Source of the DNA: a phage
Sequence record: OZ346158.1
Strand: one strand, 5' to 3'
Length of the DNA stretch: 64,000 bases
The stretch's first letter is position 1, and the number at the start of each line of letters is the position of its first letter. Positions 1-64,000 of this stretch are shown here, piece after piece. Position numbers and translations under genes: made by a program. The notes beneath the pieces are model-generated. The model had not been told where the DNA came from, did no database searches, and worked only from the letters and a program-made list of their open reading frames with translations.

Positions 1-32
1 AGGCTGGTGAGCTGTCAAGAGAGGCAGAAACC

Positions 33-740
33 GTGACAACAATGTCACCTACTCCTAGTGGATTTATCAAGCTTACCAACAGAGAAAGATTCAATGAGGG
101 CAGGGATGTTGAGAAAGACTCAGAGTATCGCTTAAGAGCTTCCAGCACAAAACAGTTAACATCTAAGGCTACCCGTCCTGCAATCCTTAGCGCTGTAAGC
201 GAGGTGAAAGGTGTTGAGAAAGTGAGAGTGTTCTCCAACAACACCGATAAAACTGATGCTAAAGGTATACCTCCTTACAAGTTCCAAGTGGTTGTGTTTG
301 GTGGTGCAACGGAGGACATTTGCCAGGCACTTTACCAAACTATAGCTTGTACGAACAGGACTTATGGTAATATTTTCTACGATGTCACTACATCTGACGG
401 TCAAACTGAAAGAATTTATTACTCCAAGGCAAATACCTACCGCCTAGATGTAAGAATTACCTACTCCGGTGCTGCGCTTTCTACAACCGAAAAAGATGCC
501 ATTGTAGAGGCTCTTTTGCAGGTTGTTAACGGACTGGATGTTGCAGATACGTTGTATAATATCCAATTGGTAGGTGCTGCATCTGCTGCTGTGTCAATAG
601 GTAGATTTAATAGACTGGTAATTCAAGTTAAACCAGTAGGGGCTTCTGATGAAGCTTACACTACAAACGATATTGTTGCGAACATGACCGAGGTGTTTGA
701 CCTCGACGAAAGTAATATAACTTTCCAACAAACTATTTAA
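33..740 (+). CDS. hypothetical virion structural protein (tail/baseplate module)
   Basis: 235-aa ORF, GTG start 8 nt after AGAGAGG RBS; first gene of co-oriented structural block; no recognisable motif. Confidence 0.6.
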   Translation: MTTMSPTPSGFIKLTNRERFNEGRDVEKDSEYRLRASSTKQLTSKATRPAILSAVSEVKGVEKVRVFSNNTDKTDAKGIPPYKFQVVVFGGATEDICQALYQTIACTNRTYGNIFYDVTTSDGQTERIYYSKANTYRLDVRITYSGAALSTTEKDAIVEALLQVVNGLDVADTLYNIQLVGAASAAVSIGRFNRLVIQVKPVGASDEAYTTNDIVANMTEVFDLDESNITFQQTI

Positions 741-751
741 GGCGGCGAGAT

Positions 752-1438
752 ATGGCAGAGATTAAGTCGGATGTTAACCACATCCACACTCTGCCAGATT
801 TTGTTCAGGGAGGTCTTGACTACCTACCTGGAGATTTTCTGGCTGAGAAGGTTAATTTAGTCACATTCTTAACCGTATACCTTAAAAGGTTGGAGGATGT
901 TGATAAGATGCTGGTAGGTTTGGCTGAAGGAAGATTGCTTAACAATGCCAGCGGAAGATACCTTGACGAAGTTGGTAATCAGCTTGGTATTCTTAGGAAT
1001 GGACTTTCAGATGCTGATTTTCGTGCCACACTAATTATTCAGCAGGCTGCAGCATCAAGGGGCGGGACTCGCGAAGATGTCATCTCCACCTTGCGACAAT
1101 TGTTCGGAAGAGACAATTTCGATACGTGGAAAGGAGACAACTTCAGGTTTGACATAAATATTAGAAAAACTTGCTTTGACATATTGCAGTCTATCGATCA
1201 GATCTTAGATATGCTACCATTACCTTGTCATTTGCGTCTTACAGAATCGCAAGGGCAAGCTTTTGGTTTTGAAGGGGACTCTACAGCTCTTGGCTTCGGA
1301 TCAGTGTGGGAAGAAAGCCAATTCGGAGTTGGTGGGCTGGCTACTTTGCTATATGTTCCTGACGTAAGACCTGATTGGGACACCACAACCATTTATTGTG
1401 AAAGTATTACAGTAAACGCAACTAGACAGGAGGGTTAA
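752..1438 (+). CDS. hypothetical structural-module protein
   Basis: 228-aa ORF, tightly packed after previous gene, GGCGGCGAGA RBS-like upstream; stop overlaps next start (ATGA-type coupling). Confidence 0.6.
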   Translation: MAEIKSDVNHIHTLPDFVQGGLDYLPGDFLAEKVNLVTFLTVYLKRLEDVDKMLVGLAEGRLLNNASGRYLDEVGNQLGILRNGLSDADFRATLIIQQAAASRGGTREDVISTLRQLFGRDNFDTWKGDNFRFDINIRKTCFDILQSIDQILDMLPLPCHLRLTESQGQAFGFEGDSTALGFGSVWEESQFGVGGLATLLYVPDVRPDWDTTTIYCESITVNATRQEG

Positions 1439-3510
1439 TGGCAACAGCTGTTTTTAAACCTTACCGTGATTACTCTACAATGGCTGCACAGTTTCATTAC
1501 CGCACAGTTCAGGATACTGCCGTTCCTGGTAGAGATTATGATCATGTTGAGGGCGATGTAACTATCCCAGTTGGGGCAACCAGTATTGAGATCCCAGTGG
1601 AAATTGTTGACAAATTACCCAACAGGTTGCCAAGAAGCTTCTTTATGGAGTTTTCATCAAAATCTCAAGGAGTGATGATTGGAACACAAAGGGCGAAATG
1701 TACAATAGTTTCAGATGAGAATCTTGACAGGATATCTTGGGATACTGTTGAGGAGAGAATGTTTCACCCAAGATATTGGGTTACAACCACTCAGCAGACT
1801 GAAAGTACCTGTATTGTTGCAGATAACAACTGTTGTATTAACCGTTTAGTGTCAAGAACATATGGAGGTATGGCTGGGTGCATTTGGGAAACAGTTGACA
1901 AGTATGACCATTTCGGTATTGGGTTTGATGATCACTATGAGATGAGAAACACCAAGCTTTGGTTCAGAATGTCAATAACCAACGCCAGCAACTTCTCCAC
2001 TCCTGAAAAGATGATTATGACTGTAGACCTTGTTGATGGCACAATCATCTATGTTCCTTTAGCTCAATATGCTGTCAGCATCTCAGAGGATAAAAATGTT
2101 GCAGAAATTCATATTGATTTTGAGGACTGCGTCGGGATGGACCAGAACAACAACATGATGGGTGTTGATCCTCGGCAGGTGAGAAGGATTTTAATACCAC
2201 TTATGCCTAAAGACTGGGTAAGTAATAGCACAGATCCAAGAACGGAAAATGTAGAGTGTGAGTTGCGCCTAGATCTGCTTCAGCCAGACACAGGCTGGAA
2301 AATGATGCAACTTAATAATATCCAGGTGAGAGAGCACGACGTTGGGATCTGCACCGCATATGACGATATGTGGAACGTGTCCCCTTTAAGGGTGTTGAAC
2401 AATATCAAGCGTCTGGGCTATACCGGAACCATAAACCATTATGTTGGTATGAGTCATTATTATGACTACACATGGTCAGGAACCCAATGGTCTATAAACA
2501 GAACAGGAGCGCTAAACGCTGCAGCTTATAAATGGCATGATGATTTTATGTACAATGCCAAACGACATAACTTCGACGTTATGCAATCTGTAAGTTTTGA
2601 GCTTTTCAGCGATGCCTGCCCGTTGGAATGGACCCAAAGAGACTGGAACGATAACTACGCTAAAACAGGGTATACACCTTGTAGCTACCTCCTGTCTCCA
2701 ACCATTGAAGAGGGTATGAATTTCCTTACTGCAGTATTTAAGAATTTTGCATCAGCCGCTATGAGAAACAACCTGCCAGTGATTATGCAGGTTGGTGAAC
2801 CGTGGTGGTGGTACAATACCGATACTCGTAGACCTTGTATTTATGATTACCCTACAAAGCAGGCGTTTTATGATGAGACAGGTGAGTATGCATTAGATAT
2901 TGGGACTATTGACGATCCTAAAACTGGCGGTGTTTACGACAAGTATGTAGCATTTTGTCGTGGTAAGCTTGGCGCTCGTATTGCTGCTATTTCAAAGGCA
3001 ATAAAGGCACACGCTGCATCAGCTCAGATGACAGCTCTGCTGTTTTTCCCAACCATTATGGAAACCGAGCTTACGCAAAAGCTTAACCTTGCTGACCAAT
3101 ATAAAAAGGAAGCAGGTGCTCTTGATTTCTTCTGCACCGAGTGCTACGATTGGGTGATGCAGGGAGGTATTGAAAAGGCAAAAGAGTCTGTAAACATACC
3201 TATCGTTAAGTTAGGTTGGCAACCGTCTGAAATACAATACCTTGCAGGGTTCGTTCCTAGTAAAGAGCTTGCTCCGGTATATGGTTACGACCCAACTAGG
3301 AATTACCAAGAATTTTTATGGAGATGTATTTGCGGAAACATGGCAACTATAGAGTATAGATACCCTGAGGTAAAACAGTATGTGTGGGCATACCCGCAAG
3401 TAATGTCTGACAGCATCACTGTTACCGCTAGAGATTCTACCGTGCTTCATATGGGGCAGGTTGCTCTGAAAGGGTATGTAGAAGATGTTGTCCCGCCAGA
3501 CTTCTCATAA
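1438..3510 (+). CDS. hypothetical large virion protein (690 aa)
   Basis: Long uninterrupted ORF, GGAGGG RBS, translationally coupled to upstream gene; function not recognisable. Confidence 0.65.
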   Translation: MATAVFKPYRDYSTMAAQFHYRTVQDTAVPGRDYDHVEGDVTIPVGATSIEIPVEIVDKLPNRLPRSFFMEFSSKSQGVMIGTQRAKCTIVSDENLDRISWDTVEERMFHPRYWVTTTQQTESTCIVADNNCCINRLVSRTYGGMAGCIWETVDKYDHFGIGFDDHYEMRNTKLWFRMSITNASNFSTPEKMIMTVDLVDGTIIYVPLAQYAVSISEDKNVAEIHIDFEDCVGMDQNNNMMGVDPRQVRRILIPLMPKDWVSNSTDPRTENVECELRLDLLQPDTGWKMMQLNNIQVREHDVGICTAYDDMWNVSPLRVLNNIKRLGYTGTINHYVGMSHYYDYTWSGTQWSINRTGALNAAAYKWHDDFMYNAKRHNFDVMQSVSFELFSDACPLEWTQRDWNDNYAKTGYTPCSYLLSPTIEEGMNFLTAVFKNFASAAMRNNLPVIMQVGEPWWWYNTDTRRPCIYDYPTKQAFYDETGEYALDIGTIDDPKTGGVYDKYVAFCRGKLGARIAAISKAIKAHAASAQMTALLFFPTIMETELTQKLNLADQYKKEAGALDFFCTECYDWVMQGGIEKAKESVNIPIVKLGWQPSEIQYLAGFVPSKELAPVYGYDPTRNYQEFLWRCICGNMATIEYRYPEVKQYVWAYPQVMSDSITVTARDSTVLHMGQVALKGYVEDVVPPDFS

Positions 3511-3522
3511 TCAGGAGATAAA

Positions 3523-4563
3523 ATGTCAAAACCTAGTTTTCCATTAGAGATTTGGGCAGAGGAGGATCAGGTTCTGCCTAACACCCACAGACAGAACAGG
3601 CTACGCCCGATTGATGATTTGTGGAGAAAAGGTTGGGATCTTGGTCAAAAGCCCTCATGTGAAGAACTTAACTATATTTTCAATATGCTCGGAACTTGGG
3701 CAAAATACATTGCTGACGAGCAGATCCCCGCTCAAGAAGGCCGTTATCTGGTACGTGATAATAACTTGAGTGATCTTTTGAACATTCCTGTTGCCCGTAG
3801 AAACCTTGGGATTATTACTAAGGAAGAGGCAGACGCCAGGTATGTAAAAGTTACAGGTGATACAATGACAGGCCCATTGGGTTTGCAACGTATCAACTTT
3901 AAAGCTGCAGAGACAGATAAGGCTTGGATAGAGACAACTATTGGCCCAGATAAGACAACTCTCGACTTTGGGTTAAGTGATAATACTGGTTCGTTTGATG
4001 ATGGTGGTACATCTACGGTAGATGCGTTTCGTTGGAGATTCCAGCCAACTCAGCCGGATATTAATCCAGAGTTCACTTTGATGTACCTTAACGCGATCAC
4101 GGCTAACCGTGCGCTGTTGAAAGTGGTAGGCAATGTTGAAGTTGTCGATAACATGAGGTGCAATAACCTTACTATCAGCAATACAGCAACATTCACCAAC
4201 TGTAATGTGGCTAGTCAGTTGACGGCTGGGTCAGTATATGTTAATGGTGGTGCAAGTTGTGACAGTATGGTTGTAAGAAGCCAGCACTGTGTTGTAGGTA
4301 ACAGAAATGTGGTTCGCTCTGTGAACGGAGTGACGGCTAACGGTAACGGTGATGTAACGATCACTATCCCGCAGACAGGTGTGCAAGACATCAGAATCGG
4401 TGCAAGACTTGTGGACGGCGTTTCTGAATCTCCAATCCGCAACGGCTACGTTGTCACAGGCTGGCATTTCGGTGACAAAAAAGAGATGCGTGGTTCAACC
4501 TACTGGGCAGGACCTTTACAAAAACTTGTAAATGGTCAATGGATCACTGTTAATTATGCATAG
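3523..4563 (+). CDS. tail fibre protein, paralogue A
   Basis: 346 aa; GDTMTGPLGL motif typical of phage tail fibres; homologous along its length to 5575..6621 with near-identical C-terminus YW.G..QKLVNGQWIT(V/I).YA; AGGAGA RBS. Confidence 0.7.
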   Translation: MSKPSFPLEIWAEEDQVLPNTHRQNRLRPIDDLWRKGWDLGQKPSCEELNYIFNMLGTWAKYIADEQIPAQEGRYLVRDNNLSDLLNIPVARRNLGIITKEEADARYVKVTGDTMTGPLGLQRINFKAAETDKAWIETTIGPDKTTLDFGLSDNTGSFDDGGTSTVDAFRWRFQPTQPDINPEFTLMYLNAITANRALLKVVGNVEVVDNMRCNNLTISNTATFTNCNVASQLTAGSVYVNGGASCDSMVVRSQHCVVGNRNVVRSVNGVTANGNGDVTITIPQTGVQDIRIGARLVDGVSESPIRNGYVVTGWHFGDKKEMRGSTYWAGPLQKLVNGQWITVNYA

Positions 4564-4577
4564 ATCGGAGGACTAGC

Positions 4578-5162
4578 ATGAAAATACTTCAAGAGTTTAA
4601 ACTTTACCAACCGGGATCTGGCGAATACCACGCCAACAAGGAAACCAAAGAGCTGACCCCTCAAGAGGTTGAGGACTACACCGCATACACTGGGTATTTT
4701 TTACGTAATGATGATGGCGATTGGTATGTGCAGTCAAGAACATTACGACAAGAAAATCCGGGTTGTATCTTCCTACTTGTTGACGAAAAGGGAATTCTTA
4801 AGACATCTACAGAAGAACCTGATGCCTTATGGCCTGCTCCAGGTCTTCGTGTGGTTATCGCCAAAAAAGAAGAGGTACCAGAAAACATTATGCTTCACCA
4901 CGACGCTTTGCGTTTAGTTGGTGATGAATTTGTCACAGACAATGAATTCTTTGTTCAACAGGCAGAGGGTGTCATAGAGACAGAACTTGCTTGGGCTACT
5001 GCTAGAATTGGTGCCTATCAAGACATGATTGACCTTGAATATGATCTTACTGATGACCAGAAACGTAACATCAGAGATTTGAAAATGTACAGGGTAAAAC
5101 TTCTTGAAATAGATACATCTAAAGCCCCTGACATTTTCTTCCCGGAGCGACCTACCCTCTAA
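4578..5162 (+). CDS. hypothetical protein, possible tail-fibre assembly/chaperone (by position only)
   Basis: 194-aa ORF immediately downstream of tail-fibre gene, GGAGGA RBS; function inferred only from position. Confidence 0.45.
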   Translation: MKILQEFKLYQPGSGEYHANKETKELTPQEVEDYTAYTGYFLRNDDGDWYVQSRTLRQENPGCIFLLVDEKGILKTSTEEPDALWPAPGLRVVIAKKEEVPENIMLHHDALRLVGDEFVTDNEFFVQQAEGVIETELAWATARIGAYQDMIDLEYDLTDDQKRNIRDLKMYRVKLLEIDTSKAPDIFFPERPTL

Positions 5163-5173
5163 GAGGAGGTGTT

Positions 5174-5488
5174 GTGGAGTTGGATTTGGCGGCATTGTAC
5201 GGTATCTGCATGGGTACCGTTGTCCCGATCTGTGTATGGGCTTTCAACCAGTGGCACACCAAATGGAAAGGCATTTCCAAGAGGTTGGATGAACTGGAGA
5301 AAGACCTCATCTTAGTGAAAAACAGTATGGTTACAAAAGATAAACTTGATTCCGTTATCGAGACCCGGTTAAGTAAGCTAGAGGCCGATATTAACGACCT
5401 TAAGCAGGATGTCAGGACAGATGTCTCCGGTATCCGAGCTGATGTACAAAAGATTTTGCACATGCTCGTAGAGCATAGTAAAAGGTAA
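5174..5488 (+). CDS. membrane-anchored coiled-coil protein
   Basis: 104 aa, GTG start after GAGGAGG RBS; N-terminal hydrophobic helix (ALYGICMGTVVPICVWAF) then heptad-like charged region; followed by terminator. Confidence 0.5.
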   Translation: MELDLAALYGICMGTVVPICVWAFNQWHTKWKGISKRLDELEKDLILVKNSMVTKDKLDSVIETRLSKLEADINDLKQDVRTDVSGIRADVQKILHMLVEHSKR

Positions 5489-5497
5489 ACAAAGGTT

Positions 5498-5530
5498 AGA
5501 ACGGAAAGGACTCCGTTCTTGCATTTTGTT
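5498..5530 (+). terminator. rho-independent terminator
   Basis: 8-bp stem AGAACGGA/TCCGTTCT with 6-nt loop followed by TGCATTTTGTT. Confidence 0.6.
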
Positions 5531-5574
5531 CCCTAAAGTGTTAAAATAGTCCTAAGGAATTTTCTCAGGAGAAC

Positions 5575-6621
5575 GTGATGACTAAACCAGTTATCCCTCT
5601 TGATATTTGGGCCAATCAGGATGTTGTGCTTGAAAATACGGGAGAGTTGAATAAGTCTCAACCAAAAAAAGAAGAGAGATTGAAAGGTTGGGATATGACA
5701 CAAAGAGTGGCATGTGAAGTTGTTAACTTTGAACTTCACATGCTTTCTGCGTGGTTAAAGCATTTAACAGAAGATGTTGTCCCGGGATGGGATAATAGAT
5801 TCTTAAGGGTCACTAATAATCTAGCAGACGTTCCAGACAAAGCTGCTGCACGTCAAGTTCTCAATGTATACTCGCCTGAAGAAATGGACGATCTATATAT
5901 TGACAGGTCTGGAGACATAATGACTCAGACTCAAACTTTAGGTCTTCAAAGAATCGAGTTTGCATCTGCGTCAACAGACAATGCGGCAATATATACCACC
6001 ATAACTCCAGACAAGACGACGATGGATTTCTGGATTATGGACAACATCGGTGGTGCTGACGGCACAGACCTTGATGATCCTTCTCACCAAATAGACGGGT
6101 TCCGTTGGAGATTTCAACCTTCTGGTGGGCAGCCTGTGTTTTCGGCTATGAAGCTCAATGCTATAACTGCCAACCGTGCAAGACTGGCTATCCAAGGGAA
6201 TCTTGAATGCAACGATGCAAAAAGTTCCTCTGCAAATGCCAATGCGGTCACGATACCAAGAGCCACTATTAATGGACAACAATCCTGCGGAAGCGCTCAA
6301 ATAGGTGGAAGAGTTGATTGTAACGATGAAACCGTCAGGGGCCAATACGCAACAGTTGGTGGAAGAAACGTGGTCCGCAGGGTAAATGGTAACGGCGCAG
6401 ACAGTAGTGGTAACCTTACTATTCCTATGCCTAGCAGAGGGGTTGATGATGTAAGGATAGCAAACCGTTTCAAAACCACCTACAGAGAGTCAAGAGTCTA
6501 CCCTGGGCATGTGATGTGCTCTGGTAACTACGCTTATAAACACCCTTATCAAGGTGACTACTGGACAGGTGCTATCCAAAAACTTGTAAATGGTCAATGG
6601 ATCACTATATCTTATGCTTAA
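5575..6621 (+). CDS. tail fibre protein, paralogue B
   Basis: 348 aa; SGDIMTQTQTLGL motif; homologous to 3523..4563, C-terminal ~25 aa nearly identical; AGGAGAA RBS. Confidence 0.7.
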   Translation: MMTKPVIPLDIWANQDVVLENTGELNKSQPKKEERLKGWDMTQRVACEVVNFELHMLSAWLKHLTEDVVPGWDNRFLRVTNNLADVPDKAAARQVLNVYSPEEMDDLYIDRSGDIMTQTQTLGLQRIEFASASTDNAAIYTTITPDKTTMDFWIMDNIGGADGTDLDDPSHQIDGFRWRFQPSGGQPVFSAMKLNAITANRARLAIQGNLECNDAKSSSANANAVTIPRATINGQQSCGSAQIGGRVDCNDETVRGQYATVGGRNVVRRVNGNGADSSGNLTIPMPSRGVDDVRIANRFKTTYRESRVYPGHVMCSGNYAYKHPYQGDYWTGAIQKLVNGQWITISYA

Positions 6622-6632
6622 AAAGAGGGTAA

Positions 6633-6899
6633 ATGAAACTAACTCAGTTTTTATGGGGACTGGTTGCGGCATCTGATGACCCTACGAAAGTGTCCCAAAC
6701 TAAGCTATGGTCGAACATAGGCATGGCGGTGATGACTGGGGTGTTTATTCATATGGGGTATAATGATACGCTTCCTGAATGGTATGCGTGGATATACGCG
6801 CCTTCAGTAGCTTGCCCCCAGCTTATTAGCAAATTCATCTCGCTCCGGTGGGGTTGCCAGCACCCTGACCACGTTAAAAACGAAGAGCAAAAAGCTTAA
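6633..6899 (+). CDS. hypothetical small protein
   Basis: 88-aa ORF with GAGGG RBS-like sequence directly after fibre paralogue B. Confidence 0.45.
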   Translation: MKLTQFLWGLVAASDDPTKVSQTKLWSNIGMAVMTGVFIHMGYNDTLPEWYAWIYAPSVACPQLISKFISLRWGCQHPDHVKNEEQKA

Positions 6900-6908
6900 G
6901 GAGAAATC

Positions 6909-8654
6909 ATGGCGCAAGACATGACAAGCTTTGAGCAGGCGGTAGATCAAGTAATTGTTGATTCTGAACGTTTGCACTTGGTTGTCAACGGTAACGCTGT
7001 GGATGAAGTTGTCGTAGAGGATGGGACCACCATCCCTACGGTACGAAAAGCCATGCTTGACAACCTTTATTTTAAAACGCCACCGATCCCTTGGGCGTAT
7101 GGTGCATCCACAACAGTTTTTAACCAGCTGTACGAGTTTAAAGGGGACACAGGCCCTCAGTGGTGGTACGCTCCCGCAGCATCAAAATCTAACCCGGTTA
7201 GAATGCCAGCAGATCCTTCACAATCTCCAAACTGGAGATTATATACCGACTCTGCAGTAATGGCAAAATACTACGCAAAACTTAACAGCCCGAGGTTCGA
7301 AGGTGACCCACGAGTACCTACACCTCCAATGGACGATAAGTCAGAGTCCATAGCAAACACAGAGTTTGTTGTTGACTATGTTGATAGCATATTTAAAGCC
7401 ATGGAGGGGATGAAAGTTACTGTAGGGTCTTTGGTGGTAAAAGGTCTTACAGAACTCGCTAACACTATAGTTGGTGGCACCCTTACCTTACATGGACCTG
7501 TTAATGGGGCAGATTCTACTGCACGCTTTAGGAATCTAATCCTCACGGCAAATACTTCTACACTTACTTTTGCGTGGAGCGATCCTAAGCATGCAGACTG
7601 GAGAAGTACAGAGCTGCAACCTCATGAAGTGTCCACCCACAGGGTTGTAGCTGACACTATAACTTCTGGGAAACCAGTGGCTAATAATAACGATGTGCAT
7701 TTTGATGGTCTGGGTAATAACTTTTTTGACTACGTGTACATTCGTGGTAATGCCATGAAGGCAGCAACCGAACCGACATTGCAGGTCGATGGGACCACCA
7801 GGGTTAAGAACCTTGAGGTGACAGGTACCGTTACAGGGATAACATACTCTGTCGATGGCACCATGATCTACCCTAGCTATATTGAAAGCACGGGTGATGC
7901 ATTGATAAATGGCGATTTGGAGGTTGGCGGGTCTGTAGTTATTCGAGGTACAGCCTCTATCCAAAATATAGCTCTGAATACTCTAAGAGTCAATGAGCGT
8001 GCAACTTTTGAAGGAGAAGGGCTTACAGCCAATAAAGGTACAATTACCGAGCTAACCACCACCACTTTAACTGCAACAACTGCAAACTCTGAAAACTGCA
8101 ACATTACCAGAAACTTGCAGGTAAATGGAGATGTTAGTTTAAACGCCGCAGGGACTGGCACCACCCACCTTCACAACCTTGAAATATCCGGCACAGTGAC
8201 CGGGTGGCTGCCAGACTTCTCTAATGTCAACTTTGTCTGTAATGGCATTAACTCCAGTGGTAAGATAACCACCTCTCAAGAAATTGAGGCGGGTAAAACC
8301 ATTACTGCCCCTACTTTCCACGCAGGAAAGGTAGATTTTGACTTAGAGGAGGTTGACGCGTCCAGTGGGACATGGACACCTAACGGGCAGGCCAGTATGT
8401 ATGTTGTCCACGCTAAAGGGGATTTTACAATAGGTCAGTGGCCTGGGACATCAGCGGAAGATAAACCTTATCCATTCACTGCAGTTATCTATGTCATTCA
8501 GGATGCTGTAGGTCACAACGTGACTTTGCACGATAAGTATGCTATCCTGTCGGCAACACCTGTTATTAACAACAGGGCTAACAGTGTTACCTTGCTGCAA
8601 TTAACGTATTGTGGTGTTGGTGATATTGTAGACGTAGTAATTGCACAACGTTAA
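6909..8654 (+). CDS. tail fibre / tail spike-like protein
   Basis: 581 aa, AAGGAGAAA RBS; Thr/Gly/Asn-rich repetitive beta-type composition typical of fibres; in fibre cluster. Confidence 0.6.
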   Translation: MAQDMTSFEQAVDQVIVDSERLHLVVNGNAVDEVVVEDGTTIPTVRKAMLDNLYFKTPPIPWAYGASTTVFNQLYEFKGDTGPQWWYAPAASKSNPVRMPADPSQSPNWRLYTDSAVMAKYYAKLNSPRFEGDPRVPTPPMDDKSESIANTEFVVDYVDSIFKAMEGMKVTVGSLVVKGLTELANTIVGGTLTLHGPVNGADSTARFRNLILTANTSTLTFAWSDPKHADWRSTELQPHEVSTHRVVADTITSGKPVANNNDVHFDGLGNNFFDYVYIRGNAMKAATEPTLQVDGTTRVKNLEVTGTVTGITYSVDGTMIYPSYIESTGDALINGDLEVGGSVVIRGTASIQNIALNTLRVNERATFEGEGLTANKGTITELTTTTLTATTANSENCNITRNLQVNGDVSLNAAGTGTTHLHNLEISGTVTGWLPDFSNVNFVCNGINSSGKITTSQEIEAGKTITAPTFHAGKVDFDLEEVDASSGTWTPNGQASMYVVHAKGDFTIGQWPGTSAEDKPYPFTAVIYVIQDAVGHNVTLHDKYAILSATPVINNRANSVTLLQLTYCGVGDIVDVVIAQR

Positions 8655-8661
8655 TATATCT

Positions 8662-8690
8662 AACCGCTCCTGACGGGGCGGTTTTCTTAT
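8662..8690 (+). terminator. rho-independent terminator
   Basis: Stem AACCGCTCC/GGGGCGGTT (one G-U pair) with TGAC loop followed by TTCTTAT. Confidence 0.55.
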
Positions 8691-8702
8691 CTGGAGAACA
8701 CA

Positions 8703-11700
8703 ATGCTTCCAATCCCTTTGCTAAAACTTGGTCGTCATTTCCTCGATAAGAGGGGTGGAATTAAGGAACTTGCTGTTCTGTCATACCCAATAGACAACAG
8801 TGATGGTACAAGCAACACAGTATCCTATGTAAATAGCTTGGCTATACTTTTTGATGATGGTCAGCTTAATATTACGGGCTATAACAAGTTCGGGGAGTGT
8901 CGCACTGGGGATCGTAACCCTATAAACTACCCAAGCGAAACAGCCTGGAATGTTGATCATGTGTGGAGAGCAGACCGTGCGTTTGTGATCCGGACTTTTG
9001 ATAACCAGTTTTTCTACATCGGCTGCACTGCAGGTCTTATCGGATCCACTGCGGCAGGCGGTAATGATGTTTGCGTAAACGAGTGGACACCTCTTCCGGA
9101 ACAGATTGTTAAAGGGTTGCACCTTGACACCCACCCAGAGCGCCTTATTGAGGTGATGGGTGGTATTAACAACACTGTCTGGGTTATTGCAGAGGCAGAA
9201 GGCACTGGCATACTTAAACTATATGGATCTGGTAACAACACCTACGGATCTTTGCATGTAGATAAAAATCAGCATGCAACCCCTGTAAAGATTGGTGAGA
9301 CATCGGAAAATCCGGAAACAGGTCCTTGGAAAAACCCAAGCATCAACTGCGAGGTGCATGACAACTCTGTTATTTTCGGTGGTCCTAGAGGCTTCTGGAT
9401 TGCTGGATACGACTTTCTAAGAAATAACAGTAGAAACGACCTTGTTTGGCCTCCTGTGCAGATTACTCGTAACGATTTGAGGGGCATTCCTGCAGATGAA
9501 GAGTGGAAAGGGTTTATGTGCGGTCCTAACGGGGCAATAATTGCCACACAGAGGATGCACAAACCAAATGACCAGCAGCTTGTTAACGTATTCTACGGGC
9601 AAGACGTTTGGGGAGATGACACGTGGCGTTCCTTAAATATCACCTACACCCATGAGGTGATAATGGCTCGTGGATACGGCACAAGTGGCATTTTCTTCAA
9701 TAATGGCACTAAACAGTATCGTGGATTCTCTCGCAACTTGTGTAATGATATTGGTGCACAATCTGCAAACAATAGCCCTAGGGCTAATTTTATCCACTAT
9801 CAGGCTCTTGCTACAGCTAAATATGTTGAGCAACGCCTGCCAGTTAGCTGGACAGAGAGTGTTTATTTCCAAGGCATCCACAGGGAAGGTTTCTTAGGAA
9901 CCTTTACTGTTGTTAATGGCAAACTTTGGTGGTCAGGCATCCCAAGGGGGAGTTTTGCAGGATCTAACAACCTCTTTGGCGGCAGACTTAACAGCCAAGG
10001 GTTCACAGAGATTCCGGAGAATTGGTATAAAAATGTCCCGGTAGATAGCTGGGGTATCGAAGACATCTTTGATGTCAATGGTGTGAGCAATGTTAGCAAC
10101 ATTTACATCGGAGATACTGTCAAGATGAAATTGAAACCTCAGCCGGAGGGTGCTACGTTCATTATTGACAAGATTGAGTTGGTAAATGCTGCAGGCACTG
10201 TTGTTACAGATGCAAACTATCAGTTCTCCACTAACTGGAACCATGGTGGTGCTAACGAAGTTGTGGTCACCCAGTATAACCGTAACATCAACAGACGTGG
10301 TTTGTATTCTATCAAGATCACCTACCATGACAAGCATGGCACTGGAAGAACCTATACGACAAGAACTTTGAACTGGAACACTATAGTTCCTGCGTATCCG
10401 TCCAACGGCAAGTGGCATACCGTTGGTAGAAACAAGCAGTTCCATGTTAACGATACTGTATACTTTGGGCTGAATGGGACCCAGCCTGCAGTAGAAGGGG
10501 ATACATCGTATATGGTCAGACTCCACAGAATGGATGCTGGATCAGTCACTTATGATGTGACCCAAGAGATCTACGATCAAAGACGTGCCACGTATGACAA
10601 TATTGTAAAAACACAAGCCTTGTGGGAGTTCAATCCTAATGGCAAGGGTGGTAAAATGTTGCAGGTTAATGAGCAGAACGGAACGTCGTTGACTGTTCAC
10701 GAACACCCAGACCCTTGGCCTGATCCTGGAAAACCTCACCCGGGAGCTCGTACACTGAAAATTGTCAGCCATGATGCAGGATATTTCGGAATACGCTGGG
10801 AAGCTACAGTAAGATATGTCGACGGGACAACAAACAACATAGGGATTACACTTGGCGGCACTAGTGAAGATAACTCGCTGAAAATTGCCTACACGCCCAG
10901 AGGTATCTCTATTGATAGTATGGATGTTGTTCGCAATGGCTACGGCGATGTGAATGTCAAAGTTACTCTTGGCGAACATCTTGGTGGGGAAAGGATCATC
11001 ATGTATGCCTTTGATCATGATCCACGCACCAATGGAACTTATGCAAATCAGGCATGGAGTTACCTGATAAATGCACCTGAGCCGAATACTAAAGAGTTCT
11101 ACTATGGTATGAAGCGAGATGTGTGCAAGAAAACAGGAACACATGACTGGATTGCTATCTGCGTTAAAGATGAGCGCACAGCTTGGGATGAGCCTGTTAA
11201 CAGATGGTTCATAGGTATTCCTACCAGAAGTGATAAGTATGTCGCAGAATATATTGTATGCATGGGCGGTACCAACCTAAACATGTGTTGGAACGAAGAT
11301 GTAAACAAATACTCTGATTATGACTATATGAGGGATTACTCTTGTAATTTGTGGTTTAACCAAACTACAGGTTACCCTCCAAGACAGGCGAGAGTAAACC
11401 CTGCAATCTTCACAGACACGCAGGTTTTCTTGACAAAACAGGCCAACGAGGTTCAGACCTTCAAGAATAAATACGATCCTAACAAGTGGTTCTACAACTG
11501 TTACGGCGCATTTTTCTGGGGACCTGGTGAGTTACCTGGTGGGGGATCTTGCTTGAATGAGGCAACTTACGCAAGTGACTACATCATGGGGCAGGTCAAG
11601 AAGTATAAGATAATCCCCGGTCCTGAGACTTTGGGCAATGCCGTTGACCCTTATATCATCATGACTGCACTGAGATCAAACATGGATGGGACATCCATGT

Positions 11701-14339
11701 CCATGCAAATTCCGGTAACAAACGGATACAAACGTGTTGTGATGATCATTAAGTGCGACCTGATAGGTAAACAAGTTCTTGCAGAAAACGGGACATCCAC
11801 ACATCCTTTTGAGATCGCTCTGCACTATCAGTTTGCTGACTCACCTTTTGCAGGGGATAAGAGAATATCTGATACAGACGCACAGCGTTGTAAGAAAGTA
11901 TTGTTGGGTGCAGGTTGGTGGTGGTATGAGTTTGATTTAACAGACAAATTCACCGACACGTCTAAAGTTGTAACAGGACTTCGTCTAGACCTTGGCGAGA
12001 ACATGCACAAAGCTGTTTGTGATGGCACCTATGGTGACCCTACAATATACCTAAAATATGTTTCTTTTGAGCATCCGGAAGATGTTGTCTACGGTCCAAA
12101 ACTGAGATTGTTTGGCAGCTGGATTGCAAAAGATAGGGTAGGCATGGGTAAGAAGGTAAGAGGGCTCTTGGTTGATGCAGGAACAGAAGACATGCTGGTT
12201 AATGCAGTGTGGCCTGAATTACCTGGGACTCAGTGGGACAACTCAGCCAAATCTATAAACTGGTTTAACATTCATAGGGCCATGTGGACCACTAACTGCT
12301 ACTTGTGGAGAGAGCTTAACGATCAGGCCTTTGGATTCAGCGATGGTAGAAGGATGGCGATCATTTGCTGGACAACACTGCAAAGATGTTATGACCATGA
12401 CTATGAGATTGGGGGCAGGGCATGGAAAAATATCAGGGATAGAATCATAACCAATTTTGCAGACGACAACGGTGGTGGAGCACATAACTTTGGCACAAGC
12501 CGACTCATCCATTTGAACGGATCCTCAGCCTACAAGAAAGAAGGTTACTCTGGGTCTATGATCGAGTGGGGTCTGGTGAAAGATGCTCGCGTATTGATGG
12601 GCCAGCAACTTGCTGCCGCAATAGGTCCCAGCGCAGTGCAGTCGGTTAAACCAGCGTGGTTCGATATTCCATTGTGGTCACCCGGAACACCGGGAACTGC
12701 TGCAATCAACCCTACCACTGGGGATCTAGAAATCTCCTGGGAGGACTTGAAGCAGGTCGGTGGTTGGGACAAAACAGGGTACCAGGTTCAGTGGTGGAGA
12801 GCTGATGGATCTTTAGCTGCTGATGAGTTTGTTAAGGACAATTTCTACACTATGTCCTCTGCAAAAGCACAGCAATTATTTGGTCAGGCAACTCCGTCAA
12901 CGATCACCATGTCTATGTGCTGTAAAGACAACAGGACTGGAGCTTTGGGGCCAAGGGTTGCTAAAGTTTTCTCAGGTATTAAATGGAATCTACCTGTCCA
13001 AAGTATTTCATGGAAGCAAATAGGTGATAACAAGCTGCTGGTTACCCCTGCCTGTCAGTTCAACGCAACTCTTAACGTTGATCCTGCTGTTGCGGCAAAC
13101 TCAGCTAAAGCTTCTGACTTCTCTGTGTCTAACACTGCTATGGCAGATGTGAGGAAGATTGACACGCTGAACGCCAGAATTACCTGTAAAAACACTTATG
13201 GCACATTCCAGATCATCAACAACTTCACAGATGCTGATTCTAAGGTAGTGAGGACAGCAAGCCAGACTTTGAGTTTAGGAACTCTGGCCTATGCGGCCCT
13301 GATCACTGAACAGTCGGCAACACTCCAAGGAGGTGGTGTAGGCAAGTCCATTACAACACCTGTGTGGAAGCCAAATGAGTGGGTTGTGTTTGATTTGACT
13401 GTGGACTTCTCCAGCGATAATAACTGGACATGGGTAAGGAATTGTTTGTCACAGTTGATGGGCGGTCCAAGCTCCGTTAGTGATAGTCACGACTCTACTG
13501 ACCCGAGTGTGTTCCAGGTAGGTAAAACTCACCCAGAGACTGGAGAAACGTTGCCTGACAGGAAGTATGCTTTGGTTTGCATCTCTTACGGGAAGGCAGA
13601 TGTCACCTTCTCAGGGACACACACTTATAACGGAACCTACAACTTCTCAAGGAAGTATAGTCTCAAAGCAGGGAACATTATAGACGAGGTTGGTGTGCTG
13701 TATAATCCGGGCAACGGCATAGGGATTGTTGGTGGTAAACTGCAGATGCAGGAACCTTCTATTACCCCTTCCAACGTATCCGGGATTAGAAAGACTTGGG
13801 AAAGTAGTAATACCAACATTGCAACAGTGGATGCCACCACAGGACTGGTAACATTTAAAGCTACTGGGAATGTCACCATAAAGTTTGTAGTTACAGATGA
13901 TGCAGGGCGCAAAACGTCTTCAACATCTTTTACTGTCAAACAGATGGCACCACAGTGGAGAATGTGGATAGGTACAGCAACAAACGGGGCATACCCTAAT
14001 CCGGCAGGTACTTCTGGTATGAAGACTTTCTCTACAAGCAAACCGATGGAGTACGGCAGCGGTCCTAAGGTAGGGCAGATGGTGTACTTTGGTGCGTATA
14101 TTCCTGAAATTATAGGGCTTCCGAGAAGTCAGCTTCAGTTGCTGTTTGGGGCTGGTGTTGACGATCTTGCCACTTTCGGGTATAGCGACAACATCGAGGC
14201 TGCAAGGAGTTCAGGATGGGTAGGGTTCAGAATGGAGTCTGGAAAGGAAGGCAGGATTCTAGGGACAGCCTCTATAGGTGTTATGTTCCCTGGTGACCAG
14301 CAGTATCGTCTAGAAGCCTACGCAACCTTTTCTCGTTAA
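8703..14339 (+). CDS. giant virion protein (1878 aa) with C-terminal bacterial Ig-like (Big_2-type) domain; probable host-recognition/tail protein
   Basis: 5.6-kb uninterrupted ORF; Ig-like segment ...VSGIRKTWESSNTNIATVDATTGLVTFKATGNVTIKFVVTDDAGRKTSSTSFTVKQ near C-terminus; last gene of structural block. Confidence 0.7.
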   Translation: MLPIPLLKLGRHFLDKRGGIKELAVLSYPIDNSDGTSNTVSYVNSLAILFDDGQLNITGYNKFGECRTGDRNPINYPSETAWNVDHVWRADRAFVIRTFDNQFFYIGCTAGLIGSTAAGGNDVCVNEWTPLPEQIVKGLHLDTHPERLIEVMGGINNTVWVIAEAEGTGILKLYGSGNNTYGSLHVDKNQHATPVKIGETSENPETGPWKNPSINCEVHDNSVIFGGPRGFWIAGYDFLRNNSRNDLVWPPVQITRNDLRGIPADEEWKGFMCGPNGAIIATQRMHKPNDQQLVNVFYGQDVWGDDTWRSLNITYTHEVIMARGYGTSGIFFNNGTKQYRGFSRNLCNDIGAQSANNSPRANFIHYQALATAKYVEQRLPVSWTESVYFQGIHREGFLGTFTVVNGKLWWSGIPRGSFAGSNNLFGGRLNSQGFTEIPENWYKNVPVDSWGIEDIFDVNGVSNVSNIYIGDTVKMKLKPQPEGATFIIDKIELVNAAGTVVTDANYQFSTNWNHGGANEVVVTQYNRNINRRGLYSIKITYHDKHGTGRTYTTRTLNWNTIVPAYPSNGKWHTVGRNKQFHVNDTVYFGLNGTQPAVEGDTSYMVRLHRMDAGSVTYDVTQEIYDQRRATYDNIVKTQALWEFNPNGKGGKMLQVNEQNGTSLTVHEHPDPWPDPGKPHPGARTLKIVSHDAGYFGIRWEATVRYVDGTTNNIGITLGGTSEDNSLKIAYTPRGISIDSMDVVRNGYGDVNVKVTLGEHLGGERIIMYAFDHDPRTNGTYANQAWSYLINAPEPNTKEFYYGMKRDVCKKTGTHDWIAICVKDERTAWDEPVNRWFIGIPTRSDKYVAEYIVCMGGTNLNMCWNEDVNKYSDYDYMRDYSCNLWFNQTTGYPPRQARVNPAIFTDTQVFLTKQANEVQTFKNKYDPNKWFYNCYGAFFWGPGELPGGGSCLNEATYASDYIMGQVKKYKIIPGPETLGNAVDPYIIMTALRSNMDGTSMSMQIPVTNGYKRVVMIIKCDLIGKQVLAENGTSTHPFEIALHYQFADSPFAGDKRISDTDAQRCKKVLLGAGWWWYEFDLTDKFTDTSKVVTGLRLDLGENMHKAVCDGTYGDPTIYLKYVSFEHPEDVVYGPKLRLFGSWIAKDRVGMGKKVRGLLVDAGTEDMLVNAVWPELPGTQWDNSAKSINWFNIHRAMWTTNCYLWRELNDQAFGFSDGRRMAIICWTTLQRCYDHDYEIGGRAWKNIRDRIITNFADDNGGGAHNFGTSRLIHLNGSSAYKKEGYSGSMIEWGLVKDARVLMGQQLAAAIGPSAVQSVKPAWFDIPLWSPGTPGTAAINPTTGDLEISWEDLKQVGGWDKTGYQVQWWRADGSLAADEFVKDNFYTMSSAKAQQLFGQATPSTITMSMCCKDNRTGALGPRVAKVFSGIKWNLPVQSISWKQIGDNKLLVTPACQFNATLNVDPAVAANSAKASDFSVSNTAMADVRKIDTLNARITCKNTYGTFQIINNFTDADSKVVRTASQTLSLGTLAYAALITEQSATLQGGGVGKSITTPVWKPNEWVVFDLTVDFSSDNNWTWVRNCLSQLMGGPSSVSDSHDSTDPSVFQVGKTHPETGETLPDRKYALVCISYGKADVTFSGTHTYNGTYNFSRKYSLKAGNIIDEVGVLYNPGNGIGIVGGKLQMQEPSITPSNVSGIRKTWESSNTNIATVDATTGLVTFKATGNVTIKFVVTDDAGRKTSSTSFTVKQMAPQWRMWIGTATNGAYPNPAGTSGMKTFSTSKPMEYGSGPKVGQMVYFGAYIPEIIGLPRSQLQLLFGAGVDDLATFGYSDNIEAARSSGWVGFRMESGKEGRILGTASIGVMFPGDQQYRLEAYATFSR

Positions 14340-14351
14340 CAAGGGGGTAAA

Positions 14352-14384
14352 TAAAAAGGGGCCAAACGGCCCCTTTCTTTTTAT
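14352..14384. terminator. bidirectional rho-independent terminator between convergent blocks
   Basis: AGGGGCC-AAAC-GGCCCCT hairpin flanked by A-run upstream and T-run downstream; sits between + gene ending 14339 and - gene ending 14387. Confidence 0.75.
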
Positions 14385-14386
14385 AG

Positions 14387-14587
14387 TTAGTAATACTCCC
14401 AACATGCCCCATCTTCAGACGGCTTGACGCGCTTACCTTTATGGTCAACATAGGTATAGCCACAACCTTCACAAATAACAGGTGCTGCATAGCCTTCCTT
14501 CCACTGATCCTCAGTGATCAATCCTTTCAGATCTCCGCAGTCACGACCAAACAACTCTTCAGAACAGTCTTTACAAAAATCAGCCAT
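14387..14587 (-). CDS. small zinc-ribbon-like protein
   Basis: 66 aa with two CxxC pairs (CKDC ... CEGC). Confidence 0.5.
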   Translation of the reverse strand: MADFCKDCSEELFGRDCGDLKGLITEDQWKEGYAAPVICEGCGYTYVDHKGKRVKPSEDGACWEYY

Positions 14588-14656
14588 CTCTATCAGTCTC
14601 CATATTTAACCAATCTATATTACATATTGCCGAAGAAACAGTATTTCATTTCATCA

Positions 14657-14875
14657 TCACAGATCTCCAACAACTTCCCAAATACCCCAGTGAGCATCTA
14701 TATCCTTGATAAAGTATCTTTCTCCACGGTTTGTCCACACACCTATCCCAACTTTACCATCTATCCCATTGTATACATCTGCCTCATACTCTTTGCCCGG
14801 TGTAAAGTGTACACCCATCATAAGGGCTGTTATTCCATTAGGATTTTTAAATTTAACAAATTTTACTTTGCTCAT
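14657..14875 (-). CDS. hypothetical protein
   Basis: 72-aa ORF co-oriented in - strand block. Confidence 0.45.
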   Translation of the reverse strand: MSKVKFVKFKNPNGITALMMGVHFTPGKEYEADVYNGIDGKVGIGVWTNRGERYFIKDIDAHWGIWEVVGDL

Positions 14876-14876
14876 A

Positions 14877-15206
14877 TTACTTAATCCTTGCAGTTACAGT
14901 AGCGCTATACCCCATGTAGTTATGAGACATAAAGAATGTAAGCCCTTTAAGTTCAGGATTCTTTCTAAGAAATCGTTTCAATTTTCGAATGCAATTAACA
15001 CCATGATCATAGTTTGAGAAATTAAATTTAATACCCTGCTCCATCATAGTGCACACTTCTTCATGGGTATGCCATTGTCTATCGTGGTCACAAAACCAGT
15101 AACCACTACCTTCTTTTTCTTGGATATGCAATCCCCAAAATACTTTATGCATTGGATATTTTGGTTTTCTACCATGATAATGTAGTTTAATATTCACATG
15201 TGCCAT
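14877..15206 (-). CDS. hypothetical protein (His/Cys-rich)
   Basis: Start moved to ATG at 15206 (MAHVNIKL...) because the longer ORF start at 15254 lies inside the -10 box of the upstream promoter. Confidence 0.45.
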   Translation of the reverse strand: MAHVNIKLHYHGRKPKYPMHKVFWGLHIQEKEGSGYWFCDHDRQWHTHEEVCTMMEQGIKFNFSNYDHGVNCIRKLKRFLRKNPELKGLTFFMSHNYMGYSATVTARIK

Positions 15207-15244
15207 TTTTTTTTTTGTTACTCCGTTCTGTATCTGTGATAATG

Positions 15245-15274
15245 AGAATAGCAAACTGGGGTGTGTGCTGTCAA
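15245..15274 (-). promoter_or_regulatory. sigma70-like promoter (TTGACA-18-TATTCT) on - strand
   Basis: Reverse complement reads TTGACAgcacacaccccagtttgcTATTCT just upstream of gene 14877..15206. Confidence 0.4.
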
Positions 15275-15379
15275 CAACATTTTTAAGCGTTTTGGGGAAG
15301 TTTTTTGAAAGGTGGGTGTAATCACAAGAGAGGGTGGAGTTATTGAAGGCACAGGCCTCTTTTGAGGCCTTAAAATCGA

Positions 15380-15760
15380 TTATGACACTTTGACGTAGCG
15401 CTCTGACAGAGCTGGAAAGCCAAAAGCAGTACCTATACTACCGTATGCTACCCACCATTGAAGTTCATCGTGACACCATTTTCCGATCAGGAAGGTGCTG
15501 GGGTAGCGGGTCAGTATTTTGGCATAAGCTTTAGGGTCTGCATCTTCTGGGATAATGATACTTGGAACATCTTTGTTATGGCCACAGCAGCAGTTTAGAG
15601 TTTTCAATCCTGCCGCCCATAGACTCATGATAGGCTTAGCCATGCACTTATCAAGGCACACACGTTTTTTGCCGTCACGGAGCTTTTTAGGCACATCAAC
15701 GATAACATTTTGATGCTTGGCACCTTTCACTTTCCAATTATAGGATCTACACTTGCACAT
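15380..15760 (-). CDS. hypothetical Cys-rich protein
   Basis: 126-aa ORF; several Cys clusters (CKC, CLDKC, CCCGHN) suggest metal binding. Confidence 0.5.
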   Translation of the reverse strand: MCKCRSYNWKVKGAKHQNVIVDVPKKLRDGKKRVCLDKCMAKPIMSLWAAGLKTLNCCCGHNKDVPSIIIPEDADPKAYAKILTRYPSTFLIGKWCHDELQWWVAYGSIGTAFGFPALSERYVKVS

Positions 15761-15790
15761 TTAATCAGTCTCCATCTAGAAAGCAATACT

Positions 15791-15961
15791 TTACTTAAAA
15801 TCTTTGTCACCTATTACGATTGCACGAATCCACTCATTGTGATGTTCAATGGCGGTAAGGTGTAACATAATGCAGTGATTGTCATTACCAAACACGGTGC
15901 GGTAAGCTTTAGCAGCACCATGATATAACTTCCACATCAGGTAATGATATCTTCGCCTCAT
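15791..15961 (-). CDS. hypothetical small protein (56 aa)
   Basis: ORF below the track cutoff; ATGA overlap with stop of upstream gene and GGAGAAAGAG RBS. Confidence 0.35.
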   Translation of the reverse strand: MRRRYHYLMWKLYHGAAKAYRTVFGNDNHCIMLHLTAIEHHNEWIRAIVIGDKDFK

Positions 15962-16437
15962 GGCTCTTTCTCCGGTTCAGGATCTGGGTAATCTTCAATA
16001 ATAAAGGGCCATCCGTTCCGCTTAGCCTCAGACTTGTACTCAATCTCCTTCATTGCAAACTCTAACTGATTTTTAGCCGGAATACATGCCGGAGAATCAT
16101 CAACCCAGATATCTGGGTAGATATCAAACTGCGCCAGGTAGGCTGCCTTCTGAACACCGCCAGTATAAAACACACCAACATCGAGCTCCTTGCGCCAATA
16201 CTCAATGTCCACATTGTCTTGAGTAATGAATCGGAAAGTCACAAGGTATACTGTCCACCCCTCCTTCTTCAGGTCCCTGATCAGGCGGGAGAAGATGAAA
16301 GGGCTCGCATTAAACGTTCCATCAAAGTCAATGGCAATGATGTGCGTGCCGTGGCGAGTCTCATATGGATTGCTTGTGGTAAGATTGCTGTAGTTAAAAG
16401 GGACCTCTTCCCCGCAGTAGCTGTAGTCCATATTCAC
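15958..16437 (-). CDS. HAD-superfamily phosphatase-like protein (nucleotidase/phosphatase)
   Basis: 159 aa; HAD motif I IAIDFDGTF near N-terminus and acidic motif IWVDDSP later. Confidence 0.65.
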   Translation of the reverse strand: MNMDYSYCGEEVPFNYSNLTTSNPYETRHGTHIIAIDFDGTFNASPFIFSRLIRDLKKEGWTVYLVTFRFITQDNVDIEYWRKELDVGVFYTGGVQKAAYLAQFDIYPDIWVDDSPACIPAKNQLEFAMKEIEYKSEAKRNGWPFIIEDYPDPEPEKEP

Positions 16438-16709
16438 ACCTTCTCGTTGATAAATTTACGGGCGGTTTGGTGAGTTGTTTCTGCTGTCTTCAGAATAATA
16501 TTAATTTTATCGTCAAGATCATTCATCTCAGCAGTTAATTCAGGAATCTCTCCGGCATGCATAGTGAAATCATACATAGACATGCCAAGAATCTCATTGA
16601 TTCGGCGGTTGCATTCTGCAGCACGCTGGTTCATTTTCCAAGCTAACACCAGAGCCTCTTGCGTAGCCTCCAGTGCAAAGTCTAATACGTCAGCTTCTTC
16701 TTTCGTCAT
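16434..16709 (-). CDS. hypothetical protein
   Basis: 91-aa ORF, start overlaps upstream stop. Confidence 0.45.
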   Translation of the reverse strand: MTKEEADVLDFALEATQEALVLAWKMNQRAAECNRRINEILGMSMYDFTMHAGEIPELTAEMNDLDDKINIILKTAETTHQTARKFINEKV

Positions 16710-16764
16710 CTCAGTCTCTCTTGTTGTATTGTTGGTAGGTGCATGAACACCTTATATCTCACTT

Positions 16765-17331
16765 TTATTCAAACTGCAATAGTAAGTCCACCACCGCGCT
16801 AGGTCTGTCAACAAATTCCCCAGGTCCACATGCCCACAGAGGGTATCCGTCTACATACCGCCAAATCCAACCTGCAGTGTGTAGCTCAAGCAGGGCAGTA
16901 CCGTCCTTACTGTCAACCACTCTTTCCCACAGTGTTGGGCAGCGAAGCTTGAGAATCGGATCACCTCCCTTATACCCGTCCATATAGATACCCATTGCAA
17001 AGTTCAGCATCATCTTTTTGTGCACTGATCTCTTACTGAGAGTGCTCATCACTTCCTCTTTGTGAATGTTTGTAAGCTTCTCTTTGGCTACCCGCAGATC
17101 GTTGCAACCATTGTTCAGCAGATCTTCCAGACACTTGATCCGAAGGTCGTGAATGTCTTTGTCGTGTACCGTTGGCACAGGGTCGTAGCGGTATAGCACT
17201 GTTGATACAAGGTTGCTCGGGTGTGGGTCTGACAGCAACCCATAACCCCAATACTCTTCTGTATCTGAAAGGACAAGACACCCAATGTCTCTGTCAAGCT
17301 TTCCTGTGTTGTAAGCCACATTGACCGCCAT
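16765..17331 (-). CDS. hypothetical protein
   Basis: 188-aa ORF in co-oriented block. Confidence 0.5.
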   Translation of the reverse strand: MAVNVAYNTGKLDRDIGCLVLSDTEEYWGYGLLSDPHPSNLVSTVLYRYDPVPTVHDKDIHDLRIKCLEDLLNNGCNDLRVAKEKLTNIHKEEVMSTLSKRSVHKKMMLNFAMGIYMDGYKGGDPILKLRCPTLWERVVDSKDGTALLELHTAGWIWRYVDGYPLWACGPGEFVDRPSAVVDLLLQFE

Positions 17332-17333
17332 GA

Positions 17334-17579
17334 CTATAGCTCCACTAACAAAGTGCTTTCAAAGTGCCGTTCATGCAGACCGTTGTAAGGGACCACTTCT
17401 ACAACGCCATCACGGACATATGGGGCCATCATGGTGGTATAATCTCCAAACGGGTTGGTATTGTCACTAACCACAACCACCTTCTGCCCTTCCTTGGCAG
17501 AGTGCCAAATAGATCTGCACTTCATCAGGTGTTCGAGAGCTCCAGGTAAAATTTTGTTACGTTCTTTACGGGTCTTCAT
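17334..17579 (-). CDS. hypothetical protein
   Basis: 81-aa ORF, 4-nt overlap with upstream gene. Confidence 0.45.
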   Translation of the reverse strand: MKTRKERNKILPGALEHLMKCRSIWHSAKEGQKVVVVSDNTNPFGDYTTMMAPYVRDGVVEVVPYNGLHERHFESTLLVEL

Positions 17580-18025
17580 AATAGGTATAGCTCCTTATGA
17601 AAGTAGTCTTTTAATTTCTCACTGAGAAACCTCTTGATACCTTCCTCTAAAGTGTTTTCGATGTAGTCCAGCTTAACTGCTTCGATGGACATATCATAGA
17701 TCGCCAGCTCTAAGCTGTCAAGTCCCATCATAGCATGAACCATAAGATTTTCATCTTCAGATACATTCAGGGGACTTCCTATAACATCTGTAGGGAGGAT
17801 AGTTTCCCAATTATTCTGGGTGGTAGTTCTCCCGCCATCCACTTTACGGCGTAGTTCGAAGGTGTTCTTAGTGTAGAACACTTCATAAGAAACGATACGG
17901 CTGTCGCTCTCATAATAAACGAAGTTCAGGTAGGAGCCTAGCCGCAGTCGGCAAACTTCTACCCCAAACCATTGTTTCTTATAAGAATTCAGGCTAATGC
18001 TGTCGCATTCACGTTTGCTCAACAC
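17576..18025 (-). CDS. hypothetical protein
   Basis: 149-aa ORF co-oriented. Confidence 0.5.
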   Translation of the reverse strand: MLSKRECDSISLNSYKKQWFGVEVCRLRLGSYLNFVYYESDSRIVSYEVFYTKNTFELRRKVDGGRTTTQNNWETILPTDVIGSPLNVSEDENLMVHAMMGLDSLELAIYDMSIEAVKLDYIENTLEEGIKRFLSEKLKDYFHKELYLL

Positions 18026-18041
18026 GGCTCTCTCCTTTTTG

Positions 18042-18275
18042 TTAATCTTCGTAAATCAGGATTTCTGCTTTAGGTTTTCGTGCTTTCAGGTCCAGCTCTA
18101 TCCAGTGCACCATAGCTGTTTCAAGAAAAACAGCTTGGATGCATCCGTCCTCAGCGTGCCCCACCAACATAACAAGATCTTCACCTTCGTCATCTGCATC
18201 ACGAACATACAGAATCTCTCCAGATTCAAAGTCTTTCACAACCTGATTGCTGGATAATTTACGAATTTTTGCCAT
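18042..18275 (-). CDS. hypothetical acidic protein
   Basis: 77-aa ORF. Confidence 0.45.
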   Translation of the reverse strand: MAKIRKLSSNQVVKDFESGEILYVRDADDEGEDLVMLVGHAEDGCIQAVFLETAMVHWIELDLKARKPKAEILIYED

Positions 18276-18276
18276 A

Positions 18277-18540
18277 TCAGAAACCCTCTAAAAAGCTCTT
18301 GTAGAAAATAATTTCAGTGTCCACACCTGTCACGATCTTATCGTTTCGGATCTCATCTGTGAGGTAGGTATCGAAACGTAGTACTTGTGTGGTATTGTCA
18401 CACATCCACTCAGCTGTGACCATTGCGAAAATCTTAGCATCTTCATTATCTGGTGTGAATGTTACCACCTCGCCGCACTTAAACTTTTCGATAGGTTGAG
18501 TGTTAGCTTTCGGTTCTGCGATAGTGATTTTCGTGGTCAT
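18277..18540 (-). CDS. hypothetical protein
   Basis: 87-aa ORF, tight spacing. Confidence 0.45.
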   Translation of the reverse strand: MTTKITIAEPKANTQPIEKFKCGEVVTFTPDNEDAKIFAMVTAEWMCDNTTQVLRFDTYLTDEIRNDKIVTGVDTEIIFYKSFLEGF

Positions 18541-18806
18541 TACTCTTCCTCCATAGTTTCACCAAATACTTCGATACGAGCATCGAGCTCGGTTGCTTTC
18601 AGCTCTCCAACAAAATATTTTAGTTCTTTCTCGTCCAGATCGTAAGCCCACACACAAGAAGAACATGCAGATTTCACAATCAGCAGCGTAGATACACGAC
18701 CTGACTCTGTGATCATGCTCACAATGGTTCCCACAGGGAACGTGTTGATAGCTTTTTTAACTGGGCGTTCAGCTTTAATTACTACCTCTGTTGCCATAAA
18801 TAACAT
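18540..18806 (-). CDS. hypothetical protein
   Basis: 88-aa ORF, overlaps downstream start by 1 nt. Confidence 0.45.
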   Translation of the reverse strand: MLFMATEVVIKAERPVKKAINTFPVGTIVSMITESGRVSTLLIVKSACSSCVWAYDLDEKELKYFVGELKATELDARIEVFGETMEEE

Positions 18807-18812
18807 CCTCTC

Positions 18813-20294
18813 TTACTTAGCGTACTCGATTAATTCCACAGTTTTACCAAAGCTAGGGATATAATTTTTATTATACCCTTCGGTTAGAACCCATAAAGTA
18901 TCGTACTTTTTCCACTTGTTGTCAACAGCCTTTTGTTCAAAGTTATGCTCAAAGTATAGGTCGGTCAGGACGATGACATCTTTTGCATTTGGTATGTTGG
19001 CATCCAGATACTCGAACACGCAAGCAGCTGTTGTTCCCCATGTTGAGTGGACCTCATAGTTGATCATTTCGTCTATGTTGCCGCGAGTGTATACTTTAAC
19101 CTCTCCAACCTCAGTTGACCAACAGAACATTGTAACCTTAAATTCTTTATACAGATTGCACAATCCGGTGATTTCATTGAACATTTTCTTTAAAGTTCTT
19201 TGAGAGATCGAGCCAGAAACGTCTAAAGCCACCACAATATCTATAGTGTTTTCCGGATTACGACCAGGAACAATAACGTGCTGGTTCTTGTTTATAGCTC
19301 CGACTTTTCGCATTGTGCTGGTCAAAGACCCAGATCGGCGACCAGGTTTTCTGTAGGTCAGTTCGGCCTTTCTTTTAGACAACATACGCTGCTTGATGAT
19401 GTCTATATAATTGATTACAGGCTTACCTCTATTCTTGACAAACTCACGAACCGCCTCAGGGCAACGACCTCCGGAAGCTTGCATTGCTGCCTCAAGCATG
19501 TCACCAGAGTCCTGCATGGCCTGATCTTTATCAGATTGGCTGATTACAGGTTGTGGCTGATCATACCCCATAGCCTTTCCAAGATCATCACTGGTGCCAC
19601 CGTTCCCACTCATGTGATCATCGGTTTGTCGCTTATCTCCTTGAGAGTTCTCACCTTTACCGCTCTTACTTTTACCGTTATTCTGATCTCTTTGCTTATC
19701 AAGAACTGCATAGACGTTCTCAGCAATCCATCCATGAAACTTCATGTCGCAGTAGCAGTTAGCTAAGAAGCCAAAAGGCTTGCCTTTCACGAACGTAGTG
19801 CTTTTCCCCTTCGGGAAGAAAACACAAGGAGGCTTGCTAAAGTCAACCACAAGACCTGTGTTGATAACGTGATCACAAGCAATATTGAACAGTTCCGGCT
19901 CAAAGCTTTTACCACGGACCAGGTGATCACAGATAATATGCCCCACCTCATGTGACAGAAGGAAGGCCACCTCTTTCACAGATTTTGGGGAATAGAAAAC
20001 TTCAGCCATCTCAAACTGCTCGTCAGTTAGAGAAGCCTTAAGAATAGCCTTGCGTTCATCAGCCAATCCCATAATGAACTCAGGGCTGTAATAAATGCGT
20101 TTATGGTCGGTTGCCATGGTGGAGCACCATGTGTGGTTTTCTACGAACTGCAACCCTGACAGCAGTGTGCCATAAAACGGCAGCTTTTCAAGGAGATACA
20201 TACGTGCAGCCTGCAACATTCTCAGGGCATCATCTTTCTGTGAGGCAATGATTTCTGAACTTCTGCTATCCATTAAAACTCCAGAAGGGGCCAT
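18813..20294 (-). CDS. VWA-domain protein with N-terminal putative zinc metallopeptidase motif
   Basis: 493 aa; HExxH motif LSHEVGHIICDH in N-terminal half; VWA MIDAS-like motif VVALDVSGSIS in C-terminal half. Confidence 0.75.
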   Translation of the reverse strand: MAPSGVLMDSRSSEIIASQKDDALRMLQAARMYLLEKLPFYGTLLSGLQFVENHTWCSTMATDHKRIYYSPEFIMGLADERKAILKASLTDEQFEMAEVFYSPKSVKEVAFLLSHEVGHIICDHLVRGKSFEPELFNIACDHVINTGLVVDFSKPPCVFFPKGKSTTFVKGKPFGFLANCYCDMKFHGWIAENVYAVLDKQRDQNNGKSKSGKGENSQGDKRQTDDHMSGNGGTSDDLGKAMGYDQPQPVISQSDKDQAMQDSGDMLEAAMQASGGRCPEAVREFVKNRGKPVINYIDIIKQRMLSKRKAELTYRKPGRRSGSLTSTMRKVGAINKNQHVIVPGRNPENTIDIVVALDVSGSISQRTLKKMFNEITGLCNLYKEFKVTMFCWSTEVGEVKVYTRGNIDEMINYEVHSTWGTTAACVFEYLDANIPNAKDVIVLTDLYFEHNFEQKAVDNKWKKYDTLWVLTEGYNKNYIPSFGKTVELIEYAK

Positions 20295-20306
20295 TGGCCC
20301 CTGTCA

Positions 20307-21350
20307 TTATTTAACGTGTTTGAAAATACCTGCCAACTCGGTCATTGTCATGCGGGTGGTCTTCATAAGATCTGTCATAGCTTTCTCCATAATTGGAGAT
20401 ACTACCATAAAGTTTCCTTTAGTGAAACCTTTATTCCAGTCGGTCACCAACAGTGGTTTAAGTCCAGCTCCGAGACGTTCACCAGTTAAAGCACAGCATT
20501 TGCGAATATACGAACTCTTAAATTGGCTGAACGACAGATCAACTTTCATACCTGCATCGTAGAACGTTTGACAATAGAAAGTGTAAGCCTTAGCAATCTC
20601 AACATCATCAGGCAGTGCAGGAACTTCTTCTGCAATCTCCTCTTCGACCTCCTGAGGATCTTTTTCCTCTTCAGAGTTCTGTTCTTCAATTTCTTCTGCC
20701 ACAGTCTCGTTTACGATGTCTGAAATGTGTTTGTTGGCTGCACGATCAGCCATGAAATTTTTAAAGTCCTGCATTGGTGACATATCTTCCTCCTCTTCGT
20801 CAAATAGTGCTAGTTTATCTTCTTCTGTCCCGTATTGCAAGATGAAATCTTCAAAAGTATAATCACCTTTCAATTTCTCCATACGCTCTTCGCTCAGGTG
20901 GAGCATCATCTGCTGGACAATTTTTCGATCAGTTTTGTCTTTAATCAGGATTGCAGTCTTTTTATCTACCAGACAGTCTTTCAGAGCATTGCACCTCAAC
21001 CCTACCACACAACAATTATCAATTGCGTAAGGACCTTCATCATCTATCCGCTCCAGAGATGGGTAGAAAGGATTTCCCAGTCCGTTTTCATCTGTGTGCA
21101 TGTCGAAAGGTATAAGGGTGTAGTCGCATACCCCCTCCCCTAAAAGTTTTTTACCAAATAGGAGGTATTCTTCCCATGACAGGTCGAACTCTATATCTCG
21201 TTTCCGTGCGTTATTCTGTTTGCGTCTATATTTTTTGAGCAAGCGCTCTAACTCTTCTGGTGTATAATATTTTTCAAGATTCATGAGTCGTCTCTCGTGC
21301 TCTGTAAGTGAAGAAATCGTATCAATTGTCTCAACAGATGTCAACATCAA
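20307..21350 (-). CDS. hypothetical protein with acidic central region; weak HNH/His-Me-finger-like N-terminal pattern
   Basis: 347 aa; N-terminal pattern H.D...G...PSLERID...Y..NC.VV...CN..K; long Glu-rich stretch. Confidence 0.5.
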   Translation of the reverse strand: MMLTSVETIDTISSLTEHERRLMNLEKYYTPEELERLLKKYRRKQNNARKRDIEFDLSWEEYLLFGKKLLGEGVCDYTLIPFDMHTDENGLGNPFYPSLERIDDEGPYAIDNCCVVGLRCNALKDCLVDKKTAILIKDKTDRKIVQQMMLHLSEERMEKLKGDYTFEDFILQYGTEEDKLALFDEEEEDMSPMQDFKNFMADRAANKHISDIVNETVAEEIEEQNSEEEKDPQEVEEEIAEEVPALPDDVEIAKAYTFYCQTFYDAGMKVDLSFSQFKSSYIRKCCALTGERLGAGLKPLLVTDWNKGFTKGNFMVVSPIMEKAMTDLMKTTRMTMTELAGIFKHVK

Positions 21351-21356
21351 AAACGT

Positions 21357-21391
21357 GTTGACTTTACTCTAACTCCACAATATAGTGCACC
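21357..21391 (+). promoter_or_regulatory. sigma70-like promoter (TTGACT-17-TATAGT) in divergent intergenic region
   Basis: gTTGACTttactctaactccacaaTATAGTg about 40 nt upstream of gene 21427. Confidence 0.5.
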
Positions 21392-21426
21392 CATTCGAAA
21401 GAAAACTAACATAGGAGCACTTACTT

Positions 21427-22326
21427 ATGGCAAATCTTAACAGTTTTAGTACGCGGTGGAAACAGGACATAACAACCAATCTTTCAGCTGGGGACATCCT
21501 TTCTGCAATTTACGAGGCTTTAGATGATAAAGCTACTTCAAAAGCGGTTTGTACCAACCCACTAATTCCTGTAGTGATGAAGGTTATTGAGCGTAGATTG
21601 GTATCTGGGTCTGATAAGTGGACATATTTAGATAATGAAGGACACACCTATTCCAATGGGTACGTCGATATAAAAGTAGAATACGCGGTATCATACCGCC
21701 GGAGCGGTTCTGTAACTTTCAACTTCTCTGGAGGTTTTCGATCTCTGGCTACCTCACCTTTTGTTTCCTCAGAGGAGAAGTATGAGCTGCCATTTCTTTG
21801 GATGATGGCTAACGCGACAGGAAAAACCCCCGTTAGCATCCGAGTAAAATACAACTACAACGGATCTAGTAAGATCTATGCCGAAAGTGCCTCAGCAAGT
21901 TTTTATTTTGTGATGGGGGATGGAATCCTCAAACATATAAAGATGTGCGATATGCATGATGTTATAAATGAAGTGACTGATAAGAATGTTCTAGTGAAAG
22001 ACCTCAATAATTTTTATACACCTGGAGACTATTACGTCAACCGCCCACTGTGCATCTTTAATGCCGCACACCCTTTAGGTGAGTATTTGATCGCCAATAG
22101 CGATATTGCCAATAACCGCTTCGAGGTAGCAAGAGTACAGAATGAGGTATTGACATCTTGCAAGAGCGGTGATAAGTTTACCGAAGAAGAGATGGGTGTT
22201 TTAGAAATGATGGGATATAAGTGTAGCCTTTGGGTAGATGAGGTGTTTAATGACTGCATCTATGGACAGGATATTTACCCATTAAAGAAGTATACTGATA
22301 CAAGTTTAATTTATGCGGGGATTTGA
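21427..22326 (+). CDS. hypothetical protein
   Basis: 299-aa ORF, AGGAG RBS. Confidence 0.6.
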   Translation: MANLNSFSTRWKQDITTNLSAGDILSAIYEALDDKATSKAVCTNPLIPVVMKVIERRLVSGSDKWTYLDNEGHTYSNGYVDIKVEYAVSYRRSGSVTFNFSGGFRSLATSPFVSSEEKYELPFLWMMANATGKTPVSIRVKYNYNGSSKIYAESASASFYFVMGDGILKHIKMCDMHDVINEVTDKNVLVKDLNNFYTPGDYYVNRPLCIFNAAHPLGEYLIANSDIANNRFEVARVQNEVLTSCKSGDKFTEEEMGVLEMMGYKCSLWVDEVFNDCIYGQDIYPLKKYTDTSLIYAGI

Positions 22327-22328
22327 CT

Positions 22329-22601
22329 ATGATGAAGGCATGTGGTAATGTATATTACGTCGGTGAACATGTTCAGGCAGACAGTGTGTGGAAATCTATT
22401 AAGTCCACCACTGACGATGCCTTTCTGAGTGGACTATGTTTCCCCAACCCTGGAGACATCCTCCCTCACCCTGGAGATTTTGTTGTTAACAAGATGGACG
22501 GTTATACCGTGTGCCTGATGGTTGAAAAAATCTTTTTAGACACTAGACACAATCACCGTCTTGTGTTAAAATTTCAAGAATGTAAAATGACAATTGCCTA
22601 A
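22329..22601 (+). CDS. hypothetical protein
   Basis: ATG at 22329 (MMKACGNVYY...) after GGGGA; start uncertain. Confidence 0.45.
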   Translation: MMKACGNVYYVGEHVQADSVWKSIKSTTDDAFLSGLCFPNPGDILPHPGDFVVNKMDGYTVCLMVEKIFLDTRHNHRLVLKFQECKMTIA

Positions 22602-22614
22602 GGAGGCCTTACCG

Positions 22615-22971
22615 ATGTCTAAAGTTACTTATCGTGCAGCTATTTACTGCAATGAACACCCAATCAATAATGATGGTCACTGTCTTTTTAAAGAAAATCA
22701 GTTGGGCTGTATTGTCCTCCCTGATGAAGGGAAAGGTTATCTGATTGCATTGACAGGGTTTGAGCCTGAAGCTTTGGAAGCCAATCTGGACTACCTGGTA
22801 GAAGAGGGTGCTGCAGACCTGGTTGCCAATGGCCTCCCCATAAACCTTGACGAAGTGGAGCGCTTCATGGGCAATTACCGTGTAGTGCGTGAGTTTACTA
22901 TCGAGGTTGAAACTCCAGAGTGGGGTAGCTCTGAAACTAATGTCGAAGAAAAAGAAGAGGAGGTAGAATAA
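22615..22971 (+). CDS. hypothetical acidic protein
   Basis: ATG preceded by AAGGAGG RBS. Confidence 0.55.
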   Translation: MSKVTYRAAIYCNEHPINNDGHCLFKENQLGCIVLPDEGKGYLIALTGFEPEALEANLDYLVEEGAADLVANGLPINLDEVERFMGNYRVVREFTIEVETPEWGSSETNVEEKEEEVE

Positions 22972-23228
22972 TGAAAGTTCAGATCTTGACTAATGCCGAG
23001 AAGATGTTTATTGAAGATACACCTTTTGAAGCTGGTGAGCTACAGTTCGTTTATTTTGTTGACTTAGATAAGGTGTTCCCTGCACTGAATCTGGGTCTGG
23101 ATGAAGTTCCTCATAAGGTTTTGTGCCAAGTTGTTCGTGCCTTAGCGGCAGATGGGGAGTTCCACACTTTTGAAGATATCCAGACCTACGGGTATCTTGA
23201 ACTACAACGAGAAGAAGAGGTGGACTGA
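22971..23228 (+). CDS. hypothetical acidic protein
   Basis: 85 aa, GAGGAGG RBS, ATGA overlap. Confidence 0.5.
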   Translation: MKVQILTNAEKMFIEDTPFEAGELQFVYFVDLDKVFPALNLGLDEVPHKVLCQVVRALAADGEFHTFEDIQTYGYLELQREEEVD

Positions 23229-23230
23229 TA

Positions 23231-23611
23231 ATGACCCGGTGGAAGACAACGGTTGACCTGCATGATCAGTGGTTAGGACGCATCACTGAAGACGGGAAAC
23301 TAGTAGAGTGGGACAATAAGCATGTTAGCGAGTTGGCAAGTATTGTGGCTGGCAAGTTACGCTCCAAGTTCCCTGAACAACTGGATCCTGATAATTCAAA
23401 GTTCGATCCTGAGTTGGAGGATGTTGTATACTACTTCGATACCGTGGATGACTACGATGCGTGGTTTGCAGCACGGGAGCTTTACCCCCAAGGCTCTGCT
23501 ATGCGCCAGATGGAAGAAGATTATCCTCCGTGCGAGCAATTTAATAGCGCAATGACTTGCCTCTATGATTGGGCAGATAAGAACCTTGTCTGGATTCGGA
23601 CTGCATTCTAG
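23231..23611 (+). CDS. hypothetical protein
   Basis: 126-aa ORF, GAGGTGG RBS-like. Confidence 0.5.
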   Translation: MTRWKTTVDLHDQWLGRITEDGKLVEWDNKHVSELASIVAGKLRSKFPEQLDPDNSKFDPELEDVVYYFDTVDDYDAWFAARELYPQGSAMRQMEEDYPPCEQFNSAMTCLYDWADKNLVWIRTAF

Positions 23612-23614
23612 CGG

Positions 23615-23920
23615 GTGGTGGCAAGGATGCCACTTAAAAGAGTAATAAACATGTTATACCAGAAACACGAACTTTGTGCAGAAAAAGAGTTAAATTTTGA
23701 CAAAGTTATCCACAGATATTGTTATGGGAAAACCGGAAGACAACTAAGAAGGTGCACTCCAGCATTCTTTCACCCCAGCAGGCGGCTAAGTCCTGAAGAA
23801 GCAACAGCAGAAAGGGTTGCATACAACTGGGAAGTTGTGTACGATATTGACAGATCCGATGTGACATCTGTTTTGGAAAACTTTGAAAACACTTACACAC
23901 AAGTAGAGGATTTTTACTAA
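23615..23920 (+). CDS. hypothetical protein
   Basis: 101-aa ORF; GTG start at 23615 or ATG at 23627 (start uncertain). Confidence 0.4.
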   Translation: MVARMPLKRVINMLYQKHELCAEKELNFDKVIHRYCYGKTGRQLRRCTPAFFHPSRRLSPEEATAERVAYNWEVVYDIDRSDVTSVLENFENTYTQVEDFY

Positions 23921-25104
23921 TGTCAAGAAACGTATTTGAAAGTGGTCAAATCACTGTCCGTGAGTTGCCAGCTATCATTCAGTTTGCCCAGCGTCATAAC
24001 CGATCTGTCCTGATTTTAGGACCAATGGGTGTGGGAAAGAGTCAGGTGATGAAGCAGATCGCTGATAATATGTTCGGTGAGCGAGATGACAACCTGGTTG
24101 ACGTGCGGCTGTCAGATAAAGATCCTGCCGACTTATCTGGGCTACCTATCCCTGTAGAAGCTGATGGAACTACACGTACAGTGTTTGCAATTCCAGAATT
24201 TTGGCCTGCAGATCCGAACTGGAGCGGAATTATCTTTCTGGATGAGCTTACTCATGCAGATAACTATCTGCAAAAGGTTGCAATGCAGATTATGCTCGAC
24301 CACAAGTGCGGCACCTATGCATTCCCTAAAGGCTCTGTTTTTGTGGCTGCGGGTAACCGTTCTACAGATGGTGCTGTTCTTTCGGCGCTCGAAGCTCCTC
24401 TGGCTAACCGCTTTATCATTGTAGAGGTTACAAGCAATGCAGAGGTGTTTATTGAGGACTACGCATTCCTCAACGGGGTTCACTCCTCTGTGATTGGGTA
24501 TCTGAAAAGAGTTCCATCAGCTATTGATAATTATGAGGCTATGGCTGAGATTAATTGTCCATCTTTTGCCACACCACGATCTTGGGTTGCTGCATCTGAC
24601 ATCTTGCACGATTTTGACAGCGGTATTATTTCTGACGCTATGGCCCGTGTTCTTCTGCAAGGTGCTATTGGTCACACTGCAGCGGTAGAGATCTGGACCT
24701 ACCACACCAAGAAACGCAACTTACCGGAAATCGGTCGGATTATGGCAGGGGGTTGCAAAGAATACGTAGGTCCTAAACAGCCGGACATCTTGTGGATTCT
24801 TGGATCTGAAGGTTGTATCGCTATTCGTAATATGATGGAAAATGCAAGTATCTCTGACGAAGATCTTGTTAGCTGTGTGGCAAACTTCCTCGATTTCCTT
24901 TGGGAAAATTTCAAGGACGAGAACCGAGATTTTGTATTCTCAGTCTTTATGGCGATGATGAAACCTAATGCCTTAGGAAATGCCTTGCTTATCGGTAAAG
25001 GGCGTGACAAGATTGTTGCTCAGCTGATTAAAGCATACCCAAACCTGATGAAGATTGTAAAAGAGTTTGGTGAAGAGTTTAGCGCCATTTTGGCTAAAGC
25101 TTGA
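23920..25104 (+). CDS. MoxR-like AAA+ ATPase
   Basis: 394 aa; Walker A LILGPMGVGKSQ, Walker B IIFLDELTHAD, sensor region AAGNRST and RF arginine typical of MoxR/CbbQ-type ATPases. Confidence 0.8.
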   Translation: MSRNVFESGQITVRELPAIIQFAQRHNRSVLILGPMGVGKSQVMKQIADNMFGERDDNLVDVRLSDKDPADLSGLPIPVEADGTTRTVFAIPEFWPADPNWSGIIFLDELTHADNYLQKVAMQIMLDHKCGTYAFPKGSVFVAAGNRSTDGAVLSALEAPLANRFIIVEVTSNAEVFIEDYAFLNGVHSSVIGYLKRVPSAIDNYEAMAEINCPSFATPRSWVAASDILHDFDSGIISDAMARVLLQGAIGHTAAVEIWTYHTKKRNLPEIGRIMAGGCKEYVGPKQPDILWILGSEGCIAIRNMMENASISDEDLVSCVANFLDFLWENFKDENRDFVFSVFMAMMKPNALGNALLIGKGRDKIVAQLIKAYPNLMKIVKEFGEEFSAILAKA

Positions 25105-25113
25105 GGAGGTTGT

Positions 25114-25494
25114 ATGGCTAAAGTAGGTAAGCGGGGAAACTACATGGTAGTATTGACCGAAGAGCCGGAGAAGGAGTACGAATGCAGCTCCACTTGCGTG
25201 ATCGATATCCGAGAAAAAGATGTAGATGAAATCTGGTTTGAAATACTAGACGCTTGCGACAGTAGTGATTATTTCTTCATCTATGTCAACGATAAGGCTG
25301 GGTTCTTCCATGACGACGGAGAGTTGCCGTATGAAATCTATGAACTTGTAGAGGCTTGCCATCGTGGAGATGCGGAGTTGTTTGGCCTACGGCTGAAAAG
25401 CGGTAAATTCTTCTATCAAGATGAGTGCATGAATCTTCATAACTTTGTAGAGGGAACTTGCAACGATGGAGAGATTTTGGCACACTACGATTAA
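25114..25494 (+). CDS. hypothetical acidic protein
   Basis: 126 aa, GAGGAGG RBS; followed by terminator. Confidence 0.5.
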   Translation: MAKVGKRGNYMVVLTEEPEKEYECSSTCVIDIREKDVDEIWFEILDACDSSDYFFIYVNDKAGFFHDDGELPYEIYELVEACHRGDAELFGLRLKSGKFFYQDECMNLHNFVEGTCNDGEILAHYD

Positions 25495-25503
25495 TTTCTA
25501 AGA

Positions 25504-25534
25504 CACCCCCGCTTCGGCGGGGATTTTCTATTTG
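25504..25534 (+). terminator. rho-independent terminator
   Basis: CCCCGC-TTCG-GCGGGG hairpin followed by ATTTTCTATTT. Confidence 0.7.
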
Positions 25535-25542
25535 GAGTTATT

Positions 25543-26043
25543 GTGAAAATTAAGATCTTTGCTATTATTTTGAGCGCATTTTTATCGCTGCCTGTTGTTG
25601 CAGCACCAAAACAAAAAGTATATCATACTTGCAAGCCCTCAGATACTAAGGAAAACATTCTGGCATGCAATATCTACAGGGAGGCTAGAGGGGATGGCAC
25701 GATGGGTATGCTGGCATCAGGGTTTGCCACACTAAACAGGAAATCTCACCCCAAATACCCAGACACTATAAGAAAGATTGTCTACCAACCTAACCAGTTT
25801 TCGTGGACAAACCACGGCAAAACTTTTAAGGTGACAGAAAAAGATTCATGGGATCACGCTAAAAGTCTTGCAAAGATGCTTCTAAAGGTCTATAATAACA
25901 ACCATGTTGCATACATGGCTATGGACATAACAGGTGGAGCAACACACTACCATACAACCAAAGTACGACCGAAATGGGCAAAAAAGATGCAGAGGACAGC
26001 TCAATTCGGGAGTCATATCTACTACAAGGAGCGCAATAAATGA
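25543..26043 (+). CDS. secreted cell-wall hydrolase, SleB-like; candidate endolysin
   Basis: 166 aa; N-terminal signal peptide MKIKIFAIILSAFLSLPVVAAP; CNIYREARGDG and HYHTT resemble the SleB/Hydrolase_2 family; GTG start after GGAG. Confidence 0.7.
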   Translation: MKIKIFAIILSAFLSLPVVAAPKQKVYHTCKPSDTKENILACNIYREARGDGTMGMLASGFATLNRKSHPKYPDTIRKIVYQPNQFSWTNHGKTFKVTEKDSWDHAKSLAKMLLKVYNNNHVAYMAMDITGGATHYHTTKVRPKWAKKMQRTAQFGSHIYYKERNK

Positions 26044-28022
26044 TTGTAAACAGTAATGAAACTAAAGCAGTACTAACCGGAAATATGGAGGTCACCAGGG
26101 GCTCAATTTCTCTGAACAAAGAGACTTTTGGGCTAATCATTAAAGGGATTTACGAAGATAAGGTGCTGGCAAGCTGCCGTGAACCAATCTTCAATGCTGT
26201 GGACTCCCATGTTGAGTCTGGACGGGGTGATGTACCGATCATCATTCACTCCCCTACAGACCTTGAACCATACTTCTTTGTGCAGGACGTTGGATTGGGT
26301 ATGTCAGAAGAGATGGTCCGCAACACTTTCATGAACCTCGGGGAGTCAACCAAGCGCAACAGCAACGCCCTGGTAGGTAATAAAGGTGTAGGTTCAAAGG
26401 CCCCGTTCAGCATGGTGGACACTTTCGATGTGATCAGTGTGCACAACGGTGTTGAAAGCACATATCTATTGTTCTTGGATCAGGGTATCCCAAACGTTAC
26501 CAAGATCCGCGAGCGGAAGACTGAAGAGCACAACGGGGTAAAAGTTCAGTTCCATGTTAAGAAAGAGCATGTTCTGAAATATCGCACTGCTATTGCGTCA
26601 TGCCTCCGCTATGCAAAGTTTCCGTTTACCGTTACCGACCCTATGACCAGTAAGATGCTGGAAGGTGACAAGGTTGAGGCGCAGTATCGCTACGAGAAAG
26701 ATGGTTGGAAAATGACTATCCTGAAAGGTTATACCAGCTCTGATGAGAGCCGTGTTGTGATGGGTCACCAACCTTACCGCTCCAAGTTCCTGGAGACATT
26801 GACCGATTACCCTGCAATCTGCGTGGAAATTCCTATTGGGGATTGCAATATTAACCCTGGGCGTGAATGGACCATAGAGGGACATGACGACGGTGGATTC
26901 CAGGATCGCCTGGAGGCCTTTGTCAAAGAAGGTATACGTCTTCGCGGGGCAGAAGTTGTTGCAGAACTGGAGACGGCAAAAACCTCCGCAGAAGCACGTG
27001 AAATGATGAAGAATAGTGGAGTGTTCGGACACATCTTCGGCAAAAACTTTATGTGGAACCGTTGGGAAGAAACAGGGCTTGGCGACTTAGGCGATTGTGA
27101 AATTTTCGCTGGCGGCTTAAATAAAGGCCGCATAGGCTATGCTCGTTACGGAAAGTCGGAGTTCTTACGAGGTGTATACCTTGTATTTAACGACGGAGAC
27201 GGCAAATATAACCGGAATAAGTGTAACTACTTAAGCGAGATCACCGGACGCAACGTTTTCTATTGCCGGAACACGGATCTGGTGAAAGAGTTTAAAGAGG
27301 CGGCACACCATCCGTTCTTTGCAGATACGGTCAAATTGTTATCGGAGCTTCCACGCCGACCTGCGAAGAAAGGTGAAACCAAAACTCGTTACGAGCCAGG
27401 CTACTGGGTTAAGAAGCTTAGAGAGGATGGCTACTTCCATCGTGAGCGCCTCACGAAGGCAGAGTTCAAGAAGATTAAGCATTGCATCCCTTATGAGGGG
27501 GATATCCAACGGGGAAGCTGCTGGCTGGGCCAGATGAGTAACATCTACCAGCAAAATTATGACCGTGTGCGTGCTGCACTCCAGATTCCTGAAGGTGAAG
27601 ATCTGTACCTGGTATCAGAATCTCGTCTGCTTTGGACTGATCCTGATTGCCAGTATGTTACAGAGAAGAATGTGGAACATTTGTTGAAAGAGGATGCTTG
27701 GAAATTCTTACTGACTCGCGCAGCAAATGAAACTTCATATGACAGCCTGTATAGACAATTAGGGAAAATTATCCCCATGCAGGATTTTGGAAATTATCGG
27801 CCACATTTCCACAAGTGGGAAGGTAACACCGCGTGGAAGCACAGTGAGCTAAATCATCGTGCCAAAATCTTAATCGCCAACCGAGTTAAATGCGGGAAGG
27901 CCTATATTGCAAGATTGGAAAAGAAATACCCACTTTTGAAGCATGTAGGCTTGAAATATTGGGACACCCCTGCTATGATTGAATACCGTGAGCTGATTGA
28001 TACAAAGAATAACACCAAATAA
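26040..28022 (+). CDS. GHKL-type (Bergerat-fold) ATPase domain protein, 660 aa
   Basis: N-terminal motifs in order: N-box REPIFNAVDSH, G1 FVQDVGLGMS, G2 GNKGVGSKAPF; no TOPRIM or His-kinase domain apparent. Confidence 0.6.
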   Translation: MIVNSNETKAVLTGNMEVTRGSISLNKETFGLIIKGIYEDKVLASCREPIFNAVDSHVESGRGDVPIIIHSPTDLEPYFFVQDVGLGMSEEMVRNTFMNLGESTKRNSNALVGNKGVGSKAPFSMVDTFDVISVHNGVESTYLLFLDQGIPNVTKIRERKTEEHNGVKVQFHVKKEHVLKYRTAIASCLRYAKFPFTVTDPMTSKMLEGDKVEAQYRYEKDGWKMTILKGYTSSDESRVVMGHQPYRSKFLETLTDYPAICVEIPIGDCNINPGREWTIEGHDDGGFQDRLEAFVKEGIRLRGAEVVAELETAKTSAEAREMMKNSGVFGHIFGKNFMWNRWEETGLGDLGDCEIFAGGLNKGRIGYARYGKSEFLRGVYLVFNDGDGKYNRNKCNYLSEITGRNVFYCRNTDLVKEFKEAAHHPFFADTVKLLSELPRRPAKKGETKTRYEPGYWVKKLREDGYFHRERLTKAEFKKIKHCIPYEGDIQRGSCWLGQMSNIYQQNYDRVRAALQIPEGEDLYLVSESRLLWTDPDCQYVTEKNVEHLLKEDAWKFLLTRAANETSYDSLYRQLGKIIPMQDFGNYRPHFHKWEGNTAWKHSELNHRAKILIANRVKCGKAYIARLEKKYPLLKHVGLKYWDTPAMIEYRELIDTKNNTK

Positions 28023-28032
28023 GGAGACAGTT

Positions 28033-29238
28033 ATGATTTTCATCTACGAACACTTCAAAACTCGTAAAGAAGCACGCGACCGCCGTGCAGAACTTGAGAA
28101 GAAGGGTTTCACATGTGCCATTGAGAAAGGCGACACAACCTGGACACTGGCAGTTGGTGCCCCAGAGTTGTTCGATCCTGACCGTGACAGCGTCTGCTAC
28201 ACCCGTGAGGATTTTGAAACCCGTGAAGAGGCCCGTCTATTTCGATATGGGCTGGAAGATAATGGTAAGTACGCCATGATCTTAGACTTAGGCGAAGGTT
28301 CCGTTAAACGTTGGGGCGTGGTATACCCACTGTGTGTTGTTCACGGTGTGGGGTTCACTGGGGTGGCAATCAAGTCAGAAGAACCTTTAGTAGAAGTCAA
28401 AGACCCGGTGCTGGAGGTGGTGAGCAGTGTGTCTCAGCAACAGACTCGAAGCATCGAGCCTTTAGTAGTTATTTGTGGGGAACTCCTCCAGATCACCTGC
28501 AACGAAGGCATTTTTGAAATTCGCCGCAGCGAAAGTGAGGAAGTTTACCAGAAAGTCTTCGACCATATCTCTGTTCAGGAATATGATGAGGCAATTGGTG
28601 AAATCCTTGTCTGGCTGGAACGCAAGAATGAGTTCACCACACTTGCAGACAACCTGATCATGAAAGATGGTAAGCTCTACTACTACGGTGTAGAGATGCG
28701 ATCCACCATTGCAAAGAAAATTGAGAAAGACTATGCAGACGGAACACTGGATGACCGCTATGTGAAATTCCTCGTTCGCCTGCTACGCAATCCTTCTGCA
28801 AAATCTGTAAACATGCTCTACGATTTTATGCAGGCCAACGATATCCAGATTGCAGAAGATGGTCGAATCATTTGCTACAAAGGGGTTCAGTTTAACGGCA
28901 GCAAGTGGGTGGATTGGCACAGTGGTAAAGTTCCACAATACCAGGGTGCTTTTGTATCCATGCCTCGTAACTTTGTAGAGGATGATCCTGAAGCTGCGTG
29001 CTCCTATGGCTTACACTGCGCCAGCAAGGAGTATGCAAAGAGCTACGGCACTGTAATGACTGTCATGGTTGACCCTGCAGATGTGGTTAGTGTGCCATAC
29101 CAACACAATAGCGCTAAGTGCCGTGCATGCCGCTATGAGATTGTGGTAGCTCCGGAAGCACGCAAGGACGGAGACCCGATTGAATACGTGGTTGACCGAG
29201 ACGGTAACACTATCGACATTCTTTACGAGGAGGCGTAA
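28033..29238 (+). CDS. hypothetical protein
   Basis: ATG at 28033 preceded by AAGGAGA RBS (longer ORF start at 27997 overlaps upstream gene). Confidence 0.55.
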   Translation: MIFIYEHFKTRKEARDRRAELEKKGFTCAIEKGDTTWTLAVGAPELFDPDRDSVCYTREDFETREEARLFRYGLEDNGKYAMILDLGEGSVKRWGVVYPLCVVHGVGFTGVAIKSEEPLVEVKDPVLEVVSSVSQQQTRSIEPLVVICGELLQITCNEGIFEIRRSESEEVYQKVFDHISVQEYDEAIGEILVWLERKNEFTTLADNLIMKDGKLYYYGVEMRSTIAKKIEKDYADGTLDDRYVKFLVRLLRNPSAKSVNMLYDFMQANDIQIAEDGRIICYKGVQFNGSKWVDWHSGKVPQYQGAFVSMPRNFVEDDPEAACSYGLHCASKEYAKSYGTVMTVMVDPADVVSVPYQHNSAKCRACRYEIVVAPEARKDGDPIEYVVDRDGNTIDILYEEA

Positions 29239-30608
29239 TGGAAAAAGGGCAGTATGATGTAGGCACAGATGCTGCCCTTGTTGCAATCATGAGTGGGGAG
29301 AATGTCTTCGTTTCAGGACCCGCAGGTTGTGGGAAGACGTACCTCATCAACATGATCCAGTCAATGTATGGAGACTCTTGCATAACGGTTGCCCCGACAG
29401 GGGTAGCCGCTTTAAACGTTAATGGAGCAACAGCACACCGAACCTTCGATCTTGCAGCAGGTGTGAGCATGGAGTCTGACTGGACTGCAATAAGGGCAAA
29501 AACAGCAAAGCCTTTGAAAAGCAAGGCATTTACCATCCTAATTATCGATGAAATCTCTATGATCCGTGCTGATAAGTTTATAGAGATGGATAGGAAACTC
29601 CGCTTCCTTCGAAAAAATGACAAACCTTTCGGAGGCATACAGGTCATATTGTTTGGCGATTTTTACCAGGCACCTCCTGTTGTCTCTTCTATGGAGAAGG
29701 AGGCCTACTTCAACTTCTACCACACAGACCTATGTTGCTATACCGAATCTTGGAAAGAGCTGGACCTTCACAACATAGCCCTAATAGACCAGTTCCGACA
29801 GGAGTCTATTCGATTTGCCACAATGCTCAACTGTGTTCGTGAGGGTCGTCGCATAAAAGAGGTTGTAGCAGAACTTAATGCTCGCTGTTACAAAGGCGGT
29901 GTACCAACAGACGCTCTCACAATTTGCGCCACCAACAAACAAGCAGAGGAAGTGAACAGAAGGTTCTATGATGCCATCAACGCCCCAGAGAAGGTATACA
30001 CTGGTGAAATGAAGGGTAAGTTTCCCTCCACCCTGCCAGTTGAGCAGGAGATGAAGTTGAAAATTGGCATGAAAGTTATGATAACCGCCAACGATGTTGA
30101 CCCGACGCACAAAGTACCTTATTATGTTAACGGAACACGTGCCACAATTGTTAAATTTAAGAACAAGGCGGTGGTGGTAGAGCTTGAAGATGGAACACAG
30201 GTTGACATAGAGCAGAGGTTGTGGGAAAATAACGAGTATAAGCCATCTCAGAGATACAACATTGCAGAAAGGAAGATGGAGAAGTTTATAGAGAGGGTAG
30301 TGATTGGGTCATACAGGCAACTTCCTCTGAAATCTGGGTATGCCGTAACATCTCATAAAAGTCAAGGACTTACGCTAGATTGTTACAACCTGGACCTTGG
30401 AAAGAACGGAGCTTTCTCTCCTGGGATGACGTATGTTGCTTTGAGTCGGGTTAAGACAATACAAGGAATAAACTTGTTGCGTCCACTAAGAGAAGTTGAC
30501 ATTATTGTTGACCCGCGAGTCGTAGAGTTTTACAATACAACATTCCCTGACTTAGACAAAATTGTCAGGAAAGATTTTGAAACCAGAGCCGAAGAGGGGG
30601 ACGTATGA
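29238..30608 (+). CDS. Dda/Pif1/RecD-like SF1 DNA helicase
   Basis: 456 aa; Walker A SGPAGCGKT; Walker B IIDEISM; C-terminal motif VTSHKSQGLTLD characteristic of RecD/Pif1/Dda helicases. Confidence 0.85.
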   Translation: MEKGQYDVGTDAALVAIMSGENVFVSGPAGCGKTYLINMIQSMYGDSCITVAPTGVAALNVNGATAHRTFDLAAGVSMESDWTAIRAKTAKPLKSKAFTILIIDEISMIRADKFIEMDRKLRFLRKNDKPFGGIQVILFGDFYQAPPVVSSMEKEAYFNFYHTDLCCYTESWKELDLHNIALIDQFRQESIRFATMLNCVREGRRIKEVVAELNARCYKGGVPTDALTICATNKQAEEVNRRFYDAINAPEKVYTGEMKGKFPSTLPVEQEMKLKIGMKVMITANDVDPTHKVPYYVNGTRATIVKFKNKAVVVELEDGTQVDIEQRLWENNEYKPSQRYNIAERKMEKFIERVVIGSYRQLPLKSGYAVTSHKSQGLTLDCYNLDLGKNGAFSPGMTYVALSRVKTIQGINLLRPLREVDIIVDPRVVEFYNTTFPDLDKIVRKDFETRAEEGDV

Positions 30609-30946
30609 GGTTGTGGAGAAATATAGTTAACTACGTGTGTGGCAATCCAACTCCTGAAGAGAAGGATGTTGTGATTCACGATTTTACTAAAAGATCCCGT
30701 GAAAAAGATCTACTGTTAACAAAGGTGACTGATAAAGACCCTGCAGTAGGGGACTGGGCAGGTTTTGCGTTTACATCGGACAAATACACCTTTAACAAAG
30801 GTGACTACCTTGTTGTGGATTTTAACGAAGACATTGAGGGTGCTGAACCTTACTATCAGACCCTTATTGTTGCAGGGTGTGTTGATCTCTCTGCAGGTAT
30901 GCACAGTTTGATTCTTTTTGAGCTTGACTCTGAAGACCTCCAGTAG
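30605..30946 (+). CDS. hypothetical protein
   Basis: 113 aa, 4-nt overlap coupling to helicase gene. Confidence 0.5.
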   Translation: MRLWRNIVNYVCGNPTPEEKDVVIHDFTKRSREKDLLLTKVTDKDPAVGDWAGFAFTSDKYTFNKGDYLVVDFNEDIEGAEPYYQTLIVAGCVDLSAGMHSLILFELDSEDLQ

Positions 30947-31007
30947 TAAGATGTAAGTATAAAGGGGAGGCACTCCTCCCCACAAAAACTAAGGAGAGCA
31001 CCAAACG

Positions 31008-32333
31008 ATGAGTAAAACCAAATTAGAACTTACCTGGATAGGTAAAAACGAGCGCAAAAAGTTAGAGCCGCACATTTTGTTAGAAGATTCTAGCAAGTCT
31101 TACCACAGCCAGAAAGTGACCGAAAACGATATTTTTGATAATAAACTGATTTTTGGAGATAACTTATTAGCATTGAAGGCGCTAGAGCAAGAGTACGCAG
31201 GCAAAGTGAAGTGTGTTTACATAGACCCACCATTCAATACCGGGAGGGCTTTTGAGCACTACGATGATAGCCTGGAGCATTCCATTTGGCTGGGCTTAAT
31301 GAGGGATAGGTTAGAAATAATTCGTAATCTTCTAAGTGATGATGGGGTAATATTCGTTCACTTAGATGATTGCGAAATGGCGTATTTAAAAGTTTTGATG
31401 GACGAGATTTTTGGTCGTGCAAATCAGTTAAATACCATATCGATGACCACAAATTCCCCTTCGGGATTTAAGGCAACGGGAGCCACAGTTTTCTCCACAG
31501 CAAACTTTTTGCTTGTATATGCAAAAGATCGCACCCAGAAACCGCTTAACAAAATCTATATACCTAAAGGGTATGATACCGGATATAACAAATACCTATT
31601 AAACCCGGATGATCATTATAAAAATTGGACGTGGTGCGGTATTGCCGATGCGTTTGCAAAGGCCAATGGCTATAAAGATGCAAAAGAAGCCAAGAAAAAA
31701 CTGCCTGACACATTCGATGATGAATTAGCACAATTTGCAATTGATAATGCAGAACGTGTATTTCAATCTGTTGCAATTGGTGGTGGTGCTAAAATAAAGA
31801 GAAAAGAAACTATAGAGAAGTCAAAGAAAGATAGGGATAAGGTTTATGTACATCCAAATGAGGATGTTGAAGGATTTTATATCGCAAATGGTAGGCAAAT
31901 GGTCTTTTACTCCAACAGGCTTTTGGAAATTGACGGTGATATGCAACCTGCGGAACTAATAACTGATGTTTGGACAGACATTAGTTGGAATGGAATAGCA
32001 AATGAAGGCGGCGTTAGTTTCAAAAATGGGAAAAAACCAGAAGCGCTTTTGAAGCGGATTTTCGAAATGTGTACGCGAGAAGGTGATTTGGTATTGGATT
32101 CATTCGGTGGTTCGGGAACTACTGCCGCTGTAGCTCACAAGATGAAAAGACGTTGGATCTCCATCGAGATTGGTGATCATTGCCATACCCATATTATTCC
32201 GCGCTTGGAAAAAGTGATCGATGGGGAAGATCAAGGTGGTATTTCTAAGTCTGTAAACTGGCAAGGTGGTGGTGGCTTCCGTTATTACAAACTTGCCCCG
32301 ACCTTAATTGCGAAAGATAAGTCTGATCAATAA
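31008..32333 (+). CDS. DNA N6-adenine methyltransferase (beta class)
   Basis: 441 aa; catalytic DPPF motif (CVYIDPPFNTG) upstream of SAM-binding motif DSFGGSGTT, the beta-class order; AAGGAGAG RBS. Confidence 0.8.
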   Translation: MSKTKLELTWIGKNERKKLEPHILLEDSSKSYHSQKVTENDIFDNKLIFGDNLLALKALEQEYAGKVKCVYIDPPFNTGRAFEHYDDSLEHSIWLGLMRDRLEIIRNLLSDDGVIFVHLDDCEMAYLKVLMDEIFGRANQLNTISMTTNSPSGFKATGATVFSTANFLLVYAKDRTQKPLNKIYIPKGYDTGYNKYLLNPDDHYKNWTWCGIADAFAKANGYKDAKEAKKKLPDTFDDELAQFAIDNAERVFQSVAIGGGAKIKRKETIEKSKKDRDKVYVHPNEDVEGFYIANGRQMVFYSNRLLEIDGDMQPAELITDVWTDISWNGIANEGGVSFKNGKKPEALLKRIFEMCTREGDLVLDSFGGSGTTAAVAHKMKRRWISIEIGDHCHTHIIPRLEKVIDGEDQGGISKSVNWQGGGGFRYYKLAPTLIAKDKSDQ

Positions 32334-32346
32334 AGAGTACAATCAA

Positions 32347-32652
32347 ATGATGAAACGTTATAAACCATACACTTTTGAAATCGATTTCGAACTTGACGAT
32401 ATGTTCACTGTAGAAGCTCAGGCAGTTGTCCAGTTGCCAGACCCGGAGTGCCGTGATTCTGATGTTGACTATTACGGATTTAGACAGATCACTGATGTGC
32501 ATGTTTACCACAACGGTGAAGAGGTGGACTTCCACCAACTGCCAAACGATATTCGCCACTCAATTTACAAACGTGCAGCCCGTGAACTAGAGTCCTATCT
32601 GGATGCAGCGACGACAGCAGCTGCATTTGCCGAAGAAGTGGGAGGTTTCTGA
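32347..32652 (+). CDS. hypothetical protein
   Basis: ATG at 32347 (MMKRYKPYTF...) after AAAGAG; start uncertain. Confidence 0.45.
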   Translation: MMKRYKPYTFEIDFELDDMFTVEAQAVVQLPDPECRDSDVDYYGFRQITDVHVYHNGEEVDFHQLPNDIRHSIYKRAARELESYLDAATTAAAFAEEVGGF

Positions 32653-33050
32653 TGATTACAGGTGTGAAGATTCTCCAATACCACTTAACCAAATTGGAAG
32701 ATGCTGAAAAAGAGCTTGCAGAAGTTCTGAATAGTGGATATACTTTGCTATCATGCGCCTGCTCAGACACCTACGTTGTGTGGACACTTATCCGGAAGGA
32801 AGAGCCTGCAGGGATCTTGGTGCCAAACCCTAAGATTATTAGTGAGGTGGATGACTATTCCCAGGACGGCCTGCCAGAAGGCTGGGAAGTATGGGAAGGT
32901 GGTGAAAACCCTGCACCAGGTAAGTGGGTAAAATATAAACTACGTAGTGGTGCACAGTACGCTGACTACTCTGATGACCTAGACTGGAGTCATTCTTCAC
33001 CAGGATCGTCTGCAAGTTCATATGATATCGTTGCTTTTCAGGAAGAATAA
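32652..33050 (+). CDS. hypothetical protein
   Basis: 132 aa, ATGA coupling, GGGAGG RBS. Confidence 0.5.
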   Translation: MITGVKILQYHLTKLEDAEKELAEVLNSGYTLLSCACSDTYVVWTLIRKEEPAGILVPNPKIISEVDDYSQDGLPEGWEVWEGGENPAPGKWVKYKLRSGAQYADYSDDLDWSHSSPGSSASSYDIVAFQEE

Positions 33051-33062
33051 GGAGATAGTGTT

Positions 33063-33545
33063 ATGTCAGATTTTATGTGGAAAGTAGGTTACGCAGCTCC
33101 TGAAATGTGTGAGGCTTGCTTTGTGAAAATAGGCCGCGAGGATATCGACAAAGTGATCCTTAAGTTTCGTGATGTGGCTGTGATCGGCAACCGAGTGCTT
33201 AAGCACTTAAAGAATCTGAAGCTCACCAAAAAGAAATTCTTCGGGCTTTTCGAAGAGAAAGTTGATGCTTGGACCCATTGCATTCAGGAAGCTAAATCTC
33301 ACTACAGTGCTATCGTTACCCCAGAACGGGTAGCCAAGATGGAAGGACTCATCAACAGCACAGAGTTTGAGTGTCTGAAAGCTGCACTCGATAGTTATCC
33401 GAAATGCCTCAAGCACTTGGACAAGTATGTAGAAAAGGATGGGGAAATGTATCTCACCCTGGACGCATATTATGAGATGCAAGAAATTTTAAATTTAGAT
33501 TTGACATTGGTATCCACCGAGTATACAATAGGTATCCGGGTTTAA
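33063..33545 (+). CDS. hypothetical protein
   Basis: 160 aa, AAGGAGA RBS; followed by terminator. Confidence 0.55.
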   Translation: MSDFMWKVGYAAPEMCEACFVKIGREDIDKVILKFRDVAVIGNRVLKHLKNLKLTKKKFFGLFEEKVDAWTHCIQEAKSHYSAIVTPERVAKMEGLINSTEFECLKAALDSYPKCLKHLDKYVEKDGEMYLTLDAYYEMQEILNLDLTLVSTEYTIGIRV

Positions 33546-33551
33546 CACTAG

Positions 33552-33580
33552 GCCCTGCCCGAAAGGGTGGGGCTTTTTGC
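33552..33580 (+). terminator. rho-independent terminator (sequence repeated at 45180)
   Basis: GCCCTGCCC-GAAA-GGGTGGGGC hairpin followed by TTTTTGC; same 22-nt hairpin recurs at 45180. Confidence 0.7.
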
Positions 33581-33596
33581 ATTAGGAGACAGCAAA

Positions 33597-34361
33597 TTGA
33601 AATTTATCTACAAAGAACACTACCACAAAGGTGTTGTGTGGAGCCTATTTGACGGATCTGGTGGTGCAGTCATTGACTGGGCAAAAGCTGGATATCTGTG
33701 CCTGTGCTTTAACGCAGAAGGTGCTGACCACGGCAGTTATGCAGAGGTGATCACCGATCATCCAAATATTCACTATGTAGATTATTGGATTGATCCATGG
33801 TTCCCTCAGGAAACTTTCTGCATGTACCCAGCTCCGGACTTTGTTCTTGCATTTCCTCCGTGCACCCACTTAGCGGTGTCAGGTGCTGCACACTTTAAGA
33901 AGAAGCTGGCTAAGGACCCGTTGATCCAGATTAATGCTGTAAAGGATGCTCGGGTTGCAGAAGAGTTGGGAGAGATTTACGATTGCCCGTGGCATGTAGA
34001 GAATCCTGTGGGTGTTATGTCCACACTGTGGCGCAAACCTGATTACCGTTTTCACCCTTCTGACTATGGCGGGTATTTACCGGAGGATGATGTAAACCCC
34101 TGGTTTCCTGAATTTATAGCTCCACGTGATGCCTATCCAAAAATAACTTGCGGCTGGATAGGTAATGGATTTATAATCCCGGCCACAAAACCTGTCCCGC
34201 AAATAGTTGACGCGGTTAGCGGGTATTCCATGCAACACGCCAAGCTGGGTGGAAAGAGTGCAAGAACGAAGATGATCCGAAGCCTCACACCACGTGGCTG
34301 GGCAAAAGCCGTATTCTTAGCAAACGAGCCTGTAGTAAGGAGCAGAATTAATGGGAAGTAA
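33597..34361 (+). CDS. C5-cytosine methyltransferase-like protein (short; PCT in place of PCQ)
   Basis: TTG start 6 nt after AGGAGA; motif I-like VWSLFDGSGGA, motif IV-like AFPPCTHLAVSGA, motif VI-like WHVENPVG. Confidence 0.5.
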   Translation: MKFIYKEHYHKGVVWSLFDGSGGAVIDWAKAGYLCLCFNAEGADHGSYAEVITDHPNIHYVDYWIDPWFPQETFCMYPAPDFVLAFPPCTHLAVSGAAHFKKKLAKDPLIQINAVKDARVAEELGEIYDCPWHVENPVGVMSTLWRKPDYRFHPSDYGGYLPEDDVNPWFPEFIAPRDAYPKITCGWIGNGFIIPATKPVPQIVDAVSGYSMQHAKLGGKSARTKMIRSLTPRGWAKAVFLANEPVVRSRINGK

Positions 34362-36429
34362 ATTTATGGCATCTGCATACAACCGTTTCGGTGAGCCAAA
34401 CCCGAAAGCAACTAAGTATAAAAGTGGGGGAAGTGTGAAACGAGACTATCGTGATGAAAAAGAGGTTGAAACTGTAGAGACTGTTTTAGAAAATACTAAA
34501 ATTGTCCCTGTTCCACAACAAAATATCGGTCTGATGGCTGCACAATATTTTGGTGTGCGATCAGCATTGTCTCAAGAAGACGGTGTGACAGTTACTGCAA
34601 CATATTTCCCATATTACGACCGCTACGGAAATCTGTCAGGTTTCAAAAAGCGTGACTGGACGATTCCTAAAGAGCAAAGGGGCCATTTCTCAGTTGTTGG
34701 CATAGTAAAGGCTAACTCTCAGATGTTTGGGCAAAAGCTGTGTGCATCTTCCAACAACCGTAAGCAAATTAACGTTTGTGAGGGGGAAGGTGATGTTATT
34801 GCAGCATGGCAGGCTGCATATCAGATACAAGTAAAAGGGATTCTCACCAACGCTAAAGCCCCGGCAAAGGTGAAGCAGTGGGCTAAAGAGGTCCAGGACG
34901 GGATCGATGCAGTTATCAACGGTGGTGATCTGGCAGGAAAACCCTGCCTACCTTTTGTTGGAATTAACTGTGGATGTGCAAACGCAGTAGATACTTTTGC
35001 AAACAATGAGAAGTTTATCCGTAGCTATGGAACAGTTGTGCTGGCAATGGATAACGATGCAGCTAACGAGGTAGAGAAGCAAAAACACGTCATTAAAGGT
35101 GTCGAGGCCACGCACAATATCGCAGCATTTTTGATGGCTGATAACGTTTACCACGTAGAATACCCTGGTGAAGTAAACGACCCTGACGGTGTAAAAGATA
35201 TCCGAGACATGCTGAAGGCTAAAAAGCTGGAAGATATTGTCAACATGTTCCGGCATCCTGTTAAATATGTGCCTGATGCTGTGTCGGATTTAGAAGACTT
35301 CTCTATCGAGTCTTTGCGGAAAAAGACTTCCAACGGGGTAGATATCAGCGCAGAGTTCCCAAAACTGCAAAAAATGCTAAAAGGCTTGCACAAAGGTACA
35401 CTCGTAATGCTTACAGGCCCATCAGGTGGCGGTAAAACAACCGTAGCTAAAAAACTGGAACACTGTATTGCAAGATACCTAATGGACCCGACATGCCCGA
35501 AGGCTGATGACTATGAAGAGGATGATCGTCTATGTATGATCCATCTTGAGGAGGACCCAGAGGAAGCAATTAACTCCTTGTATGCAAACCAGTTAGGGTT
35601 TGATGTTAAAGAGTTTGTTGAAGATCCTAGCCAGTTTTTAACTGATCAAGAACACGCAGAGATTCATCAGTCATGGGCAAAAGCTGGAAAAATCAAAGTG
35701 TTCAAACATTTCGGGTCTATTCCGGTGGATGAGTTGATTACCAAGCTTAAGCAAATGGTTTGCCTGTACCATTGCCGTTATATTGTGCTGGATCACCTGT
35801 CCATGGTAATTTCAGGGCTTAATGTTAAGGATGAGCGAAAAGAACTGGACATGGCTATGACCCAACTGGCTGCGTTTTGTAAGCAGTTTAATGTGTTTAT
35901 CTTGGTGATCGCTCACCTCAAACGTACAGAGATTGTGCCTCCTAAGGACAAGGATGGTAACCCGTTACCTTTCTGGTATCCTGTGCGAAAAGAGAATTTG
36001 CGAGGATCGGCGGGGCTTGAACAGTTGAGTTGGGTAGTCATAGGTGTCGAGGCCGAAGAAATGGTGGATCGTTCTCGTGGACGTGTCCGTCTGGTAGGTC
36101 TTAAAAACCGTCCAGCAAAAACTCTAGGTATTGCTGACACTTTGGTTATGGACCCGCACACAGGTAAGTTCCATGATGCCAGTAATTGGTACTGGGACAA
36201 AGAAATGCAAATGTTTACAGACGGAGAAGGTGGGGAGGTTGTTTGGAGACCTCAGGCTATGTTTGAGGATCAGGAGCATGCAGTTGTAGAAACACCTATG
36301 GGCAAGGTTGTGGCTGATAAGGTTGTAACACCCACTGTCAAGCCTATTGACACGCAGGAAGACCTCCAATACGATGATCCATCCTCTGATCCGGTCCCTG
36401 GTTTTGAGGATGATGAAACACCTTTTTAA
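34351..36429 (+). CDS. primase-helicase (T7 gp4-like)
   Basis: 692 aa; TOPRIM-like CEGEGDVIAAWQA; helicase Walker A LTGPSGGGKTT and Walker B YIVLDHLSMV, with IAHLKR downstream. Confidence 0.8.
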   Translation: MGSKFMASAYNRFGEPNPKATKYKSGGSVKRDYRDEKEVETVETVLENTKIVPVPQQNIGLMAAQYFGVRSALSQEDGVTVTATYFPYYDRYGNLSGFKKRDWTIPKEQRGHFSVVGIVKANSQMFGQKLCASSNNRKQINVCEGEGDVIAAWQAAYQIQVKGILTNAKAPAKVKQWAKEVQDGIDAVINGGDLAGKPCLPFVGINCGCANAVDTFANNEKFIRSYGTVVLAMDNDAANEVEKQKHVIKGVEATHNIAAFLMADNVYHVEYPGEVNDPDGVKDIRDMLKAKKLEDIVNMFRHPVKYVPDAVSDLEDFSIESLRKKTSNGVDISAEFPKLQKMLKGLHKGTLVMLTGPSGGGKTTVAKKLEHCIARYLMDPTCPKADDYEEDDRLCMIHLEEDPEEAINSLYANQLGFDVKEFVEDPSQFLTDQEHAEIHQSWAKAGKIKVFKHFGSIPVDELITKLKQMVCLYHCRYIVLDHLSMVISGLNVKDERKELDMAMTQLAAFCKQFNVFILVIAHLKRTEIVPPKDKDGNPLPFWYPVRKENLRGSAGLEQLSWVVIGVEAEEMVDRSRGRVRLVGLKNRPAKTLGIADTLVMDPHTGKFHDASNWYWDKEMQMFTDGEGGEVVWRPQAMFEDQEHAVVETPMGKVVADKVVTPTVKPIDTQEDLQYDDPSSDPVPGFEDDETPF

Positions 36430-36443
36430 TGTTTAACAAAGAG

Positions 36444-36475
36444 TGGGAGGGGTAGTACAACCGCCTCCCCTTTAA
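36444..36475 (+). terminator. possible rho-independent terminator
   Basis: GGGAGGGG ... CCTCCCC hairpin followed by short TTT; weak. Confidence 0.35.
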
Positions 36476-36487
36476 GGAGAACTGTAT

Positions 36488-38911
36488 ATGAGCATGTGGT
36501 CGTTCGACTTTGAGTCATCCGGTTTGCTGGAAGATCCAGATCTTTATTATCACTGCGGCCTGTTTAAAGAGCTGAATAAGAACCGTTTTATGCTGTTCCT
36601 TCCTCTAAATGACCGCACACACTACTCCGAAGAGGATATAGAGAAGGCTAAGAACTTTATTCTGGCAAAGAAAACTCTTCATAAAGATTTTGAAGTTCGC
36701 ATAGCAGATTTTTCGGAGTTGGAAGGTTGGCTTACAGGCAATTCCGACTGGTCACCAACAGCTTTGAACTGCCATAACTGCTACAGTTATGACTTTATGC
36801 TGATGGAAAGATTATCCGGTATTCATTTTGATATGTTCCGTGATCCTAAATGCATGGGGACTATCAACGACCACCAGGTTAACCTGTTTGATACGTTGGC
36901 TATGAGCCGAATCTTGTGGCCTGATCGCCCTTTACCAAAAGGTTGTCCGGACGCTGTATTCAACCCGGTTACTAAGAAAATGCAACCTGTTGGTCCTCAC
37001 GGCCTTATGGCATGGGGCTACGCCCTTGGTAACCAGAAAGTTCAAATTGATGACTGGCGCGATCTTCCGCTGTGGAAATATGTGGATCGTGTGTTCGAGG
37101 ACGTTATCATCCAGGAGTTGCTCTGGAAAGAGTTGGTAGCGGAATCAAAAGGTGTATTCTACGGCAAATCTGACATGCAGAACTTTATGTATGACCCTGC
37201 CAAAGAGAAGCCTAAAGGATTCAAGAAGATTACCTGGAAGAATGCATTACGCCGAGGCATGCTGCAGCATTTCCTGATGGAGCTGCAGGCTCGACAGGGT
37301 GTGTATTTCGACATAGATGGGGCTATTGCTTTACGTGACCGCTGCGATGCGTGGATGAAAGAGATCGCTGATCGTGTTGAACCACAACTTCCTTTAAAAG
37401 AGTTATCAATGTCTCAGCGGCCTAAGTTCCCTGAAAAGCCGTTTAACCAGGATGGGACAATCTCCAATAATGGTTGGAAATGGTTAAAAGATAAGCTTGG
37501 CTATCCTGTAGACATGAGCGCTTTAGAATTCAAAGCCCCGCCTAAGCGAGCATTTACCTCCACAGGAGATGTCAGCAAGATGGGGATAAAATGGTGCGAA
37601 GAGATGGGCTGCAAAGACCCCGACAAGATGGCTGATTTCTTGAGAGGTTATATTAAGGGCACCTCCACACCACAACCTTTACCTAAAGAGCTGATGGATC
37701 AGGCAATAAGTGATCTGCAGCAGAAGCGAATGCCTGACTGCAAGATACCTATGAAAATCAGCAATCAGGACGACATTAAGCGATACCTGATCAGTGCTGG
37801 TTGGCTTCCGACAATGTGGAGAACTAAGGATGTAACTAAGGACAGCAAGAAGAAAGCTCTACCTGATGCAGATGTTGATGCACGAGTATATGCATACATG
37901 GACGAGCTTTTAGAGTCAGAGTATTGTGACCTAATTATCAACTTCTGGAACAAAACTGATGCTAAGTTTCAGACAACAGTGCACAAGTTCCGAAGCTTTC
38001 CTAACTCCGAAAGGATTAAAAAGGAAGTGTTCGGGAAAATACGCAGAAAAGCCAGGGCACTTATTACTTCTCCGCAACTGAAAGATACGTTTGGACACCT
38101 ATGTCCGAATCTTGAAAAATTGAACGGAGAGATGGCTAAAGATATCGTCTTGTGGTTATCATTGCGAAACCGCAGATCGGTCCTTGATCCAATCAAGGAG
38201 GATAAGGTTGATACTGGTCTTCTTAATCACCCACGTTTGAAGATTGACCATAAGCTTCCTGCTAAAAGCTCTGGATTAACAAACACTTCCCGACAGAAAC
38301 ACAGTATTTGTGCAAACATGCCTAAACCATCTCCTAAAGTGGTTATGGGTAAAGAGATGCGTAGCTTGTGGGGTGTTCCTCCTGGATACTTTGAGATCGG
38401 TATTGACGGGTCCAACTTAGAGCAGCTTATCGGGGCTTGGGGTGCCTTTGAGTTCGACAACGGCTTGTACTATGATGTTGTAAGTAACGGGGACGCACAC
38501 CAAAACAATGCTGAGGCATATACAAAAGTAGCAGGCAGAGAGGTGTCTCGTAACGACGGTAAACCTATCACGTATGGGGTTATGTACGGGGCACAAAAAG
38601 ATAAAGTTGCAGATATGCTGGATATCTCCCCAGAGTTGGGGCAAAGGGTGATCGATGCACTTTGGGATGCCAACCCCGGTCTTAAGGGGCGCAAAGAGGA
38701 TCTGGAGAAATTCTGGGAAGCAACGGGTAAGAAGTTTATCTACTCTTTTGATGGTCATGCCATCTGGACCCGATCTAAACACTCTTTACTTAATGCATAC
38801 CAACAGAATGGTGGTGCATCGCTGTGTGACTTGGTTGGGATACTTATGCACCACCAAATGGTGAAGCGTGGGTGGTACGATGAAGGTGTTCGTCGTATTA
38901 TTTATTACCAT
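36488..38911 (+). CDS. DNA polymerase family A, exon 1 (3'-5' exo and most of pol domain)
   Basis: Exo I-like FDFESSG; motif A-like YFEIGIDGSNLEQLIGA; motif B-like RNDGKPITYGVMYGAQKDKVAD; reading frame ends ...IIYYH, then K and stop, i.e. just before the expected motif C HDE. Confidence 0.8.
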
Positions 38912-39753
38912 AAATAACATTGTGGCTTCGTGCAGTGATGCACGTCGAAAACCTCTTTAATTGACGGGAAGGCTAAGTTGACTTTTACACCTAAACATGG
39001 TAAAAGCTCAATATGCTAATCCGCAGCGAAGACTAAAGGGGTGTAGTTAAAATGGCTAGATCAGTTGATTATCACGGATATACCGTGTTTGATGATGGAA
39101 CAATACCTTTATCGAAACGTGATCATACAACAATGTTCTGTTTTGATAATGGTCGAGGTTACCTTTGCGTAACCATGTTCATCGAGGGGAAGCAGTGCAC
39201 AAAAGGTGTCCACCACTTGGTTGCTGAATGCTTTGTATCAAACCCTGATCCTGAAAGGCTCACATGGGTGAACCATAAGGACGGAAACAAATACAACAAT
39301 GCATACTGGAACCTTGAATGGACCACCCCTGGTGGAAATATCAAACACGCTTATGATAATGACCTCAGAGTAAGGCCAGTCGGTGAGTATAATGCCAACG
39401 CTGTACTGACCGAGGATGAGGTAACGGAGATTTGCGAACTGTTACAAAGTGGTTTACGACAATGCGAGATTAGGGATCTTGGGTATCCTTATGAGACGGT
39501 CAGAGCCATAAAGCAAAGAAGACAGTGGAAACATATCTCTAAAAACTACACCTGGTAGTAACGTTCAGAGACTATCGAAAGCATAGCGCCAACATAAATT
39601 GGTGCGAAGAAGCGAGTAGAGTAGGCCAGCAAGTGCGGTCGAAATGGGAGGTGCCTTGGTAACAAGGTAGTGAGATAGTCCGATCCATACAGGAAACTGT
39701 ATGGCTGTGCACGTAATGGTGCGGGGTAGCTTAACGACCTACCTGAACTATTG
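38912..39753 (+). ncRNA. putative group I self-splicing intron interrupting the DNA polymerase gene
   Basis: 5' exon ends in U, intron ends in G; P1 possible between exon CCAU+AA and UUGUGG at 38920..38925 (U-G wobble at splice site); P2-like hairpin CGTGCA-GTGA-TGCACG; P7-like AGACUA (39568) / UAGUC (39676); P9-like hairpin CCATACAG-GAAA-CTGTATGG; contains HNH ORF. Confidence 0.7.
39052..39558 (+). CDS. HNH homing endonuclease (intron-encoded)
   Basis: 168 aa; HNH motif HHLVAECF...VNHKDGNKYNNAYWNLEW; lies inside the putative intron. Confidence 0.8.
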   Translation: MARSVDYHGYTVFDDGTIPLSKRDHTTMFCFDNGRGYLCVTMFIEGKQCTKGVHHLVAECFVSNPDPERLTWVNHKDGNKYNNAYWNLEWTTPGGNIKHAYDNDLRVRPVGEYNANAVLTEDEVTEICELLQSGLRQCEIRDLGYPYETVRAIKQRRQWKHISKNYTW

Positions 39754-40107
39754 GATGAGTACCAACTTCAGGTCCCTGACACACCTAAGTATAAGACTGT
39801 GTACACCTTCGACACAATTGAAGAATTGGAAGCATTTAAGGCAGAGCAGGAGGCCAAACTTCATGTGTTCGACGGTCATAAGTACAAAAAGGCACGCAAG
39901 GATGAAAACGGAAACGAAGTGGTTGACAGAGACGGAAACACGGTGTACGATCCTATCCTGAACGATGACGGAAAGCTTGAACTTATCTGGAGCCCTGTGG
40001 GTGAAATGGTGGTGCATTGCTTCTGGCAAGCTTCTAAAATGATGGGCGTTCCATTCCAGATCACAGGTGAATACTTGTGCGGTCGTAACTGGGGTGATTG
40101 TCACTAA
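39754..40107 (+). CDS. DNA polymerase family A, exon 2 (motif C and C-terminus)
   Basis: Begins DEYQLQVPD, so the spliced junction reads YYH|DEYQLQV (motif C HDE); ends ...GRNWGDCH resembling Pol I-family C-termini; no convincing independent start/RBS. Confidence 0.7.
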   Translation, partial: DEYQLQVPDTPKYKTVYTFDTIEELEAFKAEQEAKLHVFDGHKYKKARKDENGNEVVDRDGNTVYDPILNDDGKLELIWSPVGEMVVHCFWQASKMMGVPFQITGEYLCGRNWGDCH

Positions 40108-40156
40108 TGTAAACTATCAGCACAGGGAGGTGCTGTTGAGCAAAGAGGAGACTTTT

Positions 40157-40441
40157 ATGGTAGTAGAGCCAACAAAAACATTTACATCCATGACCATTCC
40201 TGTTATTATGCAGGTGGAGTGTGTTCAGGTATCTCAAGTGTGGCCTGGCACCAAAATCCCAACAGGGCCTGATTTCTTTCAGGTTGGGAAAGTGTACAAT
40301 GTCTGGAAGGCACCAGATTGTTACCCTTTCATTAAAGATGACCGTGGGATGCTGTGGTATCTTGGAAATGACTTGACACTGCACCTTGGGAATGCTATTA
40401 TTGCAGTATTCAGACTTAACAAGAAGGAGACCGATCAATGA
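40157..40441 (+). CDS. hypothetical protein
   Basis: ATG 6 nt after AAGAGGAG RBS. Confidence 0.5.
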   Translation: MVVEPTKTFTSMTIPVIMQVECVQVSQVWPGTKIPTGPDFFQVGKVYNVWKAPDCYPFIKDDRGMLWYLGNDLTLHLGNAIIAVFRLNKKETDQ

Positions 40442-40665
40442 CGACTTTGGTTAAAGCTACCTTTGTAGAAGAAAAGATGACAGACCTGTCATTCTTTAAA
40501 GAAGGAAAGACCTACGAGGTTTATTACGATAAAGCTCGTGCAAACAAAATGATTAAAGACGAGGAAGGGGTTGCCTGGTATATCTCTCACCTGGCAAACG
40601 GTGAGTATCATATCTACGGAACCACTTTGCTTGCCAAGTTTGTAGTTGTTGAAGAGGACCTATGA
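40438..40665 (+). CDS. hypothetical protein
   Basis: 75 aa, ATGA coupling. Confidence 0.5.
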   Translation: MTTLVKATFVEEKMTDLSFFKEGKTYEVYYDKARANKMIKDEEGVAWYISHLANGEYHIYGTTLLAKFVVVEEDL

Positions 40666-40856
40666 AAGTAAAGTATCTTGCTGAAGGTATGAATAGGTAT
40701 TTTACCCTTGGTGAAGAATATTGGCCCTTTACAAACAACGGTGATGTCTACGTGAAAGATAATTTCGGCACGCCGTGGTTTCTGCACTCTAATGGGCTGG
40801 GATACTCCATTTACTGCGGTGCAGTGAACAACACAACTCTTGCAGAGTTCGTTTAG
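40662..40856 (+). CDS. hypothetical protein
   Basis: 64 aa, coupled; shares an aromatic/Gly pattern with neighbouring small proteins. Confidence 0.45.
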   Translation: MKVKYLAEGMNRYFTLGEEYWPFTNNGDVYVKDNFGTPWFLHSNGLGYSIYCGAVNNTTLAEFV

Positions 40857-40866
40857 AGGAGGTAGG

Positions 40867-41238
40867 ATGTTAGTAAAAGGTACCCATACAGTCAAACAAC
40901 GTATTGAAGTTGAGATTGATGATTGTGAGCTGAAGCATATTTTACGGTCATGCTCCAACGTTTTGCTCCTTAGTATTCTCCAGGAGCGAGCGGAGAACGA
41001 GTTCTTAAATGCACTGGCAGGCCGCCCTGGTGATTTCTGTGTGCGTAAGCGTGGTGACAACAAGTCATGGCTGTGGGAGATAGACGCAGAATGGGATTAC
41101 CATAAAAATGAGGGTATAGATGAACCTATTCGTGAATTGACGGACAACGAGGTTCAGATGTACAATGAAGTTTGTCAGTGGGCAAAAAGTCAACAAACTT
41201 ATCTTGATCCTTGGTGGATGATCGAAAATAGTCGTTGA
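40867..41238 (+). CDS. hypothetical protein
   Basis: ATG after GAGGAGG RBS. Confidence 0.5.
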   Translation: MLVKGTHTVKQRIEVEIDDCELKHILRSCSNVLLLSILQERAENEFLNALAGRPGDFCVRKRGDNKSWLWEIDAEWDYHKNEGIDEPIRELTDNEVQMYNEVCQWAKSQQTYLDPWWMIENSR

Positions 41239-41314
41239 CAGGAAGTAAGATTAGATATAAGATGCTTCACACAAACAGAGCGTTGATTGTTTAACACTTA
41301 AGGAGACCGCTAAG

Positions 41315-41569
41315 ATGAAAATTACTCTGAAGCCAGAATGCGTTGAAAATGACCGAGCTTTTAAAGATTGCACAATCGGTGCAATTTATGAAGCAGAGTT
41401 TTGTGAGAACCCTTTGGTAAAAGCCCTTCTGGAAGAAGGGGCCCCTTTATCACAAGAAGAGATCGATGAGCTGGAAAACTCAGCACAGTGCCTTACCTTT
41501 AAAGATGATGAAGGAGACTCTGTCTGGTGCACTGTTAATGAAGTCGTTTTTGTAAAACCTGAACATTAA
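41315..41569 (+). CDS. hypothetical acidic protein
   Basis: 84 aa, AAGGAGA RBS. Confidence 0.5.
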   Translation: MKITLKPECVENDRAFKDCTIGAIYEAEFCENPLVKALLEEGAPLSQEEIDELENSAQCLTFKDDEGDSVWCTVNEVVFVKPEH

Positions 41570-41632
41570 TACTTGACAACAGCGATAGGACCTAATACAA
41601 TGGTCCTATCAAAACGAAAGGGGACCACAACA

Positions 41633-41905
41633 ATGACCAAACAATACCAACGAATTAAAGCCAAGGTTAAGCCAGACTATCTGGAGAAGGACTCTGCTTT
41701 TCGGGACTGCACAGCTGACAAAGTTTACACAGGGGCCGTCCTGCTGAACGATGAACTTGAAGTAGATATTCTTGGTAAAGAGGCCACTATTAAGGACGAC
41801 CAAGGCGATTATGTTTGCTGCACCACACGTGAGCTAGAAATCTTAGAATACTTCGGTGAAATCTTCACCTCTCTTGATGATTACTTAGATGATGAGGAAG
41901 CGTGA
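41633..41905 (+). CDS. hypothetical protein (paralogue-like of 41315..41569)
   Basis: ATG after AAAGGGGA; shares motif K.D.AF(K/R)DCT with preceding gene; TTGACA-17-TACAAT promoter and leader hairpin upstream. Confidence 0.5.
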   Translation: MTKQYQRIKAKVKPDYLEKDSAFRDCTADKVYTGAVLLNDELEVDILGKEATIKDDQGDYVCCTTRELEILEYFGEIFTSLDDYLDDEEA

Positions 41906-42294
41906 TGAAAAATATTTGGGATATCGATATCTTTGAAGCCTCTAAGCTTGATGGTGCTGATGGAGTGATTATGGTGTCTGATGGCAAGGCAACACTAACT
42001 TCTGGGGATATCATCTATGCCTTGGACGAGCTGGCGCTTCTGAAATCTACCGGTAACACTTTAGAGGAGCGTCTTCAAGGCTTCGCCTTCAAAGAAGGCA
42101 CAAATACCGCCATGATGTGCACCACACGGACAGTTCAAGTTGGTAACGGTGTCTATATGATCATTGCTGTGTGTCCTAAATTCAGCAACGTCAACAAAGA
42201 TGATGCTGACGCTGTCAACGATGTGGTTGTTCTCTTCGTGGGTGACGCTATGGCAGATCTGATGAATGCAGGAGAAGCAGCAAATGAAGACTGA
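41902..42294 (+). CDS. hypothetical protein
   Basis: 130 aa, coupled start. Confidence 0.5.
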   Translation: MMKNIWDIDIFEASKLDGADGVIMVSDGKATLTSGDIIYALDELALLKSTGNTLEERLQGFAFKEGTNTAMMCTTRTVQVGNGVYMIIAVCPKFSNVNKDDADAVNDVVVLFVGDAMADLMNAGEAANED

Positions 42295-42586
42295 AAACAT
42301 CACCCCCGCAGGGTTCTTAAAAGTATACCGTGAACTGCTATATACTACAGAGGACAGTGTTCTAGAGTATCCAGAATATCTTTTGCTGTATAAGTATCTG
42401 CAGGAGGCTGGTGAAAATCTGCCAGTTAGTGCAGAAGGTGGTCCGAACTGGATATACAGCGCATGGAGAAAGGTTGACATTCTCCCCGACCCAGGTAAAG
42501 ATATGGTAGTTTGGCAGCTTATTAACAACATCGGGATTCCAATCTTTGATGAAGCTGTTAAAATCTATTTTGAACTTGACGATTAA
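42284..42586 (+). CDS. hypothetical protein
   Basis: ATG 6 nt after AGGAGAAG. Confidence 0.45.
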   Translation: MKTENITPAGFLKVYRELLYTTEDSVLEYPEYLLLYKYLQEAGENLPVSAEGGPNWIYSAWRKVDILPDPGKDMVVWQLINNIGIPIFDEAVKIYFELDD

Positions 42587-42603
42587 TATCAGGAGACCTT
42601 AAG

Positions 42604-42849
42604 ATGACTGAAGTAGTTGCTCGCGCAGGACAGAAAGTACGTTGTGTTGAAGTAGGTTTTGGTGGCAAAGGGTGTCAAAACTTGACTCAAGGTAAGGAAT
42701 ACGCTGTTATTTCTGGTGGTGGCGACGAAAGTATTGTGTTCGAGGGCCACATCCTGGATGCTGAAAACTTTGAAATCTTTGACGACGATGGGGATCCGAT
42801 CACCTGCCTGCTGGACGGGAATTGGGGAACTTTCGAAGTGATTGGCTAA
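42604..42849 (+). CDS. hypothetical protein
   Basis: 81 aa, AGGAGA RBS. Confidence 0.5.
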   Translation: MTEVVARAGQKVRCVEVGFGGKGCQNLTQGKEYAVISGGGDESIVFEGHILDAENFEIFDDDGDPITCLLDGNWGTFEVIG

Positions 42850-42932
42850 CAAATACCTATTGTAATTTACAGAAGGGGATGCTAAAATAGTGTCTCCTTC
42901 TATGTTGTTCAAATAAAATCGGAGATTCCATA

Positions 42933-43298
42933 ATGGAACAAATGAACGATCAAGCGTCGGTTGCGATGAACGAGCAAGAACAACCTCAAGAATTTTTCTT
43001 AGGGTTAAGTAAAGATCAAGTGTCTCTTTTGCTAGTGCTTTCTTCTTTCATGGGAAGACTTCAGGAGCTCACACAACAACCGGAGGCTGAACAATTATTT
43101 CAGGCTCTGCGTGAAGAAGAAAAATATCGTCGTTTGGACTATGCCTTAGGTTGGGTAGCTCAACAACGAGATATGCTGATGGCCCTCTCTGGGACCACAA
43201 GTTTTGCAATGGGCCTGTTGGCTCAAGTTCAGGACAAATTAATTCAAGCAGGGTTTGCACACACGGCAAACACTAACGAAGAACAAGGAGACAAATAA
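42933..43298 (+). CDS. hypothetical protein
   Basis: 121 aa, GGAGA RBS. Confidence 0.5.
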   Translation: MEQMNDQASVAMNEQEQPQEFFLGLSKDQVSLLLVLSSFMGRLQELTQQPEAEQLFQALREEEKYRRLDYALGWVAQQRDMLMALSGTTSFAMGLLAQVQDKLIQAGFAHTANTNEEQGDK

Positions 43299-44569
43299 TG
43301 AGCGTTATTCAACAATTCGCTAACCCGATGAATCCGCGTGAAACTGTTTTACTGGCTCACGGCATGATTAAACGCGTCAGCATCAAGCCTATCAAAGGTG
43401 CTGATCCTACAACAGGTATTAAAACCACTGTGTGGCAAGGTAAGAAAATTGAGTCCAGCCACACCATCTCTTTACTGATTTCTGAACTGGATTCCTCTGA
43501 TAACCTGCTTCAAGGTGGTGAAGAAGTCTGGATCAGCATGGGTGATAAACTGCTTAAACCGGGTCATCAAGACTCTGTCTCTGTTAAGATTGATGACAAG
43601 TGGGAAACCGTAACGCCAGGATGGATCGTAAATATCCCTTTGAAGGCAAACGAGCATAACGGTAAGACCTACTACAAGGGCTCACTGGCTAAGATGGTTA
43701 AGCTGGGTGCAGGGGAGGCTCCAGCAGCGACTCAGCAGCAAAAACAGCAACAAGGTGCACAATCACAAGGCCAGAAGCAGAAACCTCAGCAGAATGCCAA
43801 TCAGGACGTTTTACGCATCTATGGCGATGTGACTCAGATTGTTGGCAACGTGGTTACTGTTAATGACCACAAGATTGGCGAAGGTGCTATGGTTGTCACT
43901 GATGAGCAGCTTAAAGACCTGGTGGTAGGTGGTCGTGTTGCAGCCATTGTTGACAAAGACACCGGAAACATTATCAGTGGTTTCAAAGCCTACCCACCTA
44001 AGGCAGAGAACGGCACTCAAGGCTCTGGTGGCAAGCGTAAATCCTCTTACGACCCTATTGGTGTGGAGACGGGACATAGCATCAATGCGTTGCAAATCAT
44101 CCTGGATCGCGGGTTTAAGGTAGACGACCCACTAGGTGTGGCTAAAACACTGCACGTAGTCACCATTGAGCTTAAGAAAGAGTATGCTCAAGCCACCAAC
44201 CGAACTGAAGATGAAGTAGGTGCCAGTGTCGGTAATGCGGTGTTGAACGCTTGTCGCCGTATTGACAAGAAAACGAAAGTTGATGATTTTGCAGCGGCAA
44301 TTACTGCAGAAGCAAAAGATGTCTTGACTAATCTGGCTGAGCCGTTGTACGATTGGATCAAGAACGGTGCTGGGTCCACTGACCATCAAGAACCTCAAGC
44401 TGCCAAACAGGAAGCTGCTTCACAGCAAAATACTGTAGACGCTCCTCCTGTAAATGACGAGGAAGATGACCCAATGGATCAGAATCCAGCACAGTATGAC
44501 TTCTGTGATGACATACCTTTCGCTCCGGTGGGTTTGCAATATGGCAAAAGTAGAATCCACGCATTGTAA
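43298..44569 (+). CDS. putative ssDNA-binding protein with SSB-like acidic tail
   Basis: 423 aa; Gln-rich linker; ...YDFCDDIPF near C-terminus matches the E. coli SSB tail DFDDDIPF, but is followed by 16 extra residues; in replication block. Confidence 0.5.
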
Positions 44570-45164
44570 GAGGTGCATCAAGTGTGGAGAGGTGAAAAAC
44601 CTCTCCGAGTTCTACAAACATCCAAAGATGTCTGACGGTCATCTTAATAAGTGCAAAGAGTGTTGCAAGAAGGCCAGCAGGGAGGCTGACCAATTTTCCC
44701 ACGACTCTTCAGAAAAAGGTGTGATCCGCGTGTTGTACAAGACTCAAAAGTGCAACAGTAAGAAGAGAGGTCACCCACCTCCGACTTACACCAAAAAAGA
44801 GTTTAAGGAGTGGCTATACCTAAACGGTTACAAAGAGTTGTATGATCAATGGGTAGCCAGCGGATACGACAAAAGGAAAAAGCCTTCTTGTGACAGGATA
44901 GATGATTTCAAAGGGTACTCTTTTGATAATATCCGTTTAACGACTTGGGGAGAAAATAAAGACAAGCAGACAGAGGATATTCTGTTACATAGAAGCACCA
45001 GCGGTAGACGGTGCAAAAATGTAAGGAGGTTGGACATGAATGGTAACGTTCTTAAAGAATGGGTATCCCACAATTCTTGCCGAAGAGAAACAGGGATATG
45101 TGTTGATTACTACATTCATGAAAAAATTCCAGCTCCCGATGGATACCTCTATGAATACTTCTAA
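44541..45164 (+). CDS. zinc-finger protein, possible free-standing homing endonuclease-like
   Basis: Start at ATG 44541 overlapping end of SSB-like gene; N-terminal CKRC...[13 protein letters not shown]...CKEC zinc-finger pattern seen in phage endonuclease-type proteins. Confidence 0.45.
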
Positions 45165-45179
45165 CATCTAGTTAACATA

Positions 45180-45209
45180 GCCCTGCCCGAAAGGGTGGGG
45201 CATTTTTGT
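45180..45209 (+). terminator. rho-independent terminator (copy of 33552 hairpin)
   Basis: GCCCTGCCC-GAAA-GGGTGGGGC followed by ATTTTTG. Confidence 0.7.
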
Positions 45210-45226
45210 ATAAGGAGATCTGAAAA

Positions 45227-45643
45227 ATGACATTAGAAGATATCATTGTTAAGCCTGAGAACTATGACCAATACAACCTGTCAACTCAATCTGTAGACCT
45301 TGGATGCGCCACGGTCAGTGCGTGGCTGGTTAACGGAAAAGAGCTGGATAAATGCTTAGAAGCTCACATGTCTATTAACAAGTTTCTGGATGAAAATACT
45401 CACTGGCTTGAGGGTGCAGGCGTATATGCTTCATGGTTGGAGAGTATGGGATTCGACTACCAATCTGAAGAGGGGTGGTGGAGCTATTTAGCTATCTGCC
45501 CAGAGACGCTGCAATGCTTCATGAAATATTCTGAAGATTTAGAGTATCGCGCTGTGGTTGACAGTGCTATTGCCCGTTATAGCCGTAAACCTTTTTCCCA
45601 CGACATTAAAACTGTGGAAGAGTTTGTTGAAGTTTTCTGTTGA
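45227..45643 (+). CDS. hypothetical protein
   Basis: 138 aa, AAGGAGA RBS. Confidence 0.55.
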   Translation: MTLEDIIVKPENYDQYNLSTQSVDLGCATVSAWLVNGKELDKCLEAHMSINKFLDENTHWLEGAGVYASWLESMGFDYQSEEGWWSYLAICPETLQCFMKYSEDLEYRAVVDSAIARYSRKPFSHDIKTVEEFVEVFC

Positions 45644-45738
45644 CACAGGTTGAAAGGTGTGCAATTATAACTTCATAGACGGGAGGACGTGATGAACGAA
45701 GAAAACTGGGATGTATAACTAACAGGAGGCCACTGCCC

Positions 45739-45936
45739 ATGATTTATCGAATCCGTGTAAGAGAAGATGCACCAGGCTGTTACTTTGACTGGCGTGGGTG
45801 GTGGTTTCTCCACCCGATGGATGGACTCACAGATAGAATGCTGGATGCTGCCCTTTATACAGATACCGACATAGAATATAATCTCTATCTGAAGGACGGT
45901 ATAGATAACGGTCTATTTGAAGCAATTCCTGTGTAA
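45739..45936 (+). CDS. hypothetical protein
   Basis: 65 aa, AGGAGG RBS. Confidence 0.5.
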   Translation: MIYRIRVREDAPGCYFDWRGWWFLHPMDGLTDRMLDAALYTDTDIEYNLYLKDGIDNGLFEAIPV

Positions 45937-46004
45937 GAGACTGTGATAGCCATGTTTTATGATCTTCCTGTAGCACCACCACCTGTTGAACCCGGAGAAC
46001 TAAG

Positions 46005-46430
46005 ATGATCTATGAAATGCCAAAACTGATTCGTGATGATGCCCAAAACGCTCACACCATTATTATGGGCAAACGTATGGATATTATTTGTCATAAAGAT
46101 TTCTGGGAAGGAAGTTACTTCACAGAGTATTTTGGTAAACTGGACAATGGTCTGCTGATCCAGTTCTACACCGATGCGGAAAACAACATTCACTGGGAGT
46201 TCGAAACTGAAGATATCCATAAACTTTTCACCTTCCTCGGTATTAAGGTCGAGGCCAAGTTTGAAGAAGGTGAGTGCGACGATTGTGGATTCTATGAGGT
46301 AACAGATTTCTACCTTCCAAGTGGTAAAAATCTCTACTACGAAAGCCACTTCGGCAACTCAAATATGCCACAGGGTTGGGATGAGTTTTTGGAAATTGCA
46401 GAAGAGGAGCTGGAATACCGTGATTATTGA
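46005..46430 (+). CDS. hypothetical protein
   Basis: 141 aa, GGAGAA RBS-like. Confidence 0.5.
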   Translation: MIYEMPKLIRDDAQNAHTIIMGKRMDIICHKDFWEGSYFTEYFGKLDNGLLIQFYTDAENNIHWEFETEDIHKLFTFLGIKVEAKFEEGECDDCGFYEVTDFYLPSGKNLYYESHFGNSNMPQGWDEFLEIAEEELEYRDY

Positions 46431-46878
46431 TACTGTAAAGGGAGATCTAATCTCCATTTTCAAGAAAGGGTCAGGCCACATGATCCACGGTTGTAACTGC
46501 TTTCACACAATGGGTGCAGGTATAGCGAAAGATATTGCCCGTGAGTTCCCTCAAGCACTGGCAGCCGACAAAGAGACTGCTTATGGTAATCTAGACAAGC
46601 TGGGTATGTTTTCTTGTTGGGAGCATTTTGCCAAGGCCAGGGTCGTATATGGAATCAACCTGTATACCCAGTTCTACCCAGGGCCCAATGCTGAATACTT
46701 CTCAATCATGAAAGGTTTTGAGCGAGTCAACGAGGTATTCAAAGGTATGTCATTGCCGTTCTACATTCCTAAAATCGGATGCGGTATTGGAGGTCTAAAG
46801 TGGAAACATGTAGAAGATGTAATTAATCTTGCAACCACAGATATTGATGTGGTTGTAGTAGAGTACAAAAAGTGTTGA
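46420..46878 (+). CDS. macro-domain protein (Poa1p-like ADP-ribose-processing)
   Basis: GTG start after GAGGAG; motifs VKGDLISIF, IHGCNCFHTMGAGIAKDIAREFP and PKIGCGIGGLKW match the Macro_2/Poa1p pattern. Confidence 0.7.
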   Translation: MIIDTVKGDLISIFKKGSGHMIHGCNCFHTMGAGIAKDIAREFPQALAADKETAYGNLDKLGMFSCWEHFAKARVVYGINLYTQFYPGPNAEYFSIMKGFERVNEVFKGMSLPFYIPKIGCGIGGLKWKHVEDVINLATTDIDVVVVEYKKC

Positions 46879-47129
46879 CGACCATCTTCTGAGGTGATAT
46901 AGTTTCCACAACAACTAAGAGAGGAGAGCACTGTGGAGACTAAAATCTTAATTCTTGCTGTGGTAGATACAACCGAAGGAGCTATATTCGAATCTGCAGG
47001 AGGGTATTTCTACCTACCATACGGAAAAAGAACTTCCGAGCCAAGTAAAGATTCAATCCTCAAAGTGTTCCCGTGTGCTTTCTGGCTGGAGATTTTGGTA
47101 TAAGATTGCAGATGATTTGGGAGAGAATT

Positions 47130-47324
47130 ATGAGAAACAAGAAAGAACTTTACTCTGGTGAGTGGATCAACGATCAACAGGTGGGAGAGGTAACCTGCTT
47201 CCGATGTTTTACCAGGTACAATCTTAAAACTGCACCAAAAAGTGTTCCAAAGACTGATGGTTATTATATAAAAGAACCTCATTGCCCAAAATGTAAATGC
47301 CGATTGTACTGGAGCAATCTGTAA
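47130..47324 (+). CDS. small zinc-ribbon protein
   Basis: ATG after GGGAGAG; CFRCF ... CPKCKC cysteine pairs. Confidence 0.45.
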   Translation: MRNKKELYSGEWINDQQVGEVTCFRCFTRYNLKTAPKSVPKTDGYYIKEPHCPKCKCRLYWSNL

Positions 47325-47387
47325 GAGGTTGACATCTGAAAACTGCAGTGTATAATATACGCATAAACTAACAGAGAGCGATGTATT

Positions 47388-47579
47388 ATGGTAATTTTTA
47401 ACCGAGATGGTATCATAGTTAGACAGCACCCGTTCCTTGAATACTATCAAATTGAGCAATGGTGCTACGGGGATTGCAGTCACTCCTATGGGCAAAGTTG
47501 GGGATACCGTACAGTTTTTGAATCCACAGACCTTGACAAAGTAAGACAGAAAGTTTTAGAACTTATTAACAACAAGTGA
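47388..47579 (+). CDS. hypothetical protein
   Basis: 63-aa ORF. Confidence 0.4.
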   Translation: MVIFNRDGIIVRQHPFLEYYQIEQWCYGDCSHSYGQSWGYRTVFESTDLDKVRQKVLELINNK

Positions 47580-47586
47580 GTATGAT

Positions 47587-47919
47587 ATGGTAACATTAGA
47601 AAGACGTAAAGCTATTGCCGCCACACTGGCAGACATCTTTTGGGATTGTAATTTAAAATCTACCCGAAATTGTGGCGCATCTGTAGATGTATTATTCCCA
47701 CGGCCTACTATTGTTGCAATGGGCAACCTTCTTGATGTGGTATATGGAGCATGGGACAAGGAAGGTGGATTCTATATCTGGCAACCTGACTACGGGACTT
47801 GGAAAGAGGTTAGTGGTTCTACGGACTTCACTCCTGCAGTGGCTAAAATGGATGGCTGGAAAATCTATGTCGGTAACGACATGGAACTGAAAGGCGAAAT
47901 TGTTTACTGGTTACCTTAA
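47587..47919 (+). CDS. hypothetical protein
   Basis: 110-aa ORF. Confidence 0.45.
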   Translation: MVTLERRKAIAATLADIFWDCNLKSTRNCGASVDVLFPRPTIVAMGNLLDVVYGAWDKEGGFYIWQPDYGTWKEVSGSTDFTPAVAKMDGWKIYVGNDMELKGEIVYWLP

Positions 47920-47939
47920 GAAAGTGCAGGAGATAAAGT

Positions 47940-48185
47940 ATGAACAAAGGGTGGACATTTGTAGACGGCGTTGAAAACATGCCTCTAGGAAAGTATATTG
48001 TAGCCATGGCAGATGAGAATGGCAAGGTTGATTTCGGAGCTTGCGAGATTGTTCTTGCAGGATCTGGTGACCATGTGCACAAAACTGGGATAATTAACGG
48101 TCATTTCTACTTTGATTACAACCCTGTTGTGGCGTATATGGCTATGCCAGAGTTAGAGCTCCCAAAGGAGGGTGCAGATGTTTAA
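47940..48185 (+). CDS. hypothetical protein
   Basis: 81 aa, GGAGA RBS. Confidence 0.5.
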   Translation: MNKGWTFVDGVENMPLGKYIVAMADENGKVDFGACEIVLAGSGDHVHKTGIINGHFYFDYNPVVAYMAMPELELPKEGADV

Positions 48186-48375
48186 GCTTAAATCTGCATG
48201 GAACATCGCTGTGGGGGATGAGATCCGCATCCCAGGTGGAAAGACCATTATGAAGATATCACGTATCGAGTATGAAGGTGATCGTGTATTTCATATCTTT
48301 GCAGAAGATGGTCGAGAAATTTATATACAGGCAGGCTCTCACATCTATATCAGTAAGAAAGGGGACGACAAATGA
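48172..48375 (+). CDS. hypothetical protein
   Basis: 67 aa, AGGAGGG RBS, overlaps upstream end. Confidence 0.45.
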   Translation: MQMFKLKSAWNIAVGDEIRIPGGKTIMKISRIEYEGDRVFHIFAEDGREIYIQAGSHIYISKKGDDK

Positions 48376-48704
48376 CAGAGATCATCGTTTCAACTGCAGG
48401 GTATGTATTCCTGACAATCATTGCGTTGGCTATTCTGGTGGCGGTGTATGGATTTGTTATCCTGCCTATTCTTGAGACATTTAGCTTGTGTCGGTGTTGG
48501 AGAAAAGCTTACGGACCACAACCGTGGAAAGACTGGTTTCATTTGGTGCGTATAGCGTTCTCTTATGCCTATGATCACTCCAGCAGTGCATGCGTAACCG
48601 GGTACCATGCCTACAACTGGAACTGGGAAGGGCTTGGGAGATGGACTGTTACAAAAACTATACCCTTACGGTTGTATAAAGGAAAGAACACACTGGGAGC
48701 CTGA
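48372..48704 (+). CDS. hypothetical membrane protein
   Basis: 110 aa, N-terminal hydrophobic helix; last gene before repeat-rich non-coding region. Confidence 0.5.
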   Translation: MTEIIVSTAGYVFLTIIALAILVAVYGFVILPILETFSLCRCWRKAYGPQPWKDWFHLVRIAFSYAYDHSSSACVTGYHAYNWNWEGLGRWTVTKTIPLRLYKGKNTLGA

Positions 48705-48739
48705 TATTTTAAGTTATCAGATTGCCAGAGATCAGGAGG

Positions 48740-49200
48740 ATTTCTAAAATGGATTTCCTCCTTTTGATATTTTACCTACCAGGATATTTTAAAATCCTTA
48801 GAAAATCAGAAAATGGATCGAAAACTAAAATGGATTTTTCAGAGCAGGCACGACGAGATGAACCACTCATCCTATCGTCTGCACCATATTCCAGACCACC
48901 ATTACAGATTTCCCGCACATGCTCACATCCTTCTACTAGAACTTCCCCCACTTACCCTTGACCTTTTATAGTAATAATCCAACCACTACCTTGAAGTTGT
49001 GGCGCAGCTTTCCAAGTACTCGATCTGTTTTTCGTTTCAAAGATTTAATTTTCTGAAAATTTTTCTCGATAAATTTCTCAGTACTCGATCTGTTTTTCGT
49101 TTTCTGAATCGGATTTTCTGGAAATCGTTCCGGCTCTCGACCTGAAATTTTTGGGGACGAAATCGATTTTTCGTTTTCAGAAATGGATTTTTAAAATTTC
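48740..49200. repeat. iteron-like direct repeats in non-coding region
   Basis: AGTACTCGATCTGTTTTTCGTTT at 49015 and 49080 (65-bp spacing), related CGATTTTTCGTTTTCAG at 49163; several AAAATGGAT copies between 48745 and 49190. Confidence 0.6.
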
Positions 49201-49310
49201 TATATGGGAATATTTTAGTGGATACTATTTTATAGGAAATTGTTACGGAGGGTAATTAGCGTGCTAATTAAATTTATTAAATGCGAGGAGTTCTCATTTA
49301 GAATTTTGAA

Positions 49311-49515
49311 TGATAATCATTCTCGTTTGCAGAATAACGGGCAGGCCCGGTGATTGTCTCCCGGCCCCTACTGCCCCGGCTTGTTATTATAGTAACACAC
49401 AGGACAAAGAAAGCAAGAAGTTTTTGCATAAATTTTTAGACGATAATGATAATCGTTCTCATTTCATGCAGCGCCCATCCCCGGTGGTTGTCTCCCCCGT
49501 CACCGGTGCCTGCCG
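49311..49515. repeat. imperfect direct repeat pair (about 55 bp) containing CCGGTG(A/G)TTGTCTCCC
   Basis: ATAATCATTCTCGTTTGCAG...CCCGGTGATTGTCTCCC at 49311 and ATAATGATAATCGTTCTCATTTCATGCAG...CCGGTGGTTGTCTCCCCC at 49444. Confidence 0.6.
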
Positions 49516-49706
49516 TCCTTTCAATAGGTATATTTTGCCACCTGGCGGGGCCGCTGTCAACACTTTTCAAAAAAAAAATTCTAACCTGATGCGCTGACCG
49601 CTGCAACCTGGCAGGGCCTAACTGACCAGGTAGGAGAGAATGAAGGCTTGCAAACCTGGTGGGCCTATGCTATAGGATAGGTAACAATTGAAGAGGAGGT
49701 ACAAAA

Positions 49707-49883
49707 ATGGAAGGTAATATGATCCCCCTGGAAAATGTAGCTATTAATGACGCTGAGGCTATCGCCCTGGTTGAAAAGGCTATGGCGGGAGCGTTGGAAC
49801 ATAAAGAAGAGTACGAAAAAATGGTGGTTAACCTGGCAGGGGCGGCGGCTGGAGAATTCTACCCAAAAAATAATTTTAACTAA
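49707..49883 (+). CDS. hypothetical small protein (58 aa)
   Basis: Below track cutoff; strong RBS AAGAGGAGG 7 nt upstream of ATG. Confidence 0.5.
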   Translation: MEGNMIPLENVAINDAEAIALVEKAMAGALEHKEEYEKMVVNLAGAAAGEFYPKNNFN

Positions 49884-49968
49884 TGGTTGACAGCTCGGAC
49901 AGTTCTTGTTATTCTTATCCTCGCAAGGTGAACAACACCACACCAATTAACAGAGAGGATAAAAAATC

Positions 49969-50166
49969 ATGAACGCCTACGGAATTAAAGTACGTCGCAA
50001 CACTCGCCAGGTGGTCACCAATCAAGTGATTTGCCGGGTGGATGTAACCATCAACAACGGGCAAGGCCTTTATAAATTTCGTCGCGGTCATAGCTATACC
50101 CTGCAACAGCTTAACCGTTGCGCCCTGACAAAAGGTCAGATCAACCACTGGTTTAATAAAAAATAA
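49969..50166 (+). CDS. hypothetical basic protein
   Basis: 65 aa, RBS GAGAGGATAAAAAATCATG. Confidence 0.55.
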   Translation: MNAYGIKVRRNTRQVVTNQVICRVDVTINNGQGLYKFRRGHSYTLQQLNRCALTKGQINHWFNKK

Positions 50167-50229
50167 TGTTGACATAGGGTCTGACACAAAATACACTGAA
50201 ATCACAAAAGACACTAAGAGGATAAAATC

Positions 50230-50628
50230 ATGAAAACCACTACCTTTAATTTTGATAATGCGGACTTTTCTTTTTCTGATGTCAAGAACTGCCGCCGTGA
50301 TCGTGGATTTTACAAGGCTTATAATCTGGTGGGCCTGGACGATGACAATAATTTGCACGAAGTAGCTGAGATCCGGTATTATGCCGCCGCCAGTGGTAAC
50401 ACTCACTACTGCGTGTTTTGGATTCACGACAACAAGAACAATAAGTACGGTTATACTGGCGGCAAGGCGAGCGGTCACGGTTACGATAAAGCTAACGCAG
50501 CACTTGAGAGCGCATTAAATGCTATGGGGATCACTGCCGACGGCTGGATCTACGAAGAAGAGTTTTTGTCGGCACTTGCTGACCACCTGGGCTATAAAAA
50601 GCACATTGTGACATGCGCCCACGAATAA
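50230..50628 (+). CDS. hypothetical protein
   Basis: 132 aa, RBS AAGAGGATAAAATCATG; promoter-like TTGACA-17-TACACT at 50169. Confidence 0.55.
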   Translation: MKTTTFNFDNADFSFSDVKNCRRDRGFYKAYNLVGLDDDNNLHEVAEIRYYAAASGNTHYCVFWIHDNKNNKYGYTGGKASGHGYDKANAALESALNAMGITADGWIYEEEFLSALADHLGYKKHIVTCAHE

Positions 50629-50711
50629 AAATCATTGACACGCTGCAAAATTTAAGTAAACTAGACACAAAAGGCGGGAATGTTTCCCGCCAGCACAAAG
50701 GAAAAAAGATC

Positions 50712-51107
50712 ATGAATAAGAACGTACGCCGCATCATGAACGAACTGGCAAACGATGAAAAAATTATTGACATGCATTTAGTCAACATTTGCCGCCGTTG
50801 TGTAACATATAACAACCGCGCCGCAAAAGCGCGTGAGATGAACGCAAAAGGCACCTTAAAGCCCTTTCAGGTGGTTGTAAAATCTATAACCAGTGCAGCA
50901 GGCCAGGCGCATGACCACAACAACGGGAGCACTAATATTGATCCGTCTTACGTAATGAAACGGATCCGGACTTGCAAGAATAAAGAGCAGGTGTATAATG
51001 TCATAGACTGGTTGGATTCTATGGGCGATGTGGTTTACAATAGGTTTTCTGCAGCTATCGAGATCCAGCTTGACAGGTTGGACGGTAAAGTACTGAAAAC
51101 TTACTAA
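50712..51107 (+). CDS. hypothetical protein
   Basis: ATG after AAAGGAAAAAAG; upstream TTGACA-16-TAAACT and leader hairpin GGCGGGAA-TGTT-TCCCGCC. Confidence 0.5.
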   Translation: MNKNVRRIMNELANDEKIIDMHLVNICRRCVTYNNRAAKAREMNAKGTLKPFQVVVKSITSAAGQAHDHNNGSTNIDPSYVMKRIRTCKNKEQVYNVIDWLDSMGDVVYNRFSAAIEIQLDRLDGKVLKTY

Positions 51108-51155
51108 GATTATTTTTAGATGGCCTTGACTTCAGGGCCATCAATAAAGTAAACT
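51105..51155 (+). repeat. 51-bp intergenic element, copy 1 (hairpin ATGGCC-TTGACTTCAG-GGCCAT)
   Basis: TAAGATTATTTTTAGATGGCCTTGACTTCAGGGCCATCAATAAAGTAAACT starting at the stop codon; identical copy at 51736, diverged copy at 55475. Confidence 0.8.
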
Positions 51156-51187
51156 AATCCCAGTTAAGCGAAAAAGGAGGCTTGAAG

Positions 51188-51307
51188 ATGAGCACTACAC
51201 GCCAACACACAAAGGTAACGATTATCGTTTGCATCATTGGTTACATCCTGGCGCAAATGTTGATGGGTAGCGCCAATGATTTCGCAAAATTTTTCTTAGA
51301 CTTTTAA
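51188..51307 (+). CDS. small membrane peptide (39 aa)
   Basis: AAAAAGGAGG RBS; hydrophobic core VTIIVCIIGYILAQMLM. Confidence 0.4.
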   Translation: MSTTRQHTKVTIIVCIIGYILAQMLMGSANDFAKFFLDF

Positions 51308-51335
51308 TTGACAAGCTAACTTAAATCAGTATAAT
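51308..51335 (+). promoter_or_regulatory. sigma70-like promoter TTGACA-16-TATAAT
   Basis: Consensus -35 and -10 hexamers, then leader hairpin and RBS for gene 51388. Confidence 0.6.
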
Positions 51336-51387
51336 ACTAAGCACATAAACGGGAAAACTTCCCAGAACACCAAAAGGAGAAAACATT

Positions 51388-51738
51388 ATGAATACTTCCA
51401 TCACTATGACCGCCGAAGAAAAAGCCCTGCAGATCGCCGCTCTGAAAAAACAGATTGCAGAACTTGAAGACAAGATCGACAATTTTGAAATCGACGAAGA
51501 CAAGTACGACGATAAATATGATGAATGGTTAGACGAGATCTACGGCGAAATTATGATCGGAAACATTTCTTTTCTTCCGTCGCGTATCCTCAAGGAGCTA
51601 GATCCTATCGCTTACCGCTGCGGATTTAGCGACTACATCGACAGCCTGGATATTGAGGACGATGAAGAATACCAGGAATTACAGACAGAGTTAGAAGAAG
51701 CAAAAGAAGAGCTTGCAGAACTGGAAGAAAACGAGTAA
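51388..51738 (+). CDS. highly acidic coiled-coil protein (candidate DNA mimic)
   Basis: 116 aa dominated by D/E (e.g. DIEDDEEYQELQTELEEAKEELAELEENE); AAAAGGAGAAAA RBS; own promoter. Confidence 0.6.
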   Translation: MNTSITMTAEEKALQIAALKKQIAELEDKIDNFEIDEDKYDDKYDEWLDEIYGEIMIGNISFLPSRILKELDPIAYRCGFSDYIDSLDIEDDEEYQELQTELEEAKEELAELEENE

Positions 51739-51786
51739 GATTATTTTTAGATGGCCTTGACTTCAGGGCCATCAATAAAGTAAACT
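51736..51786 (+). repeat. 51-bp intergenic element, copy 2
   Basis: Identical to 51105..51155; begins at stop codon of 51388..51738. Confidence 0.8.
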
Positions 51787-51827
51787 TTATACTGTTAACA
51801 CTGAACTAATGCATAGGAGTTAAAACC

Positions 51828-52073
51828 ATGGCAGCACTAATCACCAAATATTATGCCCCTACCAACACCAAAAGCGCCCGTATCATGGTAAAAGGCTTCG
51901 GACGTAAAAAGGTGTACACCTGGGATTATGCCTTAGACACGGAAGACAACTACACCAACGCGATGACCGATTTTATTAATGATCTGAACACGCGGATCTT
52001 GACAAATTATAAAATTACCGATATTGCCTATATAGGGGAAGGCGGGATCTGTTTTGTCGGTATCGTCAAATAA
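51828..52073 (+). CDS. hypothetical protein
   Basis: 81 aa, RBS GGAGTTAAAACCATG. Confidence 0.5.
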   Translation: MAALITKYYAPTNTKSARIMVKGFGRKKVYTWDYALDTEDNYTNAMTDFINDLNTRILTNYKITDIAYIGEGGICFVGIVK

Positions 52074-52148
52074 GCTGTTTTTTCGGTGGTCCTGGTAGCA
52101 GGGCCATCTATAAAGATAGTTTATCAATACAATGAAAGGAGAAAGTAC

Positions 52149-52502
52149 ATGATCAGCGGGGCAAGTTTTATTATTGGCGCTATTGCTACGGCTTTAATTG
52201 TAAACAAGATCCAATCTAAAAACGAAAAAGATAGCAACGCCCTTACAGAATACCCGTTTTGGGTATTCAACGACAATGAAGACTATATTATCAAGTACAA
52301 GAATGAGAAGGGCGACCAGGTAACACCTCGACCGATCCCGGCTTACAAGATGCAAGAAACACTATACCGCCTAAAGGCTGGAGGCGCAAAAATCGTAGAC
52401 TTTTGGGGATACGATCACACAGATCAGGAAGTTATAAAGCGCCGTATCCGGGCTATTCAGGCCAATATTGAAGTTAGCAAGGGGGGAATATATGAAGATT
52501 AA
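52149..52502 (+). CDS. membrane-anchored hypothetical protein
   Basis: ATG after AAAGGAGAAAG; N-terminal hydrophobic helix. Confidence 0.5.
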   Translation: MISGASFIIGAIATALIVNKIQSKNEKDSNALTEYPFWVFNDNEDYIIKYKNEKGDQVTPRPIPAYKMQETLYRLKAGGAKIVDFWGYDHTDQEVIKRRIRAIQANIEVSKGGIYED

Positions 52503-52689
52503 TTTTGAGAAGATTGTAAAGCGATCTCATGCTTCCGAAGAGCTGCCGGAACGCCGCCAGCGCAACAATAAACTGAATAAGCCAAAAAGATTTGGGAAGA
52601 TCTGGCGGAATCATTATGATCGCAAATTACCGGGCCTGCTTTTGGAACGTGAACGACAGGCGGAACGATACCGCCACAAAGGCAAATAA
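52492..52689 (+). CDS. small basic protein
   Basis: ATG after GGGGGGAA; Arg/Lys-rich 65 aa. Confidence 0.4.
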   Translation: MKINFEKIVKRSHASEELPERRQRNNKLNKPKRFGKIWRNHYDRKLPGLLLERERQAERYRHKGK

Positions 52690-52697
52690 CAACCAAC

Positions 52698-52727
52698 GCC
52701 CCGCCATTGTGCGGGGCTTTTTATTTC
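52698..52727 (+). terminator. rho-independent terminator
   Basis: GCCCCGC-CATTGT-GCGGGGC followed by TTTTTATTT. Confidence 0.75.
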
Positions 52728-52871
52728 TATCCTACAAATAGCGCCCCTGGTTGGCCCTGTAAGCGCCAAAAAGGCCCCACCTATGCAATCGCCCCCCCTT
52801 TAACCTGAAAACATCGCTTAGGGCCGTTTTATGGCGTTAAAAATATCATTGACAGTGATTTTATTTAAAGC

Positions 52872-52899
52872 TTGACATCTTAAACAGGTTAGCTATACT
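52872..52899 (+). promoter_or_regulatory. sigma70-like promoter TTGACA-16-TATACT
   Basis: cTTGACAtcttaaacaggttagcTATACT upstream of gene 52932. Confidence 0.55.
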
Positions 52900-52931
52900 A
52901 ACCACATCAAAGAGAGAAAGGAGTAAACGCC

Positions 52932-53192
52932 ATGCGTAAATTAAAAAATTTTGATAAAGTTGATGTTGTCCTGAATAATTTTTACTACTGCAACAACAAG
53001 GCCATTTGGTGGCGTGATAGTTCCACCGATAAAGTCAAGGCGCGCTTTCTCCAGGGGCACTGGCAAGGCCGCCCAGTGATTAAAATCATGGGGCAATTGG
53101 TAGCGTTTAAAAATTGCCGCCGTGTTGATGACGTTGAAGAGATCTTGAATATTTTACGCCACAATAATTTAAAAAATAGTGTTGACAAGTAA
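52932..53192 (+). CDS. hypothetical protein
   Basis: 86 aa, AAAGGAG RBS. Confidence 0.5.
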   Translation: MRKLKNFDKVDVVLNNFYYCNNKAIWWRDSSTDKVKARFLQGHWQGRPVIKIMGQLVAFKNCRRVDDVEEILNILRHNNLKNSVDK

Positions 53193-53209
53193 ATCTCAAT
53201 AAGTATACT
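53182..53209 (+). promoter_or_regulatory. sigma70-like promoter TTGACA-16-TATACT
   Basis: gTTGACAagtaaatctcaataagTATACT, followed by leader hairpin GCGGGAA-GTTT-TCCCGC and RBS. Confidence 0.55.
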
Positions 53210-53266
53210 TAAGCACACAGGCGGGAAGTTTTCCCGCCACTAACAAAGAAAATAGGAGAAAATATC

Positions 53267-53890
53267 ATGACCACCGTTAACATTACCACAGGTTGCAATT
53301 TATCTTTCGACGTGCTGACCGACGAACAAAAAGAAAAAGCTATTGAAATGGTCCGCGAAAGAGAAGAACACAGCGGAGAGGATTTTTTCGCAGAAAGTGT
53401 AATTGAATATTATAAAGAACAAGTTTTTCCAGAGTACGGCCTTGAAGATACCGATGTACATTGGTCCGGCTTTTGGTGTCAAGGCGATGGCGCGTCAATT
53501 AATGCTGAAAATGTAGACTTAGAGAAATTCTTGCGTAAAGTCAAGGCCCTGACCAAGTTCCGATCAATTCGTCACTTGTTCGGCACAATGCACGATGGCG
53601 AACTATCAGCCAGTGTTGAACGCGACAAGTACAGCCATTACAGCCATGAAAACACTGTAAGCGGATATATTGATACTACCTGGCTAGATCTGACCGCAAA
53701 ACAAGAAAATAAAGTAGAAGATCTGGAAGAGCTGATCACCGAGACGGTACGGGAGCTATCCCGCAAGGTTTATGTAGACCTGGAGGAGGCCTATCTTGAA
53801 CAGTTTACTACCGAAAACCTGATCGGCCTTATTGAAGCCAATGATTGGCGGTTTGATGTGGATGAATATGGAGAAATGAGTTTTTCATAA
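53267..53890 (+). CDS. hypothetical acidic protein (207 aa)
   Basis: AATAGGAGAAAA RBS; acidic composition; own promoter. Confidence 0.55.
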   Translation: MTTVNITTGCNLSFDVLTDEQKEKAIEMVREREEHSGEDFFAESVIEYYKEQVFPEYGLEDTDVHWSGFWCQGDGASINAENVDLEKFLRKVKALTKFRSIRHLFGTMHDGELSASVERDKYSHYSHENTVSGYIDTTWLDLTAKQENKVEDLEELITETVRELSRKVYVDLEEAYLEQFTTENLIGLIEANDWRFDVDEYGEMSFS

Positions 53891-53898
53891 ATAAAGTG

Positions 53899-53926
53899 TT
53901 GCAATAATCTAAAAACCTGCTATATT
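53899..53926 (+). promoter_or_regulatory. sigma70-like promoter TTGCAA-16-TATATT
   Basis: gTTGCAAtaatctaaaaacctgcTATATT upstream of gene 53982. Confidence 0.5.
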
Positions 53927-53981
53927 AAAACTTAAGGGGGAGAGATGACTTGCCCCCACACAAAACAAAGAGGAAAACATC

Positions 53982-54362
53982 ATGAAAAACACTACTAAAG
54001 CTATTGACACCGTTATGTTTAACCTGGTTACATTCCGTGAAGATATGAAAGATCTTCCACGTGAAACAGTGTGCGACCATATCGAAAACTATCGCAAACT
54101 AATCAAAGAGTTGCCTTTAAAACGTGACCAGTACGCGGCTAACGCTATGCTTAACGCCATGATCAAGAAAATGATTCAGTGCGATTTGACTTTAGCTTAT
54201 GATTATGCAGGTGGTCGTTTTGCAGTATACAATCAGCCCGTGCCTGGTATGAGCACCACAGAAGAATTGCACGCGTTAAATCTAAAACAAGACGTATGGG
54301 ATAACATGCCCCGCGTGGTGGTGTGGGCAGAAAGCGGAAAGATTTACGGCGATAATTTTTAA
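53982..54362 (+). CDS. hypothetical protein
   Basis: 126 aa, AAAGAGGAAAACATCATG RBS. Confidence 0.55.
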   Translation: MKNTTKAIDTVMFNLVTFREDMKDLPRETVCDHIENYRKLIKELPLKRDQYAANAMLNAMIKKMIQCDLTLAYDYAGGRFAVYNQPVPGMSTTEELHALNLKQDVWDNMPRVVVWAESGKIYGDNF

Positions 54363-54372
54363 TCAGGTAACA

Positions 54373-54398
54373 GGCGGCATATTTGCCGCCTTATTGTT
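54373..54398 (+). terminator. rho-independent terminator
   Basis: GGCGGC-ATATTT-GCCGCC followed by TTATTGTT. Confidence 0.6.
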
Positions 54399-54426
54399 AA
54401 ACAGAACTGCAAAAGAGGTACATAGA

Positions 54427-54798
54427 ATGGAATTTATTATTTTGGCTGTAGTAGTTGCCTTGTTCAACGCCTGGATCGCTGGCAAGATAGGTAGATCCGC
54501 TTTTCTATGGTTTGTTATATCTATTTTCCTGGGAGTGGTTGCAACTATTGTATTGGTTATCCTTGCAATTGTTGACAAGGGGAATAATAGAAAGGGTAAA
54601 GTATTTTCAGACCTGTACGACGCTCAAACGTTTGTCAACGCCTATTATAGTGATCTTCCAGTCTCCCTACGTTGCAGCCTTGCACAACAGGTTTTCGATG
54701 AAGCTAAAACCAGAGATCACGCCCATGAGATTTGTTTAACTGAGGCGGATCGCCTATTTGAGAGGAATAGAAAATATGTGGACCAGCCGTTTAAATAA
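54427..54798 (+). CDS. inner-membrane protein (two predicted TM helices)
   Basis: ATG after AAAAGAGG; N-terminal hydrophobic segments IILAVVVALFNAWIAG and FLWFVISIFLGVVATIVLVILAIV. Confidence 0.55.
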   Translation: MEFIILAVVVALFNAWIAGKIGRSAFLWFVISIFLGVVATIVLVILAIVDKGNNRKGKVFSDLYDAQTFVNAYYSDLPVSLRCSLAQQVFDEAKTRDHAHEICLTEADRLFERNRKYVDQPFK

Positions 54799-54908
54799 TG
54801 CCACGTTAATTAACCCCTTTAGTGAAGATTTGAAGCCAGCCGCCTGGCGGGATGGATTCAATAACGAAAGCTTTATTTTCAGGCCTGATCTTAAGGAATT
54901 TTATAACA

Positions 54909-55136
54909 ATGGATCGAACAACGACAGAGATAATTTTTCTTGTAATGTGCGTGGTGATAATACTCCTGGGGGCCATTGCAAACCACGTCACTGCTAACAG
55001 GAGGAAAGGGGAGACGATGACACCCAAGGATAAGCCCCGTACCGATAAGGCGCGCCGTGTTATGGTATGGCTTGAGATCATCGCCCTTGAAATATTGTTA
55101 GGCGTAGGGATGTATTTTATCGCTGTAAGTAATTGA
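54909..55136 (+). CDS. possible small membrane protein (start and frame uncertain)
   Basis: ATG after AAGGA; two hydrophobic helices; competes with overlapping ORF 54776..54997. Confidence 0.3.
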   Translation: MDRTTTEIIFLVMCVVIILLGAIANHVTANRRKGETMTPKDKPRTDKARRVMVWLEIIALEILLGVGMYFIAVSN

Positions 55137-55276
55137 TAACGGCCCCGATCCCTGGGGCCTAACTTTTCAAATTTTTTTCTCCCTGAGTGTTGCAATCCGA
55201 TCCAGAATATGGATAATAACAATCAACGGGGAGACACTCCCCACCGCATAGACAAAGTTCCAAAAGGAGAAACAAA

Positions 55277-55477
55277 ATGAGCAACAATATCCGCGTTATT
55301 AACTTCAAAAAAGAAGAAAAAATTGCCGTGCTGATTGACGGTCAAGAAATCTTTAAAGGTGATTATGAAGATCATCAAACGGCGATTAGTATCACTCGCG
55401 TGATTGGTTACCATAATTTTTACCCTCAAGGCGCTGAGGCAGCAGTAAAACGAATTAAAGAGATTGTAGGCCTGTAA
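55277..55477 (+). CDS. hypothetical protein
   Basis: 66 aa, AAAAGGAGAAACAAAATG RBS. Confidence 0.5.
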   Translation: MSNNIRVINFKKEEKIAVLIDGQEIFKGDYEDHQTAISITRVIGYHNFYPQGAEAAVKRIKEIVGL

Positions 55478-55525
55478 AATTTATTTTTAGATGGCCTTGA
55501 CTCCAGGGCCATCAATAAAGTAAAT
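55475..55525 (+). repeat. 51-bp intergenic element, copy 3 (diverged)
   Basis: TAAAATTTATTTTTAGATGGCCTTGACTCCAGGGCCATCAATAAAGTAAATT. Confidence 0.75.
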
Positions 55526-55568
55526 TTAAACCCTGTTAAAATAATCAGTGCAAAAAGGAGTAATGATC

Positions 55569-55868
55569 ATGTTTATCCAGGCTAATAATCTTTATTTCTT
55601 TGATGGTCAGATCGTAGACGGCGTGGAGGTGGAAATCACCGGGTGCCCTGGCGGTCAGGTTATGACTTTTCGGAATAATGCCTTTGATGATTCTCATATC
55701 GTTATGAGAATGGAAGTTAGTAAGCTGGATGACAAGAAAACACTCATTGATTATTCCGTGAAAGATCATCCAGACTACCACATGATCTATGGTGATTTGT
55801 GCATTGTTGACCGTGACAAGGTGGGCGGCATTGTGATCGCTATTGTGAACGATGTTTTCTCAAACTAA
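55569..55868 (+). CDS. hypothetical protein
   Basis: ATG 8 nt after AAAAAGGAG. Confidence 0.5.
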   Translation: MFIQANNLYFFDGQIVDGVEVEITGCPGGQVMTFRNNAFDDSHIVMRMEVSKLDDKKTLIDYSVKDHPDYHMIYGDLCIVDRDKVGGIVIAIVNDVFSN

Positions 55869-55885
55869 TTTCAGCAGGTGATTTT

Positions 55886-56236
55886 ATGAAAGTAAAACTA
55901 TATTACCTTAATGAGCTTAACCCCCTTGCCCAGGTCCGCGCCATGGCTAATACCTTGATTTGTGAGAAATCTGTATATTGTGTTGAGCTTAACTCCATGC
56001 GTGAACGTCTCAAAGGTGGTTACTTTGACATCCATGCTGCAATCAACGGCCTGAATATGGAATTTATCCGCTTACGTAACAGCCGCCAGAATCTGGGAAG
56101 AATGGAACAAGATCCGGCCCACCTTCGTAAGCTGGTTATTGAAAATCATCTAATGTTTAATGCCGATGGTGATTATTACCATTTTCACCGTAAACGCTGG
56201 TACCGTAGCGGCAATATAGGAAAGAATGCAAAATAA
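55886..56236 (+). CDS. hypothetical protein
   Basis: 116-aa ORF, weak RBS. Confidence 0.45.
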   Translation: MKVKLYYLNELNPLAQVRAMANTLICEKSVYCVELNSMRERLKGGYFDIHAAINGLNMEFIRLRNSRQNLGRMEQDPAHLRKLVIENHLMFNADGDYYHFHRKRWYRSGNIGKNAK

Positions 56237-56270
56237 GGCCCCTGGCAGGGCCTGCAGCGATATAATCACA

Positions 56271-56305
56271 TAAAGGCTATGCGGTTGCATAGCCTTTATT
56301 ATTTT
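56271..56305 (+). terminator. rho-independent terminator
   Basis: AAAGGCTATGC-GGTT-GCATAGCCTTT followed by ATTATTTT. Confidence 0.7.
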
Positions 56306-56444
56306 GGCGTTACAGCGGCCCCCAAGGCGCTTAAAAAAATTTTTAAAGAAGTACTTGCATCAAGTCCTACAATATGGATAATAAAGGGTGTCGGGGGGGC
56401 GGTGAGGCCTCCAATCATTAACCGGATAGATAGGAGTTAAAACC

Positions 56445-56729
56445 ATGGCTATTGTTACCGTTGGCGATGTAGTAGAAATGGAAGCCAAATACTTAAAAGC
56501 TGGTATGCATATCATACGGAATGATCAAGAATTGTTATTAACCATGGTTGAATATAATCCCGGTCAGGATTATCCAAGCATTGACTACTTTTTCCAGTAT
56601 GTTGATGAAGAATTAAAAGAGGATGAGGCTTATCAGGGTGAATTTTGTAATTTCTTTTGCCCTGATGAGGTTGTAAAAGTTATCTATCAACCTGGCGTAC
56701 CTTTCCCGCTGCACGCTATCAACAAATAA
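56445..56729 (+). CDS. hypothetical protein
   Basis: 94 aa, TAGGAGTTAAAACCATG RBS. Confidence 0.5.
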   Translation: MAIVTVGDVVEMEAKYLKAGMHIIRNDQELLLTMVEYNPGQDYPSIDYFFQYVDEELKEDEAYQGEFCNFFCPDEVVKVIYQPGVPFPLHAINK

Positions 56730-56784
56730 ACCTGGCGGGGCCGAAAAGGCCCCCAATTATGAAAATAAAGAGAGGCAAATCATC

Positions 56785-57018
56785 ATGATGGAACAAATTA
56801 AACGCGCCGAGGCTATTAATGGCAACGTGATCTATTTTGTCAGCAAAAACGAAAAAGGCGTACCCTATGCGGCGGTAATAGTACAGCCTGACGGCGATTA
56901 TTGGTGTACTGTGTACGGCGCTTATTCTTTTGGGCGTCCAGTGCATGATAAAATTTTGAAAGTAGCGAACCCTACCGGGAAAAATATCACAGCAGAAAAA
57001 TTTTTTGAAAATAGTTGA
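56785..57018 (+). CDS. hypothetical protein
   Basis: 77 aa, AGAGAGG RBS. Confidence 0.5.
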   Translation: MMEQIKRAEAINGNVIYFVSKNEKGVPYAAVIVQPDGDYWCTVYGAYSFGRPVHDKILKVANPTGKNITAEKFFENS

Positions 57019-57089
57019 CATGACCATATAAGACTGTAGTATATAAATCAAAGGGGCAAGCCCCACCAACCACAAAGAGGATAAAAATC

Positions 57090-57269
57090 ATGGCTATTAT
57101 TGCAAAGACTGAGATCGTAGGCTTGGATTCTATTCTCCTCGCATATGAGGAAGCTATAGAAATGTATGTGGTTTCCTATGGTGAGTATATCCGTGAATAT
57201 AAATCTATTGATCTGGCTTTTGAATGTTATATTCGCCAGGTTAATAAAGCGTACGATGATTATCGTTAA
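57090..57269 (+). CDS. hypothetical small protein (59 aa)
   Basis: Below track cutoff; AAAGAGGATAAAAATCATG RBS; TTGACA promoter at 57015. Confidence 0.45.
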   Translation: MAIIAKTEIVGLDSILLAYEEAIEMYVVSYGEYIREYKSIDLAFECYIRQVNKAYDDYR

Positions 57270-57359
57270 AATAGTTTGAAAACAAACAACCATCTTACAA
57301 AGCATAATACATAAGGCGGTGGAATGGTCCGCCACCTGGAACAAGAAGAGGAAAACAAA

Positions 57360-57464
57360 ATGAAACAGAAATTAATTGATGCGGTGATCCTGGTTATTGC
57401 CCTGGGTATTGGCCTGATTGCAACCATGGCTAATGTGATCTTGTCTTCCAACGGTATCGGGTGA
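57360..57464 (+). CDS. possible small membrane peptide (34 aa)
   Basis: AGAAGAGGAAAACAAAATG RBS; hydrophobic core AVILVIALGIGLIATMA. Confidence 0.35.
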   Translation: MKQKLIDAVILVIALGIGLIATMANVILSSNGIG

Positions 57465-57779
57465 GGTTGGCAAATGATCACTAACAAAACAGGCAAGCGG
57501 AATTTTTACTCAACTTACAGATCGGCAAGCCTGAGATCTGGTATTGCACTAAAACACCACGTGACGAAATGAAAGACTTCACCGCCACGCTGCAACGGGT
57601 AAAGATATCCATCACGCAGAAAAAGGCCTTGATAGTGGTGGAAGGTGAGATCCCTCAAACCGTTGTTATAGTTGAGCGTACAGCATAGTTTAATTTATAC
57701 CGATACCCGAAAATTAACCAACAAAGCATAAACAGGCGGTTACCGCCGCCTTAAACGTAGCAGAAAGAGGATAGACACA

Positions 57780-58064
57780 ATGAAAAAGATGATCGCAGTG
57801 GTTGCCCTGGTTGTTGGACTTAATGCGCCTGTAATGGCTAAAGAGCTGGCAAAAGAGGTTAATCTAACGGATATTCATGCCGTCAATCGAATCGGGGTTA
57901 CTTATCGCTTATGCCTTGCCGCTAAAACTTTTAAGGACGGCACGACAGAGTACTACGGATTCGAAGGTGTCCGGTGCGGTGAACTTGCTCGCGACCTTAA
58001 GGAAGATCCAGACCTGGAGGATCTGCCCATCACCGTAAACGGGAAAACTTACGTAAACCGTTAA
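57780..58064 (+). CDS. secreted/periplasmic small protein
   Basis: 94 aa; signal peptide MKKMIAVVALVVGLNAPVMA; AGAAAGAGGATAG RBS. Confidence 0.55.
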   Translation: MKKMIAVVALVVGLNAPVMAKELAKEVNLTDIHAVNRIGVTYRLCLAAKTFKDGTTEYYGFEGVRCGELARDLKEDPDLEDLPITVNGKTYVNR

Positions 58065-58212
58065 CCATGATAAAGATAATCATCACCTTGGCATCGTGGC
58101 GGGATCGCTGGCGCTCTTTCTCCTTATGGTTAGGTATGTGCTGATCGGTATTGTCCTGGTAGTCAGTGATCTATTGGAAACGGTTGGCACCTTGTTTTAA
58201 AGAGCGGTAAAA

Positions 58213-58404
58213 ATGAATATCGAACAAGTTAGAAAGGTATTGGCGGTACTGCGTTATCATAATCATAGAAAGGTCATAGACGATCCTGATTATGTCGATT
58301 CAAGCCTGGAAGGGGATACACTACAAGCCATAAGTAACATGCAAGAATTGCTAAAGCGCATGACAGAGAAAAACCGACCGGACTACATAGGCGAAAAAAT
58401 ATAA
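58213..58404 (+). CDS. hypothetical protein
   Basis: 63-aa ORF, weak RBS. Confidence 0.4.
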   Translation: MNIEQVRKVLAVLRYHNHRKVIDDPDYVDSSLEGDTLQAISNMQELLKRMTEKNRPDYIGEKI

Positions 58405-58467
58405 TCCTTATAAACTACAAAACAGGGCTTGCAATGGTCCTGTTTTTTGTTATACTTGTTTCACGGC

Positions 58468-58505
58468 AGGCGCCTGGCGACGGGGGAGACAATCACCGGG
58501 TGTGC
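58468..58505 (-). repeat. inverted copy of the 49.35/49.48-kb CCGGTGATTGTCTCCC element
   Basis: GGGGGAGACAATCACCGGG on + strand is the reverse complement of the motif at 49346 and 49479; flanks GCCTGCCGT also shared. Confidence 0.6.
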
Positions 58506-58615
58506 CTGCTATATAAAAACTATAAAAACCGTTGACATCTGCCAGGTGGTGGGGTAGCATTTATCTCGAAGGGGGCAAAAGCGCCCACACAACAACCGGA
58601 AGAGAGGAAAACGCC

Positions 58616-58888
58616 ATGTTAAGCTGGATTAACCAAGAAGTTGAATCACGTTTCAATGCTATTTGGGATCTCATCGAAAAAGAGGACGGAACATCAAGCC
58701 CTTATCTCAATAATCTTGAATTCCATTTCGTGGAAGCGATGAACGCAGAACATGATCACGAAGGTGGTGCGGATGAATTCGCTAAAGGATATGGCTTCAA
58801 CAATGCCAACGAAATGATCGAGGCGGTTGTACTCCAGGCTGAGGAAGATTATCAATTAAAAACGCTTGAATTCTGCCGCCGTAAGTAA
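58616..58888 (+). CDS. hypothetical protein
   Basis: ATG after GAAGAGAGGAAAA; TTGACA promoter-like at 58531. Confidence 0.5.
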   Translation: MLSWINQEVESRFNAIWDLIEKEDGTSSPYLNNLEFHFVEAMNAEHDHEGGADEFAKGYGFNNANEMIEAVVLQAEEDYQLKTLEFCRRK

Positions 58889-58950
58889 TAAGATAATGAC
58901 ACGGGCCAAAAGGCCCACTAAACAAAAACCACATAAAGAGGAAAAACATC

Positions 58951-59214
58951 ATGAAACGTCTTGATCAGCTCAAATTAGTTCAATATATGGCTTATCGTGT
59001 TCTTGAAGTCCAGAAAGGTAGCAAAAAAGAGGTTTGCGAGAAAGCTTATAAGATCTTCACTCGCAAAAAAGATGATTGGATGTTACGCCAGACCAAAAAA
59101 GCCGATATCTTGGGGTACCTGGAAGAAGAGATCCGGCTTGAAGAGCAAGAAGAGATCCGCCGCAGTGAGGCAGATTATCAGGCAGCTTGGGAAAACTGGA
59201 TGAATAACAAATAA
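58951..59214 (+). CDS. hypothetical charged protein
   Basis: 87 aa, AAAGAGGAAAAACATCATG RBS. Confidence 0.5.
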   Translation: MKRLDQLKLVQYMAYRVLEVQKGSKKEVCEKAYKIFTRKKDDWMLRQTKKADILGYLEEEIRLEEQEEIRRSEADYQAAWENWMNNK

Positions 59215-59280
59215 TACAACAAGTTACATGGTCAGGGGCAATAAAGCCCCTTGATCACATAAAAATTATGCCATCCTTGG

Positions 59281-59309
59281 TTGACAGGGATCGGCAGTTT
59301 TGCTATATT
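59281..59309 (+). promoter_or_regulatory. sigma70-like promoter TTGACA-17-TATATT
   Basis: TTGACAgggatcggcagttttgcTATATT upstream of gene 59359. Confidence 0.55.
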
Positions 59310-59358
59310 CTTTTTTGAAGGGAAGTTGTAAGAAAATTAACTAAGAGGTAAAAACACC

Positions 59359-59778
59359 ATGAACATTAAATCTAATAATCCGGCATATAGCTTTGATAAC
59401 GCTTTTTGTCACGGTCCGGCGGCGAAAGGATTCGAAATCGATGGTAAACTAGTTATTGTCAATGTTGACGGGGAAGAGGTTGCAGTATATCCGGTGGCAG
59501 ACGTTAAAAGCCGTCTACAATGCCGCATCGATGTTACCGCCTACCAGCTTGATCCGGTCCGGGTAGTTGCCCTGGTCCTGGAAGAAGAAATTAAAGCAAT
59601 GCACCACAGCAACAAGTTTATTGGTGACGCTCAAGATAATATGAAGGTGTGCCGCCATAAAGTTAATGAAGTGCTTAAAGAATATGGCTTTAAAGATCTG
59701 ATGATCAAACGTGAGGAAAAATTCCGCTACCGTAACGACCTGGCAAATCGGATTTTTGAAATATACGAATCATTATAA
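59359..59778 (+). CDS. hypothetical protein
   Basis: 139 aa, CTAAGAGGTAAAAACACCATG RBS; followed by terminator. Confidence 0.55.
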   Translation: MNIKSNNPAYSFDNAFCHGPAAKGFEIDGKLVIVNVDGEEVAVYPVADVKSRLQCRIDVTAYQLDPVRVVALVLEEEIKAMHHSNKFIGDAQDNMKVCRHKVNEVLKEYGFKDLMIKREEKFRYRNDLANRIFEIYESL

Positions 59779-59796
59779 TTTCTTAACTGAATTATC

Positions 59797-59826
59797 AAGG
59801 GGCTTAAAGGCCCCTTTCTTTTTGTC
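59797..59826 (+). terminator. rho-independent terminator ending the + strand small-gene array
   Basis: AGGGGC-TTAAAG-GCCCCT followed by TTCTTTTTG. Confidence 0.75.
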
Positions 59827-60591
59827 TGCTCTTCTCCTACCATAAACGGCCCTACCTGGCAAGTGGAATAATTGACTAGCCATCAATCCCACATACTGTA
59901 CAAATATACATGGAAAATAACTATTGCATAATTTTTCATTGTGTGGTAGCAAGTCCATTTTTACCCGTTTTCTCTCCCAAAAGTGCACGTAATGCCGCTA
60001 TTGCACAAATTTTAACCTGATGCACATCTCCAATATCTTGTCAACAACTAAAAATCTTTATAAGTCATACACTTACACAGCATCGAAAGCGTGTTCTACG
60101 CGAAAAATCGAGTATAACTATAGCCGCCAGATCTCAGAATTCACGTACGCACGCCATTCTATAGCCTGCAAAGTATTTATTCCAACCACAGAATAACGGA
60201 ATAGTCAATACCTGCATAAAATAATTATTCGTGTAAACTGCATAACATAAATCAGCTCAGGTGTCAACATTTTTCGTAAACAGTCCGAAATTATCACGAT
60301 GAGTTATCATAAACAGAGAAATCTTTAGTCGTCTAATGTTTACTGTACATTACTATACTGACTGGAATCATTAGATGACTAATACAATAGAACAAATTAA
60401 TAATGTAATTATTTTACCTGTAACAATAAGGCAACTATGCAAACGAATGGCATGGCGCGACGGAGTCGCGACATAATATAAAAGCAGTAACCATCACCCC
60501 CGTGATAGTTTGTCTGCAAACTATTAATCAGATCATAGTTGCCTTGTATTTAGTTAATCATGACATAACAAGCAAGGCAACTATAGATATA
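59827..60591. other. AT-rich non-coding region with multiple hairpins/inverted repeats
   Basis: No credible ORF; hairpins ATAGTTTG-TCTG-CAAACTAT (60506), ATAGTTGCCTTG...CAAGGCAACTAT (60538/60580, third copy of AAGGCAACTAT at 60424), TAGTCGTCTAATG...CATTAGATGACTA (60326/60376). Confidence 0.5.
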
Positions 60592-60849
60592 CTAAACCAT
60601 AGCTTCAAAAGGAGTCATGAACGAATAAACGGCATCATCATCTGCTTCAGGGAATGCTCCCAAAGACTTCATATCTGAACCCTTGACAAATACAAGGTTT
60701 TGATCAAAGGCTTCTTGGGGGTCAATCCGATACATATTTCGTAGAATATCGCTTACCTCCTCATCAAGAGGTGAGTATGCTGTGCACGTTTTTCCGATCA
60801 AGCTTTGAGAATCAGGGTATCCACCTGAAGTTTTAAAATAAACAATCAT
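60592..60849 (-). CDS. hypothetical protein
   Basis: 85-aa ORF, last gene of - strand block. Confidence 0.45.
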   Translation of the reverse strand: MIVYFKTSGGYPDSQSLIGKTCTAYSPLDEEVSDILRNMYRIDPQEAFDQNLVFVKGSDMKSLGAFPEADDDAVYSFMTPFEAMV

Positions 60850-60940
60850 ATAGTATCACCTCTGGTAAGAGATTGGGATTCCTTTCCCACAAATAATTAC
60901 AAATCTTCCTTATCGAGGAAGTATGCTAATCCAAGCAGGA

Positions 60941-61210
60941 TTATTCCTCTACAATCTCATACACATCAGGAGTTACAATCAATTCTTCTCCGTTACCCGG
61001 TGCAACAAACACCACCAAACCTTCAGGTGTGTGCTTTTTAGCCATCTCGATAACATCTTCTCGCAGAGCTGGCTCCATCAGATCAAAACCTTCACCCAGG
61101 GCATCACGAACCACCTTCATATAGTCCACTGGTTGTGCTTCAACAATCATGCCTTCAACCAGTCCACAGTTTTTGTCTGCCAGCTCAGTTTTGAATAATT
61201 TAATTTTCAT
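60941..61210 (-). CDS. hypothetical acidic protein
   Basis: 89 aa, GAGGAGA RBS on - strand. Confidence 0.5.
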   Translation of the reverse strand: MKIKLFKTELADKNCGLVEGMIVEAQPVDYMKVVRDALGEGFDLMEPALREDVIEMAKKHTPEGLVVFVAPGNGEELIVTPDVYEIVEE

Positions 61211-61236
61211 TTAGAGGTCTCCTCAATTATTTGATA

Positions 61237-61338
61237 TTAATAGCCGTAACCTAACACATTAACTACAACTGCGATTGCAAACATAATTTCAAAGCATGCA
61301 ATCTCTACATTTGGGACTAATTTCTTAATCACACCCAT
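61237..61338 (-). CDS. possible small membrane peptide (33 aa)
   Basis: Below track cutoff; GAGGTG RBS-like; hydrophobic. Confidence 0.3.
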   Translation of the reverse strand: MGVIKKLVPNVEIACFEIMFAIAVVVNVLGYGY

Positions 61339-61347
61339 TGTAGCACC

Positions 61348-61665
61348 TCATTTTCCAAAGTCAATCTTTACTTTGCCTTTCCCCTTACCTTTCTTTCCAC
61401 CGCATTTAGCCAGCTGACGTGCTGCAACATCTACCATACGGTCAGTTGCCTCGTAAGCATCACTACCTTTAGCCTTGGCAATAACTTCTTTTCCAGAATT
61501 GTCAAAAATGAACGCCATAACTTCCTGGTGATCATTTTCAACTTTTACACTCACACGTGCATAGTTGGCAGAGGGGTGCAAACGCTCCAGTTTAGACATT
61601 TTGTTGGAAATGAAAGACACCATACCTTCAGTGATTTCTACGTTGCCAGTGATTTCAATTTGCAT
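61348..61665 (-). CDS. hpf: ribosome hibernation promoting factor / RaiA family (Ribosomal_S30AE) homologue
   Basis: 105 aa; N-terminus MQIEITGNVEITEGMVSFISNKMSKLERL...VKVEN aligns by eye with E. coli HPF MQLNITGNNVEITEALREFVTAKFAKLEQ...LKVEK; ARQLAK near C-terminus; own - strand promoter TTGACA-17-TATCAT (61713..61741) preceded by a terminator hairpin. Confidence 0.8.
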   Translation of the reverse strand: MQIEITGNVEITEGMVSFISNKMSKLERLHPSANYARVSVKVENDHQEVMAFIFDNSGKEVIAKAKGSDAYEATDRMVDVAARQLAKCGGKKGKGKGKVKIDFGK

Positions 61666-61712
61666 AACGTGTTCCTTTTAAAGAAGAGGGAACCAAACCC
61701 TCTTTGAAAACA

Positions 61713-61741
61713 ATGATACTAAATCTGAAGCGTTGTGTCAA
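61713..61741 (-). promoter_or_regulatory. sigma70-like promoter TTGACA-17-TATCAT driving the HPF homologue
   Basis: Reverse complement reads TTGACAcaacgcttcagatttagTATCAT about 45 nt upstream of HPF start; terminator-like hairpin AGAGGGAACCAAACCCTCT lies just upstream at 61684..61702. Confidence 0.55.
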
Positions 61742-61747
61742 CAGTTT

Positions 61748-62038
61748 TTACAGATTGTTGTCGATAGTTTTTAAAATATCCACAGCAAGATCTGCCATTT
61801 TTCGAACATACTCTGCAAACTCAACAGGATCCTTGATCAAAGAATTCACAGGGTCGTACCCTAGAGCGTTCAAAATGGCTGCAGCATCTACAACCTTCTC
61901 ATCATTTGCGAAGATCTCTCCATCAAACTTGTAGGTCCATTTTGAGTCAATCTTGGCAGGGAAGGATTGGTCAACGCTTGTTACACCATCCTTTTTAAAC
62001 GCTCCGGTGTTATCAGTGTCCAGAACTAAATCCATCAT
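61748..62038 (-). CDS. hypothetical protein
   Basis: 96-aa ORF. Confidence 0.5.
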   Translation of the reverse strand: MMDLVLDTDNTGAFKKDGVTSVDQSFPAKIDSKWTYKFDGEIFANDEKVVDAAAILNALGYDPVNSLIKDPVEFAEYVRKMADLAVDILKTIDNNL

Positions 62039-62055
62039 GTTAGTACCCCACTGTT

Positions 62056-62454
62056 TCAGTTTAGCTTTTCTTCAACAACCCCATAGCTCGGGACAGAGTC
62101 AAGAGCTTTCTGGTTTAAAAGTGGTGTAGCAGAATCTGCAAACGGTGTCCAAGTTTTTGTTCTGGCATTCCAGTAATGCTTCACTCTGGAATCTGGATGC
62201 ACTATAACAAAAACTTTTTCACTTGTCAACACATTAATTTCTTCTACACCCTTGCTGATAATTTCTCCGTCATAGCCCCCAGTCTGGTATCCTTCGTACC
62301 AGGTTCTTGCATAGGCATAGCCAGCTTGCCAGCATGCAGCCTCCTCCGAGGTGGAGACTACGTAGAAGTCTTTCTCAAATTCTGGAATACGCCCTTGCTT
62401 TATGCTCCAAGCTCCGCGAATTTTCATTGTAACTTTGAACAGTTTATTTTTCAC
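62056..62454 (-). CDS. hypothetical protein
   Basis: 132-aa ORF. Confidence 0.5.
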   Translation of the reverse strand: MKNKLFKVTMKIRGAWSIKQGRIPEFEKDFYVVSTSEEAACWQAGYAYARTWYEGYQTGGYDGEIISKGVEEINVLTSEKVFVIVHPDSRVKHYWNARTKTWTPFADSATPLLNQKALDSVPSYGVVEEKLN

Positions 62455-62466
62455 AACGGTTACCCA

Positions 62467-62721
62467 TCACAGCTCTACAATATTTGCATCTGACCCTACC
62501 CCAAAGGCATAATAGGACTCTTCCCCGAAATAATATTCAGGTGCACCAGCGGTGATCAGGTCTGCTCCTAAGATAAACACTACGTTGTGGCCTACATAAC
62601 TGTGATGTTGCCGAACAGGATCATCCCACGGCAACCCTTCAAAGTATACCGCAGGAACGACCTTTCCCTTCAGGAAGGATTGTCCCAAGTAGACGTTAGA
62701 ATCAAGAATTTTAACCTTCAT
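62467..62721 (-). CDS. hypothetical protein (tandem paralogue 1)
   Basis: 84 aa; MKVKILDSNVYLGQ...GADLITAGAPEYYFGEE similar to the adjacent gene. Confidence 0.5.
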   Translation of the reverse strand: MKVKILDSNVYLGQSFLKGKVVPAVYFEGLPWDDPVRQHHSYVGHNVVFILGADLITAGAPEYYFGEESYYAFGVGSDANIVEL

Positions 62722-62938
62722 GATTGTCCTCCACTATCTCTACATCCTCACCTAGGGCAAAGTTGTAGGTCCACTGACTGTCAAAGCATTCCTGAGATGC
62801 ACCAGCGGCAATAAGATCTGCCCCTTTTATTTTTAAAAGGTCGGGGTAATCTTCGTTAGGGACAGCAGTAAACACTTTCCCCACTAAGGGCTCCTGACCA
62901 ATATAGAAGCTCGAATCTAAAACTTTAACTTTCATCAA
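62711..62938 (-). CDS. hypothetical protein (tandem paralogue 2)
   Basis: 75 aa; MMKVKVLDSSFYIGQ...GADLIAAGASQECF similar to 62467..62721. Confidence 0.5.
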   Translation of the reverse strand: MMKVKVLDSSFYIGQEPLVGKVFTAVPNEDYPDLLKIKGADLIAAGASQECFDSQWTYNFALGEDVEIVEDNHEG

Positions 62939-63222
62939 CGGTCTCCATCAGGTGGTTGTGGGACGTAAACACTGTTACGAATATCGTCCGCAGTATAGTA
63001 ATAAGTGTCTCCAACCCTATCTCTGGCTGCAATGTACTCTGCTATACCAATAAGTGCCATTGATTTGGTGGCGTATCTTCCCCACTCGTTAGCTCCCCAG
63101 TAGAATTTAGACCAGTAAGGAATAAGACCGAACAAATATACCTTTTGACGAACTTCCCAGTAAGTGCCTTTTCCGACAAGTTTAAACTCGACTTCACTAC
63201 TGTTAATCTTTTTCATTATCAA
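62935..63222 (-). CDS. hypothetical protein
   Basis: 95-aa ORF, coupled. Confidence 0.5.
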   Translation of the reverse strand: MIMKKINSSEVEFKLVGKGTYWEVRQKVYLFGLIPYWSKFYWGANEWGRYATKSMALIGIAEYIAARDRVGDTYYYTADDIRNSVYVPQPPDGDR

Positions 63223-63515
63223 TCTCCCTCTACCGTGGTAGGATTGTCAGTAAGAAATTGAGCATTGGCTGGAGGCACGCCTGACATTTTCCACACAACC
63301 ATAAGTTTGTAACCAGGCACTCTATTAAGTGCAGATCGAGTAGAGTTTGTGCACGTATACTTTCGCTTTCCAAACCCGTTCTCCATCATAATCCAGTACC
63401 CAGTATCTTTGTCACCAGGTATCGGTAGACCACCTTCATCAACCCACTGAATGGACCACGGCACGATGGCTACAGCTTTATATTTAAACTTTTTAAACCA
63501 CTCAAAAAGTTTCAT
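63219..63515 (-). CDS. hypothetical protein
   Basis: 98-aa ORF, coupled. Confidence 0.5.
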   Translation of the reverse strand: MKLFEWFKKFKYKAVAIVPWSIQWVDEGGLPIPGDKDTGYWIMMENGFGKRKYTCTNSTRSALNRVPGYKLMVVWKMSGVPPANAQFLTDNPTTVEGD

Positions 63516-63610
63516 AATTCAGCCTCGCATAGACATAATCACTATAAACAGGCAAACAATGAATCCGAATGCCACGCCACCCATAAACGTTAATATTGAT
63601 GCAATCATAG

Positions 63611-63796
63611 TCAATCAGCCTCGCTTGGCAACTCTTCTACCTTAACATGCCGAAAAGTGTTACCGTAATGGTTGATCCATGACATCAGCTCGCTTTCTTG
63701 CTCTTCCTCTGGGATGAACTCTCGAATGCTGACAAGTTTTAAGAAAACCCAATCACAATCTGCACCCATTCTACCAGACAGGCAATAGTGCTTCAT
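63611..63796 (-). CDS. hypothetical protein
   Basis: 61-aa ORF. Confidence 0.4.
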   Translation of the reverse strand: MKHYCLSGRMGADCDWVFLKLVSIREFIPEEEQESELMSWINHYGNTFRHVKVEELPSEAD

Positions 63797-64000
63797 AAAA
63801 CCCTCCCGCCTGGTTTAGAATATTGCTTCTTCCATTGCGCCTGAGAGCAACAAAGAGGTGATCTGGCTAACATTCATCTCAGACTCTACTTCCTCCCCTT
63901 TGAAAGGTTCGCGGCAGAATAGGACTGTTTCAGGACTTTTACTTCGAACAATATAATACAAATCATTCAATGTGTTGTAGTAATAAGTGTTAAAACGTAA

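Follow-up and report, generated by a model that had tools for sequence, protein, structure and literature searches.

What does a 51-bp element do that recurs between the small early genes of a phage? The initial annotation offered a promoter with an operator, an RNA processing site or a terminator variant. The window, the whole 64,000-nt stretch analysed here, comes from a Vequintavirus (rV5-like) phage with 99.7% identity to Escherichia phage MaxBurger. Our analysis suggests that the element forms an RNA hairpin between the cistrons of early polycistronic mRNAs, occurs in four paralogous copies and is a probable host RNase III site, a reading that we hold with moderate confidence. It appears to be an interesting, fairly ordinary kind of phage regulatory repeat.

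Copies and their genomic placement

A repeat finder run on the window returns one repeat family, consisting of four 51-nt copies between small early genes. The copies, with their covariance-model scores, are as follows.

51105..51155, + strand: copy 1, starting at the TAA stop of a 131-aa ORF; 76.8 bits
51736..51786, + strand: copy 2, starting at the TAA stop of a 116-aa ORF; fold z-score -5.5; 79.4 bits
52070..52124, + strand: copy 3, a diverged paralogue starting at the TAA stop of an 81-aa ORF; 75.2 bits
55476..55527, + strand: copy 4, after the TAA stop of a 66-aa ORF; fold z-score -6.8; 79.8 bits

All four lie on the sense strand, within one 4.4-kb stretch and in a single orientation, and each begins at the stop codon of the upstream gene (these genes end at 51107, 51738, 52073 and 55477). 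As the initial annotation stated for the stop codons at 51107 and 51738, copies 1 (51105-51155) and 2 (51736-51786) share 100% identity, and its slightly diverged copy after the gene ending at 55477 is recovered at 55476-55526 with 90% identity. The looser relative placed at 52076 is a true relative that carries the whole hairpin (copy 3, 52071-52121, 69% identical), but both TTGACT and TAAACT, described as common to every copy, are missing from it. The downstream TAAACT holds for copies 1 and 2, whereas copy 4 has TAAATT. Repetition of the element is also evident from its core, GGCCATCAATAAAGTAAA, which occurs 3 times with at most 3 mismatches versus 0.07 expected by chance. When a covariance model built from the element family is run on the window and on the complete MaxBurger genome, its hits are exactly these four sites. 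Phage and bacterial genome searches place the element in one genus only: related copies were found in Vequintavirus phages, the other phage groups searched contain none, and a scan of 185,579 species-representative genomes of bacteria and archaea did not find it.

A conserved, strand-specific RNA hairpin

Two programs, RNAfold and RNAalifold, independently predict the same structure of 20-23 bp. Its layout in copy 1, which copy 2 shares, is given below.

51105..51155, + strand: whole RNA fold, -20.7 kcal/mol, z-score -5.2
about 51108-51116 / 51146-51155, + strand: lower helix
51117-51118 / 51143-51145, + strand: internal loop
51119-51128 / 51133-51142, + strand: upper helix
51129-51132, + strand: tetraloop ACTT

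The 6-bp stem of the initial annotation gives way to a 10-bp upper helix, GAUGGCCUUG/CAGGGCCAUC (GATGGCCTTG/CAGGGCCATC), which includes one T.G pair and is closed by a tetraloop. Between it and the rest of the stem lies a conserved 2x3 internal loop, followed by a lower helix of 10-13 bp, which is A-U and pairs a 5' U-tract with a 3' A-tract. The TTGACT hexamer was assigned to the loop, which is correct for AC(NN) and incorrect for TTG, which is paired. Copy 4 has the tetraloop ACTC and differs from copy 1 in the lower helix by one compensatory G-C to A-U change. The most stable hairpin is that of copy 3 (-28.2 kcal/mol, z-score -8.1, on the + strand; -9.2 kcal/mol, z-score -1.6, on the - strand), with a 13-bp lower helix, a 10-bp upper helix containing two G.U pairs and the tetraloop GTAG. 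Its hairpin is kept, even strengthened, though its promoter boxes are lost. Across the copies, fold z-scores range from -5.2 to -8.1 on the + strand versus -1.6 to -3.0 on the - strand.

Covariation was examined in 45 distinct sequences from about 20 genomes of one genus, with at least 85% identity. In the upper helix, 100% of cells are paired, and the four positions that vary do so solely by switches between Watson-Crick and G.U pairs. In the lower helix, 4-5 pairs show compensatory double changes (GC/AU/GU, UA/CG, UA/AU/GU/GC and AU/UA). Overall, 92.7% of cells are paired on the + strand versus 81.7% on the - strand, and sliding the 3' partner along lowers pairing to 36-56%. None of 500 shuffle controls, which ignore sequence relatedness, matches the observed pairing or covariation score. 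Because the sequences belong to one genus at this level of identity, and because the paralogous copies may have been homogenised by gene conversion, few independent substitutions underlie the covariation. Most helix and internal-loop positions do not change among copies 1, 2 and 4; the exceptions are a few rare single-sequence changes, the lower-helix pairs that covary and the first nucleotide on the 3' side of the internal loop. Free variation is confined to positions 3 and 4 of the tetraloop. The most divergent relative has flanks of 85% identity, whereas its element cores outside the loop are about 98% identical. The element is a conserved RNA structure specific to one strand.

Cassette loss between copies

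Relatives of this phage differ by cassette indels with chimeric junctions, bounded by the copies, a feature missed in the initial annotation.

51156..51735, + strand: cassette A, between copies 1 and 2
51188-51307, + strand: 39-aa ORF of cassette A
51388-51738, + strand: 116-aa ORF of cassette A
51787..52070, + strand: cassette B, between copies 2 and 3, with a single 81-aa ORF (51828-52073)

Cassette A, which also holds a near-consensus promoter (51308-51335), is missing together with one repeat copy from phiWec189, ime, ECP26 and the IMG/VR contig IMGVR_2051223002_7; its interior is found in 115 records, versus 121 carrying the element. In 241Ecol014PP, cassette B is missing, and a chimeric copy 2/3 stands in its place. 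The lengths lost, 631 bp or 335 bp, run exactly from copy to copy, and the alignment breaks of all cassette-lacking relatives fall inside the repeat. The copies are direct repeats of ~50 bp at gene boundaries; homologous recombination between them has therefore deleted, or possibly inserted, whole ORFan cassettes in relatives of this phage.

Proposed RNA processing and the rival readings

Of the three functions first proposed, an RNA processing site is the best supported, because the element is a strand-specific two-turn hairpin with an internal loop, G.U-only variation in the upper helix, compensatory changes and a geometry like that of T7 RNase III sites. The surrounding transcription signals, and those inside the copies, are listed below.

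50635..50662, + strand: upstream promoter TTGACA-16-TAAACT, whose transcript would read through copy 1
51308..51335, + strand: consensus promoter TTGACA-16-TATAAT, annotated as P192 in rV5
55190..55217, + strand: promoter-like site TTGCAA-16-GATAAT, with a 5' stem-loop after it; a transcript starting here would cross copy 4
52698..52722, + strand: canonical intrinsic terminator, GCCCCGCC...GGCGGGGC then TTTTT, from a terminator scan
51126..51155, + strand: putative sigma70 promoter TTGACT-18-TAAACT in copy 1, 9/12 matches
51757-51786, + strand: equivalent promoter-like site in copy 2, whose orthologue is a PhagePromoter prediction annotated in phage Gotham
55497-55526, + strand: equivalent promoter-like site in copy 4, TTGACT-18-TAAATT

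Transcripts from the strong upstream sigma70 promoters (50635, 51308 and 55190) would run through the element, and the terminator scan finds no terminator between these promoters and the copies. Transcription from 51308 would cross copies 2 and 3 and end at the terminator at 52698, which closes the operon holding both. Copy 3 lies inside this operon with two conserved genes downstream, for which no promoter of their own was found. The RNA would fold as a roughly two-turn irregular helix (A-U lower stem, 2x3 internal loop, G-C-rich upper stem and tetraloop) to be recognised by host RNase III, or else by another double-strand-RNA-binding factor. A single cut would fall in the 3' side of the internal loop, with predicted positions near 51143-51146, 51774-51777, 52109-52112 and 55514-55517. 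On the model of T7 R0.3-R1.3, cleavage would leave a protective 3' hairpin on the upstream cistron and free the downstream cistrons. We infer that the element is transcribed, that RNase III cuts it and that it has promoter activity, the cut in rV5-like phages purely so.

When the T7 early sites R0.3, R0.5, R1, R1.1 and R1.3 are run through the same folding program, they have an upper stem of 9-10 bp with a tetraloop and an internal loop; with its lower stem, the element shares this irregular hairpin. Both are intercistronic, a few to a few tens of nucleotides past a stop codon, on a polycistronic early message that host RNA polymerase transcribes (presumably so for the element). A further likeness is that the T7 promoters lie in the same short spacers as the T7 processing sites. 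Counted from the loop, the pairs are C-G, U-A and U.G in R1.1 and G-C, U-A and U.G in the element, whose canonical UA/UG distal box adjoins the loop in the same register. As in R1.1, proximal-box position 4 is non-Watson-Crick, and position 2 is A-U, which the rules allow (PMC1540722). Two helical turns with an internal loop lead to a single cleavage and a protective 3' hairpin (PMC1540722), and the outcome expected here is likewise an upstream cistron so protected. Unlike the T7 sites, to which it has no sequence homology and whose phage family is unrelated, the element has a smaller internal loop (2x3 versus ~4x5), a longer and almost pure A-U lower stem, and near-identical, recombining copies. 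The cleavage that we infer also fits imperfectly: positions 1 and 3 of the proximal box, aligned as in R1.1, are the non-canonical U-A and G-C instead of the optimal G-C and A-U. In copy 3, C-G takes the place of the U.G preferred in the distal box, and in a minimal substrate every distal-box substitution reduces reactivity. Finally, an RNase III hairpin does not account for the invariant AC in the first two loop positions; this dinucleotide completes TTGAC and speaks for a real -35 box.

Copies 1, 2 and 4, which share TTGACN-18-TAAAYT, may indeed act as weak internal promoters, an activity that is plausible, not required. As the main function, an early sigma70 promoter (UP-like T-tract, TTGACN, 18-nt spacer, TAAAYT) would drive the downstream ORFan, with the stem-loop as an attenuator or insulator against read-through, as for the promoter-early stem-loops (PeSLs) of T4-type phages (Arbiol et al. 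2010, PMC2839356; Comeau et al. 2014, PMC4122927). The layout fits the published PeSL description: a composite intergenic motif running from the upstream stop codon, with an AT-rich tract and sigma70-like boxes overlapped by a stem-loop, then a Shine-Dalgarno sequence and ATG, concentrated among ORFans, as in this ORFan-rich region, with motifs that bound indels of close relatives and contain the crossovers, as the copies bound the cassettes. The promoter part of the initial proposal is strengthened by TTGAC being fixed in copies 1, 2 and 4 while the next two nucleotides are free, as expected of a -35 hexamer, by the -10 context AAGTAAACT, which also serves the TTGACA promoter at 50635, and by the PhagePromoter call on the copy 2 orthologue in Gotham. 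However, copy 3 has no -35 box (CTGGTA) yet is equally conserved and structured. A 9/12 match with an 18-nt spacer is common in shuffled sequence (75 found versus 44 expected), 1-nt insertions give 19-20-nt spacers with an intact hairpin in Phage203, VB-EcoM-WM and Ga0129313, and the sites are not in the rV5 authors' stringent promoter search. Neither the spacer invariance nor the lower-helix compensatory changes would be explained, and efficient termination is unlikely because the hairpin has no U-tract on its 3' side and copy 3 is followed by two conserved genes. The phage is also not T4-type, the family has only four copies, the boxes are weak and dispensable in copy 3, and the two-turn stem-loop, with its U-tract 5' and A-tract 3', shows RNA-type covariation. 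We regard a primary promoter function as possible but rather unlikely. The operator part is weak: a dimeric phage or host regulator covering the -35 box would bind duplex DNA at GATGGCC-N10-GGCCATC, whose perfect 7-bp arms overlap the -35-like hexamer in copies 1, 2 and 4, but in copy 3 and several orthologues the arms lose their symmetry as duplex DNA (GGTGGTCC versus GGGCCATC; GATGGTC in FFH2) while always staying G.U-compatible on the + strand. By our own reasoning, half-sites 17 bp apart centre to centre, about 1.6 turns, would face different sides of the helix, and conservation continues through the covarying lower helix; such an operator is very unlikely. A variant intrinsic terminator ending the upstream gene's transcript would account for a stable G-C-rich hairpin immediately past the stop codon, and PeSL stem-loops are reported to terminate transcription. 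This reading is nevertheless highly improbable, as CAATAAAGTAAA replaces the U-run after the hairpin, the T-run lies upstream of it with the - strand arranged alike, the terminator scan called none of the four copies, and the promoterless genes after copy 3 lead to the canonical terminator at 52698.

The structural and strand-specific findings would equally support a structured RNA that RNase III leaves uncut. Such an RNA might be a passive 3'-5' exonuclease barrier stabilising the upstream cistron, a stop-codon-proximal modulator of translation termination or the binding site of a phage-encoded protein. REP elements stabilise the upstream message as RNA and serve as recombination substrates as DNA. 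Like the REP/BIME of enterobacteria, the element is a short imperfect palindrome repeated just past stop codons within operons, but its sequence is unrelated, and it is phage-encoded in four copies rather than hundreds. The G-C-rich upper stem starts 11 nt past the stop codon in every copy, and the invariant internal-loop nucleotides would suit a sequence-specific binder. However, a simple barrier needs neither the A-U lower helix nor the internal loop, both of which are conserved, the former by compensatory changes, and the flanking ORFs examined hold no candidate RNA-binding protein; we find this reading doubtful. The chance is slight that the element is a dedicated recombination site or selfish mobile repeat (compare integron attC and MITEs), in which a recombinase would recognise a single-stranded DNA hairpin and move ORFan cassettes. 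Two different cassettes are precisely copy-bounded and polymorphic among relatives, the 81-aa gene of cassette B has homologues in unrelated phages, and single-stranded DNA would also tolerate G.T pairs. Against this, there are just four copies in one orientation within 4.4 kb, none in the bacterial genomes or other phage groups searched, and no integrase or transposase in the genome annotation; ordinary homologous recombination across 17-50 bp of identity accounts for the junctions. One more likeness to PeSLs is that the strong promoters neighbouring the element copies also have G-run/C-run stem-loops.

Distribution and inferred operon context of the repeat

The element is an intercistronic repeat that a repeat finder resolves into a single family of four 51-nt copies, as follows:

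51105-51155, + strand, copy 1
51736-51786, + strand, copy 2, identical to copy 1
about 52070-52124 (repeat finder start 52071), + strand, copy 3, 69% identical
about 55476-55527, + strand, copy 4, 90% identical

Three core matches were found versus 0.07 expected by chance, and each of the four copies starts at the stop codon of its upstream gene. The covariance model of the family locates exactly these four sites and no others in the window and the remaining parts of the genome of Escherichia phage MaxBurger (Vequintavirus, rV5-like). The three intergenic copies and the looser relative described in the initial annotation are therefore real. MaxBurger is the best of 123 phage records matched by megablast with the 6-kb stretch around the element (99.7% identity), and the window corresponds to approximately 32.5-96.5 kb of its 136-kb genome. 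The search of other phage genomes for the 51-mer, proposed as a check in the initial annotation, returned 121 records, all of them Vequintavirus or mislabelled members, with typically three blast-detectable places per record in this phage collection. Seventeen GenBank records named as Campylobacter phages (MG0656xx) are 94-100% identical to the rV5-like genus across the region; MG065644.1 (L006) is flagged UNVERIFIED, and most of the seventeen carry no annotation. These records are probably contaminating coliphages or phages with misassigned hosts.

In IMG/VR and metagenomes, the element is carried by rV5-like contigs only. Scanning IMG/VR with a 15-base core gave 67 loci, among which three loci on two contigs are true copies and the others are chance matches lacking the hairpin; the metagenome scan yielded only a few further rV5-like contigs. 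The element is absent from all 185,579 species-representative bacterial and archaeal genomes scanned. No curated covariance model in Rfam matched it, all hits being at chance level and far under the gathering scores. When the flanking ORFs of 131, 99, and 117 aa were used as tblastn queries, no homologue appeared beyond the genus. The literature searched holds no description of the element, no transcriptome of an rV5-like phage, and no mention of a counterpart in the rV5-like group of the promoter-early stem-loops (PeSLs) of T4-type phages.

The region around the element is a long series of small + strand ORFs, among which near-consensus sigma70 promoters and a small number of canonical terminators are scattered. 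Searches of Pfam and PHROGs assign no function to these ORFs, with one exception: the 65-aa ORF at 52492-52689, downstream of copy 3 in its operon, is a member of the family of the T7 gene 1.1 protein (PF08200, E = 2e-10). In T7, gene 1.1 immediately follows the RNase III site R1.1. Three putative transcription units, with promoters named by their start in the window, can be read from the sequence:

Unit 1, + strand: promoter P50635 (TTGACA-16-TAAACT), 131-aa ORF, copy 1, 39-aa ORF
Unit 2, + strand: promoter P51308 (TTGACA-16-TATAAT), 116-aa ORF, copy 2, 81-aa ORF, copy 3, 117-aa and 65-aa ORFs, canonical intrinsic terminator at 52698
Unit 3, + strand: promoter P55190, 66-aa ORF, copy 4, 99-aa and 116-aa ORFs, terminators near 56236-56300

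If these units are correct, each copy would be transcribed as part of a polycistronic RNA, where it would lie at the 3' end of one of the cistrons.

Hairpin anatomy and conservation

Folding of each spacer, of each 60-mer, and of the whole alignment gave one common structure. A lower helix of 10-13 pairs joins a 5' U-tract (UUAUUUU) to a 3' A-tract (AAAGUAA). Above it lies an internal loop with two nucleotides on the 5' side and three on the 3' side, found in every copy and every genome, and then an upper helix of 10 pairs, GAUGGCCUUG/CAGGGCCAUC, which includes one U.G pair and is capped by a tetraloop. Twenty pairs, 10 in each helix, are conserved in all copies, and copy 3 reaches up to 23. 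The hairpin noted in the initial annotation is thus present, and it is larger than the perfect 6-bp stem described there. The TTGACT hexamer that had been placed in the loop lies there only in part, since TTG belongs to the upper stem and the loop contains AC plus a variable nucleotide; the downstream TAAACT is in the 3' strand of the lower helix.

Conservation was examined in an alignment (A1) of 45 distinct copy sequences from about 20 genomes. In the upper helix, 100% of cells are paired, and the four positions that vary switch only between Watson-Crick and G.U pairs; the lower helix shows compensatory double changes at four to five pairs (e.g., G-C / A-U / G.U and U-A / C-G). None of 500 shuffles, which were not corrected for relatedness, reached the observed pairing or covariation score, and pairing falls from 92.7% to 36-56% when the 3' partners are slid. 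The signal is strand-specific. When the same pairs are read on the - strand, 81.7% of cells are paired as compared to 92.7% on the + strand, because G.U pairs turn into A.C; fold z-scores range from -5.2 to -8.1 on the + strand and from -1.6 to -3.0 on the - strand. Helix and internal-loop positions are mostly invariant across copies 1, 2, and 4; the exceptions are the lower-helix pairs that covary, the first nucleotide on the 3' side of the internal loop, and a few rare changes confined to single sequences. Within each paralogue class, the internal-loop nucleotides are invariant. In Ga0129313, the most divergent relative, identity is 85-87% in the flanks and about 98% in the cores, loop excluded. 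These comparisons provide evidence, at the level of sequence, that the hairpin structure has been under selection on the sense strand. All of the sequences belong to a single genus, and exchange between the paralogues is possible, so that the independent events behind this signal are modest in number.

Positions 3 and 4 of the tetraloop, with four and two alleles, respectively, are the sole freely variable sites in an almost invariant 47-nt core (51129-51132, 51760-51763, 55500-55503, and their orthologues). In 10 of 13 genomes, the same loop allele is present in copies 1 and 2, which hints at gene conversion between the copies or at a mutation hot spot. In copy 3 of phage Alma (L087, 5830-5896), the upper helix has an extra G in its 5' arm and an extra T in its 3' arm, and the predicted fold retains the helix with one bulge; these insertions may be genuine or may reflect an error of assembly.

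Candidate functions of the hairpin

The T7 spacers containing the early RNase III sites R0.3, R0.5, R1, R1.1, and R1.3, at what we take to be their positions on the T7 map, were folded with the same tool as the element. The T7 hairpins show a GCAA loop and U.G and C-G middle pairs, as described for R1.1, the middle box of which is U12:G27 and C13:G26 with loop GCAA (PMC1540722). In both the T7 early sites and the element, an upper stem (9-10 bp in T7) is closed by a tetraloop and separated from a lower stem by an internal loop. Substrates of E. coli RNase III span about two helical turns, or approximately 20-22 bp, and an internal loop limits cleavage to one phosphodiester, leaving a protective 3' hairpin; 11 pairs from the cut to the tetraloop are enough (PMC1540722). 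The element has 20-23 pairs, about two turns, together with the 2 x 3 internal loop, which is present in all four copies and has an equivalent in the T7 sites when folded in the same tool.

Recognition by RNase III involves two boxes. The distal box (U-A, U.G) lies some 10-11 bp away from the scissile bond; the proximal box comprises 4 bp, for which the optimum is G-C, A-U/U-A, A-U, A-U/U-A and in which G-C at position 2 is an antideterminant (PMC1540722). In copies 1, 2, and 4, the second pair from the tetraloop is U28-A35 and the third is U27.G36, which matches T7 R1.1; counted from the loop, the element reads G-C, U-A, U.G and R1.1 reads C-G, U-A, U.G. These three copies carry a predicted canonical distal box. 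Copy 3 lacks it, with C-G replacing U.G at the second distal-box position. The proximal-box register was carried over from R1.1. In that register, position 2 is A-U, which is allowed and is not an antideterminant, and position 4 is non-Watson-Crick, as it is in R1.1; positions 1 (U-A) and 3 (G-C) are off the optimum. By analogy, we infer that the element would be cut once, in the 3' side of the internal loop, as an RNase III-type site. Such a cut would part the cistrons and leave the upstream cistron with a 3' hairpin. In T7, promoters and RNase III sites are placed together in short spacers. In its mode of working, the element would be closest to the T7 early RNase III sites, to which it has no sequence kinship. 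We class it as a phage intercistronic processing or regulatory hairpin repeat, so far undescribed in the literature searched.

The initial annotation had also offered a terminator variant and a promoter with an operator. The former was not borne out. The hairpin is followed by CAAUAAAGUAAA rather than a U-run, the U-run lies upstream, and the - strand is alike, with a 5' U-run and a 3' A-run; a terminator scan makes no call. Copy 3, which has the most stable hairpin, lies inside an operon and is followed by two conserved genes without a promoter of their own and then by the canonical terminator at 52698. Tract polarity and operon context together argue that the element is not an intrinsic terminator. 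The operator reading was dropped because of strand asymmetry: copy 3 and some orthologues lack symmetry in duplex DNA but are always paired as + strand RNA. The element is probably not a duplex-DNA operator.

The promoter part of that proposal is more evenly balanced, and it concerns copies 1, 2, and 4, which carry TTGACN-18-TAAAYT (9/12 matches); copy 3 has nothing comparable and lacks a -35. Within the three copies, TTGAC is invariant and the next two nucleotides are free, a -35 pattern that the hairpin does not demand. The -10 context AAGTAAACT is common to the element and the independent promoter at 50635, we read the upstream T-tract as UP element-like, and the copy 2 orthologue in phage Gotham is a promoter predicted by PhagePromoter. 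However, a 9/12 match with an 18-nt spacer belongs to a class that is also common in shuffled sequence, and the promoters listed for the region in the rV5 genome paper and GenBank record do not include the element sites. Moreover, 1-nt insertions lengthen the spacer to 19-20 nt and leave the hairpin intact; three independent ones are in the 3' side of the internal loop, and one more is in the tetraloop of the Ga0129313 copy. We consider the chance about even that copies 1, 2, and 4 also work as weak internal promoters, a role that would be secondary to the RNA structure. A Frpo-type single-strand promoter was rejected by reasoning that the -35 would be in the loop and not in the duplex stem.

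Recombination at the copies

Recombination has occurred at the copies. Phages phiWec189, ime, and ECP26 and one IMG/VR contig have a single copy in place of copies 1 and 2, with its left flank from copy 1 and its right flank from copy 2. These four sequences lack the 631 bp between the two copies, which comprise two ORFs and the promoter at 51308. The interior of this cassette (cassette A, 51156-51735) is found in 115 records, as compared to 121 for the element. In phage 241Ecol014PP, the missing stretch is the 335 bp separating copies 2 and 3, which contain the 81-aa ORF (cassette B, 51787-52070), and the chimera carried by this phage switches from copy 2 to copy 3 sequence within CAGGGCCATC-ATAAAG. 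Among the cassette-less genomes, the alleles of the 131-aa gene differ (classes of about 97% and about 88%), and so do the copy 3 haplotypes, which suggests more than one event. The 81-aa gene of cassette B (51828-52073) has homologues with 43-47% identity in unrelated Seuratvirus-type siphophages (CAjan, slur01) and weaker ones in Pseudomonas and Klebsiella phages, and therefore looks like a widely exchanged small gene. The cassette indels may be either a function of the element or a by-product of 50-bp direct repeats.

The PeSLs of T4-type phages show the same motif-bounded indel behavior (PMC2839356, PMC4122927). Like PeSLs, the element is intergenic among ORFans, starts at an upstream stop codon in an AT-rich tract, and is followed by a Shine-Dalgarno sequence and ATG (the ATG is 25-43 nt past the element, and the flanking ORFs have no known function). 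It also shares motif-bounded indels between close relatives, with the crossover inside the motif and chimeric junction copies. The PeSL promoter is strong and is TTGACA-N17-TATAAT or a close variant; the putative counterpart in the element is the 9/12 match of copies 1, 2, and 4, with an 18-nt spacer (19-20 nt in some relatives). The PeSL stem-loop is a terminator or attenuator, whereas that of the element has no 3' U-tract, is not called by the terminator scan, and lies within operons. PeSLs occur in T4-type myoviruses in dozens of copies per genome, and the element occurs in Vequintavirus in exactly four. In its genomic behavior, the element is closest to PeSLs without being their sequence relative.

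A bolder reading, which we hold to be very improbable, is that the hairpins are dedicated, dual-use cassette-junction sites of Vequintavirus. Their RNA form would process early messages, and their DNA form, acting either as a hairpin of single-stranded DNA or as a short patch of homology and perhaps with a phage factor, would excise and insert ORFan cassettes as small circles. Were it true, the hairpins would amount to an integron-like system of gene shuffling outside the T4 group, and recombination would have produced the hypervariable loop positions as a by-product. Integron attC-type sites come with a cognate tyrosine recombinase and with arrays of many cassettes. An integron attC-like site was rejected, there being no recombinase and only four copies; none of the 227 annotated features of the MaxBurger genome is an integrase or recombinase.

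Phages of the rV5-like group have been isolated widely and are considered for therapy and biocontrol. A conserved putative RNase III-type signal within three early operons would offer a first handle on expression of the ORFan cluster in these phages. Cassette loss at the copies would carry gene shuffling mediated by regulatory repeats from T4-type phages to another large myovirus lineage, and the element sites mark natural, tolerated deletion and insertion points for phage engineering. The structure and the cassette polymorphism are clear, and they do not overturn current understanding.

Other repeats and stem-loops were observed in the window. Near-consensus sigma70 promoters of the ORFan cluster have a G-run/C-run stem-loop about 8-15 nt past the -10 (e.g., GGCGGGAATGTTTCCCGCC, GGGAAAACTTCCC, and GGGGAGACACTCCCC), at the following sites:

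50635-50700, promoter and G-run/C-run stem-loop
51308-51365, promoter and G-run/C-run stem-loop
53182-53240, promoter and G-run/C-run stem-loop
53899-53960, promoter and G-run/C-run stem-loop
55190-55250, promoter and G-run/C-run stem-loop
57015-57065, promoter and G-run/C-run stem-loop

These stem-loops represent either a PeSL-like architecture of promoter plus stem-loop or hairpins that stabilize 5' ends. Upstream of the cluster of copies, 294 nt at 48705-48998 contain no ORFs; after them come degenerate direct repeats of 65-74 nt (49006-49191, families D2 and D5), where Tandem Repeats Finder reports a short 12-nt array only; the stretch at 48705-49200 may be the "non-coding" box of the rV5 paper. 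Two pairs of near-identical terminator-like hairpins at distant sites add to the short repeated regulatory sequences of the genome, one pair at 33552-33578 and 45180-45206 (GCCCTGCCCGAAAGGGTGGGGC followed by a T-run) and the other at 14349-14382 and 59790-59823 (AAGGGGCC...GGCCCCTT followed by a T-run).

What the first reader, a model, noticed from the sequence alone, without database searches (positions are those of the whole stretch)
51388..51738. Strongly acidic coiled-coil early protein, candidate DNA mimic
The 116-aa product is dominated by Asp/Glu with helical heptad character and sits behind a consensus TTGACA-16-TATAAT promoter. This resembles known DNA-mimic anti-restriction proteins such as Ocr in composition only.
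Basis: inference. Interest (0 to 1): 0.45.

Follow-up and report, generated by a model that had tools for sequence, protein, structure and literature searches.

The report
Acidic early accessory protein, rV5-like phage
This is a real, very acidic small gene of an rV5-like E. coli phage, carried on a dispensable cassette with its own strong host-type promoter; it belongs to a large uncharacterised family seen almost only in virulent phages, matches the anti-restriction protein Ocr in size and charge but not in sequence or fold, and its target is unknown.

Summary
ORF 51388-51738 (+) encodes 116 aa with 37 Asp/Glu, net charge -27 and pI about 3.7. It is the most acidic ORF in the window and sits behind an exact TTGACA-16-TATAAT promoter.

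The window is a Vequintavirus, 99.9% identical to phage JeffSchatz/Bas55. The gene is bas55_0106, the ortholog of rv5_gp187.

It is not simply a coiled coil. Heptad helices at both ends flank a roughly 50-residue helix/beta-hairpin/helix/helix core (YDEWLDE...SRILKELDPIAYRCGFSDYIDS). Only the core is conserved. It defines a family of at least 3,457 50%-identity clusters, mostly 55-140 aa, every one acidic. The family was found almost only in virulent phages.

There is no sequence or fold relationship to Ocr, ArdA or any solved structure, although size and charge match Ocr almost exactly.

The gene lies on a 631-bp cassette bounded by perfect 51-nt hairpin repeats. The cassette is cleanly absent in phage phiWec189, so the gene is accessory.

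My best reading is a stoichiometric acidic decoy for a nucleic-acid-binding host protein. This is inferred and the target is unknown. A type I R-M/BREX target is possible, but published plating data do not discriminate.

The parts
51105..51155 (+). Left copy of a 51-nt intergenic direct repeat. It overlaps the stop codon of the upstream gene and forms the left boundary of the 631-bp cassette.
   Evidence: It is 100% identical to the copy at 51736-51786. Further copies lie at 55476 (90%) and 52071 (69%).
51188..51307 (+). Small hydrophobic ORF of 39 aa (MSTTRQHTKVTIIVCIIGYILAQMLMGSANDFAKFFLDF), the first gene of the cassette. It is probably a small membrane peptide.
   Evidence: It is annotated as bas55_0105 and rv5_gp188. 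It has no Pfam hit.
51308..51335 (+). Sigma-70-type promoter TTGACA-16 nt-TATAAT, an exact consensus, starting directly after the stop codon of the small ORF.
   Evidence: It matches 12 of 12 positions. Two exact copies occur in 64 kb against 0.02 expected. rV5 annotates it as promoter P192.
51374..51379 (+). Shine-Dalgarno sequence AAGGAG, 8 nt upstream of the ATG.
   Evidence: Read directly from the sequence.
51388..51738 (+). Coding sequence of the 116-aa acidic protein (bas55_0106, rv5_gp187, PHROG 9294).
   Evidence: The AF2 model has mean pLDDT 89.
51412..51480 (+). N-terminal amphipathic heptad helix, residues 9-31. It is an extension found in some family members but not most.
   Evidence: AF2 predicts helix H9-31. 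Six of 7 a/d positions are hydrophobic. Most family members lack it.
51496..51645 (+). Conserved core domain, residues 37-86: helix, beta-hairpin, helix, helix. The motif is YDEWLDE...SRILKELDPIAYRCGFSDYIDS.
   Evidence: Alignments A1-A4. D72, A75, Y76 and G79 are invariant. D45, E46, D49, E50, E70, D82 and D85 are acidic in at least 86% of sequences. The core-only AF2 model has pLDDT 88.5.
51664..51729 (+). C-terminal glutamate-rich amphipathic helix, residues 93-114. This is the local form of the acidic tail typical of the family.
   Evidence: AF2 predicts helix H93-114. Six of 6 a/d positions are hydrophobic, and 10 of the 16 residues off the a/d seam are Glu. Across the family, C-terminal tails have median length 22 aa, 40% acidic and 3% basic.
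51736..51786 (+). Right copy of the 51-nt repeat, overlapping the stop codon. It contains a 10-bp hairpin (GATGGCCTTG ACTT CAGGGCCATC, about 51750-51773). It is a probable 3'-end or processing structure and the right boundary of the cassette.
   Evidence: The RNA fold has free energy -21.1 kcal/mol and z = -5.3. Phage phiWec189 has a single copy at the empty site.

Best explanation
The gene encodes a non-essential, early-expressed accessory protein of a virulent rV5-like phage.

The protein has a compact conserved core of about 50 residues that displays a conserved stripe of carboxylates. A strongly acidic C-terminal helix follows the core. I infer that this helix packs against an N-terminal helix to form a short antiparallel stalk.

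The most likely mode of action is stoichiometric. The protein would act as a negatively charged decoy, a nucleic-acid mimic in the broad sense. It would dock through the conserved core motif onto the basic nucleic-acid-binding surface of a bacterial protein and block it soon after infection. That would be a counter-defence or host-takeover function.

Shown here: the gene, promoter, composition, family, predicted fold, accessory status and restriction to virulent phages. Inferred: early timing, decoy binding and the class of target. The target itself is unknown.
For: Expression signals:
- An exact sigma-70 consensus promoter and a strong ribosome-binding site. The same promoter is annotated in rV5.
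- The gene lies in a long same-strand array of small hypothetical genes.

Acidity is selected, not incidental:
- All 255 small homologs examined carry net charge between -42 and -3, with a median of -19.
- Core positions D45, E46, D49, E50, E70, D72, D82 and D85 are acidic in 86-100% of sequences.
- On helix 37-52 the acidic pairs 41/42, 45/46 and 49/50 recur once per turn, opposite the hydrophobic residues Y40, Y44, W47, L48 and I51. This is read from the sequence plus the AF2 helix assignment.
- C-terminal tails across the family are 40% acidic and 3% basic.

A specific interface is implied:
- The motif SRILKELDPIAYRCGF is nearly invariant between phages of Proteobacteria and Actinobacteria and marine metagenomes.

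Accessory status:
- The 631-bp cassette is bounded by perfect 51-nt repeats.
- It is precisely absent in phiWec189, which keeps one repeat copy.

Early or leading-region position in an independent lineage:
- The T7-like Providencia phage PS3 carries two paralogs within its first 3.2 kb, downstream of annotated sigma-70 promoters, one of which lies directly upstream of gp02.

No sign of an enzyme or structural role:
- No Pfam, NCBIfam or PADLOC family reaches threshold.
- No neighbouring gene is conserved across lineages.
Against: - No binding partner, phenotype or expression timing has been measured.
- Many small phage proteins are acidic without being mimics.
- The sharply conserved motif, which includes conserved basic residues R66, K69 and R77, could serve a function unrelated to mimicry.
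- The family is almost absent from plasmids and bacterial genomes. Anti-restriction mimics such as ArdA are, to my knowledge, widely shared with plasmids and conjugative elements, so this distribution is atypical for them.
Confidence: 0.45

Rival explanations
1. Functional analog of Ocr. The protein would be a DNA mimic that specifically blocks type I restriction-modification enzymes, and possibly BREX.
For: - Size and charge nearly match T7 Ocr: 116 aa and net -27, against 117 aa and net -28, both with pI about 3.7.
- It has a consensus early promoter.
- In the T7-like phage PS3, family paralogs are among the first early genes, where T7-like phages carry ocr or a SAM hydrolase. No Pfam Ocr or SAMase is detectable among the first eight PS3 genes.
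- Bas55 plates at 0.11-0.61 on EcoKI (12 sites) and 0.52-1.44 on EcoCFT_I (6 sites). In the same assays lambda-vir (5 EcoKI sites) plates at 3e-5 and P2vir (6 EcoCFT_I sites) at 9e-4.
Against: - There is no sequence or fold similarity to Ocr or ArdA.
- Insensitivity to type I R-M is shared by phi92-like phages Bas60-62, by N4 and by Bas63. tblastn found no homolog in Escherichia phages outside Vequintavirus. The phenotype therefore does not track the gene.
- The family is absent from 72,556 plasmids, apart from one mislabelled phage genome.
- The BASEL authors attribute weak type I restriction to the rarity of recognition sites.
Confidence: 0.12
2. Not a mimic. The conserved core would be a protein-protein adaptor or regulator that acts through its hydrophobic/aromatic motif. 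Examples would be a modulator of host RNA polymerase, a protease or a phage replication factor. The negative charge would serve solubility or disorder rather than imitation of nucleic acid.
For: - The strongest conservation falls on non-acidic residues: Y44, L48, S65, L68, P73, A75, Y76, G79 and the basic residues K69 and R77.
- The family is restricted to virulent phages, as expected for host takeover rather than for defence evasion shared with plasmids.
- No neighbouring gene is conserved.
Against: - Acidic positions in the core are conserved as strongly as the structural ones: D72 at 100%, E70 at 99%, E50 at 97%.
- Not one of 255 small homologs is neutral or basic.
- Acidic tails recur in lineages whose tails are otherwise unrelated.
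Confidence: 0.25
3. Protein delivered with the DNA, or virion-associated (an internal or ejection-type accessory protein, or an acidic assembly chaperone), rather than a protein expressed early from the incoming genome.
For: In some metagenomic phage contigs, two tandem copies of the core form the N-terminal module of long modular ORFs. These are 211-837 aa, with segments joined by a recurring AETF[G/E]A junction. One is a genuine 837-codon ORF on a 145-kb contig. The architecture recalls processed polyvalent or internal proteins; that comparison is from my own knowledge. Scaffolding proteins are often acidic and helical.
Against: - In this phage the gene is a stand-alone 116-aa ORF with its own sigma-70 promoter. 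It sits in the small-gene array, and no structural gene is annotated in the 16 kb around it.
- It has no N-terminal leader resembling the AETFGA junction.
- It is dispensable in phiWec189.
Confidence: 0.08
4. Divalent-cation-binding mini-protein. The conserved carboxylates would chelate Ca2+ or Mg2+.
For: The best profile hit in the PDB is the first EF-hand region of recoverin. The stretch YDEMLDE...DPxAY aligns to WYQSFLKEC...DPKAYA.
Against: - That hit has E = 0.76, which is chance level.
- The sequence has no canonical DxDxDG loop.
Confidence: 0.04

Closest known systems
T7 Ocr (gp0.3), a DNA-mimic inhibitor of type I R-M and BREX
   Same: Nearly identical length, net charge and pI: 116 aa and -27, against 117 aa and -28, both about 3.7. 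Both are largely helical. Both are phage genes behind host-type early promoters. Both end in a Glu-rich C-terminus.
ArdA (PF07275), the plasmid and transposon DNA-mimic anti-restriction protein
   Same: An acidic protein expressed early by an invading element.
   Different: No Pfam ArdA hit among those shown. ArdA is widespread on plasmids and conjugative elements (my own knowledge). This family matched only one of 72,556 plasmid records, and that record is a mislabelled Vequintavirus genome.
PHROG 9294, with related PHROGs 9396 and 37123 (phage protein families of unknown function)
   Same: The protein is a clear member of PHROG 9294 (E = 1.3e-51). The core also matches 9396 and 37123. Stand-alone marine homologs match the same three families.
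   Different: These families carry no functional annotation. The Vequintavirus members add N- and C-terminal heptad helices to the shared core.
Other small acidic phage inhibitors that imitate nucleic acid, such as T7 gp5.9 (RecBCD, MukBEF), T4 Arn and SPO1 Gp46. Named from my own knowledge and from titles listed.
   Same: The general kind: small, very acidic proteins from virulent phages, acting early, each with its own fold.
   Different: No sequence or structural match to any solved protein. The target is unknown. This family is far more widespread across host phyla than those single-lineage examples.

Membership tests
Ocr family (Pfam PF08684) | Sequence homology to T7 gp0.3 | tested here: not met
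   Ocr is not among the best 25 of 32 Pfam hits at E up to 10. BLASTP against T7 Ocr gives E = 0.5. hhalign of the family profile against Ocr gives probability 0.14%.
Ocr family (Pfam PF08684) | Ocr fold: a helical bundle dimer shaped like bent B-DNA | tested here: not met
Ocr family (Pfam PF08684) | Small size, pI about 4 or below, and roughly 30% acidic residues | tested here: met
   116 aa, 31.9% D/E and net -27, against Ocr at 117 aa, 29.1% and net -28.
Ocr family (Pfam PF08684) | Inhibits type I R-M and BREX in vivo or in vitro | not testable with these tools
   Only phage-level plating data exist, and they do not single out this gene.
ArdA (Pfam PF07275) | Sequence homology to ArdA | tested here: not met
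   ArdA is not among the Pfam hits shown. There is no PDB sequence hit.
DNA-mimic proteins (a functional class) | Strong net negative charge that is conserved in relatives | tested here: met
   All 255 small homologs carry net -42 to -3. Core acidic columns are conserved at 86-100%. Tails are acidic.
DNA-mimic proteins (a functional class) | Surface carboxylates spaced like the phosphates of B-DNA | tested here: inconclusive
   Only a sequence-level inference was possible: acidic pairs once per turn on helix 37-52 and a Glu-covered C-terminal helix.
DNA-mimic proteins (a functional class) | Binds a DNA-binding protein in competition with DNA | not testable with these tools
   This needs pull-down or competition assays.
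PHROG 9294 | Significant full-length match to the family profile | tested here: met
   E = 1.3e-51, covering residues 5-116 against profile positions 2-119 of 127.
Phage accessory gene cassette with its own promoter | Own promoter, presence/absence polymorphism among close relatives, and discrete boundaries | tested here: met
   Promoter. Flanking 51-nt perfect repeats. An exact empty site in phiWec189.
Coiled-coil protein | Heptad repeats with hydrophobic a/d positions over most of the chain | tested here: inconclusive
   The heptads are good in residues 9-31 and 93-114. The central 50 residues form a compact domain with a beta-hairpin. Whether the helices pair within or between chains could not be modelled.

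The most novel reading that the evidence does not exclude
The conserved 50-residue acidic core defines a new, very widespread class of phage-encoded nucleic-acid-mimicking inhibitors that is essentially confined to virulent phages. It would act on a target conserved from Proteobacteria to Actinobacteria, such as a universal DNA-binding, repair or defence protein. Vequintavirus gp187 would be a stalk-bearing variant. In some phages the same module would be delivered as part of long modular proteins.
Probability: 0.3. Interest if true: 0.65.

Novelty: new member of a known kind. Interest (0 to 1): 0.4.

Why it matters
Small acidic early proteins have repeatedly turned out to be inhibitors of bacterial immunity or of core DNA machinery; Ocr, ArdA and gp5.9 are examples.

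This one represents a family of thousands of sequence clusters with no annotation and no solved fold. It has a sharply conserved motif and was found almost only in virulent phages. Finding its target would annotate a sizeable piece of phage dark matter and could reveal a broadly conserved host vulnerability.

rV5-like phages are common in phage-therapy collections. It is therefore useful to know that this gene is a dispensable cassette with natural deletion variants, because those variants make the function directly testable.

Tried and rejected
**Family libraries**
- Pfam, NCBIfam and PADLOC scans of the protein gave only sub-threshold coiled-coil noise: GvpG, FlxA, SbcC-like and LmuB. I rejected these as compositional.
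- Some database names for orthologs or homologs look like products of the same noise: 'gas vesicle protein GvpG', 'chromosome segregation ATPase', 'Zn-ribbon protein', 'SH3 domain protein' and 'phosphonoacetaldehyde hydrolase'.

**Structure and sequence against the PDB**
- Sequence and profile searches found nothing significant. The best hit was the recoverin EF-hand region at E = 0.76, which I rejected.
- BFVD returned only uncharacterised phage proteins.
- The afdb50 library was unavailable.

**Fusions and context**
- Long proteins containing the core have no Pfam domains.
- Gene neighbourhoods in marine contigs, PAK_P5, PS3 and MAG contigs share nothing but the family gene itself.

**Phenotype and literature**
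- I tried to use BASEL plating data as evidence for a type I anti-restriction function. I rejected this as non-discriminating, because phages without a detectable homolog behave the same way.
- Literature searches for a characterised homolog, or for a Vequintavirus anti-defence gene, found nothing relevant.

**Other checks**
- Rfam has no match for the flanking hairpin repeat or anywhere else in the window.
- The window contains no second paralog.

Full report
**Identity of the window and the gene**

The region around the finding is 99.9% identical to Escherichia phage JeffSchatz (Bas55, MZ501082). This is a Vequintavirus, a virulent rV5-like myovirus of about 136 kb. The ORF at 51388-51738 (+) is annotated there as bas55_0106, 'hypothetical protein'. 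It sits in an uninterrupted same-strand array of more than 40 small hypothetical genes. In the reference phage rV5 the ortholog is rv5_gp187 (ORF 192), with an annotated sigma-70 promoter 'P192' directly upstream.

**Check of the observation**

- The ORF encodes 116 aa with 37 Asp/Glu (31.9%) and 10 Lys/Arg, giving net charge -27. The calculated pI is about 3.7.
- It is the most acidic of 202 ORFs of at least 50 aa in the window.
- TTGACA-16-TATAAT lies at 51308-51335 and matches 12 of 12 positions. Only two exact copies occur in 64 kb, against 0.02 expected.
- An AAGGAG ribosome-binding site lies 8 nt upstream of the ATG.
- Residues 9-31 and 93-114 have clean heptads, with 6 of 7 and 6 of 6 hydrophobic a/d positions.

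**Anatomy**

AlphaFold2 with a 136-sequence alignment gives a confident model, with mean pLDDT 89 and pTM 0.66. The elements are helix 9-31, helix 37-52, a beta-hairpin at 55-62, helices 64-71 and 73-86, and helix 93-114.

Alignment of distant homologs shows that only residues about 37-86 are conserved outside Vequintavirus. The consensus is YDExLDE..G.v.igg..F..SRiLKELDPIAYRCGF.DY.DS. D72, A75, Y76 and G79 are invariant in the 130-sequence core alignment. Y44, D49, S65, L68, E70, P73 and D82 exceed 90%. A core-only model is equally confident, with pLDDT 88.5.

**The family**

- A profile of the core finds at least 2,795 proteins in the 90%-identity clustered collection. It finds 3,457 representatives of 50%-identity clusters at E up to 0.001, of which 1,240 are at E up to 1e-10.
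- Most of the best-scoring members shown are stand-alone proteins of about 55-140 aa. None of those listed with precomputed Pfam annotation has any domain, and they carry no informative name.
- They match PHROGs 9294, 9396 and 37123, all of unknown function.
- Cultured phages carrying the family include Vequintavirus and large Vibrio, Klebsiella, Salmonella and Acinetobacter phages. They also include Pseudomonas PAK_P-type phages, a T7-like Providencia phage, Clavibacter CMP1 and Gordonia BrutonGaster.
- The family is essentially absent from 72,556 plasmids. The single hit is a 137.6-kb record that carries an identical copy of the core and is evidently a Vequintavirus genome.
- It is also essentially absent from one genome per 185,579 prokaryotic species. 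Only two MAG contigs matched, using one narrow peptide pattern.
- It therefore appears to be a gene of virulent phages.
- Wherever context was examined, the gene sits among small unannotated genes, and no neighbour is conserved between lineages.
- In the T7-like phage PS3, two paralogs (gp02 and gp05) lie within the first 3.2 kb of the genome, downstream of annotated sigma-70 promoters, one directly upstream of gp02. This is the early, first-entering region.

**Acidity is a selected trait**

All 255 small homologs inspected are acidic, with net charge from -42 to -3 and a median of -19.

Within the core, D45, E46, D49, E50, E70, D72, D82 and D85 are acidic in 86-100% of sequences. On helix 37-52 the acidic pairs recur once per turn, opposite the hydrophobic face. 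C-terminal tails after the core have a median length of 22 aa and are 40% acidic and 3% basic. In the target, 10 of the 16 residues off the hydrophobic a/d seam of the C-terminal helix are glutamate.

**Comparison with known DNA mimics**

The protein matches T7 Ocr in length, charge and pI almost exactly. There is still no homology. BLASTP gives E = 0.5, hhalign gives probability 0.14%, and neither Ocr nor ArdA is among the Pfam hits shown.

**Phenotypic literature**

The BASEL study states that Vequintavirinae are 'exceptionally susceptible' to R-M systems and seem to lack effective protection. Its raw data are more nuanced.

| Phage | System (recognition sites) | Efficiency of plating |
|---|---|---|
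| Bas55 | EcoKI, type IA (12) | 0.11-0.61 |
| Bas55 | EcoCFT_I, type IB (6) | 0.52-1.44 |
| Bas55 | EcoRI (38) | about 1e-3 |
| Bas55 | EcoRV (98) | essentially 0 |
| Bas55 | EcoCFT_II, type III (306) | 0 |
| Bas55 | EcoP1, type III (218) | about 1e-3 |
| lambda-vir | EcoKI (5) | 3e-5 |
| P2vir | EcoCFT_I (6) | 9e-4 |

This is the pattern a type-I-specific anti-restriction function would give. All twelve BASEL Vequintaviruses behave alike. However, so do phi92-like phages, N4 and a FelixO1-like phage, and tblastn found no homolog in Escherichia phages outside Vequintavirus.

**The cassette**

- The gene, its promoter and a preceding 39-aa hydrophobic ORF form a 631-bp unit bounded by two perfectly identical 51-nt direct repeats, at 51105-51155 and 51736-51786.
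- Each repeat overlaps the stop codon of the preceding gene and folds into a 10-bp GC-rich hairpin, with free energy -21.1 kcal/mol and z = -5.3.
- Two further copies lie after other genes, at 52071 and 55476.
- Phage phiWec189 has the left flank, one repeat copy and the right flank, and lacks the unit entirely.
- The gene is therefore accessory and dispensable for plaque formation on a laboratory host. The repeat is the likely recombination substrate for its gain or loss.

**Explanation and confidence**

I commit, at about 0.45, to the following reading. The protein is an early accessory protein that acts stoichiometrically as an acidic decoy. It would dock through the conserved core and block the nucleic-acid-binding surface of a bacterial protein.

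The rivals are:

- a specific Ocr-like block of type I R-M or BREX (0.12);
- a non-mimic adaptor or regulator acting through the conserved motif (0.25);
- a delivered or virion-associated protein (0.08), prompted by long modular ORFs with tandem cores and recurring AETF[G/E]A junctions in some metagenomic phages;
- metal binding (0.04).

**Novelty and score**

The gene is already deposited as a hypothetical protein and sits in a PHROG of unknown function. What is new here:

- the family-level picture: a conserved acidic mini-domain with an acidic tail, found almost only in virulent phages and without a solved fold;
- the cassette structure, with a natural empty site;
- the clear negative result on Ocr and ArdA membership.

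It is best filed as a probable new member of the known kind 'small acidic phage inhibitor or decoy'. Interest is moderate (0.4). The family is large and experimentally tractable, but nothing in the evidence is yet surprising to a specialist.

Noticed in passing
window 51105-51155, 51736-51786, 52071-52121, 55476-55526: A 51-nt intergenic element occurs four times, always on the + strand at the end of a gene. Two copies are 100% identical; the others are 90% and 69%. It folds into a 10-bp GC-rich hairpin (-21.1 kcal/mol, z = -5.3) with no U-tract and carries TTGACT in the stem-loop. It has no Rfam match. It may be a transcript-end or processing site, and it appears to be the recombination site for cassette gain or loss.
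   Followed up: partly
L015 (phiWec189, LC739538) 1465-1610, compared with window 51060-51830: This natural Vequintavirus isolate has an exact empty site: left flank, one repeat copy, right flank. It lacks both the small hydrophobic ORF and the acidic gene. Phage 'ime' (MN850576) also matches only the last 60 bases of the 701-base query.
   Followed up: yes
L016 4001-6514 (P0175, 837 aa); also P0168-P0173: Long modular ORFs in metagenomic phage-like contigs (one of 145 kb) begin with two tandem copies of the acidic core. Unrelated segments follow, joined by a recurring AETF[G/E]A junction, and the C-terminus is hydrophobic. No Pfam domains were found. These could be processed polyproteins or polyvalent proteins.
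   Followed up: partly
L010 (Providencia phage PS3, NC_048148) 1683-1886 and 2931-3131: This T7-like phage carries two paralogs of the family among its first early genes, downstream of annotated sigma-70 promoters. No Pfam-detectable Ocr or SAM hydrolase is present among the first eight genes.
   Followed up: partly
window 53267-53890 (+): A second strongly acidic protein lies 1.5 kb downstream: 207 aa, net charge -26, PHROG 5162 of unknown function. It has no Pfam, PADLOC or PDB match. It is as good a candidate anti-defence or decoy protein as the target.
   Followed up: partly
window 49006-49191: An ORF-poor stretch contains three or so tandem copies, 65-74 nt apart, of a T-rich element of roughly 50 nt.
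   Followed up: no
BASEL S1 Data and S5 Table (PMC8594841), phage-level: Vequintaviruses, phi92-like phages, N4 and a FelixO1-like phage plate at about 0.1-1 on two type I R-M systems. Bas55 and N4 do so despite 5-12 recognition sites. Lambda and P2 are restricted 1,000- to 30,000-fold with 5-6 sites. This suggests unidentified type I evasion mechanisms in several virulent phage groups.
   Followed up: partly
Database records MG0656xx ('Campylobacter phage') and CP057073 ('E. coli plasmid'): Seventeen records labelled as Campylobacter phages are 92-95% identical to this E. coli Vequintavirus region. A 137.6-kb 'plasmid' carries an identical copy of the core. These are likely contamination or mislabelling.
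   Followed up: no
Homologs P0045, P0119, P0124: Some family members replace the acidic helical tail with a short Cys-rich segment (CPxC...CC) that looks like a small zinc ribbon, followed by an acidic run.
   Followed up: no
Annotations of orthologs and homologs (P0035, P0027, P0036, P0039; phages JLBYU08 and SSBI34): Source names such as 'gas vesicle protein GvpG', 'Zn-ribbon protein', 'SbcCD ATPase subunit', 'phosphonoacetaldehyde hydrolase' and 'SH3 domain protein' look like artefacts of coiled-coil or compositional similarity. GvpG scores 20 bits against a cut-off of 30.6.
   Followed up: partly

Follow-up and report, generated by a model that had tools for sequence, protein, structure and literature searches.

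What is a stretch of about 770 bp without genes for, at a point where two blocks of phage genes are transcribed towards each other? The stretch lies at positions 59827–60591 of a 64,000-nucleotide piece of phage DNA (record OZ346158.1, hereafter the window). A preliminary description, made from the letters of the window, had presented it as structured, AT-rich and non-coding, and had named a non-coding RNA, a replication origin and a packaging signal as candidates. The region was compared here with the corresponding DNA of related phages, scanned for genes, RNAs, promoters and origin motifs, and placed on the chromosome map of its relatives.

Locus and base composition

The window comes from an rV5-like coliphage (Vequintavirus). 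Positions 59700–60700 were matched by 123 phage records, and 59780–60595 was matched over at least 80% of its length by 120 vequintavirus records with 89–98% identity. When blastn was run with 11-nt words, the matches were confined to Vequintavirus, at an identity of at least 89%. IMG/VR held two copies of the region, and a metagenome scan with the ORF164 protein gave eight close relatives. The gene-free DNA that follows the ORF164 homologues in Phapecoctavirus and Septuagintavirus had no significant similarity to the region.

The left neighbour is a block of small early genes on the + strand, in which strong sigma70-type promoters are numerous. The last gene of this block (59359–59778, 139 aa) is followed by the intrinsic terminator T1 (Table 1), a GC-containing stem-loop with a U tract directly after it. 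T1 is terminator t164 of rV5 (Table S4 in Kropinski et al., 2013) and carries a terminator annotation in four records (Murica, EdH4, HdK5 and Gotham). The right neighbour consists of − strand genes, which begin at 60592. The gap had been drawn from the + strand terminator to the end of the − strand block. The + terminator and its T tract were found at 59797–59816 and the − strand ORF at 60592–60849 is present, but on the right the region does not end at a natural gene boundary (see below).

No other stretch of the window free of ORFs of at least 60 aa is as long as 59989–60591 (603 nt; the runner-up has 348 nt). Among 200-nt segments of the window, the richest in AT also falls inside the region (60217–60416, 27.5% GC vs a mean of 43.7%, sd 3.8). 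In the spacer at 59827–60189 the GC skew is −0.16 to −0.30, and C exceeds G and A exceeds T on the + strand. The phased A/T tracts that had been reported were not recovered, the AA/TT power at periods of 10–11.25 nt being reached by 69% of dinucleotide shuffles of the whole region. Phasing was marginal solely at 59827–60150 (2.7% of shuffles, uncorrected).

Table 1. Features of the gene-free region and of its edges (window coordinates)
Feature	Position	Strand	Basis
T1, intrinsic terminator closing the + strand early gene block	59797–59826	+	Terminator scan: 8 pairs, 5 GC, then TCTTTTT
AT-rich spacer, no structure signal, moderately conserved	59827–60189		Folding z near 0
Conserved block: direct repeats CTGCATAA[A/C]ATAA, two copies (60212–60224, 60238–60250), and palindrome AATAATTATT	60190–60260		Repeat family D5; alignment
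Weak promoter-like site: TTGACA, 17 nt, TG-extended TATGCA	60239–60267	−	Equal score in 22/22 aligned genomes
Conserved hairpin (inverted repeat I1): 14-nt arms TTAGTCGTCTAATG / CATTAGATGACTAA, interior of 28–30 nt	60325–60382	+	
Window-specific patch: 4-nt deletion and several substitutions, common to 0/21 relatives	60383–60398		Alignment
AAGGCAACTAT, copy 1	60428–60438	+	
20-nt direct repeat ATGCAAACGAATGGCATGGC, left copy; right copy absent from the window	60437–60456	+	Family D7 in RudolfGeigy
Short GC hairpin CGCGAC-GGA-GTCGCG	60456–60470		Fold predictions; invariant in 14 distinct sequences
A-rich left arm GACATAATATAAAAGCAG of the 18-bp outer stem of the palindrome	60470–60487	+	Inverted repeat I1 in RudolfGeigy
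Terminator-like hairpin AACTATCAC GGGG GTGATGGTT, then U tract	60479–60510	−	Terminator scan; pairs invariant
Inner stem of the palindrome, with AAGGCAACTAT copy 2 (60535–60545, −) and copy 3 (60574–60584, +)	60516–60584		
Junction unique to the window, with 2-nt AA microhomology	60595–60596		Comparison with relatives (>116)
Last gene of the − strand block	60592–60849	−	Translations of the window gene and its MaxTheCat homologue

Absence of genes and sequence constraint

The region was aligned with 21 relatives (22 genomes), and diversity was compared between codon phases. The six small ORFs inside the region gave no codon-like signal, diversity being flat over the three phases. In particular, ORFs 59910–60020 and 60020–60196 had no codon periodicity and matched no PHROG or Pfam family; the PHROG/Pfam scan of the small ORFs of the region gave no family at all. 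The flanking genes carried the coding signature in the same alignments, with diversities at codon positions 1/2/3 of 0.04/0.015/0.195 and 0.026/0.017/0.138, that is, a 5- to 10-fold excess at the third position. Small-protein genes in the region were ruled out by the flat codon-phase diversity and the lack of a PHROG or Pfam match.

Four-fold degenerate sites of four flanking genes had a diversity of 0.164 (CI 0.133–0.197). The mean of the region was 0.082 (CI 0.072–0.093), and the two intervals do not overlap. Diversity was 0.101 (CI 0.084–0.118) at 59820–60189, 0.058 at 60190–60260 (about 0.03 in the core of this block), 0.034 at 60321–60385 and 0.050 at 60421–60591. For comparison, the first and second codon positions in the flanking genes had a diversity of 0.023, and in two blocks the region comes close to this level of non-synonymous positions. 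The region is non-coding and conserved. Its AT-rich core (59827–60420) evolves at about half the neutral rate and so is probably not junk, in a comparison whose power to detect constraint is limited because all the genomes are at least 89% identical.

Repeats, hairpins and the compound palindrome

Three copies of AAGGCAACTAT in alternating orientation had been noticed in the region. They are present at 60428 (+), 60535 (−) and 60574 (+), and no other copy exists in the window; the chance expectation is 0.04, and three copies were reached in 0/100 shuffles. The strong inverted repeats reported with them were confirmed as an excess of perfect inverted repeats of at least 10 nt (2 observed vs 0.1 expected). 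The term 'structured' suits the right third of the region, beyond about 60320, and does not suit the left two-thirds when 120-nt windows are set against shuffles. Folding z values of windows starting at 59800–60280 ranged from +0.6 to −1.35 on the + strand and from −1.6 to +1.9 on the − strand, and reached −6.0 (+) and −4.8 (−) at 60480–60599.

The first element of the structured part is the hairpin at 60325–60382. Its RNA fold had a z of −3.8 on the + strand, where the imperfect pair is a G-U, vs −1.7 on the − strand. Variable positions were 0/28 in the stems and 7/29 in the interior (Fisher p = 0.010). No U tract follows it.

The other inverted repeats of the region belong to a 150-bp compound palindrome, of which the left two-thirds are present here. 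In intact relatives, AAGGCAACTAT occurs in a four-copy arrangement inside this palindrome of about 150 nt, which is composed of an 18-bp A/U-rich outer stem, a side hairpin and an imperfect inner stem of about 31 bp and is bracketed by the 20-nt direct repeats ATGCAAACGAATGGCATGGC. The partner of the outer arm GACATAATATAAAAGCAG is CTGCTTTTATATTATGTC, 100% complementary in RudolfGeigy; it lies beyond the junction and is absent from the window. Copies 2 and 3 of AAGGCAACTAT form a perfect 12-bp hairpin with a 26-nt loop. For a segment of 216 nt from the relatives, the folding energy is −81.5 kcal/mol for the + strand (z −9.2) and −85 kcal/mol for the − strand (z −8.2).

Two parts of the palindrome have the anatomy of intrinsic terminators. 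On the − strand, the hairpin at 60510–60489 has 9 pairs, 3 of them GC, and is followed by ACTGCTTTTA, in agreement with the sequence pattern of an intrinsic terminator. The stem of this hairpin (AACTATCACGGGGGTGATGGTT) includes a G-U pair on the − strand, which is a C-A mismatch on the + strand. On the + strand of relatives, copies 3 and 4 of AAGGCAACTAT form a hairpin followed by UUUUAUAUU, annotated as a terminator in Murica. Intact relatives thus have the A tract, hairpin and U tract of a bidirectional terminator. The window, which has no copy 4, has lost the 3' arm and the U tract of the + strand terminator and keeps the − strand half only. The preliminary description mentioned neither the terminator-like build of these hairpins nor the truncation.

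Stem conservation was scored on 14 distinct sequences and 69 predicted pairs. Sixty-one of the 69 are main-stem pairs and are essentially invariant; the substitutions are found in bulges and loops. Over all 69 pairs, 7/138 paired and 7/49 unpaired positions were variable (p = 0.054). When a weak apical mini-stem was left out, the figures were 2/130 and 7/49 (p = 0.002). Compensatory changes were almost absent among the 14 sequences, only 1/69 pairs having changed on both sides, and the avoidance of the stems by substitutions would suit a DNA palindrome as well as a structured RNA.

Phage FV3 has lost the whole palindrome by a 339-bp deletion exactly between the copies of the 20-nt direct repeat. 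The palindrome is therefore not essential and, judged from this genome, appears dispensable or redundant. It is single-copy in every genome, which rules it out as a multi-copy mobile element.

The gene-free box and the chromosome ends of relatives

The region is about 91% identical to rV5 105825–106616, directly downstream of ORF164 and t164. In Figure 2 of the rV5 paper (Kropinski et al., 2013, Virol J 10:76), this locus is a box labelled 'non-coding', with no ORFs and no function offered. The same authors expected a bidirectional terminator between ORF163 and ORF164 but did not find it, and they called the rV5 genome circularly permuted. The box measures about 2.6 kb in rV5 vs 770 bp in the window, which is shortened by the junction at 60595. 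Of the gene-free box of relatives, about 2.5–2.6 kb long, the region makes up the left 77% of one arm.

In relatives the box consists, from left to right, of terminator T1, an AT-rich spacer of about 600 bp, the conserved hairpin, the 150-bp palindrome between its 20-bp direct repeats, a hypervariable spacer of about 220 bp that ends in an RTGTCA array, a 459-bp direct terminal repeat and a right arm of 1 kb. The window retains T1, the AT-rich spacer, the conserved hairpin and the left two-thirds of the palindrome.

The terminal repeat was recognized from records that keep the chromosome ends. Terminal redundancies of 458 bp were reported for EdH4 and HdK5 (Korf et al., 2019), and each of these two records begins and ends with an identical stretch of 459 nt. 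The Gotham record annotates a repeat_region at 1–459. About nine further records, which come from several other groups, begin or end precisely at a boundary. The records that start at one repeat boundary include bov10K2, bov11CS3, bov25_3, YN3, EdH4, HdK5 and Gotham, those that start at the other include Pr121LW and EcoIv14a_Aya, and ECP2303 ends with the segment. The 459-bp segment is present in 120/120 relatives and lies in the middle of the gene-free box at the RudolfGeigy locus (L001 5141–5599). Its near boundary is about 245 nt beyond the equivalent of 60595 and about 219 nt beyond the palindrome. Some reports call rV5-like phages circularly permuted, which conflicts with fixed termini. 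A 25-nt motif is common to the conserved block at 60190–60260 and the terminal repeat; about 0.35 such matches are estimated by chance.

The RTGTCA array has 3–5 repeats with a period of about 11 nt and ends exactly at the repeat boundary, just outside the repeat, in 12/12 relatives in which the boundary motif was found. As a site for recognition by terminase, it is a stronger candidate than any sequence in the window. Neither the 459-bp terminal repeat nor the RTGTCA array is present in 59827–60591 or in the rest of the window. Among the three functions first proposed, a packaging signal thus came closest, if indirectly: the termini of relatives are in the same box, but they are outside both the region and the window. 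The right arm of relatives carries a strong sigma70-like promoter (TTGACA, 16 nt, TAAAAT, preceded by TG) that is aimed through the terminal repeat at the − strand terminator. By comparison with these records, the place where the two transcription blocks converge corresponds to the meeting place of the two chromosome ends on a circular map.

The junction at the right edge

The sequences joined at 60595/60596 of the window are separated by about 6.4 kb in all of the relatives compared (more than 116); the match to RudolfGeigy stops at 92623 on the left and resumes at 99076 on the right. The DNA skipped at the junction runs from the variable spacer through the 459-bp terminal repeat and the right non-coding arm to a set of 17 small genes; it amounts to about 6.4 kb and was not found elsewhere in the window. 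The junction, queried as a 30-mer or with 200–300 nt, was absent from the five collections searched (phages, IMG/VR, GTDB genomes, E. coli genomes and plasmids). In gene 60592–60849 the two C-terminal codons (VG) are gone, and sequence to the left of the junction supplies the stop codon.

Loss of the terminal repeat should be lethal to a phage whose packaging relies on fixed repeats of this kind. For this reason an assembly join or an incomplete source sequence was considered likelier than a viable deletion, appreciably so in our judgement, which involved no calculation. A real deletion by illegitimate recombination, the less probable case, would be compatible with the AA microhomology and with the intact reading frame of the neighbouring gene, whose stop codon is followed by the − strand terminator at a distance of about 85 nt.

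Proposed function

The explanation that we prefer, and to which we give somewhat better than an even chance, is that the region forms the part of the vequintavirus chromosome's non-coding terminal DNA that lies next to the genes, its hairpins being predicted intrinsic terminators arranged back to back. T1 would stop the early + strand block. The palindrome would act as a pair of back-to-back terminators, formed on the − strand by the hairpin and U tract at 60510–60479 and on the + strand of relatives by the hairpin of copies 3 and 4 and its U tract, while its A-rich and U-rich flanks would pair with each other. Transcripts arriving across the terminal repeat would be stopped by the − strand terminator, and anything escaping T1 by the + strand terminator of relatives. 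Together with T1, these terminators may keep transcription off the chromosome end or the concatemer junction and out of antisense in the neighbouring genes. The identity of the locus, its lack of genes, its terminator anatomy, the conserved stems and the position of the termini in relatives are direct observations; that the hairpins actually terminate transcription, and why, we infer from their sequence. Literature searches found no published transcriptome or origin mapping for any vequintavirus.

Several features count against the terminator reading. The compound hairpin of 150 nt is far larger than an ordinary terminator, and FV3 does without it. Reports of circular permutation in these phages conflict with the fixed termini. 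The loops and flanks of the palindrome are conserved almost as strongly as the stems, which a plain terminator would not need. Termination leaves unexplained about 600 bp of conserved AT-rich DNA as well as the hairpin at 60325–60382, with its missing U tract. The terminal repeat is absent from the window, so that the local context differs from that of the relatives.

The region belongs to a known kind of DNA, which bears terminators and lies close to the chromosome ends in phages with direct terminal repeats, and the box had been drawn already in 2013. T7-type phages with short direct repeats are alike in two respects: the relatives of the window phage have an exact terminal repeat of 459 bp, and this repeat is flanked by gene-free DNA with repeats, a palindrome and a promoter reading across the junction. 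They differ in that the window phage is a myovirus with host-type sigma70-like promoters and no phage-specific RNA polymerase promoters like those of T7, and in that its neighbouring genes are transcribed toward the ends, not away from them. Terminators t026/t027 of rV5 resemble the palindrome in the A tract, hairpin and U tract that read as a terminator on both strands, at a place where transcription directions meet. They form a single hairpin of about 25 nt; the palindrome, at about 150 nt, is nested and combines an 18-bp A/U outer stem with three inner hairpins. Unlike t026/t027, it lies 1.0 kb and 1.7 kb from the nearest genes, and its right arm is missing in the window.

Alternative explanations

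The palindrome and the conserved hairpin could instead be cis-acting DNA for concatemer cutting or regeneration of the terminal repeat, i.e. an accessory packaging element. In T7, a fold-back hairpin beside the terminal repeat has been proposed to prime duplication of the repeat, and a hairpin end near the T7 concatemer junction was reportedly described by Chung, Nardone and Hinkle in 1990. The short distance between the palindrome end and the terminal-repeat boundary of relatives is consistent with such a role, as are the purifying selection on the stems, whose signal favours neither strand, and the retention of the 816-bp region at a coverage of at least 80% in 120/120 relatives. However, FV3 was isolated as a phage without the entire palindrome, the right arm is missing in the window, and the RTGTCA array, which adjoins the repeat boundary and is not part of the region, stands out as the candidate site for terminase. 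We consider this role unlikely.

A replication origin in the AT-rich core (about 60190–60420) was judged equally doubtful. The core would hold an unwinding element, with the repeats as initiator sites, and would be shielded by terminators on both sides. It includes the 200 nt of lowest GC in the window, is flanked by conserved blocks that carry an inverted repeat and direct repeats in two copies, and has been lost in no relative. Large non-coding regions with repeats serve as origins elsewhere, for example in PLE, a satellite of ICP1 (Barth et al., 2019, NAR 48:249), and ICP1 is among the closest homologues of the rV5 polymerase (Kropinski et al., 2013). The likeness to PLE extends to a large gene-free repeat region and to a related replisome with a T7-like polymerase and a helicase-primase. 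The PLE region, however, lies between divergent operons and has multi-copy iterons bound by a known initiator and a coverage peak, none of which was found for the window region. Host origin motifs in the region (DnaA, IHF and GATC) were at or below expectation, with 2 DnaA-like boxes observed vs 2.0 expected and 0–1 IHF sites vs 0.05–1.1 expected. An origin of the iteron or DnaA type has at least three repeats or boxes beside an AT-rich element; here the AT-rich element is present and direct repeats reach two copies each at most. There are no phased A tracts, and the replication genes are not adjacent. The GC-skew turn coincides with the change of gene orientation, as the rV5 authors also concluded. 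Beyond AT-richness nothing spoke positively for the origin first proposed, at a site where transcription converges and does not diverge.

A small non-coding RNA, or more than one, is less probable still. It would be encoded on the + strand with the hairpin at 60325–60382, or on the − strand from the promoter-like site at 60267–60239. The better fold of the hairpin on the + strand through its G-U pair, with an invariant stem and a variable loop, points in this direction. So does the − strand site, in which the −35 and −10 hexamers are conserved and the spacer (60250–60261) is variable in 22 genomes; its −10 is without the final T, and the site is a lead only. In addition, phiTE, an rV5-like phage, encodes a non-coding RNA. 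This pseudo-ToxI RNA (Blower et al., 2012, PLoS Genet 8:e1003023) comes from a non-coding locus in the same phage subfamily, but that locus is beside tRNA genes and upstream of a terminase gene, with all genes on one strand, unlike the window context. The window region is without the tandem 36-nt repeats of phiTE and has no sequence similarity to its locus. Homology to the pseudo-ToxI locus was ruled out, as the two are not syntenic.

Searches for RNA signals were negative. With Rfam 15, the window gave no match at the gathering score, the region gave three matches of chance level at E up to 5, and nothing matched the full gene-free box from a relative at E up to 1. No tRNA or tmRNA was found. 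The number of promoter-like sites in the region was not above that of shuffles, and none scored like the strong sigma70 promoters that are numerous in the adjacent early block; the best-scoring site, at 60608–60580 (−), is made by the junction itself. The hairpin ends without a U tract, no folding excess was seen over 59800–60320 on either strand, and paired positions showed no compensatory exchange beyond the single case above. The non-coding RNA first suggested thus found nothing positive in the Rfam, promoter, folding or covariation results, and on the best reading the region is not an RNA gene.

That the region is mostly functionless, a decayed remnant with a palindromic insertion whose apparent conservation reflects a young genus, would fit the 20-bp direct repeats around a palindrome that is absent from FV3, as in an insertion or a deletion-prone element, the hypervariable adjoining spacer and the limited power of genomes so similar, but is very improbable given a diversity half that of four-fold degenerate sites in the same genomes with non-overlapping CIs, two blocks that approach non-synonymous positions, substitutions that avoid the stems and an element that is single-copy in every genome.

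Implications

Phage therapy and biocontrol collections make wide use of rV5-like phages. The 2.5-kb gene-free box of these phages has been unexplained since 2013, and the genomes are still often called circularly permuted. Tying the box to fixed terminal repeats of 459 bp gives rV5-like genomes a natural start point and flags assemblies without ends, such as the present window. Read as a box with insulating terminators, it marks DNA to keep when rV5-like phages are engineered.

The finding has little reach beyond the rV5-like group unless the palindrome or the AT-rich core acts in end replication. The hairpin, the palindrome and the AT-rich core might work jointly as the cis-acting machinery of a myovirus chromosome end, with fold-back priming or guiding the duplication of the 459-bp repeat and the core serving as a terminal origin; we think this improbable. 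If it were true, rV5-like phages would offer a tractable model of end replication for large phages with short terminal repeats.

A junction that skips the terminal repeat

The junction at 60595/60596 of the window was found in no other sequence, and about 6.4 kb are skipped there. The 459-bp terminal repeat lies within the skipped DNA and was present in all of the relatives compared (120/120). Either this DNA was truly deleted, or the junction was made during assembly; the genome from which the window was taken may be incomplete. A promoter-like site is created across the junction (see the table); it had the top score in the region and was not present in relatives.

Coordinates of promoter-like sites and of the repeat array
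Feature	Position	Strand	Sequence details
Promoter-like site made by the junction	window 60608-60580	-	TTGAAG, 17 nt, TATAGT
RTGTCA array	RudolfGeigy locus L001 ~5085-5141; equivalent positions in 12 relatives		array ends exactly at ...TGTCA|GACAAG
Strong sigma70-like promoter	L001 6482-6455	-	11/12 consensus positions, preceded by TG; right edge of the 6200-6520 block

Sequences missing from the window

In each of the 12 genomes where the boundary motif was located, three to five RTGTCA repeats, recurring about every 11 nt, lie immediately beyond one end of the terminal repeat. The spacer around them is hypervariable (diversity up to 0.44). This array is a candidate terminase recognition site. 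It is missing from the window, as is a block of some 320 nt without genes in the right arm, at positions 6200-6520 of locus L001 of the intact relative RudolfGeigy (MZ501102). Diversity in this block was 0.00-0.04 over 20 genomes, versus 0.164 at 4-fold degenerate sites. Codon periodicity was looked for in the block and none was seen, an Rfam search gave no match and folding was not above expectation (z -0.9 and -0.2). The promoter at its right edge is followed by a small hairpin and a U tract. The block could be a novel RNA or a DNA site.

Variation in the palindrome and next to the conserved hairpin

Comparison of FV3 (NC_019517) with SYGMH1 showed that FV3 has lost the 339 bp that separate two copies of ATGCAAACGAATG(G/T)CATGGC, and with them the entire compound palindrome. 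rV5 and phita32 carry a 33-nt insertion, TAAACTCAGGCATAGCCTTCGTCTCGAGGATGT, in the apical loop of the palindrome, between copies 2 and 3 of AAGGCAACTAT. In the window, the stretch 60383-60398, just 3' of the conserved hairpin, lacks 4 nt and carries clustered substitutions; none of 21 relatives shares these changes.

Genome termini and packaging

The 139-aa protein encoded just upstream of the region (window 59359-59778) has counterparts with 87-92% identity in Phapecoctavirus, which belongs to another subfamily, and in phage A7_1, an unclassified member of the Vequintavirinae. In phAPEC8, the DNA after its gene is A+C-rich and free of genes for 1.5 kb. A similarity search with this DNA returned nothing significant; against the vequintavirus terminal repeat, short matches were obtained at a ATTCTCATTC-like motif (E = 0.03). 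Because several phapecoctavirus records start or end near the gene for the 139-aa protein, the termini of these phages are suggested to lie close to it as well.

rV5 and the bov phages were described as circularly permuted, and a terminal repeat was reported in EdH4 and HdK5 by Korf et al. The first position of the revised bov records falls exactly at the boundary of that repeat. The published accounts of the packaging mode of Vequintavirus are inconsistent.
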